Assembly: GCA_965202625.1 (NCBI GenBank)
Contig: CBDBBI010000010.1
Location: forward strand, 2,784,001-2,848,000
Length of the DNA stretch: 64,000 nt
Origin: a bacterium
GTDB taxonomy: Bacteria > UBA8248
Direction: 5' to 3'
Part shown: piece by piece, positions 1 to 64,000 of the stretch
Layout: each line of letters begins with the position of its first letter
Position numbering within the stretch: the stretch's first letter is position 1
Position numbers and translations under genes: made by a program
Notes under the pieces: generated by a model
Database searches by the model: none
Told to the model about the DNA's origin: nothing
The model's input: the letters and a program-made list of their open reading frames with translations, nothing else

Positions 1-1558
1 CAACGGCGGGCCCCGGCCGGTCGAAGTCCTGCCCGGCGATGTTGACGGCCAGGCGAAAGCCCTTCGGCAGGACTATGCACTGAGGCCATATCTCCACGTC
101 GAGTTCGTATATGCGCTCGGGTCTCAAGGGCTGTTTGTCGTCGTGGGTGTGGTAAGGTCGCCAGGGCTCTGATTTTTCCGCGTCGAGCTTGCGGTGAGAG
201 GCGCGCAGCCAGCCCTGGGCGAGCGGCGTTTTGGGGTCTACCGTGCCCTGAAAGTATACCTCGCGCCCCTTGGGAGAGAACGCCTGGACGGTGACGAACA
301 AGTCGGCGTCCACGGTGGATGAGGAGACGAAGAGTTTGGCTGCCATGGGGCCCGTGATTTCGGTCTCCTCCTCGAGCGGCGGCGTCATCAGCGTCACTCC
401 TCGGGTGAGCGCCTGGAAGGTTATCGAATCCTTGTCCTTTGGCGCTTTCCAGTCGAGTTTTCCCTTGCCGCCCGCGTGCAGATACAGATTTGTCCATTTC
501 GTGCCCTTGAGCGGCCATTCATGCTCTTTGCGCAACTCCACCTCGTCGGTGAAGGGACGCCTGAGGTTGAGCCACACCCGAGGCTCTTTCTCCCAGCCGT
601 TGCGCTCCCCCTTGAGATAGTAGTCGAAGAAGCGCTTTTGCAGCTGCATTCCGTATTCGAGGTAGAACCACTCCTCGTGTCTGCCCGGATGCCCTTCAAG
701 CCACTTCTCCTTTGACGCCGCCTGTGTGAACGCCTCGAAGTTGCCGCGCGGGTGGAGGCCAAAGCCCGCCCAACTCCCCGCGCTGAGGAAGGGAACCTGC
801 ACTTTGGACCAATCGGGCGACCTTGAGCGATACCAGTCGTCGTCCATCTCCCGGGCCAGGAAGTTGGCGAGCGTATCGGCCCGATTTTCCGCGAGCTCCT
901 CCTGGGAGAGCTTCGCCGGGCCCGTCGCGCGCGTCTCCATCCAGTGGTCGCGCGGGCCTTTGGGGTTGCCGTGCTGCACCGCCTCGACCTGGCGCGGATA
1001 CCAGATTTCCATGAACTTGTTGGAGAGAATGCCGCCGTGCCGCGCCCAGTCGCGGTAGTGGTCGGCGGCCCCCTCCCAGGGGATCATCGCCGTCAGGTGT
1101 TTGGGCTGCAAGGCGGCGACCTGCCATTGGTTGATGGCGTAATAGGAGACGCCGTTCAGGCCGACATTGCCGTTCGACCATTGTTGTCGGCCTGCCCATT
1201 CGATGGCGAGGGCGAAATCTTTGGTTTCACGGGGGGAGAAAATATCGAGATAGCCGGGCGAGCGTCCCGCCCCGCGCGAATCGAGCCGCACGCAGGCGTA
1301 ACCCCAGGGCACCCAAATTTCGGGGTCGACCGTCTCCCAGGTCAGCCAGCGATGCGCAGAACCCGCCAGAATGTCTGGATGCATCTTCACCAGCGAGTCC
1401 CAGAGCGGCTTGTAGTGTTCTTGATACTTGACTCCCTTGCCATATGGACCGCCAGCCATGACGACGGGCGCCTTCTCCTTGGTGTCCGGCCTGTAGACGT
1501 CGACCCGTAACACTACCCCATCGTCCATTGTGACGGGCAAATCGCGCTCAATAATCAT
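1..1558 (-). CDS. CocE/NonD family (peptidase S15) serine hydrolase, 3' end runs off the window
   Basis: Missing from the ORF track. Manual minus-strand translation from ATG 1558 (AGGAGG upstream) gives MIIERDLPVTMDDGVVLRVDVYRP...PYGK...ETVDPEIWVPWGYACVRLDSRGAGRSPG...GVSYYA, typical CocE/NonD motifs. Confidence 0.85.
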   Translation of the reverse strand, partial: MIIERDLPVTMDDGVVLRVDVYRPDTKEKAPVVMAGGPYGKGVKYQEHYKPLWDSLVKMHPDILAGSAHRWLTWETVDPEIWVPWGYACVRLDSRGAGRSPGYLDIFSPRETKDFALAIEWAGRQQWSNGNVGLNGVSYYAINQWQVAALQPKHLTAMIPWEGAADHYRDWARHGGILSNKFMEIWYPRQVEAVQHGNPKGPRDHWMETRATGPAKLSQEELAENRADTLANFLAREMDDDWYRSRSPDWSKVQVPFLSAGSWAGFGLHPRGNFEAFTQAASKEKWLEGHPGRHEEWFYLEYGMQLQKRFFDYYLKGERNGWEKEPRVWLNLRRPFTDEVELRKEHEWPLKGTKWTNLYLHAGGKGKLDWKAPKDKDSITFQALTRGVTLMTPPLEEETEITGPMAAKLFVSSSTVDADLFVTVQAFSPKGREVYFQGTVDPKTPLAQGWLRASHRKLDAEKSEPWRPYHTHDDKQPLRPERIYELDVEIWPQCIVLPKGFRLAVNIAGQDFDRPGPAV

Positions 1559-1907
1559 ACGCCCCTCCTGGTTTGAGAACATGGTGGCGCGACTCCACAG
1601 GTGACGACCGTCCGCTCACTTCACGTTCCAGCATTTCAGATATACAAAAATTATAGGACAAGACGCCGCATTGTTCAATTTGGGATTTCATGGTGTGCTC
1701 TCGCTCCCCCTAGGTCTATGGAGCGTCTCCTGAAGTGGCGCCGCAGGCCGCCCTCTTGCATAGGGGAGGATCGTCGCGTCACGCGCCAGCCTTGAAAGGG
1801 CTGGACGGCGCCTGTAAGGTGATGATCGGCTTTCGTTTTGGAGGCTGTCCTCGCTTTGAAGGTTTCCTGGTCTGGGTTTCCAGGCGTGCCGCCGTGAAGA
1901 ATGCGCT

Positions 1908-2375
1908 TTGGAAGAATGCGCTTTGAAGAAGCACATCGACGACGTTGACCGGCGCCTCTCAGGTTGGATGAACCGATACGGCCGGTTGTTCCTCCGGGTT
2001 TCGCTCGCCGTCATCTTCATCTGGTTCGGCATTCTCAAGCCCTTCGGCATGAGCGCGGCGGACGAACTTGTGCGCCGCACGGTCTATTGGTTTCCGCCCG
2101 AGCTCTTCATCCCCCTCCTCGGCTGGTGGGAGGTGGCGATAGGCGCGGGGCTGCTTTTCCGCCCACTCATCCGCCTCGCCTTGTTCTTGCTTTTCCTGCA
2201 AATGCCGGGAACGATTCTGCCCCTCATTCTCCTGCCGGAGGTCTGCTTCGCACAGATTCCCTTCGCCCCCACGCTCGAGGGACAATACATCATCAAAAAC
2301 CTCATCCTCATGAGCGCCGCCATCGTCGTGGGCGGCACGGTGCGCAAGGAAGAGGACGCGCGCGCACTCATCTGA
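1908..2375 (+). CDS. DoxX-like membrane protein
   Basis: Hydrophobic helices; LRVSLAVIFIWFGILK and EGQYIIKNL motifs. Start uncertain. Confidence 0.7.
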   Translation: MEECALKKHIDDVDRRLSGWMNRYGRLFLRVSLAVIFIWFGILKPFGMSAADELVRRTVYWFPPELFIPLLGWWEVAIGAGLLFRPLIRLALFLLFLQMPGTILPLILLPEVCFAQIPFAPTLEGQYIIKNLILMSAAIVVGGTVRKEEDARALI

Positions 2376-2625
2376 GGTGCAGCGTTTTTGGATGGGTTTT
2401 GGCAATGGGCGCCAAGCCCCATTTTTTCATCAAGCGCGCGGCTTGGGAATGAAGCGCATCCGTCGCCCGCATCGGGCTCTTGTGGGGCGGATGATATTCG
2501 CCTCATGGCCCGCGACGCCACGCGCCCTGCTTCGGCTCATAGCGCGTGCGACGCTGGATGGGAGGACAAAAAATGCTATAGTTATTCGAATCGGCATGAA
2601 AATCACCATCTCCCGGGGAGAAGCA

Positions 2626-3021
2626 ATGATGAGCGAACCGCAAATCAGCGCCCAGGACGTGCGGAACGCCAGCGCGGGCTGCCTTCAAAAGCAGATGTAT
2701 GTTTATTTCACCACGCCGGCGAACGGCATGGGGCCCGTGATGGCGAATTTGGAAGATCACCTGAAGTTTCAGGTCGATTTGGAGCAGAGGGGAATCATGT
2801 TCGGGGCGGGTCCTTTTTGGACGGATGACGAGCGGCGTTGGGAGGGAGAGGGCATGGTCATCATTCGGGCCGCATCCTTGGAGGAGGCGAGAGAAATCGC
2901 CGAATCAGACCCGATGCACGCAAGCGGGGCGCGCACGTTCACGATACGCCCCTGGCTCCTGAACGAAGGCTCCGTGACGATGCGGATCACGTATTCAGAC
3001 GGGGGACGAGAAGTCGTATGA
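2626..3021 (+). CDS. YciI family protein
   Basis: HLKFQ...MFGAGPF...GMVIIRAASLEEAREIAESDPMH; start reassigned to ATG 2626 after GGGGAG. Confidence 0.75.
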   Translation: MMSEPQISAQDVRNASAGCLQKQMYVYFTTPANGMGPVMANLEDHLKFQVDLEQRGIMFGAGPFWTDDERRWEGEGMVIIRAASLEEAREIAESDPMHASGARTFTIRPWLLNEGSVTMRITYSDGGREVV

Positions 3022-3061
3022 TATGAGGAGGCTCCGCCCCTGCCCATGAGGTTGAACAGCG

Positions 3062-3934
3062 ATGCGCTGGACCCGAAGAAGAGAGAAATTTCGCGCCATA
3101 CTCTCTGGCGAGAGGTGCGTTCATCCCGGTTCGGTCTATGACCCTCTCTCCGCGCGCATGGCCGAGGACGTCGGCTACGAGCTCGGAATACTCGCAGGCT
3201 CCACCGCTTCACTCACCGTTCTGGGCGCGCCCGATATGATTTTGTTGACGTTGACGGAATTCGCCCAACAAGCGCTCAGAATCAATCGCGCGGTGAACAT
3301 CCCCCTTCTGGTGGACGCTGACCATGGGTATGGCAACGCCCTGAACGTGAAAAGAACGGTCGAAGAACTGGAGACTGCGGGCGTGGCCGCCCTTTCCATA
3401 GAAGATACGGCACTCCCGCAAACCTTTGGAGCGATGGGTGCGGCGCAGCTCAGTCCCATTGACGAGGGGGTGGGGAAAATGCGCGCCGCTCTGGAGGGAC
3501 GTCAGGACACGAATCTGGTGGTTGTGGGAAGAACGGGCGCGCCTCGCCTCACGAGCACGAGGGACGCCGTCGCGCGCGCGAAGGCATACGAGGCGGCGGG
3601 GGTGGACGCCATCTTTCTGATGGGCGTTCAAAGTCGGGAGCAGCTGGAGGCCATCTCCGCGGAGGTGAACCTTCCCATCATATTAGGCGGCGCCGACCGA
3701 AAGGTGCGCGGGCTGGATTATCTGTCCGAAAGGGGCGTTCGCGTCGCACTCCAGGGTCATCAGCCCATCATGGCGGCGGCCCAGGCGGCCTATGCGACGC
3801 TGAAAGCGCTTAAAAACGGCGCGCAGCCGGAGGAATTGGAGAACGTTCCCTCCGGCGTGTTCATGAAAAAATACGTCAACGATGCGGATTATCGTCGCCA
3901 AATGAGAGAGTTTCTGGAGCGCGGAGAATCCTGA
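3062..3934 (+). CDS. Oxaloacetate decarboxylase-like enzyme, isocitrate lyase/PEP mutase family
   Basis: SVYDPLSARMAED, DADHGYGNALNV, SIEDT motifs. Confidence 0.8.
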   Translation: MRWTRRREKFRAILSGERCVHPGSVYDPLSARMAEDVGYELGILAGSTASLTVLGAPDMILLTLTEFAQQALRINRAVNIPLLVDADHGYGNALNVKRTVEELETAGVAALSIEDTALPQTFGAMGAAQLSPIDEGVGKMRAALEGRQDTNLVVVGRTGAPRLTSTRDAVARAKAYEAAGVDAIFLMGVQSREQLEAISAEVNLPIILGGADRKVRGLDYLSERGVRVALQGHQPIMAAAQAAYATLKALKNGAQPEELENVPSGVFMKKYVNDADYRRQMREFLERGES

Positions 3935-4068
3935 TTTACCGCGCACGACGCCGCGCGATCGGCGAGAGGGGGACGCTTCCCAGGGACGTAGGTTTGTCCG
4001 CAACTGGTTGCTCGCAGTGACGAAAAGCATTTGAGGGAGATATACTGGCGCACGATTCAAGCAGACGT

Positions 4069-5232
4069 GTGATGTGGGGAGACGGTCTCTTGGCCATAGA
4101 ACTTGCGTGGTATATGTCCTGTGACGGCGACGGCGCATATATCGGCCAGAAATACGCCGACCATCCCCCAGGCTACGATACGTTCACCCGCATCGCCCGG
4201 AACGCCGAGCGCAGCGGCTTCACCACCATCCTGGTGCCGACCTCTCAGGTCAGCGGCCACTATGGGCCGCAAGCCCCCACGTGGGACAGTATGGTGAATG
4301 CTGCGGTCATCGGTCCTGCGACGAGGACGATAAAACTCCTTCTCGCGGTGCGGGTGGGAGTGATTGCTCCGGCCGTTTGCGCCCGAATGATGGCCTCTCT
4401 CGATGAACTCACCAATGGCCGCATTCTCTATAACGTAGTGACGGGAGGTGCCGCGCTTTCGAGCTATGGAGAGGAGCTTGGGCACGACGTGCGCTATGAA
4501 CGCACGGACGAGTATCTGGAAATCCTCGAGGGACTGTGGACGCGGGAGAAATACACGTTTGAAGGGCGCTTCTATCGTCTGAAAGGCGCCACCGTGTATC
4601 CAAGACCCGTGCAGAAGCCAAGAATTCCTTTTTTTATGGCCGGGGCCTCGGAAATTGCACAAGAGATCGCCATTAGGCGGGCGGAGTATTCGGTGTTCTG
4701 GGGAGAAAGCCCAAAACAGGTGGCGGAGCGTGTAAAGCATATGAACGCGAAGTGCGAGAGAGCGGGGCGCAAGAGGCCGCTCAAGTATGTGACCCGCTTT
4801 CAAATCTTTGCGCGCGAGACCGAGGCGGAAGCCTTCGAGGCGGCTGAGGAAGTGATGAGTCGGGTCGATCCGGAGGTGCTGGCGCATCGCGGAAAAGTGA
4901 TCTCCTCGTTTGAGAGCCAGGGCACCAAGGAGCAGCAGGCCCGCGCGAAAGAGGAGATGGTGGGTCCCAACCTTTGGGCGGGCATGGGCAGGATTCGCTC
5001 GGGCTCCGCCGTCGCCATCGTGGGTTCTTATGCGCAGTGTGCAAAGAAGATCATAGAGATCGAGCGCGCGGGGATTGATTTGTTGATCCTCTCCGGGTTC
5101 CCTCTGTCTGAAGAGTGCCGAACCGTGGGCAAACACGTCATTCCTCTTGTGCGCGAGATGGAACGGGAACAGGGTTTGGTTCATGAGGCGGACGAGGCGT
5201 TTTTGTCCCGGAGTCAGGGAGTTTGCGCATAG
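4069..5232 (+). CDS. LLM class flavin-dependent monooxygenase (SsuD/MsuD-like)
   Basis: AERSGF, LLLAVR, NGRILYNVVTGG, RYERTDEYL, AGASE, GPNLWAG, ILSGFP motifs. Confidence 0.85.
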   Translation: MMWGDGLLAIELAWYMSCDGDGAYIGQKYADHPPGYDTFTRIARNAERSGFTTILVPTSQVSGHYGPQAPTWDSMVNAAVIGPATRTIKLLLAVRVGVIAPAVCARMMASLDELTNGRILYNVVTGGAALSSYGEELGHDVRYERTDEYLEILEGLWTREKYTFEGRFYRLKGATVYPRPVQKPRIPFFMAGASEIAQEIAIRRAEYSVFWGESPKQVAERVKHMNAKCERAGRKRPLKYVTRFQIFARETEAEAFEAAEEVMSRVDPEVLAHRGKVISSFESQGTKEQQARAKEEMVGPNLWAGMGRIRSGSAVAIVGSYAQCAKKIIEIERAGIDLLILSGFPLSEECRTVGKHVIPLVREMEREQGLVHEADEAFLSRSQGVCA

Positions 5233-5309
5233 TTCGTCACGGTCTTTGGAAACGCGGGCGCATGGCGAACCTGATCTGTTCATCCTTTTATTGATGAGGG
5301 CGAGGCTAT

Positions 5310-6485
5310 ATGAATTTTGACTTGAACGAAGAGCAGCGGGCGTGGCGGGAAAAGGCGAGAAAGTTCGCTCATGAGGAAATTGCGCCCATATCCCTTGAGC
5401 GCGACCAGATATCCGATCCGCGCGATACCTTCGATTGGGAAATCATCAAGAAAGGTTCGAGGCTCGGTTTTCGCACCGCCGTCGTCCCCAAGGAGCGTGG
5501 CGGCCATGGAATTGATTTCGTCACACAGGCTTTGGTGATGGAGGAGCTCGCGCGCGGCGACAGCGCGATATCGAAAACGTTCAGCCAGTGCTGGAAGTGG
5601 AGCCACCTCATAGCCGCTTCCTGCACGGACGATCAAAAAGACAGGTTTCTGAAGCCGTTTCTGGAGGACGACGCCTACCTTCTGGGAAAAGGGGGAACCG
5701 AGGAGGCGGCGGGCTCGGATAACCGAATGCCCTCTGAGGATCCCCGAACGGGTTGGAAGCTCCGGGCGGTGCGCGAGGGGGATGAATGGGTGCTGAATGG
5801 CCGAAAACGCTATATCGCCAACGGAAGTGTGGCCAAGCTCTTTTTCATTGACGGCAGAACGGACCCTGACGTTCCCATCTCGAAGGGGACGACGCTCTTT
5901 CTGGTACCGACGGATGCACCGGGGTTTCGAGTGGGGAAGGTGTATGACAAAATCGGTTGGCGATTTTATCAAAACGCGGAGCTGATCTTTGAAAACGCCC
6001 GCGTGCCGCACGCCAATGTGGTCGGAGAGGTGAACCGGGGAATTCAGGCGAGAAAGGGGGATACGTCCGAGTTTGGGGACCTGGAGCTCTCCGCCAACGG
6101 GCTGGGCGTGTGTCAGGCGGCGGTCGACATGGCGATGCGCCACGCTAGAACGCGCTGGCAGGGTGGAAAGCACATCATTGAGCATCAGGCCATTCAGCTC
6201 AAACTCTCGGAGATGCACATGCTCACCGAGGCGCTCAGATCTTACGTCATGCGGACGGCGTGCGACCTTGAAAAGGGCGCGGACCGTGATATGAAGCACA
6301 ACATCCTGCTCATGAACTTCGCCTCGGACGTCATTCAGCGCGTCACCCATCTGAACATGGACGTTCACGGGGGCGCCGGAGTCATGAAGGATGTAGGCGT
6401 GGAGAAACTGGTCCGGGACGCGGCGATTTGGACGCATTTGGCCGGCGACGCCGTGCAGAGGATCAAAGTCATCAAGCACCTGTGA
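5310..6485 (+). CDS. Acyl-CoA dehydrogenase family flavoprotein
   Basis: TEEAAGSD, WVLNGRKRYIANG, KIGWR, HGGAG, EKLVRDA. Confidence 0.85.
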   Translation: MNFDLNEEQRAWREKARKFAHEEIAPISLERDQISDPRDTFDWEIIKKGSRLGFRTAVVPKERGGHGIDFVTQALVMEELARGDSAISKTFSQCWKWSHLIAASCTDDQKDRFLKPFLEDDAYLLGKGGTEEAAGSDNRMPSEDPRTGWKLRAVREGDEWVLNGRKRYIANGSVAKLFFIDGRTDPDVPISKGTTLFLVPTDAPGFRVGKVYDKIGWRFYQNAELIFENARVPHANVVGEVNRGIQARKGDTSEFGDLELSANGLGVCQAAVDMAMRHARTRWQGGKHIIEHQAIQLKLSEMHMLTEALRSYVMRTACDLEKGADRDMKHNILLMNFASDVIQRVTHLNMDVHGGAGVMKDVGVEKLVRDAAIWTHLAGDAVQRIKVIKHL

Positions 6486-6498
6486 GCGGAGAAATCAT

Positions 6499-7578
6499 AT
6501 GAGCGGAAAATCGGTTTCCTTGGCTGTCATTTTGGGAGACGGCGTGGGCCACGACGTGTTGCCCGTGGCGAGCGAGGTGATTCAGGAGGCGGCGGGCGCC
6601 ACAGGGGTGGATGTTCGACCGGAAGTGTATGACTACGGCGCGCTTCACTACCTTGAGCACGGAGCTCCCTTGCCCGACGACGCGGCGGGGCTGGCACGGA
6701 CGCTGGCGGATGTGCACGACGCCATCCTGTTCGGCAGCGCGGGTCTCGATCCGAGGGTTCCGAAGGACGTGAATTGCCGGGAGCTGCTTCGCGCGCTTCG
6801 CTTTGAGCTCGACCTTTACGTGAACCTGCGCCCATCGCCGCTGCTTCATTCTGATTTTTGTCCTCTCAAGAGGGATGCGCCCATCGACCTGGTCGTCGTA
6901 CGCGAAAACACCGAGGGGGTGAACGTGCGCGTAGGCGGAAACTTCAAGATGGGGACGCCGGATGAGATCGCCATTCAGGAGGACATCAACACTTACAAGG
7001 GGGTGTCGCGCATCTGCCGCTACGCCTTCGAGTATGCGCGAAAACACGACTACCCCAAGGTGACAATGGCGGACAAGCATGGCTCCTTGGTTCATGCGCA
7101 CGGCCTCTGGCAGCGGGTTTTTTGGAGCGTTGAAGAGGAGTTTCCGGACGTGGAGGGCGAGCATTATTTCATCGACACCCTTTGCCAGGATCTTCTCTAC
7201 AAGCCCGATCATTTCGGCGTCATCGTCACAAACAACATGTATGGCGATATTTTGAGCGACCTGTGCGCGGGGCTGGTGGGAGGCGTCGGGATGGCGGCCT
7301 CCGGGTGCATTCACCCGGGCCGCGTGTGCATGTTCGAGCCGGTGCACGGCACCGCGCCCGACATCGCCTTGAAGGGAATCGCAAATCCCTTCGCGGCTTG
7401 CCTCACAGGAAGAATCCTGCTGAATACCTTGGGTTTTGAAGAAGCGGCGAACCTCATTTGGGAGGCGATACGCTCCGCCGTTCAAGAGAAGAAGTTGACG
7501 GCCGACGTCGGCGGTTCGCTGAATACGAGGCAAGTGGGCGATTATCTTTGCGCGCGGATTCAGGACTCGGGCGCGTAA
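6499..7578 (+). CDS. Isocitrate/isopropylmalate/tartrate dehydrogenase family enzyme
   Basis: GDGVG, YVNLRP, VRENTEG, NMYGDILSDL, FEPVHGTAPDI. Confidence 0.85.
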   Translation: MSGKSVSLAVILGDGVGHDVLPVASEVIQEAAGATGVDVRPEVYDYGALHYLEHGAPLPDDAAGLARTLADVHDAILFGSAGLDPRVPKDVNCRELLRALRFELDLYVNLRPSPLLHSDFCPLKRDAPIDLVVVRENTEGVNVRVGGNFKMGTPDEIAIQEDINTYKGVSRICRYAFEYARKHDYPKVTMADKHGSLVHAHGLWQRVFWSVEEEFPDVEGEHYFIDTLCQDLLYKPDHFGVIVTNNMYGDILSDLCAGLVGGVGMAASGCIHPGRVCMFEPVHGTAPDIALKGIANPFAACLTGRILLNTLGFEEAANLIWEAIRSAVQEKKLTADVGGSLNTRQVGDYLCARIQDSGA

Positions 7579-7624
7579 GCCTTGTTGTGCCATCGTTCGT
7601 TTTCACGATGTCTGGAGTTCGTTC

Positions 7625-9310
7625 ATGCCCCTTGAGGTTGGCTCTCCCGCACACGCGGGCCAAATCGTCGTCGACGCCCTTGTAAAGGAAGGCGTGAAGA
7701 GGCTGTATTGCCTGCCCGGCTCCCATCTTCTTCAATTCTACGACGCGCTCAGGGAGGCGCCCTCCATCCAGTTGGTCACGTGCAAACAGGAGCCGAACGC
7801 CTCGCTGATGGCCGACGCCTATGGGCGGCTCACCGGAGAGCCCGGCGTTTGTCTGCTCACGGCGGGGCCCGGAGGGGCGAATTCCATCGCGGGCGTGGCG
7901 CAAGCCTACGGGGCGGCGTCTCCGGTGGTGCACATCACGGGCTCCGTGCCCCTGGACGCGACGCGCGAGGCGTTCCACGGAGTGGACGACCCCGATTTTC
8001 TGGTTGACATGTTTCAGAAGGTCACCAAATGGAGCGTTCGCGTGAGGAGTGTGGAGGCCATCTCCGGCGTCATGGCCAAGGCCTTTCAAATCGCCAGAAG
8101 CGGAAGGCCGGGACCGGTTCACGTCGAGATTCCCCGGCTGAGCGACTATAGCCCCCATCTCTTGCAGGAGGCGCCCGTCGCGCTGCCCGAATATAGGCCG
8201 CAACCCGCGCAGGTCGTAGCCCCTCAAGAAGAGGACGTCGCGCAGTATGCCCAGAGGCTGCTGGCCGCGAAATTTCCCGTCATCTGCGCGGGCAAGGGGG
8301 TGATGCGACAAGGGGGGATGGACGAGCTGGCGCGGATTTCTGCGAAATTCTCGATTCCGGTGATTTATCCCCAGGATGCCATGGGCGTCATTCCGGACGA
8401 TCATCCCTTCTCGGTGGGGCGCTATTCCGCTTTCAGGAATACCGCATTCCTGAGCGACGTCACTGCCCGATGCGATTTGATGATGTTCATCGGCCTTCGG
8501 GCGGCCACGGCGGAGGTGTCGCATGTCCAGGGCTATGTGCCGGCGGATCAGATTTTCGTGGGCTTCGACGACGCGGAGGATGCGCACTACGGCGGTGCGG
8601 ATCAGATTGTGGCGGACCCGCAGATGTTTTTAAGCGCCTTGGACGAGCGTCTGGCGGGCGAGAGCGGGCGCGTCAACGAGGAGTTGAGGGAGGAGATCGC
8701 TCGCGGAAAAGCGGATTTGCGGGAGCAGGCGCTGAGGGTGATTGAGGGACATGAGCGCGACGGCCCGATTCATCCCGCCCTCTTGATGGAGAAACTCGCC
8801 GGCCATGTCCGGCCGGACGCCATCGTCATCAGCGACGTGGGGAATTGCCAGATGTTTGCGCGTTACTACTTGCCGATCAGGAACCCTTTCTCCTTCATGC
8901 AGTCGGGCGTGTGGAACGCCATGTCCTTCGCGCTGCCCACGGCCATCGTCGCCAAGATGGAATATCCGGAGCGCGACGTCATCGGTTTGGTGGGGGACGG
9001 CGCTTTCTTGATGACGATAGGCGACTTCGTGACGGCGTCTGAATATGGCGCCAACGTCGTGATGGTCGTGCTCAACGATGGTTCCTATGGCCAAATCGAC
9101 CGGCAGCAGCAGAACCTCTATGGCGCGGCCTATGGCTGTGTGTTCAAGAGTCCCCGTTTCGCCGAGATGGCGCGCTCTTTCGACGCCTTCGGTGCGCGCG
9201 TGGAAAACCCCGACGATCTTGACGAGGCCATCGCGCAGGCACTCTCGGCGGAGAGGCCGGCCATCCTCGAAGTCATGACGCGAGAGCAGCCCCTGCCGAA
9301 CATTTCATAA
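7625..9310 (+). CDS. Thiamine diphosphate-dependent enzyme (acetolactate synthase-like)
   Basis: QEPNASLMADAYGR, GPGGAN, GRPGPVHVEIP, GDGAF...LND ThDP motif. Confidence 0.85.
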   Translation: MPLEVGSPAHAGQIVVDALVKEGVKRLYCLPGSHLLQFYDALREAPSIQLVTCKQEPNASLMADAYGRLTGEPGVCLLTAGPGGANSIAGVAQAYGAASPVVHITGSVPLDATREAFHGVDDPDFLVDMFQKVTKWSVRVRSVEAISGVMAKAFQIARSGRPGPVHVEIPRLSDYSPHLLQEAPVALPEYRPQPAQVVAPQEEDVAQYAQRLLAAKFPVICAGKGVMRQGGMDELARISAKFSIPVIYPQDAMGVIPDDHPFSVGRYSAFRNTAFLSDVTARCDLMMFIGLRAATAEVSHVQGYVPADQIFVGFDDAEDAHYGGADQIVADPQMFLSALDERLAGESGRVNEELREEIARGKADLREQALRVIEGHERDGPIHPALLMEKLAGHVRPDAIVISDVGNCQMFARYYLPIRNPFSFMQSGVWNAMSFALPTAIVAKMEYPERDVIGLVGDGAFLMTIGDFVTASEYGANVVMVVLNDGSYGQIDRQQQNLYGAAYGCVFKSPRFAEMARSFDAFGARVENPDDLDEAIAQALSAERPAILEVMTREQPLPNIS

Positions 9311-9439
9311 CGAGATACCGGCTCAGTGAATTTCCGGCGCAGCCCGCTCCGTCCACGCGCCGCTTCAGGGCGGCGGGAGCTTTCTGGCCTTCGTCTCCCT
9401 CGTTAAGAGGGGTAGCCCTTAAATCATGGAGGATATCGT

Positions 9440-10222
9440 ATGGACGTTCGACTGGACGGGAAGAAGGCGCTCATCACGGGCGGAAGCCGAGGAATGGGCC
9501 AGGGCATGGCGCGCAAATTCTCCGAAGCCGGCGCGGAGGTGGCCATCGTCGCGCGGCGGCCCGACGTGCTTGAGGAGACGAGGGAGGAGATCGAATCCGC
9601 CACCGGAGGAAGGGTTTTCGCCTATCGGTGCGATATGCGCGACGCCGGGAAAATCAAGGCTATGTGGGCCTCCGCGCTGGAGGATTTGGGACGAATCGAC
9701 ATTCTGGTGAACAACGCGGGCGCCTCTATCCTGGGTCCGTTTGAGGAGATCAGCGATGAAACGTGGGAGGAGGATTTGGGGCTTAAGCTCTTCGGCGCCA
9801 TCAGAACCTGTCGGCTCGCTTTTCCCGCGATGAAGGAGCGCCGCTGGGGCCGCATCATCAACGTCGTGACCGTGGCGGGCAAAGCGCCTCCGGCCGGCAG
9901 CGCGCCCACGTCGGTCTCGCGTGCCGCAGGGCTGGCGATGACCAAGGTGCTGGCGGGGGAGGGCGCACCCTACAACGTGCTGGTGAACGCGCTGTGCACG
10001 GGCCGCATCGTGACGGATCAGATCGCGCGACGCTACGAGCGGGAAAAACCGAACGTTTCCTTTGATGCATACGTTGCCGAGGCCGCGCGCGATATTCCTC
10101 TCGGCAGGATGGGAACGACCGAGGAATACGCCAACGTGGCGTGTTTTCTGGCGTCTGACGCCGCCTCCTACGTCACGGGGACGGCGGTGAACATCGACGG
10201 GGGATTTTGCGCGGTCGCGTAG
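9440..10222 (+). CDS. SDR family oxidoreductase
   Basis: TGGSRGMG, ILVNNAG, YVTGTAVNIDGG. Confidence 0.85.
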   Translation: MDVRLDGKKALITGGSRGMGQGMARKFSEAGAEVAIVARRPDVLEETREEIESATGGRVFAYRCDMRDAGKIKAMWASALEDLGRIDILVNNAGASILGPFEEISDETWEEDLGLKLFGAIRTCRLAFPAMKERRWGRIINVVTVAGKAPPAGSAPTSVSRAAGLAMTKVLAGEGAPYNVLVNALCTGRIVTDQIARRYEREKPNVSFDAYVAEAARDIPLGRMGTTEEYANVACFLASDAASYVTGTAVNIDGGFCAVA

Positions 10223-10224
10223 AT

Positions 10225-11022
10225 TCAGGAATTTCCGCGCGTCAGTATTTCCCAGGAGATGCTGAGCAGGAACAACGCCGCCGCCGACACGACGATCGAT
10301 GGTCCCGCCGGCGTGTTCCACTGAATAGAGGCCCATAGCCCGACCATCACGGCGATGACGCCCGCCAGAATCGCGAGTATCGCCATCTGTTCGGGCGTTT
10401 TGGAGAATCGCCTCGCCGCCGCCGCCGGAATGATGAGCATGGAGGTGATCAGCAAAATCCCGATCAGTTTCATGGCGATGGCGATGATGAGGGCGATCAG
10501 CAGCATGAAGGTGAGTTGCACGCCGAAAGTCGATATGCCCTCGGCCGCCGCGATCTCTTCGTGCACGGTGATGGCGATCAGGTCGCGCCATATCCACGCG
10601 AGTGCGCACAGGGCCGCCGCGGCACCGACGTAGATCCACAGCAAATCCGCTGGACCGACCGCCAGAATGTCGCCGAAGAGATATCCCATCAGGTCCATCC
10701 GAAGCGTTTCCATGAGGCTGACGGCGATGATGCCGATGGAGAGTGCCGTGTGCGAGAGAACGCCCAGCAGCGTATCCGTCGGGAGTTTCCTCTGGCGTTG
10801 GAGCAGGAGCAGAACCAGCGCGAGGCCGACGCAGGCGGCCAGGGTGCCAAGCCGCAAGTCGATTCCGAAGGCGAACCCGAGCCCCACGCCGAGCAGAGCG
10901 GTGTGGGCCAGGGAATCTCCAAAATAGGCCATCTTGCGCCAGACGATGAAGCAGCCGACGGGGCCTGTGACGATGGCGACCCCGACTCCGCCCAGAAGAG
11001 CGCGAAGTATAAAGTCTTCCAT
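10225..11022 (-). CDS. znuB: Zinc ABC transporter permease
   Basis: GCFIVWRKMAYFGDSLAH, YLFGDIL, LIIPAAAAR. Confidence 0.9.
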   Translation of the reverse strand: MEDFILRALLGGVGVAIVTGPVGCFIVWRKMAYFGDSLAHTALLGVGLGFAFGIDLRLGTLAACVGLALVLLLLQRQRKLPTDTLLGVLSHTALSIGIIAVSLMETLRMDLMGYLFGDILAVGPADLLWIYVGAAAALCALAWIWRDLIAITVHEEIAAAEGISTFGVQLTFMLLIALIIAIAMKLIGILLITSMLIIPAAAARRFSKTPEQMAILAILAGVIAVMVGLWASIQWNTPAGPSIVVSAAALFLLSISWEILTRGNS

Positions 11023-11166
11023 CAGGCACTCCCGTGGGGATGATGGGTTTCCCTGTATTTCAGGACGTCCCCCCCTCTCGTCCGTGCGCCGCGCGTGATT
11101 CGAACGGGTCTGCGCATTTCGAGGTGTCCCCGCGTGTTTTCCGGAGAAGGTGAGGGGAGGACGTTC

Positions 11167-11775
11167 TCATTGAGGTGCTCCCAAGGTGAGGACGTCGTCG
11201 GAGAATTCCATGACGTTGTTGACGTCGTGTGAAACCATCAAGACTCCGCAGCCCCTGTTGTCCCTGATCTGGGGGATGAGGCTGTAGAACTCGGTTTGTC
11301 CGGCCATGTCCACGTTCTGGATGGGTTCGTCGAGAACGAGGAGTTCGGGGTTTCGCAGCAGGGCGCGGGCGATCAGGACGCGCTGGCGCTCGCCTCCGGA
11401 GAGGGTTCCAACGGCGTAATGCAGCAGGTTGGCGGCGCCTGTCTCCTCAAGACTCTCCTCCATTTGTTTTGGCGATGGCCTTTGCGTAAGGCTGAGCAGC
11501 CTGCGCACGGTGAGGGGAAGGGAGCGGTCCACCCCGAAAATTTGGGGCACGTAGCCGATGGTAAGTCCCTCTTTTCGGCGGACCTGGCCAGAATCAGGCT
11601 TGAGCAGCCCGAGCAGAACGCGAACGAGGGTGGTTTTGCCCGCCCCGTTGGGGCCGACGACGCAGAAAATTTCGTTCGCCGATATTTCGGCGTCTATCCT
11701 CTCGAGAATCGGCGCCCCGCCGAAGCGTAGATGAAGGTTTTTCGCGGAAATGAGAGGGGCCTGCGCATCACCCAT
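11167..11775 (-). CDS. znuC: Zinc ABC transporter ATPase (C-terminus short)
   Basis: GPNGAGKTT, LSGGERQR, LVLDEP, VSHD; ATG 11775 overlaps the zur stop. Confidence 0.85.
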   Translation of the reverse strand: MGDAQAPLISAKNLHLRFGGAPILERIDAEISANEIFCVVGPNGAGKTTLVRVLLGLLKPDSGQVRRKEGLTIGYVPQIFGVDRSLPLTVRRLLSLTQRPSPKQMEESLEETGAANLLHYAVGTLSGGERQRVLIARALLRNPELLVLDEPIQNVDMAGQTEFYSLIPQIRDNRGCGVLMVSHDVNNVMEFSDDVLTLGAPQ

Positions 11776-12253
11776 GGCTGCACTCCGGACACTGTCCCCT
11801 GATTTCCACCATCGGCGTTTCGACCTCAAAACCGGCCTGGATGGCGCTCGCTTCAATGGCCTCGCCAATTTTTTCGCTATGCGCCTCGGCCACGGCCCCG
11901 CAATTCCGGCAAATGAAGAACTGGGCCTCGTGGGCGTCCGTCGGCGTGGCACAGCCCACGAATGCGTTCAGACTTTCGATGCGGTGGATGAGGCCGTGCT
12001 TCAAGAGAAAATCCAGAGCCCGGTAGACCGTGGGCGGGGCGTTTCGCTCCCCGCCGGCGTTCATGCGTTCGAGCACGTCGTAGGCGCCCAGCGGCGCGTG
12101 GCTCTCCCAGATGATCTCCAACACCTGTCGCCTGAGCGGCGTAAGGTTGGCGTCTCGCTCGCCGCAAAGCGTCTCCGCTTGTTTGAGGGCGTTCTCGATG
12201 CAGACCCGGTGGTCGTGATCGCGCTCGGGAAAATGCTTTTTCGTGTCGGCCAT
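11768..12253 (-). CDS. zur: Zinc uptake regulator, Fur family
   Basis: LTPLRRQVLE, PPTVYRALDFL, CRNCG and CPEC; in znu locus. Confidence 0.9.
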   Translation of the reverse strand: MADTKKHFPERDHDHRVCIENALKQAETLCGERDANLTPLRRQVLEIIWESHAPLGAYDVLERMNAGGERNAPPTVYRALDFLLKHGLIHRIESLNAFVGCATPTDAHEAQFFICRNCGAVAEAHSEKIGEAIEASAIQAGFEVETPMVEIRGQCPECSHG

Positions 12254-12278
12254 GGAAAATTCCTTGACGAGTGAAATG

Positions 12279-12299
12279 GTAATGTTATATTATATCAAG
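12279..12299. promoter_or_regulatory. Putative Zur box in divergent zur/znuA promoter
   Basis: AATGTTATA-T-TATATCAA resembles the proteobacterial Zur palindrome (AATGTTATA-N-TATAACATT); AT-rich patch between divergent genes. Confidence 0.7.
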
Positions 12300-12339
12300 A
12301 AATTTTCCTTGTCAACCTCCATCCTTGGGAGAAAGAATG

Positions 12340-13341
12340 AACTTGGGAGATGTAATGAAGAGATGCGCTCTGGTTCTCATGTCCCTCACAATCGTCTTGT
12401 GCGCTCAGCCCGCACCCTCTGTGTCGGCGTCGCCTCCGGTGGCGGTCTCCATCAAACCGCTTCATTCGCTGGTCGCCGGCGTGATGCGCGGAGTCGGCGC
12501 GCCCGATCTGTTGATAAAGGGCGCCGCCTCGCCGCATACGTTCTCGCTGAAGCCATCGGACGCCAGAATGCTTGCGAGGGCGCGCGTGATTTTCTGGGTG
12601 GGCCATGCCCTCACCCCCGGATTGGAGCGGCCTCTCGAAACCCTTCCGAGAAAGGCGCGCGTCGTCGCTTTGGGCGAGGTGCCGGGCGTAAGGAGGCTGC
12701 AACTGAGAGAGGGCGGCTTGTGGGAGGGGGGGGCGCATCATCACGGCGATGCGGGCGCGCGGAAGGAGGAGGAGGGTGCCCACGATGATCATGAAAATTT
12801 TGACGCGCACCTCTGGCTCGACCCCATGAACGCCCGCAAGTGGGTGGACGTCGTCGCGCACGTATTGGGAGAGGCGGTGCCGGAGAACAAGGAAAAATAC
12901 GAGGCGAACGCGCGCAATCTCAAGGCCCGCATTGACGCCCTGCATGAGGAGCTGGGGCGCGCGCTCAAGCCCCTCCAGGGCGCCCCCTACGTCGTCTTTC
13001 ATGATGCGTATCAATATCTGGAGAGGCGCTACGGGTTGCAGCCCATCGGTTCGGTGGCACTGTCTCCCGAGACAAAGCCGGGCACGGCGCGCTTGCTGGA
13101 GATTCGCAGGAAGGTCAGGAACTCGCAATCGGTTTGCGTGTTCACCGAGCCGCAGTTTCCGCCCAGGCTGGTGGAAACCATCGTTCAGGGCACGGGGGCG
13201 AAAACCGGAGTGCTGGATCCGCTGGGAGCGGGCATCCCTGCGGGAGAGGACGCCTATTTCATCCTCATGCGCGACATGGCGCAATCGCTCAAAGCGTGTC
13301 TTTCTCTGAATAAGAGAGGCGCGAGGGCGGCTTCGGGATGA
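12340..13341 (+). CDS. znuA: Zinc ABC transporter substrate-binding protein
   Basis: Signal peptide, ASPHT, His/acidic loop (HHHGD...HDDHE), DAHLWLDP, FHDAY, EPQF. Start uncertain. Confidence 0.9.
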   Translation, partial: NLGDVMKRCALVLMSLTIVLCAQPAPSVSASPPVAVSIKPLHSLVAGVMRGVGAPDLLIKGAASPHTFSLKPSDARMLARARVIFWVGHALTPGLERPLETLPRKARVVALGEVPGVRRLQLREGGLWEGGAHHHGDAGARKEEEGAHDDHENFDAHLWLDPMNARKWVDVVAHVLGEAVPENKEKYEANARNLKARIDALHEELGRALKPLQGAPYVVFHDAYQYLERRYGLQPIGSVALSPETKPGTARLLEIRRKVRNSQSVCVFTEPQFPPRLVETIVQGTGAKTGVLDPLGAGIPAGEDAYFILMRDMAQSLKACLSLNKRGARAASG

Positions 13342-13369
13342 AGGAGGGCGCGCCTGGAGAGCGCCGCCT

Positions 13370-14119
13370 TCACCGCCCGGTTGCGGGCTGGGTTCTGACG
13401 TGTCCTGCGCGTTTTGAGCCCGCAGGATAGGGGCAGATCGCGCGAAGCGGGCATTCGACGCATTTCGGCCTGGGGCGGCAGCAGGAGTGTCCCAGGCGCA
13501 CGAGCAGGGCGTGGTATTCGTTGAAGAGAGCGGGGTCTCGGGGCAGATGGGCCATGAAACTCTCTTGTAAGGAGAGATAATCCCGTTTTGCGTTTTTTGA
13601 TTCCTCGAAATGCCCAAGCCGGGCGAATATGCGCTTCGTATAGGCGTCCACCACGAACACCGCGCGGCCGGCGGCGTAGAGCGTGATGGAGTCCGCCGTC
13701 TCGTGCCCGACTCCATCGAGGCGCAAGAGTTTCTCGCGCAACTCTTTTGTGGGCAGACCCAGGAAGTTGTCCACGTCGCCTTCGTGGTGCTTCCATAGAT
13801 AAGAGATGAACCCCTTGAGTCTTTTGGCTTTCACGTTGAAGAAACGCGCGGGCCGGATGAGGCGGGAGAGGCGATCTGTCCGCACCCTTTTGAGTGCGCC
13901 CTCCGTGAGGAGGTCTTCTTTTTTCAGGTTTCCGATTGCGCGCGCCGCGTTCGTCCACGAGGTGTTCTGCACCAGAATGGCGCCCAGGCAGACCTCGAGC
14001 GTGGTGTCGCCTGGCCACCAGCCCTGCGGCCCGAAGCGGTCATACAGACGTTCATAGACGTCGATGAGGAGCTTCTGGCTGATTCTTGGTCCTCGGTTCA
14101 CAGAGTCTTTCCGGCACAC
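13370..14119 (-). CDS. Endonuclease III-related HhH-GPD DNA glycosylase with 4Fe-4S motif
   Basis: GAILVQNTSW, GVGHETADSI, VVDAY, CRPRPKCVECPLRAIC. Confidence 0.85.
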   Translation of the reverse strand: MCRKDSVNRGPRISQKLLIDVYERLYDRFGPQGWWPGDTTLEVCLGAILVQNTSWTNAARAIGNLKKEDLLTEGALKRVRTDRLSRLIRPARFFNVKAKRLKGFISYLWKHHEGDVDNFLGLPTKELREKLLRLDGVGHETADSITLYAAGRAVFVVDAYTKRIFARLGHFEESKNAKRDYLSLQESFMAHLPRDPALFNEYHALLVRLGHSCCRPRPKCVECPLRAICPYPAGSKRAGHVRTQPATGR

Positions 14120-14594
14120 CTTCGCCTTTGCCCTCCCCTTGGTGTAGATTCCTCATTTTTATAGGGGCGACTTGCGTTTCGCAAAGGGCATGGGCGACTC
14201 CTGCGGGGTTTTGCGAGGCGCAGGGCGGCACATATCGCCGATTTGAGTGCGCCCTCCGTGAGGAGGTCTTCTTTTTTCAGGTTTCCGATTGCGCGCGCCG
14301 CGTTCGTCCACGAGGTGTTCTGCACCAGAATGGCGCCCAGGCAGACCTCGAGCGTGGTGTCGCCTGGCCACCAGCCCTGCGGCCCGAAGCGGTCATACAG
14401 ACGTTCATAGACGTCGATGAGGAGCTTCTGGCTGATTCTTGGTCCTCGGTTCACAGAGTCTTTCCGGCACACCTTCGCCTTTGCCCTCCCCTTGGTGTAG
14501 ATTCCCCATTTTTATAGGGGCGACTTGCGTTTCGCAAAGGGCATGGGCGACTCCTGCGGGGTTTTGCGAGGCGCAGGGCGGCGCATATCGCCGA
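13889..14594. repeat. Tandem duplication, 2 x 353 bp (13889-14241 and 14242-14594)
   Basis: Near-identical copies; mismatches seen at 14153/14506 (T/C) and 14230/14583 (A/G). Confidence 0.9.
14242..14472 (-). pseudogene. Truncated 5' duplicate of the EndoIII-like gene
   Basis: Identical N-terminus up to LTEGALK, then runs into non-coding sequence. Confidence 0.7.
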
Positions 14595-14674
14595 ATTCGG
14601 TTGGGGGACGGCCCCCCTCGCAGCCCCGAGGTGGTTTTGCGCAAGGGCACAGCCTGGACGCATGGGGAGTTTTG

Positions 14675-15640
14675 ATGAAAAAAGGGGCGAGAATTCTTGT
14701 GTGCGACTGCGCCGGCGTGAAGAGCGGGGAGGACGTTCTGATCGTCACCGATTCGGAGCGTCTCGCCATCGCGCAGGCACTTTGCGCTGCGGCGCAAGAG
14801 AAAGGCGCTCGGGCGGCGATAATCGTCTGCCCGCCCGGGCGCATCGACAACGAGGAGCCGCAGCAGGCCGTGGCGGAGGCCATGCGCGCCTCCGACGCCG
14901 TGTTTCTGCCCATCACCCACGCCCTCGCCCATACGCGCGCCACGCGGGAAGCGATAGGTGCGGGTGCGCGCGTGCTTTCGATGACGGCGTTCACCCCTCG
15001 CCAGATGAAAGAAGGCGGGCTGATGGCGGATTTCAGGGCGAGAAAGCCGCTTTGCGACGCCCTCGCGTCGCTTTTGAGCGAGGCGCGGGAGGTGCGCATC
15101 ACCAACCCGGCGGGCACCGAACTTTCCCTCAGCGTCGAGGGGCGCGCGGGCAACAGCCACGCTTGCGTTCTCGACGGCGCGGGCTTCACCGCCGTTCCGA
15201 ACGTTGAGGCCAACGTATCGCCTCTGGAGGGGACGACGAGAGGGGTGCTCCGGGTGGATGGCAGCATTCCGTATTACGGCGTGGGCGTCATCGAGGCGCC
15301 GGTGACTTTTCGGATGGAGGGCGGTTTCGTTCGGGAAATATATGGCGGGCGGCAGGCCGATTTCCTGCGCGGGCTTCTCGCCGCCCAGAACGACGAATGG
15401 GTATACAACGTCGCGCAGTTCGCGATCGGCTTGAACCCCGAGTGCAGGGATTTCACCGGCGAGATGCTCAACGACGAGGGCGTGAACGGCACGATTCACA
15501 TCGGAATCGGAACCTCCGCCAACCTGGGGGGTGCCGTGCAGGCGAAAACCCATTTCGACGCCGTCATCAGGGAGCCCTCGGTCTGGTTCGACGATGCGCC
15601 CATCGTTGAGAATGGCGAGATATTGCTGGATGCGGAGTGA
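14675..15640 (+). CDS. M29/NicX-like leucyl aminopeptidase superfamily protein
   Basis: GVKSGEDVLIVTD, ITNPAGTEL, FAIGLNP, DEG...GTIHIGIG, HFDAVI; start reassigned to ATG 14675. Confidence 0.75.
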   Translation: MKKGARILVCDCAGVKSGEDVLIVTDSERLAIAQALCAAAQEKGARAAIIVCPPGRIDNEEPQQAVAEAMRASDAVFLPITHALAHTRATREAIGAGARVLSMTAFTPRQMKEGGLMADFRARKPLCDALASLLSEAREVRITNPAGTELSLSVEGRAGNSHACVLDGAGFTAVPNVEANVSPLEGTTRGVLRVDGSIPYYGVGVIEAPVTFRMEGGFVREIYGGRQADFLRGLLAAQNDEWVYNVAQFAIGLNPECRDFTGEMLNDEGVNGTIHIGIGTSANLGGAVQAKTHFDAVIREPSVWFDDAPIVENGEILLDAE

Positions 15641-16032
15641 TGCGCGAAGTTTTCCCCATTCGCCCGCGCCGGCGCGCTGTCGATTTTTCTGCGGATACCC
15701 GAGAATCCGCCGATCCCATCCCCGCGCGCGGGTTTTCCGACTTCACCGAAAGCGCTTCCAACGTCTCCCACACGCCCGTTGGGGTGAGCGGGTGCGTCAC
15801 CCCGTTCACCCTGCTGGAGAAAACGATATGCAGGGATTCAGGCGGGGTCGGAAAATTCAGGGGAGGATGCGGACAGAGGATCGTGTTCAGGAACGATTCG
15901 CCCGCCCGCATCGCGGTGTCGTTCATGGCGGAGCACACGAAATCGCGCGCGCGGGGTCAGGTGCGCGTCAACGATGATACCCTCGCGCTCATCACGCCGG
16001 GCGGCGGGGGATATGGGGAGGAGGGGCGGTGA
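15637..16032 (+). pseudogene. Internally deleted C-terminal remnant of hydantoinase B/5-oxoprolinase
   Basis: TPV...DSGGVGKFRGGCG...TPGGGGYG motifs in only 131 aa. Confidence 0.6.
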
Positions 16033-16460
16033 AGATTTCCCTCAAGGAGGAAGAGTGGCGCTTCGTCCAAAACGCGCGCGTGGGGCGACTGGCGACGGCC
16101 GATGCGGAGGGTGTGCCTCACGTCGTGCCCGTGGTTTTCGCGGTGGTCGATGAGAAGATATACATCCCTGTGGACGGCAAGCAGAAAAAGGACGCCGAGC
16201 GTCTGAAGCGTCTCGAAAATATACGGGTGAACGAGAAAGTTTCCTTCCTGGTGGATCGCTATGAGGACGATTGGGCGAACCTTGGCTTCGTGATGCTCTT
16301 TGGCACCGCCGCCATCATCCGCGCCGGGGCGGATGCCGCTTACGAAAGGGCGGCGGAGGGCTTGAGGGGGAAGTATTCACAATACCGGGGCCTCATCGCA
16401 CTTCATCAATGGATGATAGAGATAAAACCGCATCGGGGCACGTCCTGGGGGGCGATTTAA
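16029..16460 (+). CDS. PPOX class (probably F420-dependent) oxidoreductase
   Basis: ARVGRLATAD...PHVVPVVF...LKRLENIR...VDRYEDDW. Confidence 0.8.
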   Translation: MKISLKEEEWRFVQNARVGRLATADAEGVPHVVPVVFAVVDEKIYIPVDGKQKKDAERLKRLENIRVNEKVSFLVDRYEDDWANLGFVMLFGTAAIIRAGADAAYERAAEGLRGKYSQYRGLIALHQWMIEIKPHRGTSWGAI

Positions 16461-16560
16461 GCGCGCCTGCTCTTGTCCAATCACTCCTGCGGATATTCTC
16501 GTTTTCTTTCACGCACGGGGCGAGAATCCTGCTGGAGAGCAAATCTGGGGGCCAAGAAAA

Positions 16561-17574
16561 TCAATATGTTACAGTCACAAGGACTGTGTCCCTATAGGTT
16601 CCGGTCCCCGGCGTTGGCTGTGGGGGTACCCGGCCATATCCTGTGTAAGATTGGGGCGAACCATCGCCTCTGCCGGATTGGGTGTTGACGCCAATCGTGT
16701 CTCCCCACGGTAAGGTGCGTGCGGCGTCCTGGTAGATCGCGTAGGTGATCTCTTCTCCGGCCCGTCTCATTTTGCGCAATTCCGGGTTAACGGCCCCGCT
16801 CATGCCGCCACTCAGGCCGATGGAATAATCTACGCCGAAGGTGCAGGTCACATCAATGGAGTTTGTGGTATCAACGTTCGCATCCAGCAGGCCCTCGGTG
16901 CCGAAATCCATTCTGGACGCCGTGACCCTGCACGTTGCGATATTTTGGGCTTCCACCGTGAAACCCGGCCGAGTGCTGAACGTGCTGTCTCCTACCTCGC
17001 AAACGGTCGCCCTGTTGAATCCATAGGTAGTGAAGGTGTGAGTCATGCCAGCGAAAATCGAAAGGTAGCGGCCAGCGGGCAGCCTGGGTTGGTCGTTAGC
17101 GATTTGATAACGCATGACCCGGGCTACGCTGCCTATGCCTTGTGAATTGAGAAGGACCTCGACTATTGGCGGTCTCAGCCCGCCAAGGCCCGTGAGGAAC
17201 GAGCCCCAGCTAGTGGTATGCTCGGCATTCTGGAACAAGCCGTAACGCATCAGATGTCTGATACCCGGCGGGAGGTCTGGCCCCCGCATACGCCGCGGAT
17301 GGCCGCTCGGTGCGGGGCCGCCGCCTCCGGGTCCGATATTCGGACACACGTAAACCGTCCGTCCCGCGTTTACGACCCCGCCGGTGCAGCGTATGTTCAT
17401 GTTTCCCGTGGTTCGGTACCGCTGGCGGAGGGTGACGTCGATCGGCCCGAAATCGATATCATCAATACTGATCTGACAGTTCTGGGCACTGGCCCGATCC
17501 GCGGACGCGATGATCAGCAGACCGGCGAGTACGCACATCGCGGTCGCCTGCAGAAGCAGAACCTTTACAGACAT
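16561..17574 (-). CDS. Csu/spore-coat-U two-domain pilus tip adhesin (CsuE-like)
   Basis: Signal peptide, two SCPU domains (C...DFG; YGRVPPQPTP..GTYRDTVLVTVTY). Start uncertain. Confidence 0.8.
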   Translation of the reverse strand: MSVKVLLLQATAMCVLAGLLIIASADRASAQNCQISIDDIDFGPIDVTLRQRYRTTGNMNIRCTGGVVNAGRTVYVCPNIGPGGGGPAPSGHPRRMRGPDLPPGIRHLMRYGLFQNAEHTTSWGSFLTGLGGLRPPIVEVLLNSQGIGSVARVMRYQIANDQPRLPAGRYLSIFAGMTHTFTTYGFNRATVCEVGDSTFSTRPGFTVEAQNIATCRVTASRMDFGTEGLLDANVDTTNSIDVTCTFGVDYSIGLSGGMSGAVNPELRKMRRAGEEITYAIYQDAARTLPWGDTIGVNTQSGRGDGSPQSYTGYGRVPPQPTPGTGTYRDTVLVTVTY

Positions 17575-19985
17575 TGCACAGGGCCTATTACGACCTGGGC
17601 GTTCTCTTGAGGCCGATATGGGAAATGCGCTCTGCACGTTCCCTGGTCGAGTTCAACAACAACGCCATTGGTGGCGTCAAGTCTTTGGATGAACGCCATT
17701 CCATCATATCCTATCACGAATTCCTCGCCTGTGCCGTCAACGGCGCCGGTCGAGCCGGCCGGCAGATGGTTGCCGCCGGCATCGGTAAATATGATCACCG
17801 CTGAACGGGTCTGGGTATCCACGTTGAACTCCACCACGACACCGGCGCGATCCGCAGGCGCCACATGTTTCGTGGTTTCCGGTATATGGGCGTTGATCGG
17901 CAGGTCATCTATGTCGATCTGGATTTTATTTTTCTCATAGGAAAGCAAGCCCGGCACCAGCATCTTGCCATCGGAGCCGGTTTTGCCTCTTCTCCGGTTG
18001 GCAAGCCGAACCGGCACGTCAGGGGCGCCCGCATCGACAATCGCAAAGGCATCGTCAATCCGGGGGGAGAAGAATATGCCGCCGCCGGCAACGGCAATGG
18101 CCCCTTCCGCAAAGCCCGTCCCCTGCAGCGTGCCGTCGGCATCGGTAATGGTGGCTTCCATTTTGGCCGCCCTGCCGCGATAGGACAGCGCGCCGAAGCG
18201 GTTGCTGCTGTTCTCGCCCTCTGTGTTGCGCAGGCGCCAACCGAAACTGCCCGGCTGCTGGTCCAGCTGCTTCACGTAGCTTGCCGTGTAGCTGGTGCTG
18301 TCATCGCTGTTTCTGAATCCGGCTGAAGCACGGCTCCGGTCGCCGAGCACAACGGACACGCCGGCAAAAACGCTGGATGAGGACCCCTTGGCCAGATCGT
18401 TGAAAACGGTCGCGTAAAATGAATAGCGATCGGACAGAGAATGGGTATAGGTTGCCGACAGCACACGGGAGGGGTCATTGTCCCCCGTTTCAATGTTTGC
18501 GAAGCTCGCTGTGATTCCGGCGGCGATCGAGGGCAGGGGCAGGCCGATCGCCACCTGGTCAAATCTCTTTGGCACGGCGATACCGGAAAGCGAGGCAGTT
18601 GTGTCGTTTTGCTCCGTAGCGCGGCGCGCGTTCACCGATGCCAGGTCCTGAAAGTCGCCGGAGGTTCGCTGCGAGCTGGCATGGATCGACAGCCCGGCAA
18701 ATTGCGTGTCCAGGGCGCCATAGAACAAGAGGCCATCCTTGTGGTCCCTTGCACGGCTGCCGGCCACCGCGCCAGAGAGAAGCAGCTGATTCGCGATTGT
18801 CACAACATACCCGACGCCGCCCTTCAGCAAGCCGTCCGTCACCTCGATATTGCTTTCAAAGGTTATCCCGTCGGTCAGGCCATAGCGGCTGCTCGCAGAG
18901 CCGAAGACGTGGGAGGAATAGTCATCGGAGCGCACGGCATAGTTTCTGCGGGTGGCGCCGATTTCGGCTGAATAGTCATGCAGTCCCTGCCGCAGGAGGG
19001 ACGGGGCGTTGTAAAAGGCAGAAGTTGTTTCGGATTCGCGGCCCGTGGCGTCCTTCACGACAACGCGCGCGACTCCGGCGCCCGAAATGGCGGGTATGTT
19101 GTTGATCTCAAATGGACCGGCTTCCACCGCTTGGCTGTGGGCTTTCACGTTTCCCACATAGACGTCCACGGTGGAGGGAACGGCGGCGCTGCCGGAGACC
19201 GAGGGCAGAGGAATGGTCAACAGATCGGGCCGCAGGGAGAAATTGCTTTGCACCTGGATGCCGCCGAAACGAACCGGCCTGCTCCAGTTGAGGCCGCCGG
19301 AGATGGAATCTCCGATGGTGTAGGTGCGCACCGCCTCGGTGTCCGAACGCGTGAGGCTGGTTTCCAGCCTGAGAAACTCTGCATCCCATTTATCGTCGGA
19401 AGAGAATATGCCGGATGAGGACAAGGTGCCGATATGGTTGAAGGCGCGGGCGTCGTAGGTAAGGGAGGCGCCGTCAAAATCCAGTGCGTTGTTGTTCTCT
19501 TCGGGATCCTCGGAGGCGGAGGCAAACAGGCCGTAATTGAAAACCAGTCCCGGATCGGCCTTGCCGACGGCTGCGCGGTCGCTTGCGCGCGCATCGTGAC
19601 GTTTGGTGATCCGCTGCCTGTCGTCAACCTTCACGTAGAGTACCTGTGTCTCTTCATCATAGCGGTAGCGCAAACCTGGAATCTCGCTGAGCATGACAAC
19701 GTCATCGCCCGTGCGACCTTGGGGCGGCTTGAGCCCAAGTCCGACAAGTTCTTTCGCCGAAACGCTCATACCGGTTGCGGGCGAATGCCAGAAGGCGGCA
19801 ATCAGACGGGTTGTCTGCTCGTTGATATAGACCTCCAGATAAAGCGGGACGTCTTGCCTGTCGTTTGTTTCGCCCGGAAAACTCCACGAGCAGAAACTCA
19901 TAAACAAGACAGAGGCGAACACTCGGCGCCAACTATCTGACCGCTTGTACCCTCGCGCTTGCCCTGATCGGTCCGATATCGCCAT
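17565..19985 (-). CDS. Fimbrial outer-membrane usher (CsuD-like)
   Basis: LYLEVYIN, RPVRFGGIQ, RPDLLTIP, GSAAVPSTVDVY; 806 aa. Confidence 0.9.
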   Translation of the reverse strand: MAISDRSGQARGYKRSDSWRRVFASVLFMSFCSWSFPGETNDRQDVPLYLEVYINEQTTRLIAAFWHSPATGMSVSAKELVGLGLKPPQGRTGDDVVMLSEIPGLRYRYDEETQVLYVKVDDRQRITKRHDARASDRAAVGKADPGLVFNYGLFASASEDPEENNNALDFDGASLTYDARAFNHIGTLSSSGIFSSDDKWDAEFLRLETSLTRSDTEAVRTYTIGDSISGGLNWSRPVRFGGIQVQSNFSLRPDLLTIPLPSVSGSAAVPSTVDVYVGNVKAHSQAVEAGPFEINNIPAISGAGVARVVVKDATGRESETTSAFYNAPSLLRQGLHDYSAEIGATRRNYAVRSDDYSSHVFGSASSRYGLTDGITFESNIEVTDGLLKGGVGYVVTIANQLLLSGAVAGSRARDHKDGLLFYGALDTQFAGLSIHASSQRTSGDFQDLASVNARRATEQNDTTASLSGIAVPKRFDQVAIGLPLPSIAAGITASFANIETGDNDPSRVLSATYTHSLSDRYSFYATVFNDLAKGSSSSVFAGVSVVLGDRSRASAGFRNSDDSTSYTASYVKQLDQQPGSFGWRLRNTEGENSSNRFGALSYRGRAAKMEATITDADGTLQGTGFAEGAIAVAGGGIFFSPRIDDAFAIVDAGAPDVPVRLANRRRGKTGSDGKMLVPGLLSYEKNKIQIDIDDLPINAHIPETTKHVAPADRAGVVVEFNVDTQTRSAVIIFTDAGGNHLPAGSTGAVDGTGEEFVIGYDGMAFIQRLDATNGVVVELDQGTCRAHFPYRPQENAQVVIGPVQCL

Positions 19986-20655
19986 TTGCCTCGATCTTTA
20001 CTTGACTGCCTTTACGCAACTGACCGCGGATGCCCCAACGAACCTTGGAGCCGCCCAATATGTAGCCAACCAGCCCGTCGCTGAACAAGACGGGCGCTCC
20101 TGTCGTAGGTTTGACCTTCAATCCGGCAACGCGAACGCGCCGGTCCCCAGAGTTCCTGGCGGTGACGAACACTTGTTCCCCGCGCTGTTCCACCCTCCAG
20201 GACAAGCGTGGAACAGCGCCTCGGCTGACGCCGAAAAACACGGGAACCGAATACCGCATCAGCAGGTTTACCGACACTCCGCTTTTGCGTTTGCGCGTGG
20301 GCAGCTGATCAATGATCAGGCGGTAATTCTCCTCTCGCGCCAACGGGGCCTTGCTCACCCGCACGATGCGGATGGTGGAATTGCTGGTCGGCCTCAGCCT
20401 GGCAAAGGGTGGGCTCGCCACCACGTCGCGGGTGGGCATCAGCTTGTCCTTGCCGTTGCCTTGCGTCCATTTGAATATGCGCACCTGGACGTCCAGACGT
20501 TCATTGCCCAGGTTGCGCAGGGCGATCCTTGAGGCCGCACCGGGTTTTGGCACTTCCACCAGAACCGGCGCGACTTGCAAGGTTGCCGCACCGGCGCTCA
20601 GGGCCGAAACCAGCATAAAAGCCGCGCTCAAGAACAAAATGACTGAATTCCGCAC
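19933..20655 (-). CDS. Periplasmic pilus chaperone (CsuC-like)
   Basis: LQVAPV, QVRIFKW, ASPP, YRLIIDQLP, RYSVPVF. Confidence 0.9.
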   Translation of the reverse strand: MRNSVILFLSAAFMLVSALSAGAATLQVAPVLVEVPKPGAASRIALRNLGNERLDVQVRIFKWTQGNGKDKLMPTRDVVASPPFARLRPTSNSTIRIVRVSKAPLAREENYRLIIDQLPTRKRKSGVSVNLLMRYSVPVFFGVSRGAVPRLSWRVEQRGEQVFVTARNSGDRRVRVAGLKVKPTTGAPVLFSDGLVGYILGGSKVRWGIRGQLRKGSQVKIEANGDIGPIRASARVQAVR

Positions 20656-20703
20656 CAGAGGATTCTCGTATTCTCGGCAGGTTGTACTGCTAAATTTTCG
20701 CGC

Positions 20704-21219
20704 CTAGTATGTAAGGGTCACGGTGATCGTGTCTTCATAGTTCCCCGGCCGTGGCGTATCTTGCGCGGGTACTCGGCCATACACGGTGTGCGTTTGAAGC
20801 GTGCCATTGCCGGTCGCCGATTTCTGCTCACTGTCGGCTATCTCGCCCCAGTTCACGGTCCGGGCCGCGTTCTGGAACATTTGATATTCCACCGTTTCCG
20901 TGCCGCTTGTGCGTTTCATCAACCGCGTGGTTGTTGTGGCACTGGCTGTTGTGCCTTCATTCAGCTCTATCTCATAGGGTGTGGTGTCGGCGCACTGGAT
21001 CGTGATATCCGCCGAGGCATCCATATTGGCGTCCAGTACCCCTGCCGTGCCGAAATCCAATACCTCGGTCGATACGATGCTGCAATCGCTCTCGATCGTG
21101 ATGCGCGCGGTGAACGTATCGGTGGCCGTGACGGCATGGGCTATTGTCGCAAGAGCCAGTGCACAACACCACACTGCCGCGCCCTTGTTGAAGCAACTGC
21201 GAATATAGTTGCACATCAA
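20704..21219 (-). CDS. Csu/spore-coat-U major pilin (CsuA/B-like)
   Basis: Signal peptide, C...LDFG, YGRVPAQDTP..GNYEDTITVTLTY. Confidence 0.85.
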   Translation of the reverse strand: MMCNYIRSCFNKGAAVWCCALALATIAHAVTATDTFTARITIESDCSIVSTEVLDFGTAGVLDANMDASADITIQCADTTPYEIELNEGTTASATTTTRLMKRTSGTETVEYQMFQNAARTVNWGEIADSEQKSATGNGTLQTHTVYGRVPAQDTPRPGNYEDTITVTLTY

Positions 21220-21857
21220 AGTTCCCCTTTAATTCGCACTTTTTGAACACAAAGTTGATCGTGCTCCCGCCTGATGGCACACATACCGAACACGCCTCAT
21301 CTGTGCAAATGACATTGCAAATTCATAAGAATCGCGTTTGTAGTTTTATAGTAGCACGTATTTTTGTTGATGGAATAGCTATTTTTTTTTTTTCGAAATT
21401 TCCTGGCTTTTTCAGATATTTTTCTGTTTTCTCTTACCTTCCTGCCTATCGCCAAAGGGACCTGCTTGTCGGTCGCCCGTTGAATACGGAACCACAACGT
21501 GGGCGTGGCGGGGAGAAACGCATCCCCCGTCCCCGTGCCCCCCTGTAGCCGCGATCTCCAGGATGGACGCGGCGACCCGGAAAATCCCTCGATTCACGGC
21601 CTTTGCAACGCTGATAATCCCCCCGATAAACGCCCTTGAAATGCCCTTGAAAAGGGCGGAAAACGTCCTGTTCCTGTCTTTTCATCGCAAAGTTCGCAAT
21701 GATTTCACTCCGCCCCCCGCTCAAGTTTCTGAAAGCCACTCTCTGACGTGGGGGTGAGGCGAAAGAGCAAGCGGAGCGTCCTCCGCATGACGAGAGAGGA
21801 ACGTGAGGCGAGGCTTGCGTTTTTGTGCGCGCTTTGCTTTGAGGAGCCGAGCGGCTG

Positions 21858-23009
21858 CTATTTGAGTGAGAAAAGACGCCTCGTCACGCTGGCGTCCGGT
21901 ATAGACGTTTTCCCCTCCCACGCCAACTCGGCCAGGAGCCTTCCGGTGAGGGGGGCGAACTTGAATCCGTGCCCCGAGAAACCGGCCCCTATCGCGACTC
22001 GCGGATTCTCTGGATGCAAGTCGATGATGAAATCCTCGTTTGGTGCGTTCGTGTAGAGACAATGCTCCGCACCGGCGAGCGTCCATTCTGATGAGGTGAA
22101 GAATCCCTCCATGAAGCGTTTCAAATCTTCTATCTTATCCTGCTCGACGGCGACCGGCGGGTCGTCCGGGTCGTCATCCACACCGACTCGCAGGTGGCGG
22201 CCCACCTTGATGCCGGGGCGGCCGAATTCGGGCATCCCGTAGAAAAGATGGTTCTCCTCCTCCTCCATATATACCCACACGGGAAAGCGACCGGGCTTGC
22301 AGTCGTCCATCTCGCCCTCGCGCGTGAAGTAGGCGACCGTCTGGCGAGCGACCGTCAAGGAGGGGCGGAGAAAGGGGAGCAAATCCCGCGCCCAGGCCCC
22401 CGCCGTCACGATCAGACGCTCGGCTCTGAGTACCCCTTTGCTCGTCTCGACCGACAACAAAGGCTCCGCCGCCGGGTCGATCGCACGGACGACGGTGTTT
22501 TCATATATGCGCGCGCCGTTTTTGTGGGCCAGTTTGAGGAGCGATTCCATCGCTTCCCTGGCCGAGACGATTCCGGCCGTCTTGTCGAGCAAGACGTTCT
22601 CTGCACCCTCGAACGTGAACTGGGGATATCTCCCCCGCGCCTCGGCTGGCGAGATGACCTCGACTGCCGCCCCCTCTTCTTGAACCGCATGAAGGTAGCG
22701 GTTGAAACGCTCGCATGGCGGTCCGATGAAAAGCCCGGAATTCGGATGGACGAGCCGCTTGCCGGCGTCTTTCTCGAGTCTTGGCCACTCTTCGCGGTGC
22801 ACCCACTGCATCAGGCGCACGTATTCCGGCGCTACGTAGGCGCTTCTTGTGACGCGGGCGGCCCCGTGCGAACTGCCCCGCTCGTGCCCGACGGAGAATC
22901 GCTCCACCAGCCCGACGCGCCTGACGCCCAGGCGCGCGAGATGGTAAAGGGCGCAAAGCCCGTTGACCCCCCCGCCGATCACCAGGACGTCGAAAATTTC
23001 ACCGCTCAT
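21858..23009 (-). CDS. Monomeric sarcosine oxidase / N-methyltryptophan oxidase family flavoprotein
   Basis: IGGGVNG, GSSHG, CLYT, GFSGHGFKF; start reassigned to ATG 23009. Confidence 0.85.
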   Translation of the reverse strand: MSGEIFDVLVIGGGVNGLCALYHLARLGVRRVGLVERFSVGHERGSSHGAARVTRSAYVAPEYVRLMQWVHREEWPRLEKDAGKRLVHPNSGLFIGPPCERFNRYLHAVQEEGAAVEVISPAEARGRYPQFTFEGAENVLLDKTAGIVSAREAMESLLKLAHKNGARIYENTVVRAIDPAAEPLLSVETSKGVLRAERLIVTAGAWARDLLPFLRPSLTVARQTVAYFTREGEMDDCKPGRFPVWVYMEEEENHLFYGMPEFGRPGIKVGRHLRVGVDDDPDDPPVAVEQDKIEDLKRFMEGFFTSSEWTLAGAEHCLYTNAPNEDFIIDLHPENPRVAIGAGFSGHGFKFAPLTGRLLAELAWEGKTSIPDASVTRRLFSLK

Positions 23010-23285
23010 GGGCGCGTCCTCATGGGGCGGCGGCACCGCCCGTTCGCTCCCGACCCTCTCGCGCGGAGCCATGCACACATTGCACACCATCGCCGAGCGA
23101 ATATCAATGACGAGGAGAGCCGCCCGCCCCGGATTTTCCCTCTCTTGCGGGTTCGCGCGTTTTCGGGGGAGTGGCCGGCGTCGGCAGGCGGGGGGCGGCG
23201 CATCATGGTAAGGTGGGATGATTAGAATGGAATTTTTCAACCCCGTTGGAGAGAAGTGACGTTCACGTCATGGAAGGAGGCGAAA

Positions 23286-24710
23286 ATGGGCGCCGACGAT
23301 CTGCATTTTCTCTCACTATACGCGCTGTCCGAGCTGTTGCGGGAGAAGAAAGTCTCGCCGCGGGAGGTGGTGGACGCGCACCTGCGGCAAATAGAGGCGC
23401 ACAACCCCCGCATCAACGCGTTCATCACCGTGTGCGGGGAGAGGGCGGCGGAGGACGCGAGACGAGCGGAAGTCGAGATGGGGGAGGGAAACTATCGGGG
23501 GCCGCTTCACGGCCTCCCCGTGGGCGTCAAGGATATCGTGGACACGGCAGGCGTTCTGACCACGCAAGGTTCTCGTTTTTTCGCAAACAACGTTCCGGCG
23601 GAGGATGCGGAGTGCGTGCGGCGGCTTCGGAAGGCGGGTGCCATCGTGATCGGAAAATGCAACACCCACGAATTTGCGGCGGGCTCCACCACGGTGAATC
23701 CCCATTACGGCCCGTGCCGAAACCCCTGGAACGTCGAGCGGGTCGCGGGCGGCTCGAGCGGCGGCTCGGGGGCGTCCGTCGCGGCGTTCATGTGTCCCGC
23801 CGCCGTGGGAACCGACACGGGCGGCTCCATTCGGGGGCCGGCGGCCGCCTGCGGAACGATGGGCCTGAAGCCCACCTATGGCCGGGTGAGCCTGCGCGGC
23901 GTGTTTCCGAACGCTCCGAGTCTCGACCACGCCGGCCCGCTCGCCAGGACGGCGCGCGATTGCGGTCTCGCACTCCAGGGAATGGCGGGCTACGATCCGG
24001 CGGACCCGTGCTCGGCGGATAGGGATGCGCCGGATTTCTGCGCCCTCATAGGCGAGAGCGTCAAGGGGATGCGCTTCGGGGTTTGCCGGGACTTGCACCT
24101 CGCCGAGAATGACGAGTCGGTTCTGCGCGGCTTTGAGTGCACTCTCGACGTGATGAAGCGTCTGGGCGGCGTCCTCCTCGACGTGCGCTATCCGCTTGCG
24201 AGAAGGATGGACGAGGTGCGCGGCGTCATCGCCGACGCGGAGTTGGCGTCGGTGCATCGCGAGCGATTTCGCCGGCAGCCGGAAGAATTCGGAGAGGACG
24301 TGCGGGAGCGCATCGAGAAGGCGAGCCGCGCGACGCTCGATGATTACGTGCGCGCCTGCCGGGAGCGGCGAACGCTCACGCGGGAGATGGAGAAGGTGTT
24401 TGATGAGGTCGACGTCCTCATCGGGCCTGTATATCCCTGTCCCGCTGCGCCTATCGAGACGAGGATGGGCCGCGTGAACGGGGTGGAGCATCCGTTCTCC
24501 GGCCTCGGCAGAGCCCAGACCGGTCCCTACAACCTGTTTGGTTTTCCGGTGCTCGCCGCCCCGTCGGGTTTTAGCGACGATGGACTGCCGGTGTCGGCGC
24601 AATTCGTGGCACCGCCCTGGGAGGAGGCCCGCCTCCTCCAGGCCGCCCATGCGTTCGAGGAGGCGACGCCGGAGATACGGAGCGAGAAACCGCCGATTTT
24701 CCGTGAATGA
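23286..24710 (+). CDS. Amidase signature family protein
   Basis: GVKDI, GGSSGGSG, GTDTGGSIR, GLKPTYGRV. Confidence 0.9.
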   Translation: MGADDLHFLSLYALSELLREKKVSPREVVDAHLRQIEAHNPRINAFITVCGERAAEDARRAEVEMGEGNYRGPLHGLPVGVKDIVDTAGVLTTQGSRFFANNVPAEDAECVRRLRKAGAIVIGKCNTHEFAAGSTTVNPHYGPCRNPWNVERVAGGSSGGSGASVAAFMCPAAVGTDTGGSIRGPAAACGTMGLKPTYGRVSLRGVFPNAPSLDHAGPLARTARDCGLALQGMAGYDPADPCSADRDAPDFCALIGESVKGMRFGVCRDLHLAENDESVLRGFECTLDVMKRLGGVLLDVRYPLARRMDEVRGVIADAELASVHRERFRRQPEEFGEDVRERIEKASRATLDDYVRACRERRTLTREMEKVFDEVDVLIGPVYPCPAAPIETRMGRVNGVEHPFSGLGRAQTGPYNLFGFPVLAAPSGFSDDGLPVSAQFVAPPWEEARLLQAAHAFEEATPEIRSEKPPIFRE

Positions 24711-25635
24711 TTTGGAACCCATGACTGTCGTGCCTCCCATAAAATCCCAGGGGATCAAGACGAAACTTGCGGAATGGATTGCGGAGTGCGCAAGGGAGCG
24801 AGGGTTTGATAGATGGGTAGAGCCTTTTTTGGGGACGGGTGCGGTCGCATTCAACGTCCGCCCGAAAAGGGCGCTGCTTTGTGACAGCAATCCGCATGTA
24901 ATCGCGTTTTATACATCCGTCCAGATGAAAAAAATTACAGGCGACGCCGCAAAAAGCTTTCTTTACAGGGAGGGGGAGAAACTCTCAAAAAGCGATGGCG
25001 CCTATTATTACGACGTCAGAGACCGCTTCAACGCGTATGGAAACCCGCTTGATTTTCTTTTTCTGAACCGCTCCTGTTTTAACGGGATGATGCGTTTCAA
25101 CAAAAATGGTGGATTCAACGTTCCTTTTTGCAAAAAGCCCCGGCGCTTCCGCCCGTCTCTCATCACGAAAATCACGAATCAGATCGCAATGGTCTCGCGC
25201 ATCATCGAGGAGGGAGACTATACGTTTCGGCATCAGGCGTTCCGGCAGACTTTGGCGGAAACCAGGGAAGGGGACATCGTATATTGCGACCCTCCATATA
25301 TTGGCCGCCACGTCGATTATTATGATTCATGGTCGGAAGGAGAAGAGACCGCACTCCACGATGCGTTGGCAGGTTCTCGTGCGGATTTCATCGTGTCCAC
25401 TTGGCTGAAAAACAAATACCGCACCAACGATCACGTCTTTTCTCTTTGGAAAGATTGCGCGATCGCCGTGAAAAAGCATTTTTATCATGTGGGAGCAAAG
25501 GAGGAGAACCGCAACGCCGTATATGAGGCGCTGCTCACGAATTTTGCTGCGCCCTTCTCCCAGCCTGTGAAGGCACAAAAAGGCGGGGGCGATCGCACCG
25601 CCCAGGTTTTTGTGGGTGAGGCATCCATCTTATAA
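24703..25635 (+). CDS. Dam-family N6-adenine DNA methyltransferase, M.EcoRV-like, orphan
   Basis: VPPIKSQGIKTKL, EPFLGTG, LDFLFLNRSCFNG, YCDPPYIGRHVDY, HFYHVGA; more AT-rich than flanks. Confidence 0.85.
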   Translation: MNDLEPMTVVPPIKSQGIKTKLAEWIAECARERGFDRWVEPFLGTGAVAFNVRPKRALLCDSNPHVIAFYTSVQMKKITGDAAKSFLYREGEKLSKSDGAYYYDVRDRFNAYGNPLDFLFLNRSCFNGMMRFNKNGGFNVPFCKKPRRFRPSLITKITNQIAMVSRIIEEGDYTFRHQAFRQTLAETREGDIVYCDPPYIGRHVDYYDSWSEGEETALHDALAGSRADFIVSTWLKNKYRTNDHVFSLWKDCAIAVKKHFYHVGAKEENRNAVYEALLTNFAAPFSQPVKAQKGGGDRTAQVFVGEASIL

Positions 25636-25683
25636 TTGGGGTTTGTTTTGACGCCGATTCCCCCAGCATGAGGATATAGGAAT

Positions 25684-26529
25684 ATGACGCCAGATGATGG
25701 TTCCGTGCTCGTCTCGACGGCGTGGCTTTCCGAGCGCCTGGAAAGCCCGAATCTTCACGTGATAGAGGTTTCCGCATCCAGCGATTACGCCGGATACGGA
25801 AAGGCCCACGTTCCGGGGGCGCATTGGTGGTTCTGGAAGGACGCCCTTTGGCACGAGACGGACCGCGCGTTCGCCGCTCCTGGAGAGATGGCGGAGCGGC
25901 TGGGCCGCAGGGGCATCAGCGCGGATGAGACCATCGTCCTCTATGGAGACCCCGTGCAGTTTGGAACCTATGCGTTCTGGGTTCTCAAGATGGCGGGCTT
26001 TGCGAATTTGAGGCTGCTTGACGGCGCCAAGAAAAAGTGGGTCGCCGAGGGTGCCCCCGTCTCGCAGGAGGCGCCGTGCCTCTGTGCCGTCCCCGGCTCC
26101 GCCGTGGGCGAGGGGGAGGAGCTGAGCGTGGGCCGGGATGACGTTCGCGCCCGTCTGGGTGATCCGGGCAGGGTGCTGCTCGACGTTCGATCTCCCGAGG
26201 AATTCAGAGGCGAGCGGGTGATGCCCCCGCCGGGCTTTGACCATGGCGCGGAACGGGCGGGGCGCATACCGGGGGCGGTTCATCTGTTTTTCCGCGAGCT
26301 GCTGAATGCGGACGACACCTTCAAGCGTCCGGAGGAGATCGAGGAAATTCTGGCAGGGGTGGTCGCCGCACCTGATGCGGTCGAGCTCGTCCTCTACTGA
26401 CGCCTGAGCCACCGGGCCAGTCTGGTCTGGTTCGCCATGCGGTATTTGCTGGGTTATAGAAACGTCAAGATCTATGACGGCTCATGGACGGAATGGGGGA
26501 GCATCGTCGGCTTTCCCATCGAGAGATGA
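25684..26529 (+). CDS. Tandem-domain rhodanese/sulfurtransferase, predicted selenoprotein (UGA 26398-26400 = Sec239), 281 aa
   Basis: Reading through the TGA gives VLY-U-RLSHRASLVWFAMRYLLGYRNVKIYDGSWTEWG...FPIER*, restoring the catalytic loop and the YDGSWxEW signature. Confidence 0.85.
26411..26431 (+). promoter_or_regulatory. Bacterial SECIS-like hairpin
   Basis: ACCGGGCCA-GTC-TGGTCTGGT forms a 9-bp stem with two G-U pairs, starting 11 nt after the in-frame UGA, with a GU-containing apical loop. Confidence 0.7.
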
Positions 26530-26557
26530 GGCGCGCCTCCCTCGCGCGGAGGATGGG

Positions 26558-27553
26558 TCAGCCGGCGGGGTAGCGTGGCTTTCCGCCTCTTAAGACGCGA
26601 AGCACGTCCGTCGCCGCCTTTCGCCTCATGTCCTCCAGGGCGGCCGTGCTGTACCATGCGCCGTGCGGCGTGATGAGGCAGTTGGACAGACCGAGCAGCG
26701 GGTGGCTTCCGGGCGGGGGCTCCTCCCGCAGCACGTCGATCCCCGCGCCCCGGATGGCGCCTTTCTCCAAAGCGGAGGCGAGTGCCCCCTCATCCACCAG
26801 TTCGCCGCGCGCCACGTTGATCAGAACGGCTTCCGGCTTCATGCGTTCGAGTGCTTGCGCACTCACCAGTCCCCTCGTTTCGGGCGTGAGGGGCGCGTGC
26901 AGGGAGACGTAGTCCGCCTCCCGCCAAATGCGCGCGAGCGGGACTTTCCGGGCGCGCAGTTTCGTGAACGCCGATTCCGCAGCGAAGGGATCTTGGGCGA
27001 TTATCCGCATTCCGAAGGCGCGCGCCTTCCTCGCCAGAGAGGCGCCGATTCTCCCGAGGCCCACGACGCCAAGGGTGGCGCCCCGAAGCGGAGCGATGGG
27101 CCGGAGAGAGGCGATTCCCCATCCGCCTTTTTTGACTTCCTCCGCCCCCTCGCCGAGTTTTCTCGCGAAGAACAGGAGCATCGCCATGGCGTGGTCCGAT
27201 ACTTCCTCGATGCAGTAATCGGGAACGAAAGCGACCTGTATCCCCTTTTCTCGCGCGGCCTGGAGGTCAACGTTGTCCACTCCCACGCCGCCGCGCGCGA
27301 GGATTTTGCAGCGCTTCAGGCGTGAGACGACCTCGGCGGTGAACTTGGGAGCCGCGCCGATGATGACGCCCTCCGCCTCCGCGCAGAGCGCGGCCAGGGA
27401 GTTCGGGTCCGCCCCCATGCCCTGGATCAGGCGGCAGCCCAGAGGGGAGAGTATCTCCTCCTCAATGGTGGGCGGCCCGAAGCGCGTTCCGGCGAGGGCG
27501 ACGATAGGGCCATCCTCCTCGCTCGGGTCTAGAGCTCTCTCAGCATTCCCCAT
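26558..27553 (-). CDS. D-2-hydroxyacid dehydrogenase (CtBP/SerA-like)
   Basis: GVGVDNVD, VPDYC..EVSDH, GLGRIG, NVARG, TPHGAW. Start uncertain. Confidence 0.85.
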   Translation of the reverse strand: MGNAERALDPSEEDGPIVALAGTRFGPPTIEEEILSPLGCRLIQGMGADPNSLAALCAEAEGVIIGAAPKFTAEVVSRLKRCKILARGGVGVDNVDLQAAREKGIQVAFVPDYCIEEVSDHAMAMLLFFARKLGEGAEEVKKGGWGIASLRPIAPLRGATLGVVGLGRIGASLARKARAFGMRIIAQDPFAAESAFTKLRARKVPLARIWREADYVSLHAPLTPETRGLVSAQALERMKPEAVLINVARGELVDEGALASALEKGAIRGAGIDVLREEPPPGSHPLLGLSNCLITPHGAWYSTAALEDMRRKAATDVLRVLRGGKPRYPAG

Positions 27554-28353
27554 TTTTGCACCGTGGCGACTTCGAGCGAGCGGAGAACGAGACGTTCGAC
27601 GGCGAAGCCCAGAAAACCGATGATGATGATGCCGCCGTAGATGACGGCGCTGTTGAGCGTCTCCTGGGCGTCGAATATCCGGACGCCCAGGCCCATCTCC
27701 GGCGAGGCGAGCAACTCGCCGGCCAGAAGCACGCGCCAGGCGCGGGCGAAGCCGATGCGCCATCCGGAGATGACTACGGGCAGTGCGCCGGGCAGCAGGA
27801 TGCGCACCAGCAGGGAGAAGCCTTTCGTCTCCATGGAGCGGGCCGCGTTCACGAGCGTTTCGTTCACGGTCTTCACGCCCACCCAGGTGTTGAGCACGAT
27901 GGGAATGCAAGTGGCGAAGGAGATGGTGATGACGACGGCTTTTTCCGTCAGTCCCCAAAAGAGAATCGTCGCCGGAAACAGGGCGATGCCGGGTATCGTG
28001 CTGAAGAAGTTCACCACGGGAACGAATATCCACTCGATGGTCCTGGAGGCGCCCATGATGACGCCCACTATCGTTCCCGCGATGAGGGCGAAAAGCAAGG
28101 AGACGAACAACCGGAGAATCGAAGTCCCCACGTGGGTGATGAGCAGGCCGTTGAGAGTCTCGTCCACCATGGTCAGAAATATCGTGTAGATGCGCGGAAA
28201 CAGGGTAGGGGGCACCAGCTCCATCCAGCTCACGAATTCCCAGAGGGCCAGAAGCAGCGCGATGGGCAGGATGTTCTCCATCAGGGCGCGGCTGAAGAAC
28301 TGGAATTTTGCCGCCCGCCCGGATTTGATCTCGCCTTGTGCCATGCCGCTCAA
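27529..28353 (-). CDS. NitT/TauT family ABC permease
   Basis: Hydrophobic; AARSM...ILLPGALP EAA loop. Confidence 0.85.
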   Translation of the reverse strand: MSGMAQGEIKSGRAAKFQFFSRALMENILPIALLLALWEFVSWMELVPPTLFPRIYTIFLTMVDETLNGLLITHVGTSILRLFVSLLFALIAGTIVGVIMGASRTIEWIFVPVVNFFSTIPGIALFPATILFWGLTEKAVVITISFATCIPIVLNTWVGVKTVNETLVNAARSMETKGFSLLVRILLPGALPVVISGWRIGFARAWRVLLAGELLASPEMGLGVRIFDAQETLNSAVIYGGIIIIGFLGFAVERLVLRSLEVATVQKWGMLREL

Positions 28354-28413
28354 AAGGGTTTCTCCCCCATTTCTCTCCGGCCCATCCAGGGGCCGGAGAG
28401 GGAAAAGGTCCGC

Positions 28414-29466
28414 TTAATTGGCGGCCACCGCTTTTTCCACGAAGCGGTTGTCCACGTAATCCTCAAGGGGCGGGGCCGTCTTGATGCGTCCGAGCTTGCG
28501 CAGAATGTCCTGGTTCGCCTTCATGTCGGCTATCATCGCCGCGTCCCAGACGTGGTTCCTGAAGGCGAGGATATCGACGAAGAAGCGCGCGTCCGCCATC
28601 TCGAGCTTCTTGCCGCGTCGGGTGCTGAACGTATGGAACAGCCGGGCGGCGTCCTCCCGGTTCGCCTCGATCCATTTCTTCGCGTTCACCCAGGCGTTGA
28701 CGACCTTCTGCACCACCTGCGGGTGTTTCTGGATGAAGCTCGTGCGGGTGTAAAGCAGGAAGGGATACGGCACCTCGGCCACGCGCTCGATCTCCTTCTC
28801 GCCGATTATCTGGCGTCCCAGACCCCGGTTGAGGATCGAGCGCGCGAACGGATACCAGGGGACGGCGGCGTCGATGTTGCCGGTGCCCATGGCGGCGGCG
28901 ATTCTGGAGGTGCGGATGTAGCGCATCTTGAACATGCTCTCGTTCAGGCCGATCTTGTCCAGGTAGCGCAGCCAGGCGACGTGGGTACCCGAGCCCTTCT
29001 GAATGGCGATGGACTTGCCCTTGAGGTCGGCCATCGTCTTTGAGGTCGTATCGTCTTTTTTCACGATGACGGTGGCGAGGAAGCCCGTGTTGTTCACGGC
29101 CACCGTCTTCATGTTCCAGCCCCTTGCGGACCACTGGACGAGGCGTCCGTTCGCGGCGGTCCCAAAGTCCATGGAGCCGCCATAAACAGACGAAAGCGCC
29201 TGGGAGCCGCTTTTGAGCGGTCGGCCATTGACGTTCAGTCCCTCTTTTTTCAAAAAGCCTTTTTCGATGGCCACGAGGGGAACGATGGCCGTCGCGCTCT
29301 CTGAATAGGCCAGGCGCACCGTTTTGACGACGTCGCGCTCCTTGGCCAGGGGGGTGACTTTTTTCTTTTTTTTCGCGGCGTCGGCGCCCATCGGGGGGAT
29401 GAGCGACGCAGCGAGAAGAGCGATGACGGCGATGGAGAGATGCTTCCAGGTTCGTTTCCGCAACAT
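28414..29466 (-). CDS. NitT/TauT (SsuA/THI5-like) ABC substrate-binding protein
   Basis: Signal peptide, VAIEKGF, DLKGKSIA..KGS, IDAAVPW. Confidence 0.85.
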   Translation of the reverse strand: MLRKRTWKHLSIAVIALLAASLIPPMGADAAKKKKKVTPLAKERDVVKTVRLAYSESATAIVPLVAIEKGFLKKEGLNVNGRPLKSGSQALSSVYGGSMDFGTAANGRLVQWSARGWNMKTVAVNNTGFLATVIVKKDDTTSKTMADLKGKSIAIQKGSGTHVAWLRYLDKIGLNESMFKMRYIRTSRIAAAMGTGNIDAAVPWYPFARSILNRGLGRQIIGEKEIERVAEVPYPFLLYTRTSFIQKHPQVVQKVVNAWVNAKKWIEANREDAARLFHTFSTRRGKKLEMADARFFVDILAFRNHVWDAAMIADMKANQDILRKLGRIKTAPPLEDYVDNRFVEKAVAAN

Positions 29467-29564
29467 GGGCGTTCCTCCTCAAACGATATGGATTCCTGAC
29501 GACGGCTCCGAAAAAACGTTCTTCGCACTTCGCAACACCTCAGAATGGGCGCATACGCCCGTTC

Positions 29565-30341
29565 TCAGCGGTTCTCATCCTGCGTTTCGATCAGGCTGGC
29601 GAGATATCTTTCCATCTCCACGAAATCCGGTGCCAGAATGTCGCGGGGACGCTTCAAATCAATCTTCACCTCCTCGGTGATGCGGCCCGGCCGCGCGCTC
29701 ATGACGATGACGCGGTCGGCGAGAAAGGCGGCCTCGCGCACGTCGTGGGTGATGAACATGACCGTTTTTTTCGTCTTCTCCCACACGTCGACGAGCACGC
29801 GCTGGAGTGCGGAGCGCGTCTGGGCGTCGAGGGCGCCGAAGGGCTCGTCCATGAGCAGAAGTTCCGGCTCCAGGGCGAGCGCCCGGGCGATGGCCACTCG
29901 CTGGCGCATTCCGCCCGATAGCCGGTTGGGAAAGGTTTTCTCGAATCCCTGGAGCGACATGAGACGGATGTAGTGATTCGCGATTCCCTCGTGCTTGCTC
30001 TCAGGAATTCTTTTCTGCCGGACTCCGTAGAGGATGTTGGAGCGCACGTCCTGCCAGGGGAAGAGGGCGAAGTCCTGGAACACGACTCCCCGGTTGAGAC
30101 CCGGGCCCGACAGCGGTTTGCCGTCCAGCGTGATCTCGCCGGCCGACTTGGGGTACAAGCCCGCCAGAATCATCAGCATGGTGGATTTTCCGCATCCGCT
30201 GGGGCCGATGATGCAGACGAACTCGTTGTCCTGAATCTCGATGTTGACGTCGTCGATGGCGCGTATCTCGCGAACGCTGCCAAAGCCCTCGTTGACGGAG
30301 AACGTTTTCCGAAGCCCCTGAATCGAGAGTTTTGACGCCAT
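29565..30341 (-). CDS. NitT/TauT family ABC ATPase
   Basis: GPSGCGKST, LSGGMRQR, DEPFGALD; start reassigned to ATG 30341. Confidence 0.9.
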   Translation of the reverse strand: MASKLSIQGLRKTFSVNEGFGSVREIRAIDDVNIEIQDNEFVCIIGPSGCGKSTMLMILAGLYPKSAGEITLDGKPLSGPGLNRGVVFQDFALFPWQDVRSNILYGVRQKRIPESKHEGIANHYIRLMSLQGFEKTFPNRLSGGMRQRVAIARALALEPELLLMDEPFGALDAQTRSALQRVLVDVWEKTKKTVMFITHDVREAAFLADRVIVMSARPGRITEEVKIDLKRPRDILAPDFVEMERYLASLIETQDENR

Positions 30342-30518
30342 GACAGCTCCTTGAGGCGCACTTGGACGCATCCGCCTGAAGAGCAAACGCCGACCGCGGC
30401 GAACGATTGGTGATGGACGCATTATAGGGGCGGAATGGATGGATGTAAAAGGGGGGGCCATGCGCAAGCGAAAACGCCGCGACCGAAGCGGCCGCGGCGT
30501 TCAATCGGCGAGGCGGAG

Positions 30519-30830
30519 CTAGCGCAGCACGTTGCCCTCTTTGCGCGGCGGATCGTTCGCCGGACGAGGCTCGACCGGCTCGTTGTTTTTGAAGTCGGGG
30601 GCGAGCTCCGCGTTGATGGCCGCCCATGCGGGATCGTCATCCTCGGTTTCCAGGATGGCGTCAATCGGGCACTCTGGCTGGCAAACGCCGCAGTCGATGC
30701 ACTCCTCAGGATCGATGATCAGGAAGGGTTCTCCCTTGTACTCGCCTGGGTGCATACAGTCCACTGGACAGACGCTCACGCACGTCGCGTAGCGTTCGCC
30801 CAGGCATTTCTCCCCGATGACAAATGTCAT
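30519..30830 (-). CDS. Dicluster (7Fe-type, FdxA-like) ferredoxin
   Basis: C..CVSVCPVDC and CIDCGVCQPECP. Confidence 0.9.
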   Translation of the reverse strand: MTFVIGEKCLGERYATCVSVCPVDCMHPGEYKGEPFLIIDPEECIDCGVCQPECPIDAILETEDDDPAWAAINAELAPDFKNNEPVEPRPANDPPRKEGNVLR

Positions 30831-31338
30831 GGATGATTCCCTCCTTCAGATGATGAAAATTCCTGCCGATTTAAACCCGGAGAGAATGACGCTCCGGCGA
30901 TTCGTCGTTCCCCGACTCCCGTTTCTCCTGCGACACCTCAAGCGCGTCGAATGCTACCAGATGCCATTCAGGAAAATCAAGGGTCGGGACCCACAAATTT
31001 CAGAATCGGCTGAGCCAGGCCGCGCTTTATTCCGCGGGCTTCGGGGAGGCGTCGAAAATTCTTCCGGGCACCAGGAGCAGACGGATGCGAAGCGGACCTG
31101 CGGGAACGATGGGAGCATGACGCCGGCCGGGACGGTTCCGCTGTGCGGGATGGAGGGCGGACGAGTCCGATGCGCCGCGCGAGAACAGGCACCTTCAGGG
31201 AAGGCGGCGCGGCGCGCGGCTGGGCCGGAAAGCGTGATAAACACGAAGAGACGTATCAGATGAAGCGCGCCTACCTCCTCCTCTGGACGGACAGGAGAGA
31301 GCGGACGCGCGCATTCGAAACGTGAAGGGGCGGAGGAT

Positions 31339-31800
31339 TTAGTTCGCCACCCTCAGCCGGTAATCGGGCGTCGGGTTCAGGGGGCATGAATAATAATAAT
31401 CCCCCGCTTTCAGGGTGATGGGGTAGTCCTGCGTTTTCCCCTTCACGAGGCCGCCGCCCGATATTTTCGGCAGAGTGAAGCGTCCCAGGCCCGCCCCCCG
31501 CAAATAAAAGCCGAGCGCATAGGGCACGTTCTTGTTCGTCACCCGAAAGACGTATCGACCCGGTTTGAGCGTGATGGTCTTCGCGCTCGCCAGACGCTTC
31601 TCCTCGTTTTGGGAGTTGAGCGCCCTGCAATCGGCCGACGCCTTGGTCTTGAAGCCATGGTCCTTGCCCTCGGGCTCGGTGAATTGGCATCCCGTCTGGG
31701 TAAGGGTGATGATGGTCGGCTCGGCGTTCACGGGCGTCGATGCGAGGCACAGGGTGGACGCTGCAAAGAGAATCACAAACGCCTTTTGGATGTTTTGCAT
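31339..31800 (-). CDS. Secreted cupredoxin-fold-like protein
   Basis: Signal peptide, LKPGRYVFRVTN, LKAGDYYYSCPLNPTP. Confidence 0.6.
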   Translation of the reverse strand: MQNIQKAFVILFAASTLCLASTPVNAEPTIITLTQTGCQFTEPEGKDHGFKTKASADCRALNSQNEEKRLASAKTITLKPGRYVFRVTNKNVPYALGFYLRGAGLGRFTLPKISGGGLVKGKTQDYPITLKAGDYYYSCPLNPTPDYRLRVAN

Positions 31801-31831
31801 GGCTTTGTTTCCCCTTTGGAGTGCATTTTCC

Positions 31832-31866
31832 AAAAGTCCCCCCGGCGGAATGAAACGCCGGGGGGA
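31832..31866 (-). terminator. GC hairpin, possible terminator after the Met-rich gene
   Basis: 11-bp stem 31837-31847/31856-31866 followed by CTTTT on the minus strand. Confidence 0.45.
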
Positions 31867-31949
31867 TTGGACTGCCGGGGGGGATTGGACTGAAAGCCGG
31901 CACCGCTTTCGAGAGACGAAAGACGCTCGCTCAAAGGACGTGCGCTGGA

Positions 31950-32344
31950 CTAATTCTTCTTCTTCATCATGCCGTCTTTCTTCATCATCGCGTCATCTTT
32001 CTTCATCATGCCGTCTTTCTTCATCATGGTGCCGTCTTTCTTCATCATGGTGTCTTTTTTCATCATGTGGTCTTTCTTCATCATCGCGTCGTCTTTCTTC
32101 ATCATGCGTCGTCTTTCTTCATCATGCCGTCTTTCTTCATCATGTCTTTTTTCATCATGTGGTCTTTCTTCATCATGGTGTCTTTCTTCATCATGCCGTC
32201 TTTCTTCATCATGCCGTCTTTCTTCATCATGCCGTCTTTCTTCATCATGCCGTCTTTCTTTTCTCCGCCATATGCGAGCGAAGCATAGCTGCCAAAGCCA
32301 AGGACGAGCGCTAGGGCGGAAACAACGAGGAATCGCTTCTTCAT
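31950..32344 (-). CDS. Secreted Met-rich MxKDx-type repeat protein (16 MMKK units), 1-nt frameshift near 32105
   Basis: Signal peptide MKKRFLVV..., then (MMKKDx)n. One unit lacks a G (GACGCATG vs GACGCGATG); repeats continue to TAG at 31950. Confidence 0.8.
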
Positions 32345-32474
32345 GGTCGTTCTCCTTTGTTGGGGTTGAAGCGTTAGGGTTGTAAAGGCTTTGTCGCCTT
32401 TCGTCGAGAGGAAATTATAGCAAAAGACGAGAAGGATAAAAATGGGAAATCTTAAAGAAATCGTAAAGAAAACC

Positions 32475-33542
32475 TTAGGCGGGGAGGGTGAGCCAGACGT
32501 CGATGGTGTTTTCGTCGTATGTGGCTCCCACTTCGCCGCCATGCGTCTCGACGAGTCCCTTCACTATCGCCAGGCCGATGCCTGCCCCACCGCTTTCGCG
32601 GGAGCGCGATTTTTCCGCGCGGTAGAAACGCTGGAAAAGGAGGCTGACGTCCTCCTGGGACAAATTGTTGCAGGTGTTTGAAAAAAGTAGTTTCACCTTC
32701 TTCTCGTCCTCCTCCTCCGCCCGGACGCGGAACTTCCCCCCTTTGGGCGTGTATTGCCACCCGTTCTGGATAAGGTTTCCCAGTGCCTGGAGAATTTTGT
32801 CCCTGTCCGCCTGCACCGGCGCTATCTCGCCGTTGAAATCCGCAATCACCCGAATGCCTCTGGCCTCGAAGTCGTGCCGATGGAGTGCCAGTACCTGCTT
32901 CACCAGATGCGGCAGCTGCACCTCCGAGCGCTTGAGATAGGCTTTGGCGGCCTCGGCGCGGGTGAGTTGCTGGAAATCCTGCACCAGGCGCACGAGCCGC
33001 AGAATTTCCTCCTCCAGCATGGTGAACGTCTCATGGGTGGGCGGGATGACGCCATCGGCCAGTCCCTCCAGATAGCCGCGCACCGTGGTGAGAGGCGTTC
33101 TCAGTTCATGGGCAATGTCCACCAGCATGGTTTTTCGGAGCTTTTCGAGTTTCTCCAGGCTGTCCGCCATCTGGTTGAACGTCAGTCCGAATTCGCCGAC
33201 CTCGTCTTTCGATGAAATATCGGCGCGCGCGGTGAAATCGCCTTGCGACACCTTTTTCGAGACTTTCGCCATCTCGGAGAGCGGACGCAGCACCCTCCTG
33301 GTGAGGAGGAAGCTCAGGGCGACCGCCAGCCCCAGGGCGAGCAGGCTCGCCTTGATGAGGTAGCGGTGCACGGCGTCCAGGAACATCTGGTGCGTGTCTG
33401 TCGGCGAGATGTTGTATTTGTGCATGAGAACGGAAAAATAGTCGGCCGCGAGGAAATCGAACGCCAGCCAGACGACCAGGATGACGAGTCCTATGACGGG
33501 CAGGTTGATGGCCAGCAGCTTCCAGAGCAGTCGGCTTCTCAT
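32475..33542 (-). CDS. HAMP sensor histidine kinase (BaeS-like)
   Basis: 2 TM helices, HAMP, AHELRTPL, NLIQN, GAGIGL. Confidence 0.9.
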   Translation of the reverse strand: MRSRLLWKLLAINLPVIGLVILVVWLAFDFLAADYFSVLMHKYNISPTDTHQMFLDAVHRYLIKASLLALGLAVALSFLLTRRVLRPLSEMAKVSKKVSQGDFTARADISSKDEVGEFGLTFNQMADSLEKLEKLRKTMLVDIAHELRTPLTTVRGYLEGLADGVIPPTHETFTMLEEEILRLVRLVQDFQQLTRAEAAKAYLKRSEVQLPHLVKQVLALHRHDFEARGIRVIADFNGEIAPVQADRDKILQALGNLIQNGWQYTPKGGKFRVRAEEEDEKKVKLLFSNTCNNLSQEDVSLLFQRFYRAEKSRSRESGGAGIGLAIVKGLVETHGGEVGATYDENTIDVWLTLPA

Positions 33543-33544
33543 GC

Positions 33545-34258
33545 CTAGATGGCCGCGTGACTTTCCGATTCAGCGAAGCGATAGCCCACGCCGCGCACGG
33601 TGAGGATGAGCCGGGGATCGGAAGGGTCGCGCTCGATTTTCTGCCGCAGTTTCCCGATGTGAACGTCCACCACGCGATCCACCACCGCGTCGGCCGTCCG
33701 GTAGAGTTTGGTGAGCAGCTCATCGCGCGAGAATACGCGCCCCGGAACGCTCATGAGCGTTTGCAGGAGCACGTATTCCGATGGGGTGAGCGCTACGGTC
33801 TCCCCGTTTTGGGTGAGTTTGCGCTTCTCGGGCTCCATGAGCAGATTGCCGAAGGAGAGGTCCGTTCTCTCTCGGGCGGTCGTCCGCTTCGCGCGCCTGA
33901 GAATGGCCTTGACGCGCTCGTTGAGCTCTCTTGGGCTGAATGGCTTGACGACGTAATCATCCGCCCCCAGCGAGAAGCCCAGAAGCCTGTCCGCCTCCTC
34001 CGCCTTGGCCGTGAGAATCAGGATGGGCACGTCGGAATTGCCTCTGATCCGCCGGCACGCCTCCCAGCCGTCCATGCGCGGAAGCATCAGGTCGAGCACG
34101 ACGAGGACGGGTCCGTGCTGACGGGCGAGTGCCACCGCGCGCTCCCCGTCATGGGCGATGATGGTGTCGAAGCCCTCCCGACCCAGATACTCGTCAATCA
34201 GCGATGCGATGTTCTTCTCATCCTCGACGATGAGGATGGCGCCTTTCCCCTTTGTCAT
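33545..34258 (-). CDS. OmpR family response regulator
   Basis: IVEDE, LDLMLP, GADDYVVKPF, TVRGVGY; start reassigned to ATG 34258. Confidence 0.9.
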   Translation of the reverse strand: MTKGKGAILIVEDEKNIASLIDEYLGREGFDTIIAHDGERAVALARQHGPVLVVLDLMLPRMDGWEACRRIRGNSDVPILILTAKAEEADRLLGFSLGADDYVVKPFSPRELNERVKAILRRAKRTTARERTDLSFGNLLMEPEKRKLTQNGETVALTPSEYVLLQTLMSVPGRVFSRDELLTKLYRTADAVVDRVVDVHIGKLRQKIERDPSDPRLILTVRGVGYRFAESESHAAI

Positions 34259-34443
34259 CTCGCGTCTTTCCGCCTTCCGCCCCAAAGCCGGACCCCTGGG
34301 ATATCGGCGCGCGCGGAGGCGTGGAATCAAGATTCGGTAAAAATTTTCTCCTTCCGCTCCAGGCGGATGCGGAGAGGGGGCCGGCGGTGCGCCGCTTTGG
34401 CCTTCACGCCCCCCGCCGGGGTTGCGCCCAGGCACTTCCCGTA

Positions 34444-35331
34444 TCAGGCAAGGCCCATCAAGCGGGCGGGGTTTCGCTGGACCATCCAGCGAATCTCCTC
34501 CTCCTCAAGCCCCAGGCGCAGCATCGTGGCGATGAACATCCGCAGCATTTCCGTCGGCGGGGGGTTGAGGTCGAGTTGCGCGTCCGTGCTCATCACGCAT
34601 CGCTCGGCGCGGAGGGTGCGCGCGGTTTTCGCCACCTCCTGCGGGTCGAGGTCGCGCCACATCGGAAAGGCGGATATCCACGTGAACTCGATGACGTAGC
34701 CCAGGTCCGCCACCTCCCGCAGCTGCGCCTCGCTCGCGTTGACGATGGAGATGATCGGATGGGTGAAGATGAATTTTTTCAGCCCGATCTCCTTCGCCCG
34801 CCGCGCGAGGGCGACGCTCTCATCCGCGGACAGGTGGCCGGTGGCCACTGCGGCGTCCGCGTCCCGGACAATTTCCAGAATGGCGTCCGCCTCTGGCGAC
34901 ACCACTCCGTTTTCGTCCAGGACGGTGAGGCCGCGCGCCGGCGGAGGCTGTCGATAGGCTTCCGCGATGCGTTTGCTGTAGGCGCCCACCTTGACGTCGT
35001 TCGCCGCGGAGTAGGTGGGCATCCAGATGACCTTGGCGCCGAGGCGCACCGCGCTTTCCGCCGCAAAGGGCGAGAGCCCGCCCACGTTGGCGTTCAGGGT
35101 GATGGCGCCGAAGGCGGTGACGCCCGGATACACCTCGTTCAGCACTCTGGCCTGGGCGACGGTAGGCCATAGATGGCTCTTCATCACGAAGCCCCTCATG
35201 CCGACTTCGCGCGCGAGCTGGGCCCATTCATGGTCCAGCACGCGCCCCGGCTCCTCCACGAATACCTGCGGGAAGATGTGGGCGTGAACGTCAATGGCGC
35301 CCTCCAGGAGCTCGTCAGCCTTGGTGCGCAT
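34444..35331 (-). CDS. Amidohydrolase-fold protein (DUF6282-like)
   Basis: AIDVHAH, MKSH, WMPT, ATGHLS, THP, STD. Confidence 0.7.
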   Translation of the reverse strand: MRTKADELLEGAIDVHAHIFPQVFVEEPGRVLDHEWAQLAREVGMRGFVMKSHLWPTVAQARVLNEVYPGVTAFGAITLNANVGGLSPFAAESAVRLGAKVIWMPTYSAANDVKVGAYSKRIAEAYRQPPPARGLTVLDENGVVSPEADAILEIVRDADAAVATGHLSADESVALARRAKEIGLKKFIFTHPIISIVNASEAQLREVADLGYVIEFTWISAFPMWRDLDPQEVAKTARTLRAERCVMSTDAQLDLNPPPTEMLRMFIATMLRLGLEEEEIRWMVQRNPARLMGLA

Positions 35332-35559
35332 GAGTAAAAACCCTCCGAACGTTGACGGCGCGCGCGCGCGTCGATAGCGTCTTTCAGGAGCGCATCCCCC
35401 TTCTCGCGCACGAAAAAACTCACCCCATGCTGACGGGATGGCGGAGAGGGATGAAAAGCCCCATCATGCGGCATGAAAGGCGCGCCGGGCAAGCCGGTTC
35501 GCGCGGTGTTCCCGTTTTTCTGGGTGAGACGGGGCGATTTTTCGGAAGGAGGGTTTCTC

Positions 35560-36690
35560 ATGTTCCCAAGCCATCGTATCGGAACGCCGGTGCGCCGGAT
35601 CGAAACGCCCGCCCTGCTGATCGATCTCGACGTCATGGAGGAGAACCTCGCTTTGATGGCGGAGCGCCTGGAGGGGGCGAACGTCCGGCTTCGCGCCCAC
35701 GCGAAGACGCACAAGAGTCCCTGGATCGCCAGAAAACAGATTGCGCTCGGCGCAGTGGGCGTGTGCTGTCAGAAGGTGAGCGAGGCCGAGGTGATGATAG
35801 CGGGCGGGGTGGAGGACGTGCTCGTGAGCAGCGAGGTCACTGCGGCCTCCAAACTGGGCCGCCTGGCCGCCCTCGCGCGCCACGCGCGGCTGATGGTGGT
35901 GGTGGATCATCCCGAGGGCGCGCGAATGCTCTCCGAGGCGATGGCGGCGGCGGGCGGAGAGATTGGCGTGCTCATCGACGTGGACGTGGGGCAGGGGCGC
36001 TGCGGAGTGGCGCCGGGCGCTGCGGCGGCAGAGCTGGCCCGGCGCGTGGACGCGATGCGGGGGCTCGACTTGCGTGGAATCCAAGCCTATCAGGGCGCGG
36101 CCCAGCACGTGGACGGGTTCGTCGAGCGGCGCGCGGTCTACGCCGAGGCGATAGGGCTGATGGGGGAAACTATCGCCGCGTTCGACGCCGCTGGACTTCC
36201 GACGGACGTCAGGAGCGGCGGCGGTACGGGTTCCTGGCGATGGGACGCGGAATCAGGCGCGCTGAACGAGCTGCAGGCGGGCAGCTATCTTTTCATGGAC
36301 TCCCACTACGGCAGCATCGGCGGCGAGAGATCGGACGTCTATGACGACTTCAGGCCCAGCCTGTTCGTGTTGACGAGCGTGGTGAGCGCGCCCGCGCCCG
36401 ATCGCGTGGTGATGGACGCCGGCCACAAGGCGCTCACCTCCGACAGCGGGCTCGCCCCCTGCCTCGAACTCGAAGGCGCCGCCCACGCAAGAGCCTCCGA
36501 TGAGCACGGCATCCTCGAACTCTCCCCATCCTCCAGGCGTCCTGAAATTGGCGAGACGCTCCTGTTCCAGCCCAGTCACTGCGACCCGACGATCAACCTC
36601 TACGACGCCTATCACGGAATTCGGGGGGGGATGGAGGAGGGCGTCCTGGAGGCGGTGATCCCCGTGGCGGCGCGCGGTTGCGTCTGGTAG
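35560..36690 (+). CDS. DSD1/D-threonine aldolase family PLP enzyme
   Basis: TPALLID, RAHAKTHKS, GRCGV, SGGGTG, ELQAGSYLFMD, SDEHG, HCDPTINL. Confidence 0.85.
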   Translation: MFPSHRIGTPVRRIETPALLIDLDVMEENLALMAERLEGANVRLRAHAKTHKSPWIARKQIALGAVGVCCQKVSEAEVMIAGGVEDVLVSSEVTAASKLGRLAALARHARLMVVVDHPEGARMLSEAMAAAGGEIGVLIDVDVGQGRCGVAPGAAAAELARRVDAMRGLDLRGIQAYQGAAQHVDGFVERRAVYAEAIGLMGETIAAFDAAGLPTDVRSGGGTGSWRWDAESGALNELQAGSYLFMDSHYGSIGGERSDVYDDFRPSLFVLTSVVSAPAPDRVVMDAGHKALTSDSGLAPCLELEGAAHARASDEHGILELSPSSRRPEIGETLLFQPSHCDPTINLYDAYHGIRGGMEEGVLEAVIPVAARGCVW

Positions 36691-36762
36691 GGCCGCACCG
36701 TCTTTTTCCGGGCGGGACTGCGCACGACGAGGTGAAGAGCGGGCGGCTTTATGCGTCCTGGG

Positions 36763-37284
36763 TTATGGCTTTCCAAACGTGGCGACCCTGTCCACGCGGC
36801 ACTCGAACAGGACGCGCTTCTCTTCGATGACGGGGTCCCGAAGCGCGTAGGGCGGATCCTGCCCCGTGTATTTCGTCCAGATGCGGTCGAGCTGCTCGCC
36901 GGCTCTCTCTCCGCCCGGCTCCCCTTCTCGGACCTCGTTGACGACCGTGCATTTGACGCTCATCCAGTGATAGGGGTTCTCGGGGTTGACGAGGAGGATC
37001 GTGAGGCGCGGGTTCGCTCTTATCCATCCGCATTTTGCCCGGTGGGCGGCGGTGTTCACCAGAATCGTGTCGCCCTCGTAGTCGAACCACATGGGCGTCA
37101 GGTTCACCCGTCCGTCCGGTCCCGTCAGTCCCAGCGTGACCGTGATCGGCATGTCCAGCAGTTGCTTGTAGATGGGGTCCAGCGCAGACAGGCCGCTCGC
37201 CTTTTTTCTTTCCCCCACGGCGAACTGACCCTCTTGCAGACCCTCGGATACGTCCTTGAACCGGGCTACGGTGAATTCCGCCAT
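36763..37284 (-). CDS. Pyridoxamine 5'-phosphate oxidase (PPOX) family protein
   Basis: GPDGRVNLTPMW, VNTA..RAK, NPENPY. Confidence 0.7.
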   Translation of the reverse strand: MAEFTVARFKDVSEGLQEGQFAVGERKKASGLSALDPIYKQLLDMPITVTLGLTGPDGRVNLTPMWFDYEGDTILVNTAAHRAKCGWIRANPRLTILLVNPENPYHWMSVKCTVVNEVREGEPGGERAGEQLDRIWTKYTGQDPPYALRDPVIEEKRVLFECRVDRVATFGKP

Positions 37285-37362
37285 CGCGCGCCTCCTCCCC
37301 ATGAGAAAAAGTGAATTTCGGAAAGGCTAGCAAAGGGGATGCGGCGCGACAAGGGGAGTCGC

Positions 37363-38220
37363 CTATCTTGCCGCGCGCCTCGCGCAGCGAAAGCCCACGA
37401 TCTTCCACCGTATGAGGCCATCAAGCCGAAAGCGCTCGGCACTCCTCAAATACGCGGGGCCCTCGCGCCAGGAGCCCCCTCGAATGGCGTGCATGAACCC
37501 CGAGGGCGGTCCCTGCGGGTCCTTGAGGGGCGCTTTCCGGTAGTAGAACTCGCCCCAGAAATCGTGGGTCCACTCCCAGACGCCGCCCGCCATGGAGCGC
37601 GCCCCATAGGGCGATTCGCCGCCCGGCTTCCCGCCCACGGGCTGCGGGCGGCCGTGGCCGACGAGGGCGCGATCAAAGGAATCGCCCCAGGGGTAGCGTC
37701 TGGCGTCAACGCCCCTCGCCGCTTTTTCCCATTCCGCTTCCGTGGGCAGGCGCTTGCCCGCCCAGGCGCAGTAGGTTTTGGCGTCGAACCAGGAGACGCC
37801 CACGACCGGAAGGCCGGGCCGGTGGAGGTTGCTGTCTCCGGCGTATTTTGATTTCCGGTGTCCCGTGGCTTTCCGAAACCTCTCCCAATGGAAAACAGAT
37901 ACCTCGTCCCGGTCTATCCAGAACGCGGAGATGAACACCTTTCGCACGGGAAGCTCCTGGGGGTTCCCGTCGTATGACCCCTGGGTGAAGAGGCCGCCTG
38001 GCACGAATGCCATCCAGCGGCCGTCTTTTGTCCCAGGAGGCTTTTGGACGAGGGGAACGGGGGACGGGGAGAGGGCGATCTCATGCCTGCGCGCGCGCCG
38101 CTCTCCCTCTGCCGCGGAGGGTCTCGCTTTCATGGGAGTCAGGAAAGAAGCGTTCCCCTGCCCGGAAGCCGTGAGCAGAACGAGGACGAGGGCGAGGAGC
38201 GAAAATCCGAGGCGCGCCAC
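37363..38220 (-). CDS. Exported FGE-sulfatase (SUMF1/PvdO/NirV-fold) protein lacking catalytic cysteines
   Basis: Signal-like N-terminus from GTG 38220, FTQGS, PVVGVSW, RLPTEAEWEKAARG, MAGGVWEW, RGGSW, VGFRC. Confidence 0.85.
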   Translation of the reverse strand: MARLGFSLLALVLVLLTASGQGNASFLTPMKARPSAAEGERRARRHEIALSPSPVPLVQKPPGTKDGRWMAFVPGGLFTQGSYDGNPQELPVRKVFISAFWIDRDEVSVFHWERFRKATGHRKSKYAGDSNLHRPGLPVVGVSWFDAKTYCAWAGKRLPTEAEWEKAARGVDARRYPWGDSFDRALVGHGRPQPVGGKPGGESPYGARSMAGGVWEWTHDFWGEFYYRKAPLKDPQGPPSGFMHAIRGGSWREGPAYLRSAERFRLDGLIRWKIVGFRCARRAAR

Positions 38221-38227
38221 TTCCCGT

Positions 38228-39028
38228 CTATTTTCTCTTTCTGGGCCTTGCGTTGATGAACGCTTCTCGAACGTATTGGACGACCGACCAGATTTCCGCA
38301 TCGCTCAGCACGTGGCCATAAGCCTTCATGAAGTCAAATTTCTTCATCTCGGTGACGTCAATGCGGCCGAGCTTGATGAGCCAGAACAGGAACGCATCGT
38401 CGAAGCGCGCCATCTGTTCCTTGAGGCGATAGTCCATCGGCGGCGGCTGAATGTGGCTGATGAACGGCTTTTCGGGGTCCTGATCCTCCACCGGACGCGC
38501 ACCGTTGCCGGCACCGCGCGCGCCGTGGCATTGCGCGCAGGCGTCCATGAAGATTTCCTTCGTCTCCTCATCCTTCGTCTGGTCGCCGCTCGTGAAGCCG
38601 CGCTCCCATTGGATGAGCTTGCGAATCTGATCGTCCTCAAGCACCTCGCCGAACGAGGGCATGGCCGTGGGAACGCCGTTGTCGATCTTGTGCCCCTTCA
38701 TCCTGTTTTTGAGGACGTTCATCTTGCCGAATTTCACGACGGTGAAGATGTAGTCGTCCGTCATGCGCTTCATGTAGGGGCTGATGAACACCTGGGGTCT
38801 GGGCCTTGAGCTCCGCCAGCTCGGCCCCTTGCCGTCTCCTTTGATGCCGTGGCAGGAGAAGCAGATTTCCTCATAGATTTCCTTGCCCAGCCAGTAGTCT
38901 CCGCCATGCTGCCTTGCCGTATCAGGACGGGGAGGCGCCTTTTTGGCCGCAAGAGAGCCTGCCGGAGCGATGAGGCTCCACGTGAGCGTCAAGACGATCC
39001 AGCAGCCTCTACTTTTCAGAATGTCCAC
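38228..39028 (-). CDS. Diheme cytochrome c
   Basis: Signal peptide; CFSCH with TAMPSF and CAQCH with FMKAYG (likely His/Met hemes). Confidence 0.85.
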   Translation of the reverse strand: MDILKSRGCWIVLTLTWSLIAPAGSLAAKKAPPRPDTARQHGGDYWLGKEIYEEICFSCHGIKGDGKGPSWRSSRPRPQVFISPYMKRMTDDYIFTVVKFGKMNVLKNRMKGHKIDNGVPTAMPSFGEVLEDDQIRKLIQWERGFTSGDQTKDEETKEIFMDACAQCHGARGAGNGARPVEDQDPEKPFISHIQPPPMDYRLKEQMARFDDAFLFWLIKLGRIDVTEMKKFDFMKAYGHVLSDAEIWSVVQYVREAFINARPRKRK

Positions 39029-39099
39029 TTCCCCCTCGGCCTTTCTGATGGCCGCTCGACGCCAGAGGAACGCATTCAGAATTCAGCGCGCCGCACCGC

Positions 39100-40143
39100 T
39101 CATTTCGCGCACGGGTTAGCGGCACAAGGGTTTTTCGCCGCGCAAGGATTCGCGGCACACGGGTTCTTTGCTGCACAGGGGTTCTTTGCCGCGCATGGAT
39201 TGCCTGCGCAAGGGTTGGCGGCACAAGGGTTTTTCGCTGCGCATGGGTTCTTGGCAGCGCAAGGGTTAGCCGCACATGGGTTTTTCGCTGCGCACGGATT
39301 CGCGGCACACGGGTTCTTTGCTGCACATGGGTTTTTCGCTGCACAGGGGTTAGCGGCACACGGGTTCTTTGCTGCACAGGGGTTAGCGGCACACGGGTTC
39401 TTTGTTGCACATGGGTTCTTTGCCGCGCATGGATTACCTGCGCAAGGGTTGGCGGCACAAGGGTTTTTCGCCGCGCAAGGGTTCTTTGCTGCACAGGGGT
39501 TAGCGGCACACGGATTTGCCGCGCATGGATTCGCGGCGCAAGGGTTTTTCGCTGCGCACGGATTCGCAGCGCAGGGGTTCGGGGCGGCACACGGATTTGG
39601 GGCGCATGGATTGGCGCCTCCGCTAGGCCTTCGCACCGTCTTCATGAACGCCTTGCGCTTCGCCTCCCAGTCTATCATGCGCTTGTATCGCTTCGGGGAA
39701 AGCGAAACCACGTAGGCTTCCAGGTCTTTATACTTTTGGGAATAGGGGTCCATGGGCGGGTTGCCGATGAACGCCGTCGCGCAAAGGTCGTTGAACTGCC
39801 CGACGCTGACCACCTGGCTCGCTGGACTCAGGCGCGGGAAGTGATCCGCCGCTCCGATGAGGGTGGGAATGGGGACCGGATTCCGAAAACCCATCACGTC
39901 CACCGCCGTGCCGCCGATCGTGCGGCCCCGAGGGTGGCAGCCCACGCAGCCGACGCTCCTGAATAATTTTTTGCCGCGCGCGACGGAATCCTTCACGCTG
40001 TGGTCATATTGCTGCGTATAGAAAAAGGGCGGAGGCGTGATGGTTGCTTTTTTCTCGCCCGTCTCCTGCGCATGGGAGGCTGCGGGAGTCGCCAGCCCGA
40101 AAGCTGCGGCGAAGATGATGGCCCACTTTGCTGTTTTCATCAC
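39100..40143 (-). CDS. Monoheme cytochrome c (SoxA/TsdA-like domain) with about 31 C-terminal NPC repeats
   Basis: Signal peptide, CVGCH, FPR...FNDLC...LEAYVVSLS, then NPCAA(K) tail of about 170 aa. Confidence 0.8.
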   Translation of the reverse strand: MMKTAKWAIIFAAAFGLATPAASHAQETGEKKATITPPPFFYTQQYDHSVKDSVARGKKLFRSVGCVGCHPRGRTIGGTAVDVMGFRNPVPIPTLIGAADHFPRLSPASQVVSVGQFNDLCATAFIGNPPMDPYSQKYKDLEAYVVSLSPKRYKRMIDWEAKRKAFMKTVRRPSGGANPCAPNPCAAPNPCAANPCAAKNPCAANPCAANPCAANPCAAKNPCAAKNPCAANPCAGNPCAAKNPCATKNPCAANPCAAKNPCAANPCAAKNPCAAKNPCAANPCAAKNPCAANPCAAKNPCAAKNPCAANPCAGNPCAAKNPCAAKNPCAANPCAAKNPCAANPCAK

Positions 40144-40223
40144 GTTCTCCTTGCTGAGAGTCTCGACCCCTGGGAATATGAAAAATCAGGCTCCACGACG
40201 CCCGCGTGTCGTTTTACGCGTCT

Positions 40224-41308
40224 CTATCCACCCTGGCAGGGATTCTTTGCCGCACAGGGATTTCCGGCGCACGGATTCTTGGCCGCACAAGGGTTAGCCG
40301 CACATGGGTTCTTGGCCGCGCAAGGGTTAGCCGCACATGGGTTCTTGGCCGCGCAAGGGTTAGCCGCACATGGGTTCTTGGCCGCGCAAGGGTTCGCCGC
40401 ACATGGGTTTTTCGCTGCGCAGGGATTCTTGGCCGCGCACGGGTTAGCGGCACACGGATTCTTGGCCGCACAAGGGTTAGCCGCGCACGGGTTCTTGGCC
40501 GCGCAAGGATTCTTGCCAGCGCACGGGTTTCCCGCACACGGATTTGCCGCGCAAGGATTGCTCCCCGCACACGGGTTTCCAGCGCATGGATTCTTCGCTG
40601 TCCTCGCACAGGGATTTCCAGCACATGGGTTGGCGCCACAGGGATTTCCGCCGCCGCCTGCGAGGGCATAGACGAAATTTGCCCTGTAGGAGCCGCCCCT
40701 GGCCTGGGTGGAGACGTTCACCCGGGTTCCGGCCTTGATGGAGCTGACGCTGATCGGCTTGGGTCCAAGATGGGCCAGCGTTGTTTTCACGACGTGGACG
40801 CTGAGGTTCTCGCCGGCGGACGTGCGCACACCAAGGTAGCCTTTTTGGTAGCCGGTAACTTCGCCGACGAGCATGACGCCCTCGCTCCTCGCGCGAACGC
40901 CGCCGCCCCCACAGGGATTCGCCGCGCACGGGTTCGCTGCGCACGGATTTTTGGCCGCGCATGGATTTCCGCACACGGATTCTTGGCCGTACATGGGTTC
41001 GCCGCGCACGGATTCTTGGCGGCGCATGGGTTAGCGGCACATGGGTTCTTGGCAGCGCAAGGGTTCGCCGCACAAGGATTCTTGGCAGCGCAAGGGTTAG
41101 CCGCACACGGATTCTTGGCCGTACATGGGTTCGCCGCACAAGGATTCTTGGCAGCGCATGGGTTAGCCGCACATGGATTCTTTGCCGCGCATGGGTTAGC
41201 CGCGCATGGATTCTTTGCCGCGCATGGGTTCGCCGCCTCAGCCGGCGTCGCCCAGACGAAAGCGGCCAAAAGCGCGCTGAACAGGATGAACCTTGAGTTT
41301 CTCCACAT
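40224..41308 (-). CDS. Secreted NPC-repeat protein (about 20 repeats, ~80-aa beta-rich domain, about 25 repeats); 1-nt frameshift near 40968
   Basis: Joins ORF 40787..41458 (signal peptide MWRNSRF...AEA from 41308) to ORF 40224..41027. TGTGCGGAAATCCA lacks one base relative to neighbouring units. Confidence 0.8.
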
Positions 41309-41537
41309 GGTTCTTCCTCCTTTGGGGGATGGATGCGATGCGAAACGTTTATGGTTCGTCAAAATTTGGGTTTCCTCGGTCGCAGTTGTTCGCGACGGTA
41401 TGCGTCGGGCACTCTCCGCGCAAAAGTTTGTGCGTGTCTCGTCCATATAATCCACCATATGACAGAAAACAAGGGCGAGGCTCTGGTTATTCCAGCCGGT
41501 GCTGGAATCCGGCGGAATTCTATCAGAATCGGGCGGG

Positions 41538-41960
41538 TTAGGGGAGCAGGCGCATTCCCAAAAAAGAGACGAAAAGGGAGAGGAAAATCGCCAGAAACCC
41601 GCAATAGGAGTGAATTTGTCGCCAGTCGTCGTTTTTCAGGTTTTTTCTGAGTTTTCGGCCCAGGTAGGCCGTCGCCCACAACAAGCATAGAGCCAGAGTG
41701 GCGAAATAGGAATGGGCCGTATCGTAATTGGGAGATTCCAGGGCGAAGCGCATTCCGCCCAGGCCGAGGGCGTAGCCCGCCGAGAAAAGAGCGGTGAACC
41801 ACCGCCCGAGCCTCATATGCAGACGGGCGATTCGCACCCTCTCGGGGCCCGTCCCCCTTCTTCCGGCGCGTCTGACCCGCAGACCGCTCGCCAGGGTGAT
41901 GAGGCCCAACGAGAGGGCGGCGATTTGAAAAGCCGGATGAAGATACGCCCCGAAATTCAT
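41538..41960 (-). CDS. Four-helix membrane protein with four His (DUF4079 / cytochrome b561-like)
   Basis: YLHP, RLHMRLG, TAHSY, QIHSY, each at or in a hydrophobic helix. Confidence 0.65.
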   Translation of the reverse strand: MNFGAYLHPAFQIAALSLGLITLASGLRVRRAGRRGTGPERVRIARLHMRLGRWFTALFSAGYALGLGGMRFALESPNYDTAHSYFATLALCLLWATAYLGRKLRKNLKNDDWRQIHSYCGFLAIFLSLFVSFLGMRLLP

Positions 41961-42173
41961 GCGCCGCCGTTCCAGAGAGTCGTATGTGTGAATGTGAGAC
42001 GCGCTTTTATCATCTTGGCCTTCGCCCTCCGCCTTGTCGAGAGGGAGGCGCAAGGCTTAGAATGGCGCGAACGCGCCTATGGCCTTCGGACAGGGGGTGA
42101 AGGGCGATGCCGCCCCCATGCGAGGGCTTCGTGGCTTGGAAAAGGTGGATCATTCTTCTTAAAGGAGGAAATC

Positions 42174-42850
42174 ATGGCCGTCATCGTATATGTTCTGACC
42201 AACCCGGCAATGTCCGGCCTCGTCAAGATCGGCAAGACTTCAAAGGACGATGTTCAGGCGAGGATGAGTCAACTGCATACGACAGGCGTTCCTCTTCCTT
42301 TCGAGTGCAGGTTCGCTATTGAGGTTGAGGACGAACAAGGGCCCGGGCTTGAACGGGCACTCCGGGATCGACGCCTTCGGTCCAGAGCAGACTGAGTCCT
42401 TCGAGAGAGTTCTTCGCAATAAAGACTTCCCAGGTGGTGGAGCTTCTCAAAATCTGGCCGGGCGCCAAAGACGTTACGCCAGAGGTCGAACGTGATTTGG
42501 ACAAGAATTTATCTTCCGAAGTCAGGGAGGCTACGAGGAAATTCAGGGAGGACAGGGAGGACAGGGAGGCTACGAGGAAATTCAGGAAAGCTCGCAGACC
42601 AAATTTGAATTTTAAGATGATGGGAATTCCAGAGGGATCAAAACTGGTGTCCACGCATGAGGATCGCGAGGAAGCGACCGTGATTGGGGAGCAGAAAAGT
42701 GTCGTTTCGGGGCGAGGAAATGTATCTGACGGCCGCAACCCAGATGGCCTGGAATCTGGATTACGGGGTTACCCCTTCTTCTGTACTGGACTTTCGAAGG
42801 CAGAAATCTCTCGGAAATTTACTCGGAGACGTATCCGCAGAGTATCGGCG
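42174..42850 (+). pseudogene. GIY-YIG / T5orf172-domain protein, multiply frameshifted
   Basis: IVYVLTNPAMSGLVKIGKT...RMSQLHTTGVPLPF; continuation RRPNLNFKMMGIP and FRGEEMYLTAAT lies in other frames. End approximate. Confidence 0.7.
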
Positions 42851-42961
42851 AGCGGCGGCGACGAGGAGGAGGACTAGGCCGAGAAGCCACCGCGCATATC
42901 TCTTGCGGAAGGCGAAAGGGAATTATACAGGCAAGGGCGACCATATACCCGTTCAGGAGGG

Positions 42962-43759
42962 ATGATGAACGTCGAGGAGGTGCGCGCCATCGCGCGCGGC
43001 AGCAAGGTGTTTGACTTGGGCGTCGCGCTGTTCCCCGGAATGCCCCACGTACCCCTGCACGGCCCGTTCGGGTATTCCATGATCAGGGAGCACGGCGATT
43101 TCATGTATGCGGGCGGGGCCTGCGCCGCGGTGGACACGTTCTTCTGTACCGGACACACGGGCACGCACGTCGACGCACTCGGCCACGTCGCCCAGGACAT
43201 GCAGCTCCACGGCGGGGTGGACGCCTCCTCCTCGCAAAGCAAGACGGAGGGACTCAAGGTCCACGGCATCGAGAGCGTAGCGCCCGTGGTGCGGCGCGGC
43301 GTGATGCTCGACGTGGCGGCCCACTTGAAAAAAGACGTCCTTGAAGCGGGGCGTCCCGTCACGAGGGACGAACTCCAGGCGGCGGCGACCGCCCAGGGGG
43401 TAGAGGTGGAGGAGGGCGACGTCGTCCTGGTGCGCACCGCGCACATGCGCCACTGGCCGGGCCGGAATTATTATTTCCAGAAAGGGGGCGTCTCCGGAAT
43501 CGACCTCGACGCGGCGAGATGGCTCTCTGCGAAGGGCGTCTTCATGGTGGGGAGCGATACGTTCGCGGTGGAAGTGCTGCCCGCCCCCTCCCTGCCGGTC
43601 CACCGCCATCTGCTGGTGGACTGCGGAATCCACTTGCTTGAGGTGGCGGTTCTGGAGGAGTTGAGCCAAGCGCGGATTCATGAGTTTCTATTCGTCTGTC
43701 TGCCGCTCAAGATACGGGGCGGTACCGGCTCGCCCGTTCGTCCCGTCGCGATCTTCTAG
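42962..43759 (+). CDS. Cyclase family (kynurenine formamidase-like) metal hydrolase
   Basis: HTGTHVDALGH, GSDT, PVHRHLL, GGTGSPVRPVA. Confidence 0.85.
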   Translation: MMNVEEVRAIARGSKVFDLGVALFPGMPHVPLHGPFGYSMIREHGDFMYAGGACAAVDTFFCTGHTGTHVDALGHVAQDMQLHGGVDASSSQSKTEGLKVHGIESVAPVVRRGVMLDVAAHLKKDVLEAGRPVTRDELQAAATAQGVEVEEGDVVLVRTAHMRHWPGRNYYFQKGGVSGIDLDAARWLSAKGVFMVGSDTFAVEVLPAPSLPVHRHLLVDCGIHLLEVAVLEELSQARIHEFLFVCLPLKIRGGTGSPVRPVAIF

Positions 43760-43792
43760 CCGCGCTCCCCTTCAGGCTTTCACGAGATATCC

Positions 43793-45040
43793 ATGCCCCG
43801 CGTGTTGGAGGACAAGGCGAAGGCGCTTCTGGCGGATGCGGGCGTGCGCGTCCCCCGGGGCCGCTCGGTGCGGACGCCGGCCGAGGCGGCGGAGGCGGCG
43901 CGCTCGGTTGGCGGCCCCGTGGTGGTGAAGGCCCTCGTTCCCGTGGGAAAACGCGGCAAGGCGGGCGCCATCCTTTCGGCGGATACGCCGGAGGAGGCGG
44001 CCCAGGCGGCCCGGAACCTTCTGGGCGGCGTGGTGCATCACTTTCCCGTTGAGCGGCTTTTGGTGGAGGAGAGGGTCAGGAGCCTCCAGGAATGGTATTT
44101 TTCCATCTCTTTTGACAGCGCCTCGCGCGGTCCGCTCATCATGTTCAGCACCGAGGGCGGCGTTGAGATAGAAGCGCTCGCAGAGAGAAGCCCGGACGCG
44201 CTCAAACGACTGGAAGTCGATATTCTGGAGGGCCTGAGCGAGGAGGCGTGCGTCTCTTTTCTGCGCGCCTGCGGGGTGAGCGGGGATGCGCTGTTTCGCG
44301 CCGCACTCCTCATTCATGCCGGCTACGCGCTGTTTCGCCGCGTGGAGGCGCGGCTTCTGGAAATCAATCCGCTCATCCTCGGCGATGGGGACGAACCCGT
44401 CGCCGCCGCATGCGTCCTTGATCTGGATGCGGACGCGCTGTTTCGCCGCCCTGAGCGCAAGGCGCTGCTGGATGAGACGTCGACGGACGGCTGGCGTCCA
44501 CCCACGCCCCTGGAGGCGCGCGTTCGCGCGATAGACGCCAGCGTCCCGCCGCTCCACACGGTGCGCTTCAGGGAGATTGCGGGCGGAGAGATCGCCCTTC
44601 TCTGGAGCGGAGGCGGAGGCGGACTGTATCTCCTCGACACGATGGCGCGTCTGGGGGGTAAGCCTGCGACGGCGTTTGACGTCACGCCGGGCCCCCTGGA
44701 GGAGAAATACTACGAGATCACAAAAGAGATTCTGGGTATGCCGAACCTCAAGGGAGTGCTCGCCGGAAGCAACATCACGAGTTTCTCGCGCGTGCAGCTC
44801 AAGGTTCGCGCCATCGTTCGCGCGGTGGAGGAGACGGGGGTCGATCTCGCCGAATTTCCCTTCATCGTCCGCTTCGCCGGCGCGGGCGGAGAGGAAGCGC
44901 GGGAGATCGCCCGAACGTGCCCAGGCCTGCAATATCTGGGCGATGATGCGACGCTTGAAGAGGCGGCCGAGCGCATCGTCGCCCAGGTCGAGGCGGTGAA
45001 GCGCGGCGTGCCCTGGATGGACGCGGGAGGTGCGCGTTGA
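43793..45040 (+). CDS. ADP-forming acyl-CoA ligase beta subunit (SucC/AclB-like ATP-grasp)
   Basis: VVVKA...GKRGKAGAI, GGVEIE, LEINPL, LDADALFR. Confidence 0.8.
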   Translation: MPRVLEDKAKALLADAGVRVPRGRSVRTPAEAAEAARSVGGPVVVKALVPVGKRGKAGAILSADTPEEAAQAARNLLGGVVHHFPVERLLVEERVRSLQEWYFSISFDSASRGPLIMFSTEGGVEIEALAERSPDALKRLEVDILEGLSEEACVSFLRACGVSGDALFRAALLIHAGYALFRRVEARLLEINPLILGDGDEPVAAACVLDLDADALFRRPERKALLDETSTDGWRPPTPLEARVRAIDASVPPLHTVRFREIAGGEIALLWSGGGGGLYLLDTMARLGGKPATAFDVTPGPLEEKYYEITKEILGMPNLKGVLAGSNITSFSRVQLKVRAIVRAVEETGVDLAEFPFIVRFAGAGGEEAREIARTCPGLQYLGDDATLEEAAERIVAQVEAVKRGVPWMDAGGAR

Positions 45041-45940
45041 GCATCCTCCTCGATGAGGCCACGCGCGTCATCGTGGCGGGAATCACCGGTTGGCAGGCGC
45101 GCACCCACACCGGGTTCATGCGGAAATACGGCGCCCGGGTGGTGGCCGGCGTGGTGCCGGGACGCGGAGGGGAGGATTGCGACGGCGTGCCGGTTTACGA
45201 CTCCTTCGCGTCCGCGACGCGCGAGCATCGGGCGGACGCCGCCGTCTTGTTCGTGCCCGCCGCCGCCGCTGCGGACGCAAGCATAGAGGCGGCGGGAGCG
45301 GGAGTCGGAGTGGTTCTCGTATGCGCGGAGGGCGTGCCCCTGCACGACGCCGCGCGCATGATCGCACACGCCCGACGCGCCGGAACGCGGCTCATAGGCC
45401 CCAACAGCCAGGGCGTCATCAGCCCCGGGCGCGCCAAGATGGGGGGTGCGGGCGGTGATTTGTCCGTCACGAACCTCTTGTTCCAGAGGGGGCCGGTGGG
45501 CGTTTTGAGCAGAAGCGGGGGCATGGGCAGCGAGACTTGCTGGCTCTTGAGCCGAGAAGGAATCGGCCAGACGACCTACGTGAGCGTGGGCGGGGACGCG
45601 CTCGTCGGCTCCCCTTTTTCTGCGTTGATGCCCTTGTTCGAGGAGGATCCTGATACGAAGTGCGTCGTCTTGTTTGGCGAGCCGGGCACGTCGGCCGAGG
45701 AGGATGCGGCGCGGCTGATGGGTGCGGGGAGGGTTCACCAAGCCGGTGGTCGCCTTCGTGGCGGGCATGATCCACGAGTCCGCCCCGCGCGGGGTGAGCT
45801 TCGGCCACGCGGCGGCCATCATCGAGCGCGGCGCGGGTTCTCCTGCGCGAAAAAAAGCGCTCCTCAAGGAGGCGGGCGCCGCCGTGGTCGATGACATGCG
45901 GGAGATTCCCGCCGCCGTGTGCGACGCCCTGGGCGGCTGA
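45037..45940 (+). CDS. ADP-forming acyl-CoA ligase alpha subunit (SucD-like), frameshift near 45730
   Basis: GITG, IGPNSQG, SRSGG, GGD, FGEPG; FTKPVVAFVAG...FGHAAAI (phospho-His) lies in the shifted frame. Confidence 0.8.
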
Positions 45941-46065
45941 ACGTTTCGTCTCCTGGCGGATAACCCCACCGAAGACGCCGGCGAAATAGGGGGGAATCTC
46001 TCAAAAACCACAATATTCATATTTTGTTTCGCCATTGCCCACCTTTTGACGAGGAGAAATTGCGA

Positions 46066-47745
46066 ATGCCCAGAATGACAGGTGCCCAGGTCATGGCCGA
46101 GATGCTCAAAGGCTACGGCGTGACCCACACTTTCCTGGTTCCCGCCGTTCTCAGACGCTCGATGGCCGAGATGGAGGAGCGCACGAACATCGCACGCATC
46201 CAGACGCACGGCGAGAAATCCGCCGCCTACATGGCGGACGGCTACGCGCGCGCGGGCAGGAAGCCCGGCGTCTGCATGGCGCAGATCATCGGCGCGCTGA
46301 ATCTGGCGGCGGGCTTGCGAGACGCTTATCTGGCGAAATCCCCCGTCCTCGCCTTCACGGGCGGGCGCGTGCCGCAGACGAAGTTCAGAAAGGTCTATCA
46401 GGAGGTGGACGACGTTCCCGCCTTCGAGCCGGTGACGAAGTTCAACGCCACGGTGGACGACGTCTCGCGCTTTCCGGACATGCTGCGCCAGGCCTTTCGC
46501 GCGGCGACTTCCGGGTGTCCCGGACCGGTGCATCTGCAATTCGCCGGAAACGAGGGCCAGCTCGACGTCGAGGAGGCCGATATGGAGGTGATCGTCGAGG
46601 AGGACTTCAAGGCACTCCCCCCCTACCGGCCGGAACCCGAGCCGGCGCGCGTGAGGGCTGCGGTCGAATTGCTGGAGAGGGCGCAGCGTCCCGTCATCGT
46701 CTCGGGCGGCGGCGTGCGCGCATCAGGGGCGTCAAGAGAGCTGATCGCCCTGGCGGAGAAGCTCAACGTTCCGGTGGCGACGTCGCTGAACGGCAAGGAC
46801 AACCTTCCGGGGAACCATCCGCTCTCCGTCGGCGTGGTCGGAACCTATTCGAGAAAGAGCGCCAATCGGGTCGTGAACGCAGCCGATCTGGTTTTCTTCG
46901 TGGGAACCGAGACGGGCGGCATGACGACGCACTTCTGGGCCGTGCCGCCCATCGGAACGCCCGCGATGCAGCTGGACATCGAGCCGGAAGCCCTCGGACG
47001 GAATTACCCCCTTCAGGCGGCGGTTCTGGGCGACGCCAGGGTGAGCCTGCAGAAGATGGCGGACGCCGCCGGCGGGGAGTCCGCCGCCTCGCGCGTCGCC
47101 TGGGTGGAGAAGGCGCAGGGGTTCGTCCAGGGCTGGCGCGATGAGTTTCGCGCGTATCTTGCATCCGACGCCGCACCCATGCGCCCCGAGCGCATCTGTC
47201 AGGAGCTGACGGATTCTTTGCCCTCCGACTGCGTCGTCCTGGCGGATACGGGTCATTCGGGCATGTGGATGGGCGGCATGTATGATCTCTCGCATCCAGA
47301 GCAGAGCTACCTGCGAAGCGCAGGCCACCTGGGCTGGGCCTTCTCGGCGGGTCTCGGGGCCAAATGCGCCGTCCCCGAGCGGCCGGTGCTCGCCTTCAAC
47401 GGGGATTCGGGGTTTTGGTATCACCTCTCCGAGATCGAGACCGCCGTCCGCTGGAAGATCAACGCGGTCACGCTCGTGAACAACAACGCCTCGGGCAATC
47501 AGTCCAAGCGCGGCTTCGACCGGGCCTACGGCGGTGTGCAGACGGAGCAGGCCGGCGAGCTCTGGAAGCTCAACGCGGTGAATTTCGCCGAGATCGCCGC
47601 ATCCATGGGCGCACTGGGAATACGGGTGGAAAAACCGGAAGAGCTCGGAAGCGCGCTGGACCGGGCGTTCAGCGCGAACCGCCCCGTCGTGATCGACTGC
47701 GTGAGCGACGTTGAGGCCATGGCACCCCTGGCGGTCACGGAGTAG
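46066..47745 (+). CDS. Thiamine diphosphate-dependent enzyme (acetolactate synthase-like)
   Basis: HGEKSAAYMADGYAR, PGPVHL, GDSGF...NN. Confidence 0.85.
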   Translation: MPRMTGAQVMAEMLKGYGVTHTFLVPAVLRRSMAEMEERTNIARIQTHGEKSAAYMADGYARAGRKPGVCMAQIIGALNLAAGLRDAYLAKSPVLAFTGGRVPQTKFRKVYQEVDDVPAFEPVTKFNATVDDVSRFPDMLRQAFRAATSGCPGPVHLQFAGNEGQLDVEEADMEVIVEEDFKALPPYRPEPEPARVRAAVELLERAQRPVIVSGGGVRASGASRELIALAEKLNVPVATSLNGKDNLPGNHPLSVGVVGTYSRKSANRVVNAADLVFFVGTETGGMTTHFWAVPPIGTPAMQLDIEPEALGRNYPLQAAVLGDARVSLQKMADAAGGESAASRVAWVEKAQGFVQGWRDEFRAYLASDAAPMRPERICQELTDSLPSDCVVLADTGHSGMWMGGMYDLSHPEQSYLRSAGHLGWAFSAGLGAKCAVPERPVLAFNGDSGFWYHLSEIETAVRWKINAVTLVNNNASGNQSKRGFDRAYGGVQTEQAGELWKLNAVNFAEIAASMGALGIRVEKPEELGSALDRAFSANRPVVIDCVSDVEAMAPLAVTE

Positions 47746-47860
47746 GGAGCGCGGCCGGGAGGGGGGATAAGCAGCAAAATTCAATCGCAAGCTTTGGTAT
47801 CGGTAGAGTGGATACCCGCGCATGTGGCATTTTCTCATTTCTTGTCGGGGGTATGTTATC

Positions 47861-48880
47861 GTGGCTCTTTGGGTAGTGCGGGCGGGAAAAGACGGGGAGC
47901 GAGAGCAATTTGCGCTTGAGGAGAACGTCGTGGTGGTCGGATCGCCCATGATGTTGGATCTATCGGGTTTTGAGAAGGAGCAATTTTCTGAAATCTGGTC
48001 TGAAATTCATCCCGATGCCAGTCCAGGTACAATCGCGAGTTGGACGGGTCAGCTATGGCGGTTTGTTCGAGTGATCAAGGAGGGAGACATTGTCGCGTTG
48101 CCGTTGAAAACGCGCTCAGAGGTCGCGTTTGGACGAATTACGGGTACCTACCGATATGATTCCAACGCGCCTGATGGTGCGCGGCACCAGCGACCGGTCC
48201 AATGGATGAACACGAGTGTCGCCCGCATCAATATCGACCAGGACCTGCGGCGTTCTTTTGGTGGGTTAAAGACGGTATTCGCCGTCGCTCGGAACGATGC
48301 GGAGGCGCGGATCGAGTCTCTTCTCGAAGGCAAGTCGAAGTCCGCATTCGTTTCTCCACAAGAGGGCGAAGAAGAAGACGGAGATACAGTATCCTTTGAT
48401 ATGCATCGTGAGGCCGAAGACCAAATCATTGATTTCATCGGTCGGAATTTCAAAGGGCACGATTTCGCCCGTTTGGTTGCGGGGGTGTTGACGGCTCAGG
48501 GCTATAAAGTCCAAACCTCGCCGCCAGGGCCTGATGGAGGGGTCGACATCGTCGCGGGACGTGGGCCAATGGGCTTTGAAGCCCCACGCCTTTGCGTTCA
48601 AGTGAAATCCGGGGATGCGCAGGTGGGCGTAACGGTCTTGCGTGAACTTCAAGGCGTAATGAAAAATTATCGCGCCCAGCAAGGGCTGATCGTTTCTTGG
48701 AGTGGCTTCAAGCAGACCGTCTACAAGGAGGCGCGACAGTTATTTTTTGAGATGCGGTTGTGGGATCAATCTGCTCTCGTGAAAGCGATCCAGGAAGTCT
48801 ATGAAAAATTACCCGATCAACTACAGGCTGAGCTACCGCTCAAGCGGACTTGGTTGCTTGTTGGAGCAGAAGGTGCCTAG
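47861..48880 (+). CDS. Mrr-like (type IV) restriction endonuclease
   Basis: LWVVRAG N-terminus; GPDGGVDI...VQVK PD-(D/E)xK variant; AT-richer than flanks. Confidence 0.8.
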   Translation: MALWVVRAGKDGEREQFALEENVVVVGSPMMLDLSGFEKEQFSEIWSEIHPDASPGTIASWTGQLWRFVRVIKEGDIVALPLKTRSEVAFGRITGTYRYDSNAPDGARHQRPVQWMNTSVARINIDQDLRRSFGGLKTVFAVARNDAEARIESLLEGKSKSAFVSPQEGEEEDGDTVSFDMHREAEDQIIDFIGRNFKGHDFARLVAGVLTAQGYKVQTSPPGPDGGVDIVAGRGPMGFEAPRLCVQVKSGDAQVGVTVLRELQGVMKNYRAQQGLIVSWSGFKQTVYKEARQLFFEMRLWDQSALVKAIQEVYEKLPDQLQAELPLKRTWLLVGAEGA

Positions 48881-48910
48881 TTTTCGCTCTTCGGTTCTGG
48901 ACGAACTTCT

Positions 48911-49726
48911 TTAGGAAATCGTTTTTTTCAAAAACGCGCGCGTCGCGCGGATGAACGCATCGGGCGCGTCCATGAAAACGTGGTGATGCGCGTCCGGAAT
49001 CACGGCGATCTCGACTTCGGGAGCGTTCTGGCACACCCAGGCGAGGGAGTCTGCTTCCAGACGGTCGGAGAGTGCCCCCGCCACGAGCAGGGCGGGCGTT
49101 CGCACCCGAAGCCAGCCGGGACGCTGATCCGTCTCGGGCCGCCCTGCGTGAAAGCGCCTGTCCGCCTTCACCGTCCAGGTCCCGTCGTCGTTCTGCCGCA
49201 CGGAGTGGCGCGCGACGTGGGCGATGGTCTCGGAGTCCGCCTTGTCCGATGAGGGCAGGAGCCTGAATTTCTCCGCGAAGAGCGTCTGCGAGGGCCAGGG
49301 CCTGGCGGGCCTGTTTCCGAAGGCGCGCACCTCCGCCAGAATCTGGTCCGTGGTCTGGAGCGGAGAGTCCACGATGATGAGGCCCTCCACGTCGGGAGGC
49401 TGCCGGGCGAAGAGGTTGAGCGCGATGACGCCGCCCATTGAGTGTGCCAGCAGGTAGGGCTTTCTCCCGCTGGCCGCTTTGGCCCATTCCACCCAGCCGA
49501 CGAGGTCGTCCAGGAGCTCCTCAAAGGGATAGGCGCGCAGCCAGGGGCTGTCCCCATGTCCGCGATGGTCCGTCGCCACCGGCCGGAGCATGTCCTTGTA
49601 GTGCGGGGCGACGTGATCCCACCAGTGCGCGTGGGCCGCCGCGCCGTGCAGCATCAAGAGGATGGGGTTCGCCTCCCCCTCTCCCCCGTGATCCAGGGCG
49701 TGAAGCCGCACGCCGCCCCGTTCCAT
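48911..49726 (-). CDS. Alpha/beta hydrolase
   Basis: LHG, DHRGHGDS, AHSMGG, AHHH. Confidence 0.85.
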   Translation of the reverse strand: MERGGVRLHALDHGGEGEANPILLMLHGAAAHAHWWDHVAPHYKDMLRPVATDHRGHGDSPWLRAYPFEELLDDLVGWVEWAKAASGRKPYLLAHSMGGVIALNLFARQPPDVEGLIIVDSPLQTTDQILAEVRAFGNRPARPWPSQTLFAEKFRLLPSSDKADSETIAHVARHSVRQNDDGTWTVKADRRFHAGRPETDQRPGWLRVRTPALLVAGALSDRLEADSLAWVCQNAPEVEIAVIPDAHHHVFMDAPDAFIRATRAFLKKTIS

Positions 49727-49844
49727 GAATACGCTCCGCACGCCGTCCCTTTCAATGAATACGCTTCCGCACGCCGTCCCCGTTCAACGAATACGCTTCC
49801 GCAAGCCGTCCCGTTCAACGTTCCGCAAGCCGTCCCGTTCAATC
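49706..49844. repeat. Five degenerate 22-32 bp tandem units CCGCA(C/A)GCCGTCCCGTTCAA(...)
   Basis: Units start at 49706, 49736, 49767, 49799 and 49823; the first overlaps the hydrolase start. Confidence 0.8.
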
Positions 49845-50414
49845 AAGACGCTTTTTGATGCGGACGTCCGCTTTTGTCCCCCATTCCGCCGCGTCGTTCC
49901 ACGTCGTTCCGCATGGTTCCGCATCGTATTTTCGGCGAGAATCCATGATTGGCGCACAGATCGCAAGCCCCCTGCTCGTTTTGGAGAGGCGTTTCATGAT
50001 GGCTCACGACTTGACGCGGACTCTGGAGCCGGGCGTGACCGATTCCCTGGAAATCGAAGGGCGCGTTATCCACGCATCTTTGTAGAAATCGCATTCTTGC
50101 GGAGCCTCGCATCTTTTGAGATTTTCGCCGGAGGAAATGTTGCGACTGTCCGACCGTCTGAAAGCGGCGAGGACGCGGACGCCCTCGCCGCCATCTCGCT
50201 TGACGACCTGCTTTGAGTGCCTTTTTCAGCGTCCTTTCACGGCCTTTTTCCCCGGATGTTTCGCCTCGGAAAATTCGTTATTTTCCAGTCCATTCGCAAT
50301 AATTTTTGTGCGGCTACAACGTCTTCATCGCCGGTTGAGGAGGCGCGCGTGATGGGTGAGAGGCGCTCGGCTGGAGGAATTCCAGGGCGATCGTTTCTCT
50401 CCTGCGAGGATTTC

Positions 50415-50789
50415 CTACTCCTCACCCCTATCTTCGGGCGAGGACTCTGGCTGCGTTTCTCGCCCCTTCAGATAGGCGCCGTATTCATCCTGTGTGGTCT
50501 CGGGGCAAAGATCCGGGCCGCGCTTGTAGGCGGCTCTCGATATGAGGTGCGCGGCTACGGGGGCGGTCAAAAACAGGAAGAAAATAGCCAGAAACGCCTG
50601 GGTCGTGACGGTGGTGCTCTGAAAGATGAGGCTGGCGCCGAGGAGAATCCCGCCCATGCCGAAGGTCGTGGCCTTGGTGGCGGCGTGCATCCGGCAATAG
50701 ACGTCCGGAAGGCGCAGGAGCCCGACGCTGGCGACCAGCATGAAGAACGCGCCGATGAGCAGCAAGCCGCAGGCGATGAGGTCACTCAA
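50415..50789 (-). CDS. mrpG: Mrp Na+/H+ antiporter subunit G
   Basis: GLLRLPDVYCRMHAATK, TAPVAAH. Confidence 0.9.
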   Translation of the reverse strand: MSDLIACGLLLIGAFFMLVASVGLLRLPDVYCRMHAATKATTFGMGGILLGASLIFQSTTVTTQAFLAIFFLFLTAPVAAHLISRAAYKRGPDLCPETTQDEYGAYLKGRETQPESSPEDRGEE

Positions 50790-51051
50790 TGATTCTTCCC
50801 CTCTCCAAAAATTTCGCGTACACCGTCGTGCCCACGAAGCTCAGGATCGCCAGGGCGAGCACGGCGAGAATGAACAGATTGTTCCCCGTCTGGATTGCGT
50901 ATAGGGCGATGACGCCCAGCACGTTCGTGGCGATGGCGTCGGCCGCCACGACGCGATCGGACGCCGTGGGTCCCTTGATAAGGCGGATGAACGCCAGAAT
51001 CATCGAAAGGCCCAGCATGACCAGGCTGATCTGAACAGCCGTCCCGATCAT
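50782..51051 (-). CDS. mrpF: Mrp antiporter subunit F
   Basis: RLIKGPTASDRVVAAD. Confidence 0.9.
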   Translation of the reverse strand: MIGTAVQISLVMLGLSMILAFIRLIKGPTASDRVVAADAIATNVLGVIALYAIQTGNNLFILAVLALAILSFVGTTVYAKFLERGRIIE

Positions 51052-51521
51052 TCCACGGCTCCCACGATGGGATGCTCAAGCCCCTTCCGAATGCCCGCTA
51101 TCACCTCGTCGGGATGCTCGATGTCCAAAGTATGAACGAAGATCGTCTCACGATCGTCGGACACGTCCACGCTCAGCGTACCGGGGGTGAGGGTGATCGA
51201 GTTGGCCAGCATGGTCACTCCCAGCGGCGTCTTGCAAATCGTCCTGTAGGGGATAATGCCCGGGCGAATCGACGACCCGGGCGTCAGCACGATTTTCAGC
51301 ACCTGAAGGTTGGCGATGAGCAGCTCCCACAGGAAACTTCTCAGATACCTCAGATAGCTGCCGATGCGGAAAAAAGCTCTGTCCTGGTAGTAGGATTTTT
51401 TCAGAAAGCGGATGATGAGCACCGCCATGACCAAACCGACGAAAAAATGCCCGGGCGTGGCGCTTCCGTGCAGGAATATCCATATCGTGGCGATGGTGAA
51501 GGCGAGCGTGGCGAGCGGCAT
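51048..51521 (-). CDS. mrpE: Mrp antiporter subunit E
   Basis: LANSITLTPGTL. Confidence 0.9.
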   Translation of the reverse strand: MPLATLAFTIATIWIFLHGSATPGHFFVGLVMAVLIIRFLKKSYYQDRAFFRIGSYLRYLRSFLWELLIANLQVLKIVLTPGSSIRPGIIPYRTICKTPLGVTMLANSITLTPGTLSVDVSDDRETIFVHTLDIEHPDEVIAGIRKGLEHPIVGAVE

Positions 51522-51533
51522 ACGGCGTTCTCC

Positions 51534-53009
51534 CTATCCGGTTTCCCGCATGGCGGCGACGTAGAGCTCCGGCCGCGTGATCTGGGCGGCCACGAGTTGT
51601 GCCCATTCAAAGAGCCAGAAAGCGCCCAGGCCGAACAGAACCGCGAAGACGGAAAGGAAGGCGACGGCTCCGTATAGCCCCGCGCCGGCGGAGCCTATCT
51701 CGCCTCCGCCCGTCCCCCAGGCGTAGCGTTGGTAAGTCGTGAAGTTATAGTAAAGCGATATGATGCCGAATCCCAGAGCGACGCAGGTCGCGAGGGTCGC
51801 GCCTTGGGAGAACCCCGCCCGGAGCACGAAGAGTTTGGCGAAAAAGCCCGCGAACGGAGGAAAACCCGCGAGGGACAGAAACCCCACCAGCATCAAGAGG
51901 CTGGCGAAGGGCGCCTTGTCCATCATGCCGCCCATCTCCTCCAGGTCGACCGTGCCGGTGAGCTTCTGGTTGAGTCCCGCTCCCAGGAGCATCGCGCTTT
52001 TCAGATAGGCGTGGCCCACGAGGTAGAAGACCGCCGCCGCCAGTCCCGCCTGCGAAAGCAGGGCGACTCCGAAGGCGATGTAGCCGAGTTGGTTGATGGT
52101 GCTGTAGGCCAGGATGCGCTTGAGGCTCCTCTGGGGCAGGGTGCCGAGCGCGCCCATGGCGATGGTGCACAGGCACAGGACGATGAGTCCCGGCTGGAGC
52201 TTCAGGAACGCGGCCGGAAAGATGAGCGTGGCGCAACGGATGATGGCGTAGATGCCCACCTTCACGAGCACGCCCGCCAGAATGGCGCTTATGGGGGTGG
52301 GCGATATGGAATGCGCCGAGGGCAGCCACAGGTGCATGGGGAAGATCGCCGCCTTGACGCTGAATACGAATACGAAGATGAGGGCGGTCGCCGTGATGAG
52401 GGGCGTTGGCCCCAGGAGGCGGATCTTCTCGGCAAGGTCCGCCATGTTGACCGTGCCCACCTGGGCGTAGAGGAGGGAGACGCCGAGCAGGAAGAAGGCC
52501 GAGGCGATGAGGTTCAGGCAAGTGTATTTGAACGCCATCTCGAGCTGGTCGAGGTTGTAGTGGAAGCCGAGCAGCGCGTAGGTGGCCATGAGCATGACCT
52601 CAAAGAAGACGAACAGGTTGAACAAATCACCCGTGATGAAGCACCCCTGCATTCCCATGAGGAGGAAGTGCAGCAGCGGGTTGAAAGCCTCTTTTCGCTG
52701 CTCGTCCGAAAGATAGCTTCTGGCGAAGATGGCGCACGCCGCCACGATGGACGCGGAGAGGCACAGTAGAGTGGCGGTGAGCCTGTCGGCGGTCAGAATG
52801 ATGGCGTAGGGGAAGGGCCAAAGCCCCATCCTGTGGACGAATATTGTCCCGTCCGCCGTCGCGCTCAGGAGCGCGACCGCCAGAATGAGGTTCGCCAGCA
52901 GCGAGAGGACGCTCAGGGATTCCTGGAGGGCGCGGTTCTTGCGAATCCAGAAGAGCGCGATGCCCGTGGCGAGCGGCCAGATGGCGAACAGGGGGAGGAG
53001 GGCGTTCAT
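51534..53009 (-). CDS. mrpD: Mrp antiporter subunit D
   Basis: TGDLFNLFVFFEV, FPMHLWLP, KVGIY, LAYSTI; start reassigned to ATG 53009. Confidence 0.9.
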   Translation of the reverse strand: MNALLPLFAIWPLATGIALFWIRKNRALQESLSVLSLLANLILAVALLSATADGTIFVHRMGLWPFPYAIILTADRLTATLLCLSASIVAACAIFARSYLSDEQRKEAFNPLLHFLLMGMQGCFITGDLFNLFVFFEVMLMATYALLGFHYNLDQLEMAFKYTCLNLIASAFFLLGVSLLYAQVGTVNMADLAEKIRLLGPTPLITATALIFVFVFSVKAAIFPMHLWLPSAHSISPTPISAILAGVLVKVGIYAIIRCATLIFPAAFLKLQPGLIVLCLCTIAMGALGTLPQRSLKRILAYSTINQLGYIAFGVALLSQAGLAAAVFYLVGHAYLKSAMLLGAGLNQKLTGTVDLEEMGGMMDKAPFASLLMLVGFLSLAGFPPFAGFFAKLFVLRAGFSQGATLATCVALGFGIISLYYNFTTYQRYAWGTGGGEIGSAGAGLYGAVAFLSVFAVLFGLGAFWLFEWAQLVAAQITRPELYVAAMRETG

Positions 53010-53356
53010 CCTCTCAGCCTCCTGATCTCGTCGATGTCGTCGGTCTGGAACTTGCGGTAGGCGAAAAACGCCAGGACGAGCAGGAAGGCCGTCACCGCGA
53101 AACTGATGACGATGGCGGTCAGCACCATGGCCTGGGGCAGGGGGTCGACGTAGGCGAACGGATCGAGCGGGCCCCCTTCTTTGGGAACGATGGGCGCCTT
53201 GCCGTCTCCCACCCATCCGGAGGCGACGATCATCAGGTTCGCGGCGTGGCTGAGCACCGCCATGCCGAGCACGACCTGGATGATCTTGCGCTGCATGATG
53301 AGATAGGAAGCGACCGTGACCAGAACGCCTATCGTCATCGCCAGTATCCACAGCAC
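53006..53356 (-). CDS. mrpC: Mrp antiporter subunit C
   Basis: DPLPQAMVLTAIVI; GTG start 53356. Confidence 0.9.
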   Translation of the reverse strand: MLWILAMTIGVLVTVASYLIMQRKIIQVVLGMAVLSHAANLMIVASGWVGDGKAPIVPKEGGPLDPFAYVDPLPQAMVLTAIVISFAVTAFLLVLAFFAYRKFQTDDIDEIRRLRG

Positions 53357-53385
53357 TTTGTCGTCCCTCGCTCTATCGCTCTCGT

Positions 53386-53811
53386 TTATGAACCGGGCGC
53401 GTTTCGCCCGCACAGGTTGGTGAGAATGGACATCACCACCCCGACCACCACCCCGTATACCCCGACGTCGAACAGAAAGGCGGTGAACAGCTCCACCTGC
53501 CCGATGAAGGGCAGGGAGAAGTGGTATATCGCGCTTTTGAGATACGCCCCCTTGACGTAGCCCCAGGCGCCCGTGGCGGTGGAGAGCGCGAGCCCGCCCA
53601 GAAAGATGCGCTCGTAGGGCCAGTTGAACCGCCGCCAGCCCTCCTCGGCGTCCATCGCCACCCACTGGAGCACGATGCCCACGGACGTCATCAACCCCGC
53701 GATGAAGCCGCCCCCCGGCTGGTTGTGCCCGTAGATGAGCAGAAAAAAGGAGAAGAGCAGGGTGAGGTGCAAGACGATGGGGGCGGTCGTGCTCAGAATC
53801 AGTGATCCCAT
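53386..53811 (-). CDS. mrpB: Mrp antiporter subunit B
   Basis: [19 protein letters not shown]. Confidence 0.9.
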
Positions 53812-56144
53812 TTGATCCCTCCCACGAGTCGCGTGATGGTGTAAATGGCGATGCCTGCGATGACCAGAACGGCGATTTCCCCCAGGGTGTCGTATGCGCG
53901 GTAATCGACGATGATCGCGTTGACCACGTTCTTGAATCCGGCCACCGGCCTGCTCGTGCGCATGAAGTAGTCCGCTATCGTTCTGAAGGCGTGCGCGTTC
54001 ATGGCGGCGGCCATGGCGAGCGTCGCGCATACGCCCAGTGCGATCGCGATGGCCCAGTCCCGCATTCTCCTGACGGGAGAGAGGCGGACGGGCCTCATCT
54101 CGGGCAGGTAGTAGAACACGAGCAGGAAGAGCACGACGGAGGCGGATTCGATCATGATCTGGGTGAGAGCCAAATCCGGCGCCTTGAGGAGGAGGTAGAG
54201 TCCCGAGATGGAATAGCCCATCGCGCCGAGGGCCAGAATCGCCGGAACCCTCCTTCGGAAGAGCGCGGTGGCGAGCGCCGCTCCCATGATCAGCAGCGCG
54301 ATCACGACGAGGAGAAACGAGGCGCCCTCGAATCCTTTGGGGAAGGCGTCTGCGCTCCATTCCATCGGCCAGACGACGAAGAGGACGCCGACGGCCGGCG
54401 CCGCCAACGTCCAGCGCATGTATCTTCTGAGGTTCCCGTCCTGGATGAGGAGGAGAATCTCCCAGGTGCCGTGGCGCAGCCAGCGGATGAAGGCGTCATA
54501 CGCCTTGTCAGGGGCGGGCGCGCGCTCCCACAGGCGGGCGGCGGCGTCGAGGACGGCACTCACGCAAGCGAAGCCCAGATAGAGCGCGACCCCCAGCGCC
54601 ATGGTGAGGATCGACATGAGCAAGGGCGCGTTCACCCCGTGCCAGAGTGCGAGGTGAAGTTCGACGCGCTCTCCGCCGCCCAGCGTCGCCGCGGCGGCCG
54701 GGGCCACGACGGCGTTTTCGATGAGGCCGGGCGCCAGGCCGAACAAAAGGGCGAGGAACGCCAAAACCGCAGGCGCGGCGAGCATCCCCCAGGGCGGGTC
54801 GTGGGGGCGTTTCGGCGTCTCGCCCTCGGCCGCTTGCCAGTAGGGCGCGCCCAGAAACCTCAAATGATAGAGCGCGGTGAACACGCCCGCGAGAACGGTG
54901 AGCCATGGCCAGAACCAGCCCCAGGCTCCAGGGCCTTCGGGGCGGAGGCTCGCCTCGTAGAGCATCTCCTTGGTGATGAAGCCGCCCAGGGGGGGGACGC
55001 CGATCAGGCTGAGGGCGGCGAGGAGCGCGAGAAGGTGGGTTCGGGGCATAAGTTTGCGCAGGTTTCCCAGAAGCCGCACGTCCCGGGTGCCCGCCTCGTG
55101 ATCGATGACGCCCACCGTCATGAACATCGCCGCCTTGGCGGCCGCGTGGTTGTAGAGGTGCAGGGTGGCGCCGACGATAGCCCCCTTCCCCCCGTAGCCC
55201 AGAAAGGTGACGATGAGGCCGAGTTGGCTGATCGTCCCGTATGCCAGAATCGCCTTCAGATCATGGGCGCGCAGAGAGAGCAGACCGCCGGCTATCATCG
55301 TGGTCATGCCGAGGCTCGTGACGACGTAGCCCCAGGCGGGGTGCGCGCCCAGAATCGGATAGAAGCGCGAGAGCAGATAGATGCCCGCCTTCACCATGGT
55401 GGCCGAGTGAAGAAAGGCGCTGATGGGCGTGGGCGCCTCCATGGCGTTCGGCAGCCAGATGTGAAAGGGCCACTGCGCGCTCTTGGTGGCGGCCCCGAGG
55501 ATGATCAGGATGAACACGCCGAGAGAGACTTTTTGGGCGATATCCGGAGTCAGAACGAGCTGCGAGAGCCGCCATTCGCCCGCCGCGTCGCCTAGGAGCA
55601 AAAAGCCCCCCAGCATGGCGAGACCCCCGCTTCCCGTGATGAGAATCGCCTTGGTCGCCCCGTAGTTCGATGCGTCCTTCTCCGACCAGAAGCCGATCAG
55701 GAAAAACGAGGTGATGCTCGTCAGCTCCCAGAATATGAACAGCGAGAGCAGGTGATCGGAGAGTACCGCCCCGAGCATCGACCCCATGAAGGCGACGAGA
55801 AAGCCGTAGTAGCGTCCGAGGGCTTCTTCCTCGTCGAGATACCAGTGGGAATACGCGATGATGAGGACGCCCATGCCCGCCACCAGAAAGCCCCACATGA
55901 GGCTCAGTCCGTCCACCATGAAGGAGATTTCCACCTCGCCCGCCGGCACCCAGGGGATGACGCGGGTGATGGTCTCCCCGCCGCCCGCCGCCCATTCGCC
56001 GTAAAGCCGATAGAGTGCCCACGCGCTGAGGAGGGGGGCCGCCATGGCGATCCACGCGGCGTTTTTCGGAAACCGCTTGATGAGGGAGGGAGCCATGAGG
56101 GCGACGAGGAATGGGAAGAATACGGCGATGAGGGTATTATCCAA
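53799..56144 (-). CDS. mrpA: Mrp antiporter subunit A
   Basis: [53 protein letters not shown]. Confidence 0.92.
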
Positions 56145-56316
56145 AACCTGAGACCCCTCAAATGGTTTCCGGCTATCGAGACGTCAAATCGTCAAGTTGT
56201 CGGGTCGCCTGAAGCGGGCGCGGCGAAAATAATGGCATATTCGAGGGAATCGGACAACAAAACAACGATACGCGCGCGTGTGCTCGCGCTTTGACTGAAA
56301 ATGGAGGAGCGCCATC

Positions 56317-57090
56317 TTGAGCGAGACGACGACCTACCGCCTCTACGCCCTGTGCCAGGGCGCGCGCGATTGCGACGCCTCCTGGCTTCTTTACCTGAGC
56401 GAGTCGGGACGAACGAGACGGCTGCCCTATTTCTTCTGGCTTCTGGTGCCTGAGGATGGAGGCGCGCCCATTCTGGTGGACACCGGCTTCGGAGCGGAGG
56501 CCCAGCGCGCGCGAAATCCCCTCTATCAAGATTACCGCGCCCAGCGGAAGCTCCTCGCGCATTTCGGCGTAAAACCCTCCCAGGTCGAGACCCTCCTCGT
56601 CACCCACCTCCACTGGGATCATTTCGCATCGCCCCGCCTCTTCTCCTCCGCGCGCTTTTATCTGCAAAGGCGAGAACTTGCCTTCTGGCGAAGCGACGCG
56701 GCCCAGTATCACTTCATCAACCATTTTCTGGGCGACCTGCCCGAGGCCGAGAGGCTGCTGGAGGAGGGCCGCCTCGAGTTGGTGGACGAGGAGGCGGAGG
56801 TGGCCGACGGGCTGTGCCTCCACTGGGTGGGCGGACATACGCCCGGCCTGCAGATCGTCCGCTTCAGGACGAGGGAGGGCTGGGCGGTGCTGGCCGCCGA
56901 TGCGGCCTACGTCTACCGCAGTCTCGAATCCATGATTCCGCCGGGCATTCACGTGCACGTGGACGACGCCCTGCGCGCCCTCGACGCCGTGAAGTCCCTG
57001 GCCGATTCGCCCCGCCTCATCTTCGCCGGCCACGACGAGCGGGACTTGCGCAGAGAGGAGGTTTTTCCGGGGGTGAGGAGGTTGGCGTGA
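56317..57090 (+). CDS. N-acyl-homoserine lactonase-like metallo-beta-lactamase fold protein
   Basis: VDTG, THLHWDH, GHTPG, DA, GHD. Confidence 0.8.
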   Translation: MSETTTYRLYALCQGARDCDASWLLYLSESGRTRRLPYFFWLLVPEDGGAPILVDTGFGAEAQRARNPLYQDYRAQRKLLAHFGVKPSQVETLLVTHLHWDHFASPRLFSSARFYLQRRELAFWRSDAAQYHFINHFLGDLPEAERLLEEGRLELVDEEAEVADGLCLHWVGGHTPGLQIVRFRTREGWAVLAADAAYVYRSLESMIPPGIHVHVDDALRALDAVKSLADSPRLIFAGHDERDLRREEVFPGVRRLA

Positions 57091-57150
57091 TGGTCAATTC
57101 CGACCGAGAAGGGAGGGATTGCAAGGGCGGGCGTGGAGAAATGATCGACC

Positions 57151-57176
57151 GTAGGGGCGGACCCGTGTCCGTCCTT
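57151..57176 (+). repeat. GTAG-type REP-like palindrome
   Basis: GTAGGGGCGGAC-CCGT-GTCCGTCCTT. Confidence 0.5.
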
Positions 57177-57295
57177 GTCACCTGCCGTTTGGCTCGGTAT
57201 CTTGGCGGAATGCGAATAGGATGATTTCGTTTCGGAACCCTAAAGAACAAGGAGTGGCGGACGCCACGACGCTGTGATGCGATGCAAGGAACGAT

Positions 57296-58918
57296 ATGAC
57301 CGAGTTGAATTTCAAGGGTAAGGAATTTGTCTATAACCACCATCTCGCCGTGCCGTTCCATCCCCTGGAGCCGCACCCGGACAAGGGAATCGGTGAGGTG
57401 GCCCTGGACGGTAACCTGATCGTTCACGGCGACAATCTGAAAGCGCTGAAGGCGCTCATGCCGACGCACGCCGGAAAAATCAACTGCATCTACATCGACC
57501 CGCCCTACAACACCGGCAAAGAGGGCTGGTGCTACAACGACAACGTCAACTCCCCGATGATCAAGGAGTGGTTCTCCGAACAACCCGTCGACTCCGATGA
57601 CGGCCTCCGGCACGACAAGTGGTGCGCCATGATGTGGCCGAGACTGCGGTTGCTTCATGAGCTTCTTGCTGAGAACGGCGTGATTTTCATATCCATTGAC
57701 GACAACGAGCAACATCATTTGCGAATGATGATGGATGAGATTTTCGGGGAGGAGAATTTTGTCGAGACTTTTATTTGGAAAAAGAAGGGAGGCGCCAGTA
57801 ATACCGAAACGATAGTTGGCGATATTGTAGAAAACATCATAATGTTCGCCAAGGACATATCCAGCTTGGCAGTGAATCGAAGAGTCATTCAATCGGCCAA
57901 TTACCCGAATCGTGATAGCAGGGGATCTTTTCGGTTTCAATCACTTACTAAAACCGATGAGGGGATGTATAGGCGCGATACAATGAAGTTTGGGATTCCT
58001 GTCCCAGGCACTGGCGAACTTGCTTACCCTCCCCAAAAGCAGAGATGGACATCAGGGAAAGTAAATATGATGGATATGTTGCAGGCTGACTTACTCCACT
58101 TTGAGAGGTCGGATCACGGCTATACGGTGCGACGAAAAGATTATTTTAATGAAACTGACCCTCAAACCGGTGTGTACCTTAATCTGTTTCTTGAGTGTGG
58201 CAGTCTCAGGACGGCCAAGAACGAACTTACGCGCATTGAGTTCGGGCGTGAGGATTTTGACACACCCAAACCTACTACTTTGCTCACTCAGTTGCTCCGC
58301 ATCGCAACCGGCCCGGACTCTATCGTCCTGGACTCCTTCGCCGGATCGGGCACGACGGCCCACGCCGTGCTCGCATTGAATAAGGAAGACGGCGGCAATC
58401 GTAAATTCATTCTCGTGGAATGCGAAGACTACGCCGACAGCATCACCGCCGAGCGGGTGCGGCGGGTCATTAAAGGCGTCCCGAAGGCAAAGGACGAATC
58501 CCTGCGAGAAGGTCTGGGCGGTTCTTTCACATATTGCACTCTTGGGCGTCCGGTTGAGATGGACGCCATTCTCCGGGGCGAGTCTCTGCCCGCGTATGAT
58601 CAACTCGGCGCGCTGGTGTTTCACCTGGCGACGAACCGGCTGCTCGACCGGGAGGGTATCGATCAGGAGTCGAATTACCTCGGCGAAGCGGACGGGAGAC
58701 ACCTCTGGCTGATCTACCGGGACGATATTTGCTGGCTCAAATCGCCGGAGGCCGCCTTCACGCTTTCCTTCGCCCGTGAAATTGTCGAGAATAAGCGGCC
58801 AGGCGCGCATCATCTGGTGTTCGCGGCCGCGCGGTTCGTGTCGCAAAGGGTATTAACGCAAGAAAAATTGCAAGTCGAGTTCGCGCCCTTGCCCTTCGCG
58901 CTCTACCGCGTCGGGTAG
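57296..58918 (+). CDS. mod: Type III R-M methyltransferase (Mod)
   Basis: GDNLKALK, IYIDPPYNTG, FISIDDNE, TPKP, DSFAGSGTT. Confidence 0.9.
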   Translation: MTELNFKGKEFVYNHHLAVPFHPLEPHPDKGIGEVALDGNLIVHGDNLKALKALMPTHAGKINCIYIDPPYNTGKEGWCYNDNVNSPMIKEWFSEQPVDSDDGLRHDKWCAMMWPRLRLLHELLAENGVIFISIDDNEQHHLRMMMDEIFGEENFVETFIWKKKGGASNTETIVGDIVENIIMFAKDISSLAVNRRVIQSANYPNRDSRGSFRFQSLTKTDEGMYRRDTMKFGIPVPGTGELAYPPQKQRWTSGKVNMMDMLQADLLHFERSDHGYTVRRKDYFNETDPQTGVYLNLFLECGSLRTAKNELTRIEFGREDFDTPKPTTLLTQLLRIATGPDSIVLDSFAGSGTTAHAVLALNKEDGGNRKFILVECEDYADSITAERVRRVIKGVPKAKDESLREGLGGSFTYCTLGRPVEMDAILRGESLPAYDQLGALVFHLATNRLLDREGIDQESNYLGEADGRHLWLIYRDDICWLKSPEAAFTLSFAREIVENKRPGAHHLVFAAARFVSQRVLTQEKLQVEFAPLPFALYRVG

Positions 58919-58931
58919 GAGTGAAGGAACG

Positions 58932-61550
58932 ATGCGCCGACTCGATTATCAGGATCGCGTTCTGACGAGGCTGGATGCCTACCTGGAAATCCTCGTCAAG
59001 GAAAAGAAAAACGCCGATAAGGTATCGAAGATCGTCGCCGAAAATCCGGGCGTTGACATTCCTGTCCCCGACTTCACGGAAACGACGTGGGAAAAGATGC
59101 GAGAAGCGGGCGGACTGCCGCCTTCTCGGTCCGGCATCCCCTTTTCGAGGCGGCGGGACGAAATGGAAAGGCCCGTGCCGAACATTGTGATGAAAGTTCC
59201 CACCGGCGGCGGCAAAACCTTTTTGGCCGTCAACGCCGTGTCGCGGGTTATGGGAAGCTATCTCAGCAAGAGAGTCGGCTTCGTCCTCTGGATCGTCCCG
59301 AACGAGGCGATTTACGCGCAGACGCTCAAACGCTTCAGGACCAGGAGCGATCCCTATCGCCAGATGCTGGATGCTGCGGGGGCCGGCGGTGTCCGCATCA
59401 TGGAAAAGGGCGACCGGCTGGATACGCGCGACGTGGAAGAGAATCTCTGCGTCATGCTGTTGATGCTGCAATCCGCCAATCGTGAGAGCAAGGAATCTTT
59501 ACGGATGTTCAGGGATCGGGGCGACGTTCACGGGTTCACTCCGGATCAAGGGGATCAACTCGCGCATAAAAGGATGCTGGAGAAGGTTCCGAATCTGGAT
59601 CGCTATGATCTGGCGGAAAGCCCGCTCATGTGGCCGATGATCAAGGATTCGCTGGGCAACGCGCTTCGGATCGTCCGTCCGGTCGTGGTTCTGGACGAAG
59701 GCCACAAAGCGACTTCCCAACTCGCTCTGGATACCCTCTACGGCTTCAACCCCTGTTTCGTTCTGGAACTTACGGCGACGCCGAAGGACGTGTATGCTCG
59801 CGGCGGCAGGAATCCGCGCCCCGCACGGTATGCGAACGTGCTGGTGGACGTCACGGGAGTGGAGCTGGACCGCGAGGGCATGATCAAGATGCCTCTCCAT
59901 CTCGACCCGCTACAGGATACCGACTGGAAAAACACGCTGAATGCCGCGCTGGAAAGACTTCGCGACTTGGAGGGCGAAGCGGAGGCGTTTCGCGCCGACA
60001 GCAACTGTTATATCCGGCCCATCCTACTGGTGCAGGTCGAGCGCACGGGCGGGGATCAGCTGAAAGCGGGCCTCATTCACGCGGAGGACGTGAAGGAGTG
60101 GTTGCTGACCGCCGGTTTCGATGAGGCGGAAATCGTTGTCAAGACAGCGGAGCGCAACGATCTGAATCAGCCCGAGAATCAGGACCTGCTCTCGCCGATG
60201 AACCGGGTGCGCGTCATCATCACGCGCCAGGCGTTGCAGGAAGGGTGGGACTGCCCCTTCGCCTATATCCTGTGTGCCCTTGCGGCAAGCTCCAACTCAA
60301 GCGCGATGACCCAGCTCGTCGGGCGCATCTTGCGCCAGCCGCACGCGATGAAAACGGGAATAGAATCGCTCGACGGGTGCTACGTCATCACCCATCACGC
60401 ATCGACGGCTGAGGTGGTGAAATCGGTGAAGGAGGGTCTGGAAAGGGATGGGCTGGGCGACCTCGTCCCGGAAATTGTCGGGGGCGGAGACAATGCAAAT
60501 GGCGGCGGTTTGCGGCGAATCGACCGGCGTGAGGGATTCGCCAAAACAGAAATCCATCTGCCCCGCGTCCTGATCGTCGATGAGGAAGAAGTGCGCGACC
60601 TCGACTATGAGACCGACGTCGCTTCCCCGATTGACTGGCGCGGCTTCGATCCTTCCACCATCGCCTGGGGGATTTCCGAGAACGTCCGGCCGGTGGAAGG
60701 ACAGTTGGTGGTGTTTCAAATCAAGGAGAAACCGGAAGCCTCGATCGTTCATGAAGCCGTCGCTTCGAGCGTCGAGACGATGACTTTTCATCCTGCTTAC
60801 GCGGTCCGCATGATCTCCGATATTGTGCCGAACGTGTTCGTCGGTCAGGAAATCGTAGGCGCATTCGTCAAGGCCCTCGAAAAACGCGGTTTCAGCGAGG
60901 AAAGGCTGGGCGGCTTGAGCGGGCTGCTCATTGAGGAGCTGCGCAAGGGACTGGAAAGGGAGCGCGGCGTCAGGGCGGAGAGGATGTTTCGTCGAAAGGT
61001 CAAGGACGGAGAAATCCAGTTCCGCCTTCGGGCGGACGGTCGCAACTGGCGAATGCCTTTCTACATCGACACGTCTGAGCCGGAAGGGGCGGATCAACTG
61101 AACGGAGCGGATGGCGGGCCATTGAGGCGCAGTCTGTTCTCGCCGGTATACAAAGCGGAATTGAATGGAGAAGAGCGGGCCGTCGCGGTATATCTCGACA
61201 AGGAGAAAGCCCTCTCGTGGTGGCATCGCAACGCCGCGCGCTCGCAATATGGTCTTCAGGGATGGAAGCGGCACAGGATATACCCGGACTTTATATTCGC
61301 GCAGACAATGGCGGACGATAAGTCCAGGTTCATCGTCCTTGAAACCAAGGGCGACTATCTCGACAATCTGGACACGGAGTATAAACGCTGCCTGCTCGCT
61401 CTTATGTCCGAGAATTTCTCATGGAACAATACCCTCCGGGCCGGAGAGCTTGAGCTGGTTCGGGAGAATGGCGAGATAGTCAAGTGCGCGCTGGTGCTGA
61501 TGAGTGAATGGCAAACAAATCTGCCGGAGCTCTTGGCTTCCAATACGTGA
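58932..61550 (+). CDS. res: Type III R-M restriction helicase-nuclease (Res)
   Basis: PTGGGKT, DEGH, EGWDCP, QLVGRILRQP, PDF...ETKG. Confidence 0.88.
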   Translation: MRRLDYQDRVLTRLDAYLEILVKEKKNADKVSKIVAENPGVDIPVPDFTETTWEKMREAGGLPPSRSGIPFSRRRDEMERPVPNIVMKVPTGGGKTFLAVNAVSRVMGSYLSKRVGFVLWIVPNEAIYAQTLKRFRTRSDPYRQMLDAAGAGGVRIMEKGDRLDTRDVEENLCVMLLMLQSANRESKESLRMFRDRGDVHGFTPDQGDQLAHKRMLEKVPNLDRYDLAESPLMWPMIKDSLGNALRIVRPVVVLDEGHKATSQLALDTLYGFNPCFVLELTATPKDVYARGGRNPRPARYANVLVDVTGVELDREGMIKMPLHLDPLQDTDWKNTLNAALERLRDLEGEAEAFRADSNCYIRPILLVQVERTGGDQLKAGLIHAEDVKEWLLTAGFDEAEIVVKTAERNDLNQPENQDLLSPMNRVRVIITRQALQEGWDCPFAYILCALAASSNSSAMTQLVGRILRQPHAMKTGIESLDGCYVITHHASTAEVVKSVKEGLERDGLGDLVPEIVGGGDNANGGGLRRIDRREGFAKTEIHLPRVLIVDEEEVRDLDYETDVASPIDWRGFDPSTIAWGISENVRPVEGQLVVFQIKEKPEASIVHEAVASSVETMTFHPAYAVRMISDIVPNVFVGQEIVGAFVKALEKRGFSEERLGGLSGLLIEELRKGLERERGVRAERMFRRKVKDGEIQFRLRADGRNWRMPFYIDTSEPEGADQLNGADGGPLRRSLFSPVYKAELNGEERAVAVYLDKEKALSWWHRNAARSQYGLQGWKRHRIYPDFIFAQTMADDKSRFIVLETKGDYLDNLDTEYKRCLLALMSENFSWNNTLRAGELELVRENGEIVKCALVLMSEWQTNLPELLASNT

Positions 61551-61588
61551 AGCAATGCTCTGGTGAAAGAAAGGGCGGTTCCCGAACC

Positions 61589-61617
61589 GTGGGGCGGATG
61601 CACAGGGCCGCTCCTAC
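61589..61617 (-). repeat. GTAG-type REP-like palindrome
   Basis: Minus strand GTAGGAGCGG-CCCTGTGCAT-CCGCCCCAC. Confidence 0.5.
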
Positions 61618-61797
61618 GCCCATGCTCTTACCTCTCCCTCCTTGTTCAGGATTGACCATTCTCACTCGCGCTCACCCGCATTTGTCCGCAAACTCCCCCC
61701 CGCGCGAGACTTCCAGTCTATCGCCGCGTCAAGCGATTTCGTGTATGATGCGGACGATCATAACTCATGGAGACCGCCCCGCGCATAGGAAGACGAC

Positions 61798-62811
61798 ATG
61801 AAGGTAGGCCTCTTCATCACCAACCAGCAGCGCCTCGAAACCGACATGATCAGCGCCCTGGACGAGCAATACGCGATGGTGCGCCTCGCGCGCGACAGGG
61901 GCTGGGATTCGCTCTTCACCGGACAGCACTACCTGAACGAGGGGAACAACAAGCAGCTGCAAATCGTTCCCTTTCTCGCGCGCCTGCAAGCCGAGGCGGG
62001 GGAGATGACCTTGGGCCTGGGCATATTGCTGATCAACCTCCACAATCCGGTCTACGTAGCAGAGACGGTGGCCTCGCTCGACGTGATCTGCCGCGGAAAC
62101 TTCGTTTTCGGAATCGGTCTTGGCTACCGGAAGACGGAGTTCGACGCGTTTCGGGTGCCCAAGGGGGCGCGCGTACGCCGGTTTGAGGAGTGCCTGGAGC
62201 TCGTCAAGCGGTTGTGGACGGAGGAGGAGGTCGTCTGGGAGAGCGAGGTCTGCAAACTCGACGGCGTGCGCATGAACGTCCGCCCCGTGCAGAAGCCGCA
62301 TCCTCCCATATGGGTGGCGGCGAACAACGATCGCGCCATCGAGCGCGCGGCGCGCATCGGGGAGGGCTGGTTCATCAACCCCCATTCCACCACCGCCACC
62401 ATCAGACGCCAGATGGGTCTGTATCGGGCGGAGCTGGCGCGGTGCGGCAAGCCGTTCCCCAAGGAGTTGCCCTGCATGAAGGAGGTGTTTTGCAGCCGCG
62501 ACAGAAAAACCGCCCTGGAGATGGCGGGTCCCTATCTGTTCGGCAAATACAGGGACTACGCCAAATGGGGGCAGGACGACGCGATGCCCGAGGATGAATC
62601 CTTCGATCAGGAATTCGACGACCTGCTGAAGGATCGCTTCATCATCGGCTCGCCGGAGGAATGCTACGAGCAGCTGCGCCCCTATTGGGAGGAGGTCGGG
62701 ACGAATCATCTCATCATCCGGACGCATTGGGCGGGAATGCCGCTCGCCGCGGCCCTCCACAGCATGAGAATGATATCGGACGAGCTCCTGCCCGCCTTGA
62801 AGAAAATTTGA
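61798..62811 (+). CDS. LLM class flavin/F420-dependent oxidoreductase
   Basis: HNPVYVAE, GIGLGYR, PVQKPHPPIWVAA, IGSPEEC. Confidence 0.85.
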   Translation: MKVGLFITNQQRLETDMISALDEQYAMVRLARDRGWDSLFTGQHYLNEGNNKQLQIVPFLARLQAEAGEMTLGLGILLINLHNPVYVAETVASLDVICRGNFVFGIGLGYRKTEFDAFRVPKGARVRRFEECLELVKRLWTEEEVVWESEVCKLDGVRMNVRPVQKPHPPIWVAANNDRAIERAARIGEGWFINPHSTTATIRRQMGLYRAELARCGKPFPKELPCMKEVFCSRDRKTALEMAGPYLFGKYRDYAKWGQDDAMPEDESFDQEFDDLLKDRFIIGSPEECYEQLRPYWEEVGTNHLIIRTHWAGMPLAAALHSMRMISDELLPALKKI

Positions 62812-62945
62812 GGGAAGGGATGGCCGTGCCCGAGGCACTTTTGCCGGAGGATTCGTCTGGGGGCTCGCTCGCGCATCCGCCAGAAGACGTGATATGATGA
62901 AAGACACAACGCGAAGGCGCATGTCCGCAAAACATGGGGGTCGCT

Positions 62946-63467
62946 ATGTCTGAGAAAAGGATCATATCTTTCGTTCTCAACGGAGAACCCGTCGAGGTGC
63001 TGGTTCCCGTGAACCGCTACCTGGTGGACGTCATTCGGGAGGACCTCGGAATGATGGGCACCAAGCGCTCCTGCGATCAGGGTGTATGCGGCTCCTGTTC
63101 CGTCATCGTGGACGACGTGCTCATGAGCGCGTGCCTCATTCTGGCGGTTCGCGCCGATGGCGCGCGGGTCGAGACGATAGAAGGCGTCGGCGACATGGAG
63201 AACCTCCACCCCCTGCAAGCCGCCTTCGCCTCCTATGGCGCCACCCAGTGCGGCTACTGCACGCCGGGGATGATCGTCTCCGCCAAGAATCTGCTCGATG
63301 AGAATCCCGACCCCTCCGAGTCGGAAATTCAGCACTGGCTCACCGGAAACCTGTGCCGCTGCACCGGGTATCGCAAGATCATCGAGGCGATTCGCGCCGT
63401 GGCCGAGGGCAGGACGGAGCCCGAGGCTCCGATCTCCGTGCCCACGGTGAAGGCTTACGAGGATTAA
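62946..63467 (+). CDS. CoxS-like (2Fe-2S)x2 subunit of xanthine oxidase family
   Basis: GTKRSCDQGVCGSC, QCGYCTPG, GNLCRCTGY. Confidence 0.9.
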   Translation: MSEKRIISFVLNGEPVEVLVPVNRYLVDVIREDLGMMGTKRSCDQGVCGSCSVIVDDVLMSACLILAVRADGARVETIEGVGDMENLHPLQAAFASYGATQCGYCTPGMIVSAKNLLDENPDPSESEIQHWLTGNLCRCTGYRKIIEAIRAVAEGRTEPEAPISVPTVKAYED

Positions 63468-63509
63468 CCGCCTTCTTATCCCTTATCCGCCGCAAGCCGG
63501 GAGGCCGAC

Positions 63510-63965
63510 ATGAAGCGCATGATCGAGCACGTCGCCCTGCGGGTGACGGACCTTGATCGCTCCATAGCCTTCTACCGGGACGTCATGGGCCTTGCCCCTG
63601 TGGGGCGGCGGGCGATTCATGACGGCGAGATAGAGCAGGTCGTCTTTCGGGTGGGCGAGGACGTTCTCGTCCTCTTTCGTTCAGACGTCTTCGTCTCGCA
63701 GGACCCGGACGTCAAGGGCGGCATGGATCATCTCGCCTTTTGTCTCGACGACGCGGAATACCACGCCGTCATCAAGCGCCTGCGCGCGAGCGGCCGGACG
63801 CCCCATAGGGGCGAGGAGAAGAATCTGGGCGCCTTCGGAGTGGGCTACGCCACCTATTTTTACGATCCTGACAACGTCGAGATCGAGATCAAGCGCTATG
63901 ACGATCCTCCCGAGCAGCCGGGCCCCGAATGGTATGAGAGCGGCCGGAAGATGGCCGCTTCATAA
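63510..63965 (+). CDS. VOC / glyoxalase family protein
   Basis: HVALRVTDLDRS, DHLAF, YFYDPD..EIE. Confidence 0.85.
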   Translation: MKRMIEHVALRVTDLDRSIAFYRDVMGLAPVGRRAIHDGEIEQVVFRVGEDVLVLFRSDVFVSQDPDVKGGMDHLAFCLDDAEYHAVIKRLRASGRTPHRGEEKNLGAFGVGYATYFYDPDNVEIEIKRYDDPPEQPGPEWYESGRKMAAS

Positions 63966-64000
63966 CTTCCCGCGCTCTCGCGGCATAAACTCCTAAGACT

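Follow-up and report, generated by a model that had tools for sequence, protein, structure and literature searches.

A phylum-wide gene cluster of Cys-repeat proteins and cytochromes as a possible periplasmic haem–thiol redox module

In the MrpX/YedY(MsrP)/YedZ(MsrQ) system, a haem-b membrane protein supplies electrons. The system scavenges hypochlorite in Azospira suillum by means of a secreted protein enriched in a single oxidisable sulfur amino acid, together with a repair enzyme in the periplasm, and it is a precedent for a sacrificial, sulfur-rich protein of the periplasm that is restored by way of a haem-b protein in the membrane (PMC4436054). A second parallel to the locus studied here is provided by SoxAX with the carrier SoxYZ and by the thiosulfate dehydrogenase TsdA/TsdB, which belong to the SoxA family of Cys-ligated cytochromes (PDB 1H31, 2C1D, and 4WQ7). 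In these, all components are periplasmic, the ligand position of a c-type haem domain holds a conserved Cys, electrons are relayed by another cytochrome of the His/Met type, and the likely reaction partner is a Cys on a flexible arm. TsdA is reported to act via an S-thiosulfonate of the Cys that ligates its haem (PMC4423706), and its reaction to run both ways (PMC6879331).

We analysed a 64-kb window (the term stands for the whole stretch of DNA) whose minus strand encodes a DUF4079 protein (A), a protein with repeated Asn-Pro-Cys (NPC) units (B), a monohaem cytochrome c (C), a dihaem cytochrome c (D), and an FGE-fold protein (E). The six co-oriented genes listed in a preliminary description are all in place; for the last of them, the PPOX gene F, we share the doubt expressed there about its membership and regard it as merely a syntenic neighbour. 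The features are as follows.

41538–41960, minus strand: gene A, 140-aa DUF4079 membrane protein (Pfam 47 bits, cut-off 31.4)
40224–41308, minus strand: gene B, with signal peptide (by eye), N-terminal NPC array, OB-fold core of about 85 aa, and C-terminal NPC array; 45 NPC in total
40647–40910, minus strand: OB-fold core of B, Gly runs on both sides; predicted by AlphaFold2 with six strands (pLDDT 84.9)
39100–40143, minus strand: gene C, 347 aa, with signal peptide (by eye), SoxA/TsdA-like domain, and 31-unit NPC tail ending NPCAK
39934–39948, minus strand: CVGCH haem-binding motif of C (residues 66–70), invariant in alignment A3
39781–39783, minus strand: codon (TGC) of the invariant Cys121 of C, which aligns with the haem-ligand Cys of SoxA
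39109–39612, minus strand: NPC array of C, 31 units spaced by 5 or 6 residues and built on a 33-base (11-aa) unit
38228–39028, minus strand: gene D, 266-aa exported dihaem cytochrome c (Pfam Cytochrome_CBB3 78 bits, Cytochrom_C 68.8 bits)
38849–38863 and 38525–38539, minus strand: haem motifs CFSCH and CAQCH of D, from the sequence
37363–38301, minus strand: gene E, 312-aa exported FGE-fold protein (Pfam FGE-sulfatase 170 bits)
36763–37302, minus strand: gene F, PPOX (Pfam PNPOx 37.5 bits)

C had been described as a monohaem cytochrome c with about 31 NPC repeats, and we count one CVGCH motif and exactly 31 units. The protein itself reached no Pfam or NCBIfam threshold. Using hhalign, its family was aligned with NPC-flanked SoxA/TsdA-type domains at 95% probability (E 3e-8), with Cys on Cys; these flanked domains scored above the Pfam PF21342 threshold in three of three cases tested and matched SoxA 1H31_A (E 2e-8), the conserved Cys falling on C114. 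On this profile evidence, we assign the monohaem domain of C as a divergent SoxA/TsdA-type domain. AlphaFold modelled C poorly (pLDDT 58.9), and the predicted Cys–Fe ligation is therefore drawn from the alignment. The initial guess of a His/Cys haem has gained real support, from the Cys-on-Cys profile alignment, the match to SoxA Cys114, and a TGA codon in six genomes.

That TGA lies exactly at the codon of the invariant Cys in 6 of the 33 C-bearing genomes, and additionally in one MAG of another label. A hairpin is located 3' of the TGA, one compensatory pair arising from two synonymous changes, and selA and selB score above their cut-offs in two genomes (G002 and G007). We conclude that the invariant Cys of C is, as predicted from the sequences, Sec in some lineages. 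Sec/Cys pairs are a mark of catalytic redox cysteines. A switch of this kind at the haem-side Cys would be expected of a redox catalyst more than of a metal store. Relative to SoxAX and TsdA, C is set apart by its single haem and subthreshold Pfam score, by an arm that is fused to the enzyme and has 31 Cys instead of one, and by the predicted Sec of some lineages and the Met arms of its relatives; the four-His membrane protein and the FGE-fold protein are further additions.

In this assembly, B consists of two overlapping ORFs (40787–41458 with 16 NPC and 40224–41027 with 29 NPC) whose frames differ by one base near 40970. The secreted protein with about 45 NPC repeats thus stands as a count, obtained by reading through from the ATG at 41308, but the frameshift prevents it from being one ORF here. 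Two contigs carry changes near this position, either of which restores a single frame: a Logan contig of run X1 (depth 2.2) has an extra G behind 40970, and 65 bases are missing from a contig of the RNA library of run X5. In each of four close relatives, the orthologue is one uninterrupted ORF (318–394 codons, stop to stop) with 33–44 NPC. The best Foldseek matches of the B core were OB folds (RMI2, RPA, Ten1, and CusF; E 3e-3 to 2e-2), with TM scores of 0.63–0.73 when normalised to the target, and the alignment of 12 sequences (A4) contained no conserved Cys, His, or Met in the core. In the nine loci without B, C itself has a B-like signal peptide and N-terminal NPC arm, the arm of B being fused onto C. 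RNA-library contigs from two studies span parts of B, C, D, and F and give a weak hint of expression.

Within this genome, the NPC arrays are confined to this locus. The three ORFs of B and C contain 76 NPC tripeptides, compared with 7 in all six frames of the remaining window, and they are the only ORFs in the whole genome with three or more. A degenerate NPC-repeat DNA pattern had 28 matches in the 3.09-Mb genome, all of them here, while the reversed control pattern had none. With 45 units in B and 31 in C, the reported total of about 75 regularly spaced Cys on two exported proteins holds, and so does the synonymous variation between repeats: AAC and AAT, four Pro codons, and TGC and TGT are all in use. 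Mutual identity among the 33-base units of C is just 68–80%; part of the C-terminal array of B has units 91–95% alike and is therefore a recent expansion. In the sole run that folded a piece of an arm, the arm had pLDDT below 50, and the arms are accordingly probably disordered. For B, C, D, and E, the signal peptides claimed at the outset are supported by eye from the sequences and retained as predictions of that kind.

A agrees with the four-His membrane protein first described: each of its four hydrophobic helices is headed by one His (H8, H48, H83, and H117, counted from the ATG at 41960), and all four are invariant in 11 of 11 aligned orthologues. The ORF stays open as far as a TTG at 42053. 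The helices, the conserved His residues, and the DUF4079 match liken A to cytochrome b561, CybB, and DUF4079 proteins, with weak, subthreshold b561 matches in Pfam; compared with cytochrome b561 and CybB, the haem binding and quinone site of A are putative. A is presumed to be a two-haem-b transmembrane electron carrier. Our literature search found no described function for any DUF4079 member, the name appearing in one paper. D, a dihaem cytochrome c as proposed, has two CxxCH motifs in addition to its Cytochrome_CBB3 match and is presumed to act as an electron relay.

PvdO, a periplasmic protein, is also without catalytic cysteines. E shares the full FGE-sulfatase fold with FGE (SUMF1) and PvdO and is exported, as stated earlier, by its by-eye signal peptide. 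Aligned with human FGE, it has Glu in place of C336 and Leu in place of C341, and we rejected it as a functional formylglycine-generating enzyme, since it lacks the two catalytic Cys, as do its relatives within the phylum (alignment A5). It differs from FGE also by the absence of a CxPxR substrate motif, and scores far under the family cut-offs of PvdO, EgtB, and SenA. Among 20 loci of relatives, 9 have E no more than 10 kb from C, and in 4 of these it comes immediately after D; it also follows D immediately in three further genomes.

Orthologues of C (E ≤ 7e-18) are present in 33 of the 51 genomes of the phylum, and the 20 loci were picked from these 33 genomes for long contigs. A was adjacent to C in 18 and D in 18 of the 20, with E a neighbour in 9 and the B core in 11. 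The A-[B]-C-D cluster was found in 18, and B-C-D-E reaches another class of the phylum. The cluster recurs phylum-wide. The preliminary description had named three outcomes that would speak against a system: genes that do not occur together elsewhere, orthologues that mostly lack the repeats or fail to conserve their Cys, and domains belonging to a characterised complex. Instead, the relatives' loci keep the neighbourhood, 33 of 34 database relatives have 2–17 NPC units, and no characterised complex was matched. Our literature search found no publication describing the arrangement. No promoter or terminator was detected above chance at the cluster, nor does the window's cluster include a thioredoxin-type reductant or a stress sigma factor. 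The last is one difference from MrpX/YedY/YedZ; in addition, Cys replaces Met, a haem c enzyme replaces the molybdoenzyme, DUF4079 replaces the ferric-reductase-type MsrQ, and scavenging is here a proposal.

Beyond the phylum, several loci with NPC or Met arms show sigma/anti-sigma control resembling that of MrpX/YedY/YedZ. Partners that would act on the thiol state, in favour of a haem–thiol redox role, occur there too: tblastn detected TlpA-like redoxins in 6 and ECF sigma genes in 5 of 80 NPC loci of other taxa, one DsbD/CcdA-type gene is present in L103, ZAS anti-sigma factors are present in L066 and L212, and MsrP/MsrQ-like genes lie beside one NPC gene (L118). Among 36 distant representatives of the haem domain that we read, 17 have arms with at least 10% Met, none has NPC, and 33 keep the Cys, which makes oxidisable, thiophilic sulfur residues the common theme. 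Met-armed relatives are followed by a multi-haem c gene comparable to D in 10 of 18 metagenome loci.

This theme could reflect the handling of soft metals, an explanation that we consider unlikely but a live rival. The arms would capture Cu(I)-type metals as in a metallothionein or Csp store, the haem chain would change the redox state of the captured metal in the manner of CueO, the Met-rich cuprous oxidase, but with haem, and B would be a CusF-like shuttle. Cys and Met are classical Cu(I)/Ag(I) ligands, and both kinds of arm occur on one haem-domain family. CusF, CueO/CopA, Csp1, and the bufferins find echoes in the OB core of B (with CusF among its matches, and a B-like protein, P0098, named CusF by one source), in the Cys- or Met-rich arms, and in the YHS domain, which Pfam describes as possibly binding copper, on 11 of the best 120 NPC-tail matches. 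A Zobellella NPC cytochrome directly follows copB, copA, and a response regulator (L103), and other neighbours are a cupredoxin (L088) and a MerR regulator (L083). TlpA-type reductants serve copper-site cysteines, and the fold of true FGEs binds Cu(I). Yet copper genes were found in only 1 of the 80 loci (tblastn) and in none of the 99 neighbouring ORFs that were scanned for relatives with Met arms, E is without the Cys pair that binds Cu, and the Met, His, and Trp ligands of CusF are not conserved in B. The copper proteins have no sequence relation to ours, the cluster has no multicopper oxidase or MNIO (DUF692), and the single, evenly spaced Cys of the window's proteins, 5–6 residues apart, form no known cluster-forming motif and differ from CxC/CxxC clusters. 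The Sec/Cys switch points rather to redox catalysis. Distinctly unlikely, in our estimate, is a role in sulfur carriage, with the NPC Cys as a multi-copy version of the SoxY GGCGG arm onto which the SoxA-like haem would oxidatively couple thiosulfate, sulfide, or polysulfide, the electrons entering the respiratory chain by way of D and the charged arms storing or handing on sulfane sulfur. Exactly such coupling is the known chemistry of SoxA/TsdA-type domains (PMC4423706). The neighbours in other taxa suit this explanation: YeeE-type Sulf_transp genes in 5 of 38 neighbour-scanned loci (L076, L096, L102, L104, and L110), rhodanese genes in L088, L089, L102, and L114, and a TauE sulfite exporter in L127. 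Against it, and differing from SoxAX/TsdA, SoxY, SoxB, and the Sulf_transp (YeeE) families went unmatched in the window's genome (99.7% complete), each search being positive in control genomes, and the cluster has no SoxB-type hydrolase for product release. The sulfane sulfur store suggested at first is weakened by the Met-rich arms of the 17 distant relatives, as Met is unable to carry sulfane sulfur, although sulfur carriage is still a live rival. In many phyla, NPC arms are found not just on SoxA-like domains but also on P460-like, YHS, DM13, YceI, TPR, and OB domains, and these have no link to sulfur oxidation.

We regard it as highly improbable that the arrays are merely rapidly changing low-complexity linkers or tethers, chemically inert in themselves, and that C, D, and A are ordinary respiratory carriers. 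Such neutrality would suit the recent expansion within B, the low confidence of the single folded arm piece (partner pLDDT below 50), and the widely varying repeat numbers, from 1–17 in database relatives to 31 in C. But NPC stays constant across phyla while linkers (AA, AAK, AK, GG, or none) and codons differ, the tail is matched by 777 protein clusters of 91–291 aa (E ≤ 1e-5), and, with one genome counted per species, at least 119 stretches match the NPCxxNPCxxxNPC DNA pattern, against about 0.3 expected by our own estimate. Partner genes also recur in the 80 loci of other taxa: DUF6969 in 32, FGE-like genes in 15, and one multihaem family in 14. The FGE-like partners, found in unrelated taxa as well as in 9 of 20 loci of the phylum, suggest that the NPC Cys might be altered, for example to aldehydes or cross-links, to form a matrix with a structural or adhesive role in the periplasm or at the surface, and the proteobacterial versions beside NPC genes have CxxC where FGE has its active-site Cys pair (alignment A5). 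We find this barely credible: E and its relatives in the phylum are without both Cys, NPC differs from the FGE motif CxPxR, 65 of the 80 loci have no FGE-like gene within the DNA examined, and the model is silent on why haem domains are attached.

Our preferred reading, held tentatively and with slightly less than even confidence, is a periplasmic, haem-driven redox cycle on exposed thiols that would buffer thiol-reactive stress. By analogy with TsdA and SoxAX, the Cys or Sec beside the haem of C would form and break S–S or Se–S bonds with NPC-arm thiols, either in cis with the tail of C or in trans with the arms of B. The haem of C would accept or donate the two electrons, D would pass them between C and A, and A, with two b haems across the membrane, would couple them to the quinone pool; E may be a non-catalytic or differently catalytic partner handling the arms. 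Here we infer how the carriers are ordered, that they connect to quinone, which way the electrons move, and what the substrate is. His/Cys haems are reported to lie several hundred millivolts below the thiosulfate/tetrathionate couple (PMC9562282), which counts against the haem–thiol reading. So does thermodynamics, since quinol-derived electrons would have to run uphill to reduce a disulfide, except where the oxidised form is a high-potential one such as a sulfenate or thiosulfonate. The copper-linked hints of a CusF-like OB fold, YHS fusions, and one cop locus suit soft-metal handling equally. The host is an uncultured marine bacterium and the arrangement is widespread; under the haem–thiol reading, the arms would provide these bacteria with a high-capacity, regenerable thiol buffer that catches thiol-reactive agents, oxidants and possibly soft metals, as a cysteine counterpart of Met-rich MrpX and MsrP–MsrQ scavenging.

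The cluster lies at 36763–42053 on the minus strand of the window and consists of six head-to-tail ORFs, A to F, separated by gaps of 61–230 bases or joined by small overlaps.

Genes of the cluster:
41538–41960, minus strand: gene A, DUF4079 membrane protein (47 bits; cut-off 31.4) with four hydrophobic helices, one His heading each
40224–41308, minus strand: gene B, NPC-repeat protein, two overlapping ORFs in the assembly and taken here as a single gene
39100–40143, minus strand: gene C, signal-peptide-like start, single CVGCH, 31 NPC units spaced 5 or 6 residues apart, NPCAK end
38228–39028, minus strand: gene D, dihaem cytochrome c of the CcoP/c4 kind
37363–38301, minus strand: gene E, full FGE-sulfatase fold (PF03781, 170.4 bits)
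36763–37302, minus strand: gene F, PPOX-class protein

Export signals were judged by eye. No curated NCBIfam cut-off was passed by any of the seven window ORFs or by 12 NPC proteins of other taxa, and a scan of 36500–42400 for promoters and terminators gave counts not above those of shuffled sequences.

The Asn-Pro-Cys (NPC) tripeptide is concentrated in gene C and the two halves of gene B, with 76 occurrences in these three ORFs against seven in the six frames of the remaining window. They are the only ORFs with at least three NPC in the whole 3.09-Mb genome, and a degenerate DNA pattern for the repeat matched 28 times, always at the cluster, while the reversed control pattern matched nowhere. 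All synonymous codons of Asn, Pro and Cys are in use in the arrays. The 33-base units of the C array share only 68–80% mutual identity, and the invariance of N-P-C thus reflects selection on the protein, as the preliminary description had argued. Part of the C-terminal array of B has units 91–95% alike and is therefore a recent expansion. The same description had counted one secreted protein with about 45 repeats: the repeats are present, as 16 and 29 NPC, but the assembly splits B into two overlapping ORFs whose frames are offset by one base near 40970 (window 40965–40975). Four close relatives have B as a single intact ORF with 33–44 NPC. In a contig from sequencing run X1, with a depth of only 2.2, an additional G behind 40970 joins the halves in frame, and a contig from the RNA library X5 skips 65 bases at about 40970 with the same effect. 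Given the intact ORFs and the two joining contigs, we took B as one gene; its break most likely stems from misassembly of a difficult repeat or from strain variation there. Portions of B, C, D and F are covered by RNA-library contigs of two studies, a weak hint of expression since DNA carry-over is possible; stretches lacking such cover carry no meaning. Contig depth spikes in all four runs at 37605–37785 (up to 172) and 40320–40680 (up to 407); these are likely FGE-domain and NPC-repeat sequences of other organisms mapping at 90% likeness and are not a copy-number signal.

Retention of the repeats in orthologues and of the neighborhood in other genomes had been named as checks on the proposed system, and both were borne out. 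Using the nonrepeat part of C as the query, we found 34 database proteins, 33 of them with 2–17 NPC units and 20 also with an N-terminal NPC arm (repeat array). A clear C orthologue is present in 33 of the 51 genomes of the phylum (E ≤ 7e-18). We fetched 20-kb stretches around C from 20 of these 33, chosen for long contigs, and found A and D near C in 18 loci each, the core of B in 11 and E in 9. In the nine loci lacking B, C opens with a signal peptide like that of B, followed by an NPC arm, from which we infer that the two genes are fused there. The B–C fusion series (loci L046–L053, L058, L059 and L073) falls within one genus. C, D and E stand in a row in three further genomes, one of which also has A and B. 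Genes E, B, C and D are retained by two genomes from a different class, where the repeat is ANPCNPCAAKK.

The suspicion that F might not belong proved justified: it lies 0.1–7 kb from C in 14 of the 20 loci and is missing from the six most distant. F was ruled out as a member, as were a two-component system and the DUF6282, D-Ser-dehydratase-like, cyclase and ATP-grasp/CoA-ligase genes; all are common to close relatives only and thus represent plain synteny. A conserved ORF at 42155–42877 on the plus strand, divergent from A, recurs upstream of A in three relatives (L042, L048, L049).

The nonrepeat part of C carries its only CxxCH motif, CVGCH, at residues 66–70, invariant in all 12 aligned sequences. 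Its Cys121, invariant in the alignment, lines up with the Cys that NPC-flanked PF21342 domains keep invariant. For C itself, Pfam and NCBIfam gave no family at E ≤ 0.01; the protein stays below the curated threshold of PF21342 and is linked to SoxA and TsdA by profile–profile comparison only. In that comparison, the C family matched the NPC-flanked SoxA-like domains with 95% probability (E 3e-8), Cys on Cys. The NPC-linked monohaem domains of other phyla passed the Pfam family SoxA-TsdA_cyt-c in all three cases tested (36.9, 33.0 and 55.5 bits; cut-off 27), and a profile of 21 such domains matched SoxA structure 1H31_A (E 2e-8) with the invariant Cys on C114, the reported ligand of haem 1. Through this chain of homology, the His/Cys haem of the preliminary description is well supported as a candidate at the sequence level. 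An AlphaFold2 model of the C core (pLDDT 58.9) was too poor for a fold search, and a sequence search against solved structures gave only weak, peroxidase-type matches to the haem motif (E 0.003–1). Against 1.84 billion representatives, the profile of the C domain retrieved 250 proteins at E ≤ 1e-3, 31 at E ≤ 1e-10 and 4 at E ≤ 1e-30.

In place of the Cys codon, six genomes of the phylum (G002, G007, G009, G011, G012 and G037) and one metagenome-assembled genome of another label (L124) have an in-frame TGA, the frame being otherwise open and conserved (sites L054:10046, L055:10064, L038:1368 minus, L124:1141 minus, L178:~3382, L179:~3447, L180:~3402 minus and L181:~3285 minus). A hairpin with the loop CGUGA follows 3' of the TGA, and two synonymous changes preserve one of its pairs. 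Since the Cys-type genes fold there too, the hairpin by itself is weak evidence. Both selA and selB scored above their cut-offs in G002, G007 and the window's genome, and neither was found in G011, which is 67% complete. The TGA is a candidate natural selenocysteine at the putative haem-ligand position, and a site that switches between Cys and Sec classically marks a redox-active residue. In G007, a further in-frame TGA immediately precedes the short NPC tail of the C gene (KKLSR*GGGKGNPC; L054, about 10220–10300) and may encode another Sec, allow read-through or be a genuine stop that cuts off the tail.

In A, the four His on the four helices are invariant in all 11 orthologues, and neither the b561 nor the Ni_hydr_CYTB profile reaches its cut-off. 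In the literature covered, DUF4079 is named in one paper, on a cyanobacterial genome. The core of B is predicted as a six-stranded barrel (pLDDT 84.9) whose best matches, with modest E-values, are OB folds including CusF. Though the fold is similar, the His/Met/Met/Trp metal site of CusF has no counterpart in the 12 aligned B cores, which hold no conserved Cys, His, Met or Trp; lacking conserved Cys, His and Met, the core appears to be a domain for docking or scaffolding.

E matches human FGE structures at E 1e-30. At the places of human C336 and C341 it has Glu and Leu (HMMER alignment), the pair is also absent from its aligned relatives in the phylum, and a true formylglycine-generating enzyme was therefore ruled out. 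The FGE substrate motif CxPxR does not occur in the arms, which read NPCAA(K)NPC. A complex prediction for residues 90–312 of E (alignment A5, of FGE-like proteins) and a 51-residue NPC piece gave no call in either direction (score 0.00, uncontrolled run). Proteobacterial NPC genes have FGE-like partners with CxxC at the active-site place; unlike E of the window, those at L060, L067 and L069 show GCGVC where FGE has its catalytic pair, and such partners may act on the arms as catalysts. About 470 kb from the cluster, the window's genome holds another one (G000:C10:2312622–2316804), which lacks NPC genes and comprises a TlpA-like redoxin, an FGE-like gene with 46% identity to the proteobacterial type found as the NPC partner in Thalassospira, a membrane-like ORF of 279 amino acids and a multihaem cytochrome 43% identical to a family neighboring NPC genes.

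NPC arms are widespread. In a one-genome-per-species collection, the DNA pattern NPCxxNPCxxxNPC matched at least 119 stretches, against a chance expectation that we ourselves estimate at about 0.3; the matches at L081/L082, L107 and L116 look marginal. We fetched 80 loci of such stretches (L059–L138) and recorded the settings of the arms and their neighbors. Arms were attached to 26 distinct SoxA-like domains, to 14 P460-like domains (both of those tested were below the Pfam cut-off), to four domains of the window's C type, to YceI in Poribacteria, to DM13 in cyanobacteria, to TPR domains and to B-like OB-fold cores, and they also occurred in small proteins of signal peptide plus repeat. A protein search with the C tail gave 777 clusters (91–291 amino acids, E ≤ 1e-5); among the best 120, PF21342 was present in 44, YHS in 11, P460 in 4 and DM13 in 3. 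Cyanobacterial "YHS domain-containing (seleno)proteins" (P0043, P0085, P0108 and eight more) carry long N-terminal NPC arms and are another Sec-linked partner of the repeat.

Neighbors in the 80 loci were counted by tblastn. DUF6969, the commonest in Proteobacteria, accompanied NPC genes in 32 loci (e.g., L060:1680–2444), FGE-like genes in 15, one multihaem cytochrome family in 14, a small cytochrome c in 11, DUF3179 in 7, a TlpA-like redoxin in 6, an ECF sigma factor in 5 and copper genes in only one. Pfam scans added YeeE-type transporters in 5 of 38 loci as well as rhodaneses, Crp regulators, one DsbD-type gene and one MsrPQ-like pair. No signal peptide was seen in DUF6969, which has no solved relative and for which an Atlas search returned its own family only; its profile PF22308 matched neither the window's genome nor the control genomes, and the blank in the window's genome is therefore not evidence of absence. 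In the literature covered, with subscription journals outside its scope, the NPC repeats, DUF6969 and this cluster are undescribed, and the matches listed for the NPC motif concern unrelated subjects, aquaporins among them. For Cys-rich periplasmic repeats linked to TsdA, the one match was a review on Acidithiobacillus.

More distant relatives of the C domain carry a different arm. Among 36 that we read, 33 keep the Cys and none has NPC, and the arms of 17 contain 10–35% Met (up to 35%, e.g., in P0165, P0168, P0172, P0176, P0187, P0190 and others; loci L182–L217). In 18 Met-armed metagenome loci, a multihaem cytochrome c follows directly in 10, an ECF sigma factor lies upstream in 3 (in one followed by a ZAS anti-sigma factor) and DUF3179 is present in 3; no copper-resistance or Msr family was found among the 99 ORFs scanned. 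Met-armed loci are sometimes accompanied by TonB-ExbBD and a protein with a CarboxypepD_reg domain.

Taking as established the parts of the cluster, their export signals as judged by eye, the joint conservation of these parts, a haem domain of SoxA type and the redox mark that its Cys bears, we propose a mechanism modelled on TsdA. S–S bonds to the arm cysteines would be formed and resolved by the Cys or Sec next to the haem, with the haem itself handling the electrons; D would relay these and A, with two b haems across the membrane, would link them to the quinone pool. The ligand Cys of TsdA carries a covalent intermediate (PMC4423706), and the TsdA reaction runs both ways (PMC6879331). TsdA has two haem domains, His/Cys and His/Lys-Met, whereas C has a single CxxCH and the CcoP-like cytochrome D is separate. 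In logic only, the cluster resembles MrpX/MsrPQ (PMC4436054), a Met-rich peptide with the molybdenum enzyme MsrP and a ferric-reductase-type MsrQ; the cluster has no Oxidored_molyb or Ferric_reduct domain.

We rank first, tentatively and at a little below an even chance, the reading of the cluster as a thiol buffer that can be regenerated and protects against thiol-reactive stress. The thermodynamics of disulfide reduction from quinol count against such a buffer, as does the lack of a reductant or sigma gene in the window's cluster. The occurrence of Cys-rich or Met-rich arms on the same haem domain fits residues that become oxidized or bind soft metals and does not fit a carrier of sulfane sulfur. 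The alternation suits soft-metal capture with haem-coupled redox, which we regard as unlikely, and speaks against a SoxY-like sulfur carrier, to which we give somewhat less credit still; the window's genome, 99.7% complete, lacks matches to TIGR04488 and TIGR04486 (the SoxY carrier GGCGG and SoxB), while the controls matched. That the arms are passive linkers seems very improbable. A polymer modified by an FGE-like enzyme is the least probable reading, only barely worth entertaining; E shares the FGE-sulfatase fold without the copper-binding catalytic Cys pair of FGE.

NPC arms with a SoxA-like haem could represent a new class of periplasmic device, a regenerable multithiol "sponge" or redox capacitor charged and discharged by a membrane-wired, thiolate-ligated c-type haem. 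We consider this joint claim speculative and would sooner doubt it than expect it. Such a device would hold tens of electrons or adducts per protein, would include a natural selenolate-ligated haem in several lineages and would provide a Cys-based defense or buffer parallel to, and mechanistically unlike, DsbAB, MsrPQ/MrpX and Sox.

New here are the version with a DUF4079 protein, an OB-fold protein and a dihaem cytochrome c, the B–C fusion series, the Sec variants and the Met-armed relatives. The window's version is the most expanded among those examined, with the largest arms (31 and 45 cysteines), and appears to have the most complete electron path, from b-type membrane protein through dihaem c to candidate His/Cys haem. 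To our knowledge, the Sec variants would be the first candidates from nature for a selenolate that adjoins a c-type haem or binds to it. Carriers of simpler versions include culturable marine heterotrophs (Thalassospira, Marinobacter, Zobellella and Denitromonas), which together with the window's version makes the question directly testable. If true, the proposal would describe a new way, spread over many phyla, of exporting numerous reactive thiols from the cytoplasm while keeping them redox-coupled to the respiratory chain, and it would bear on the protection of an oxidizing periplasm, on the handling of soft metals and reactive sulfur there and on the breadth of Cys-ligated haem chemistry.
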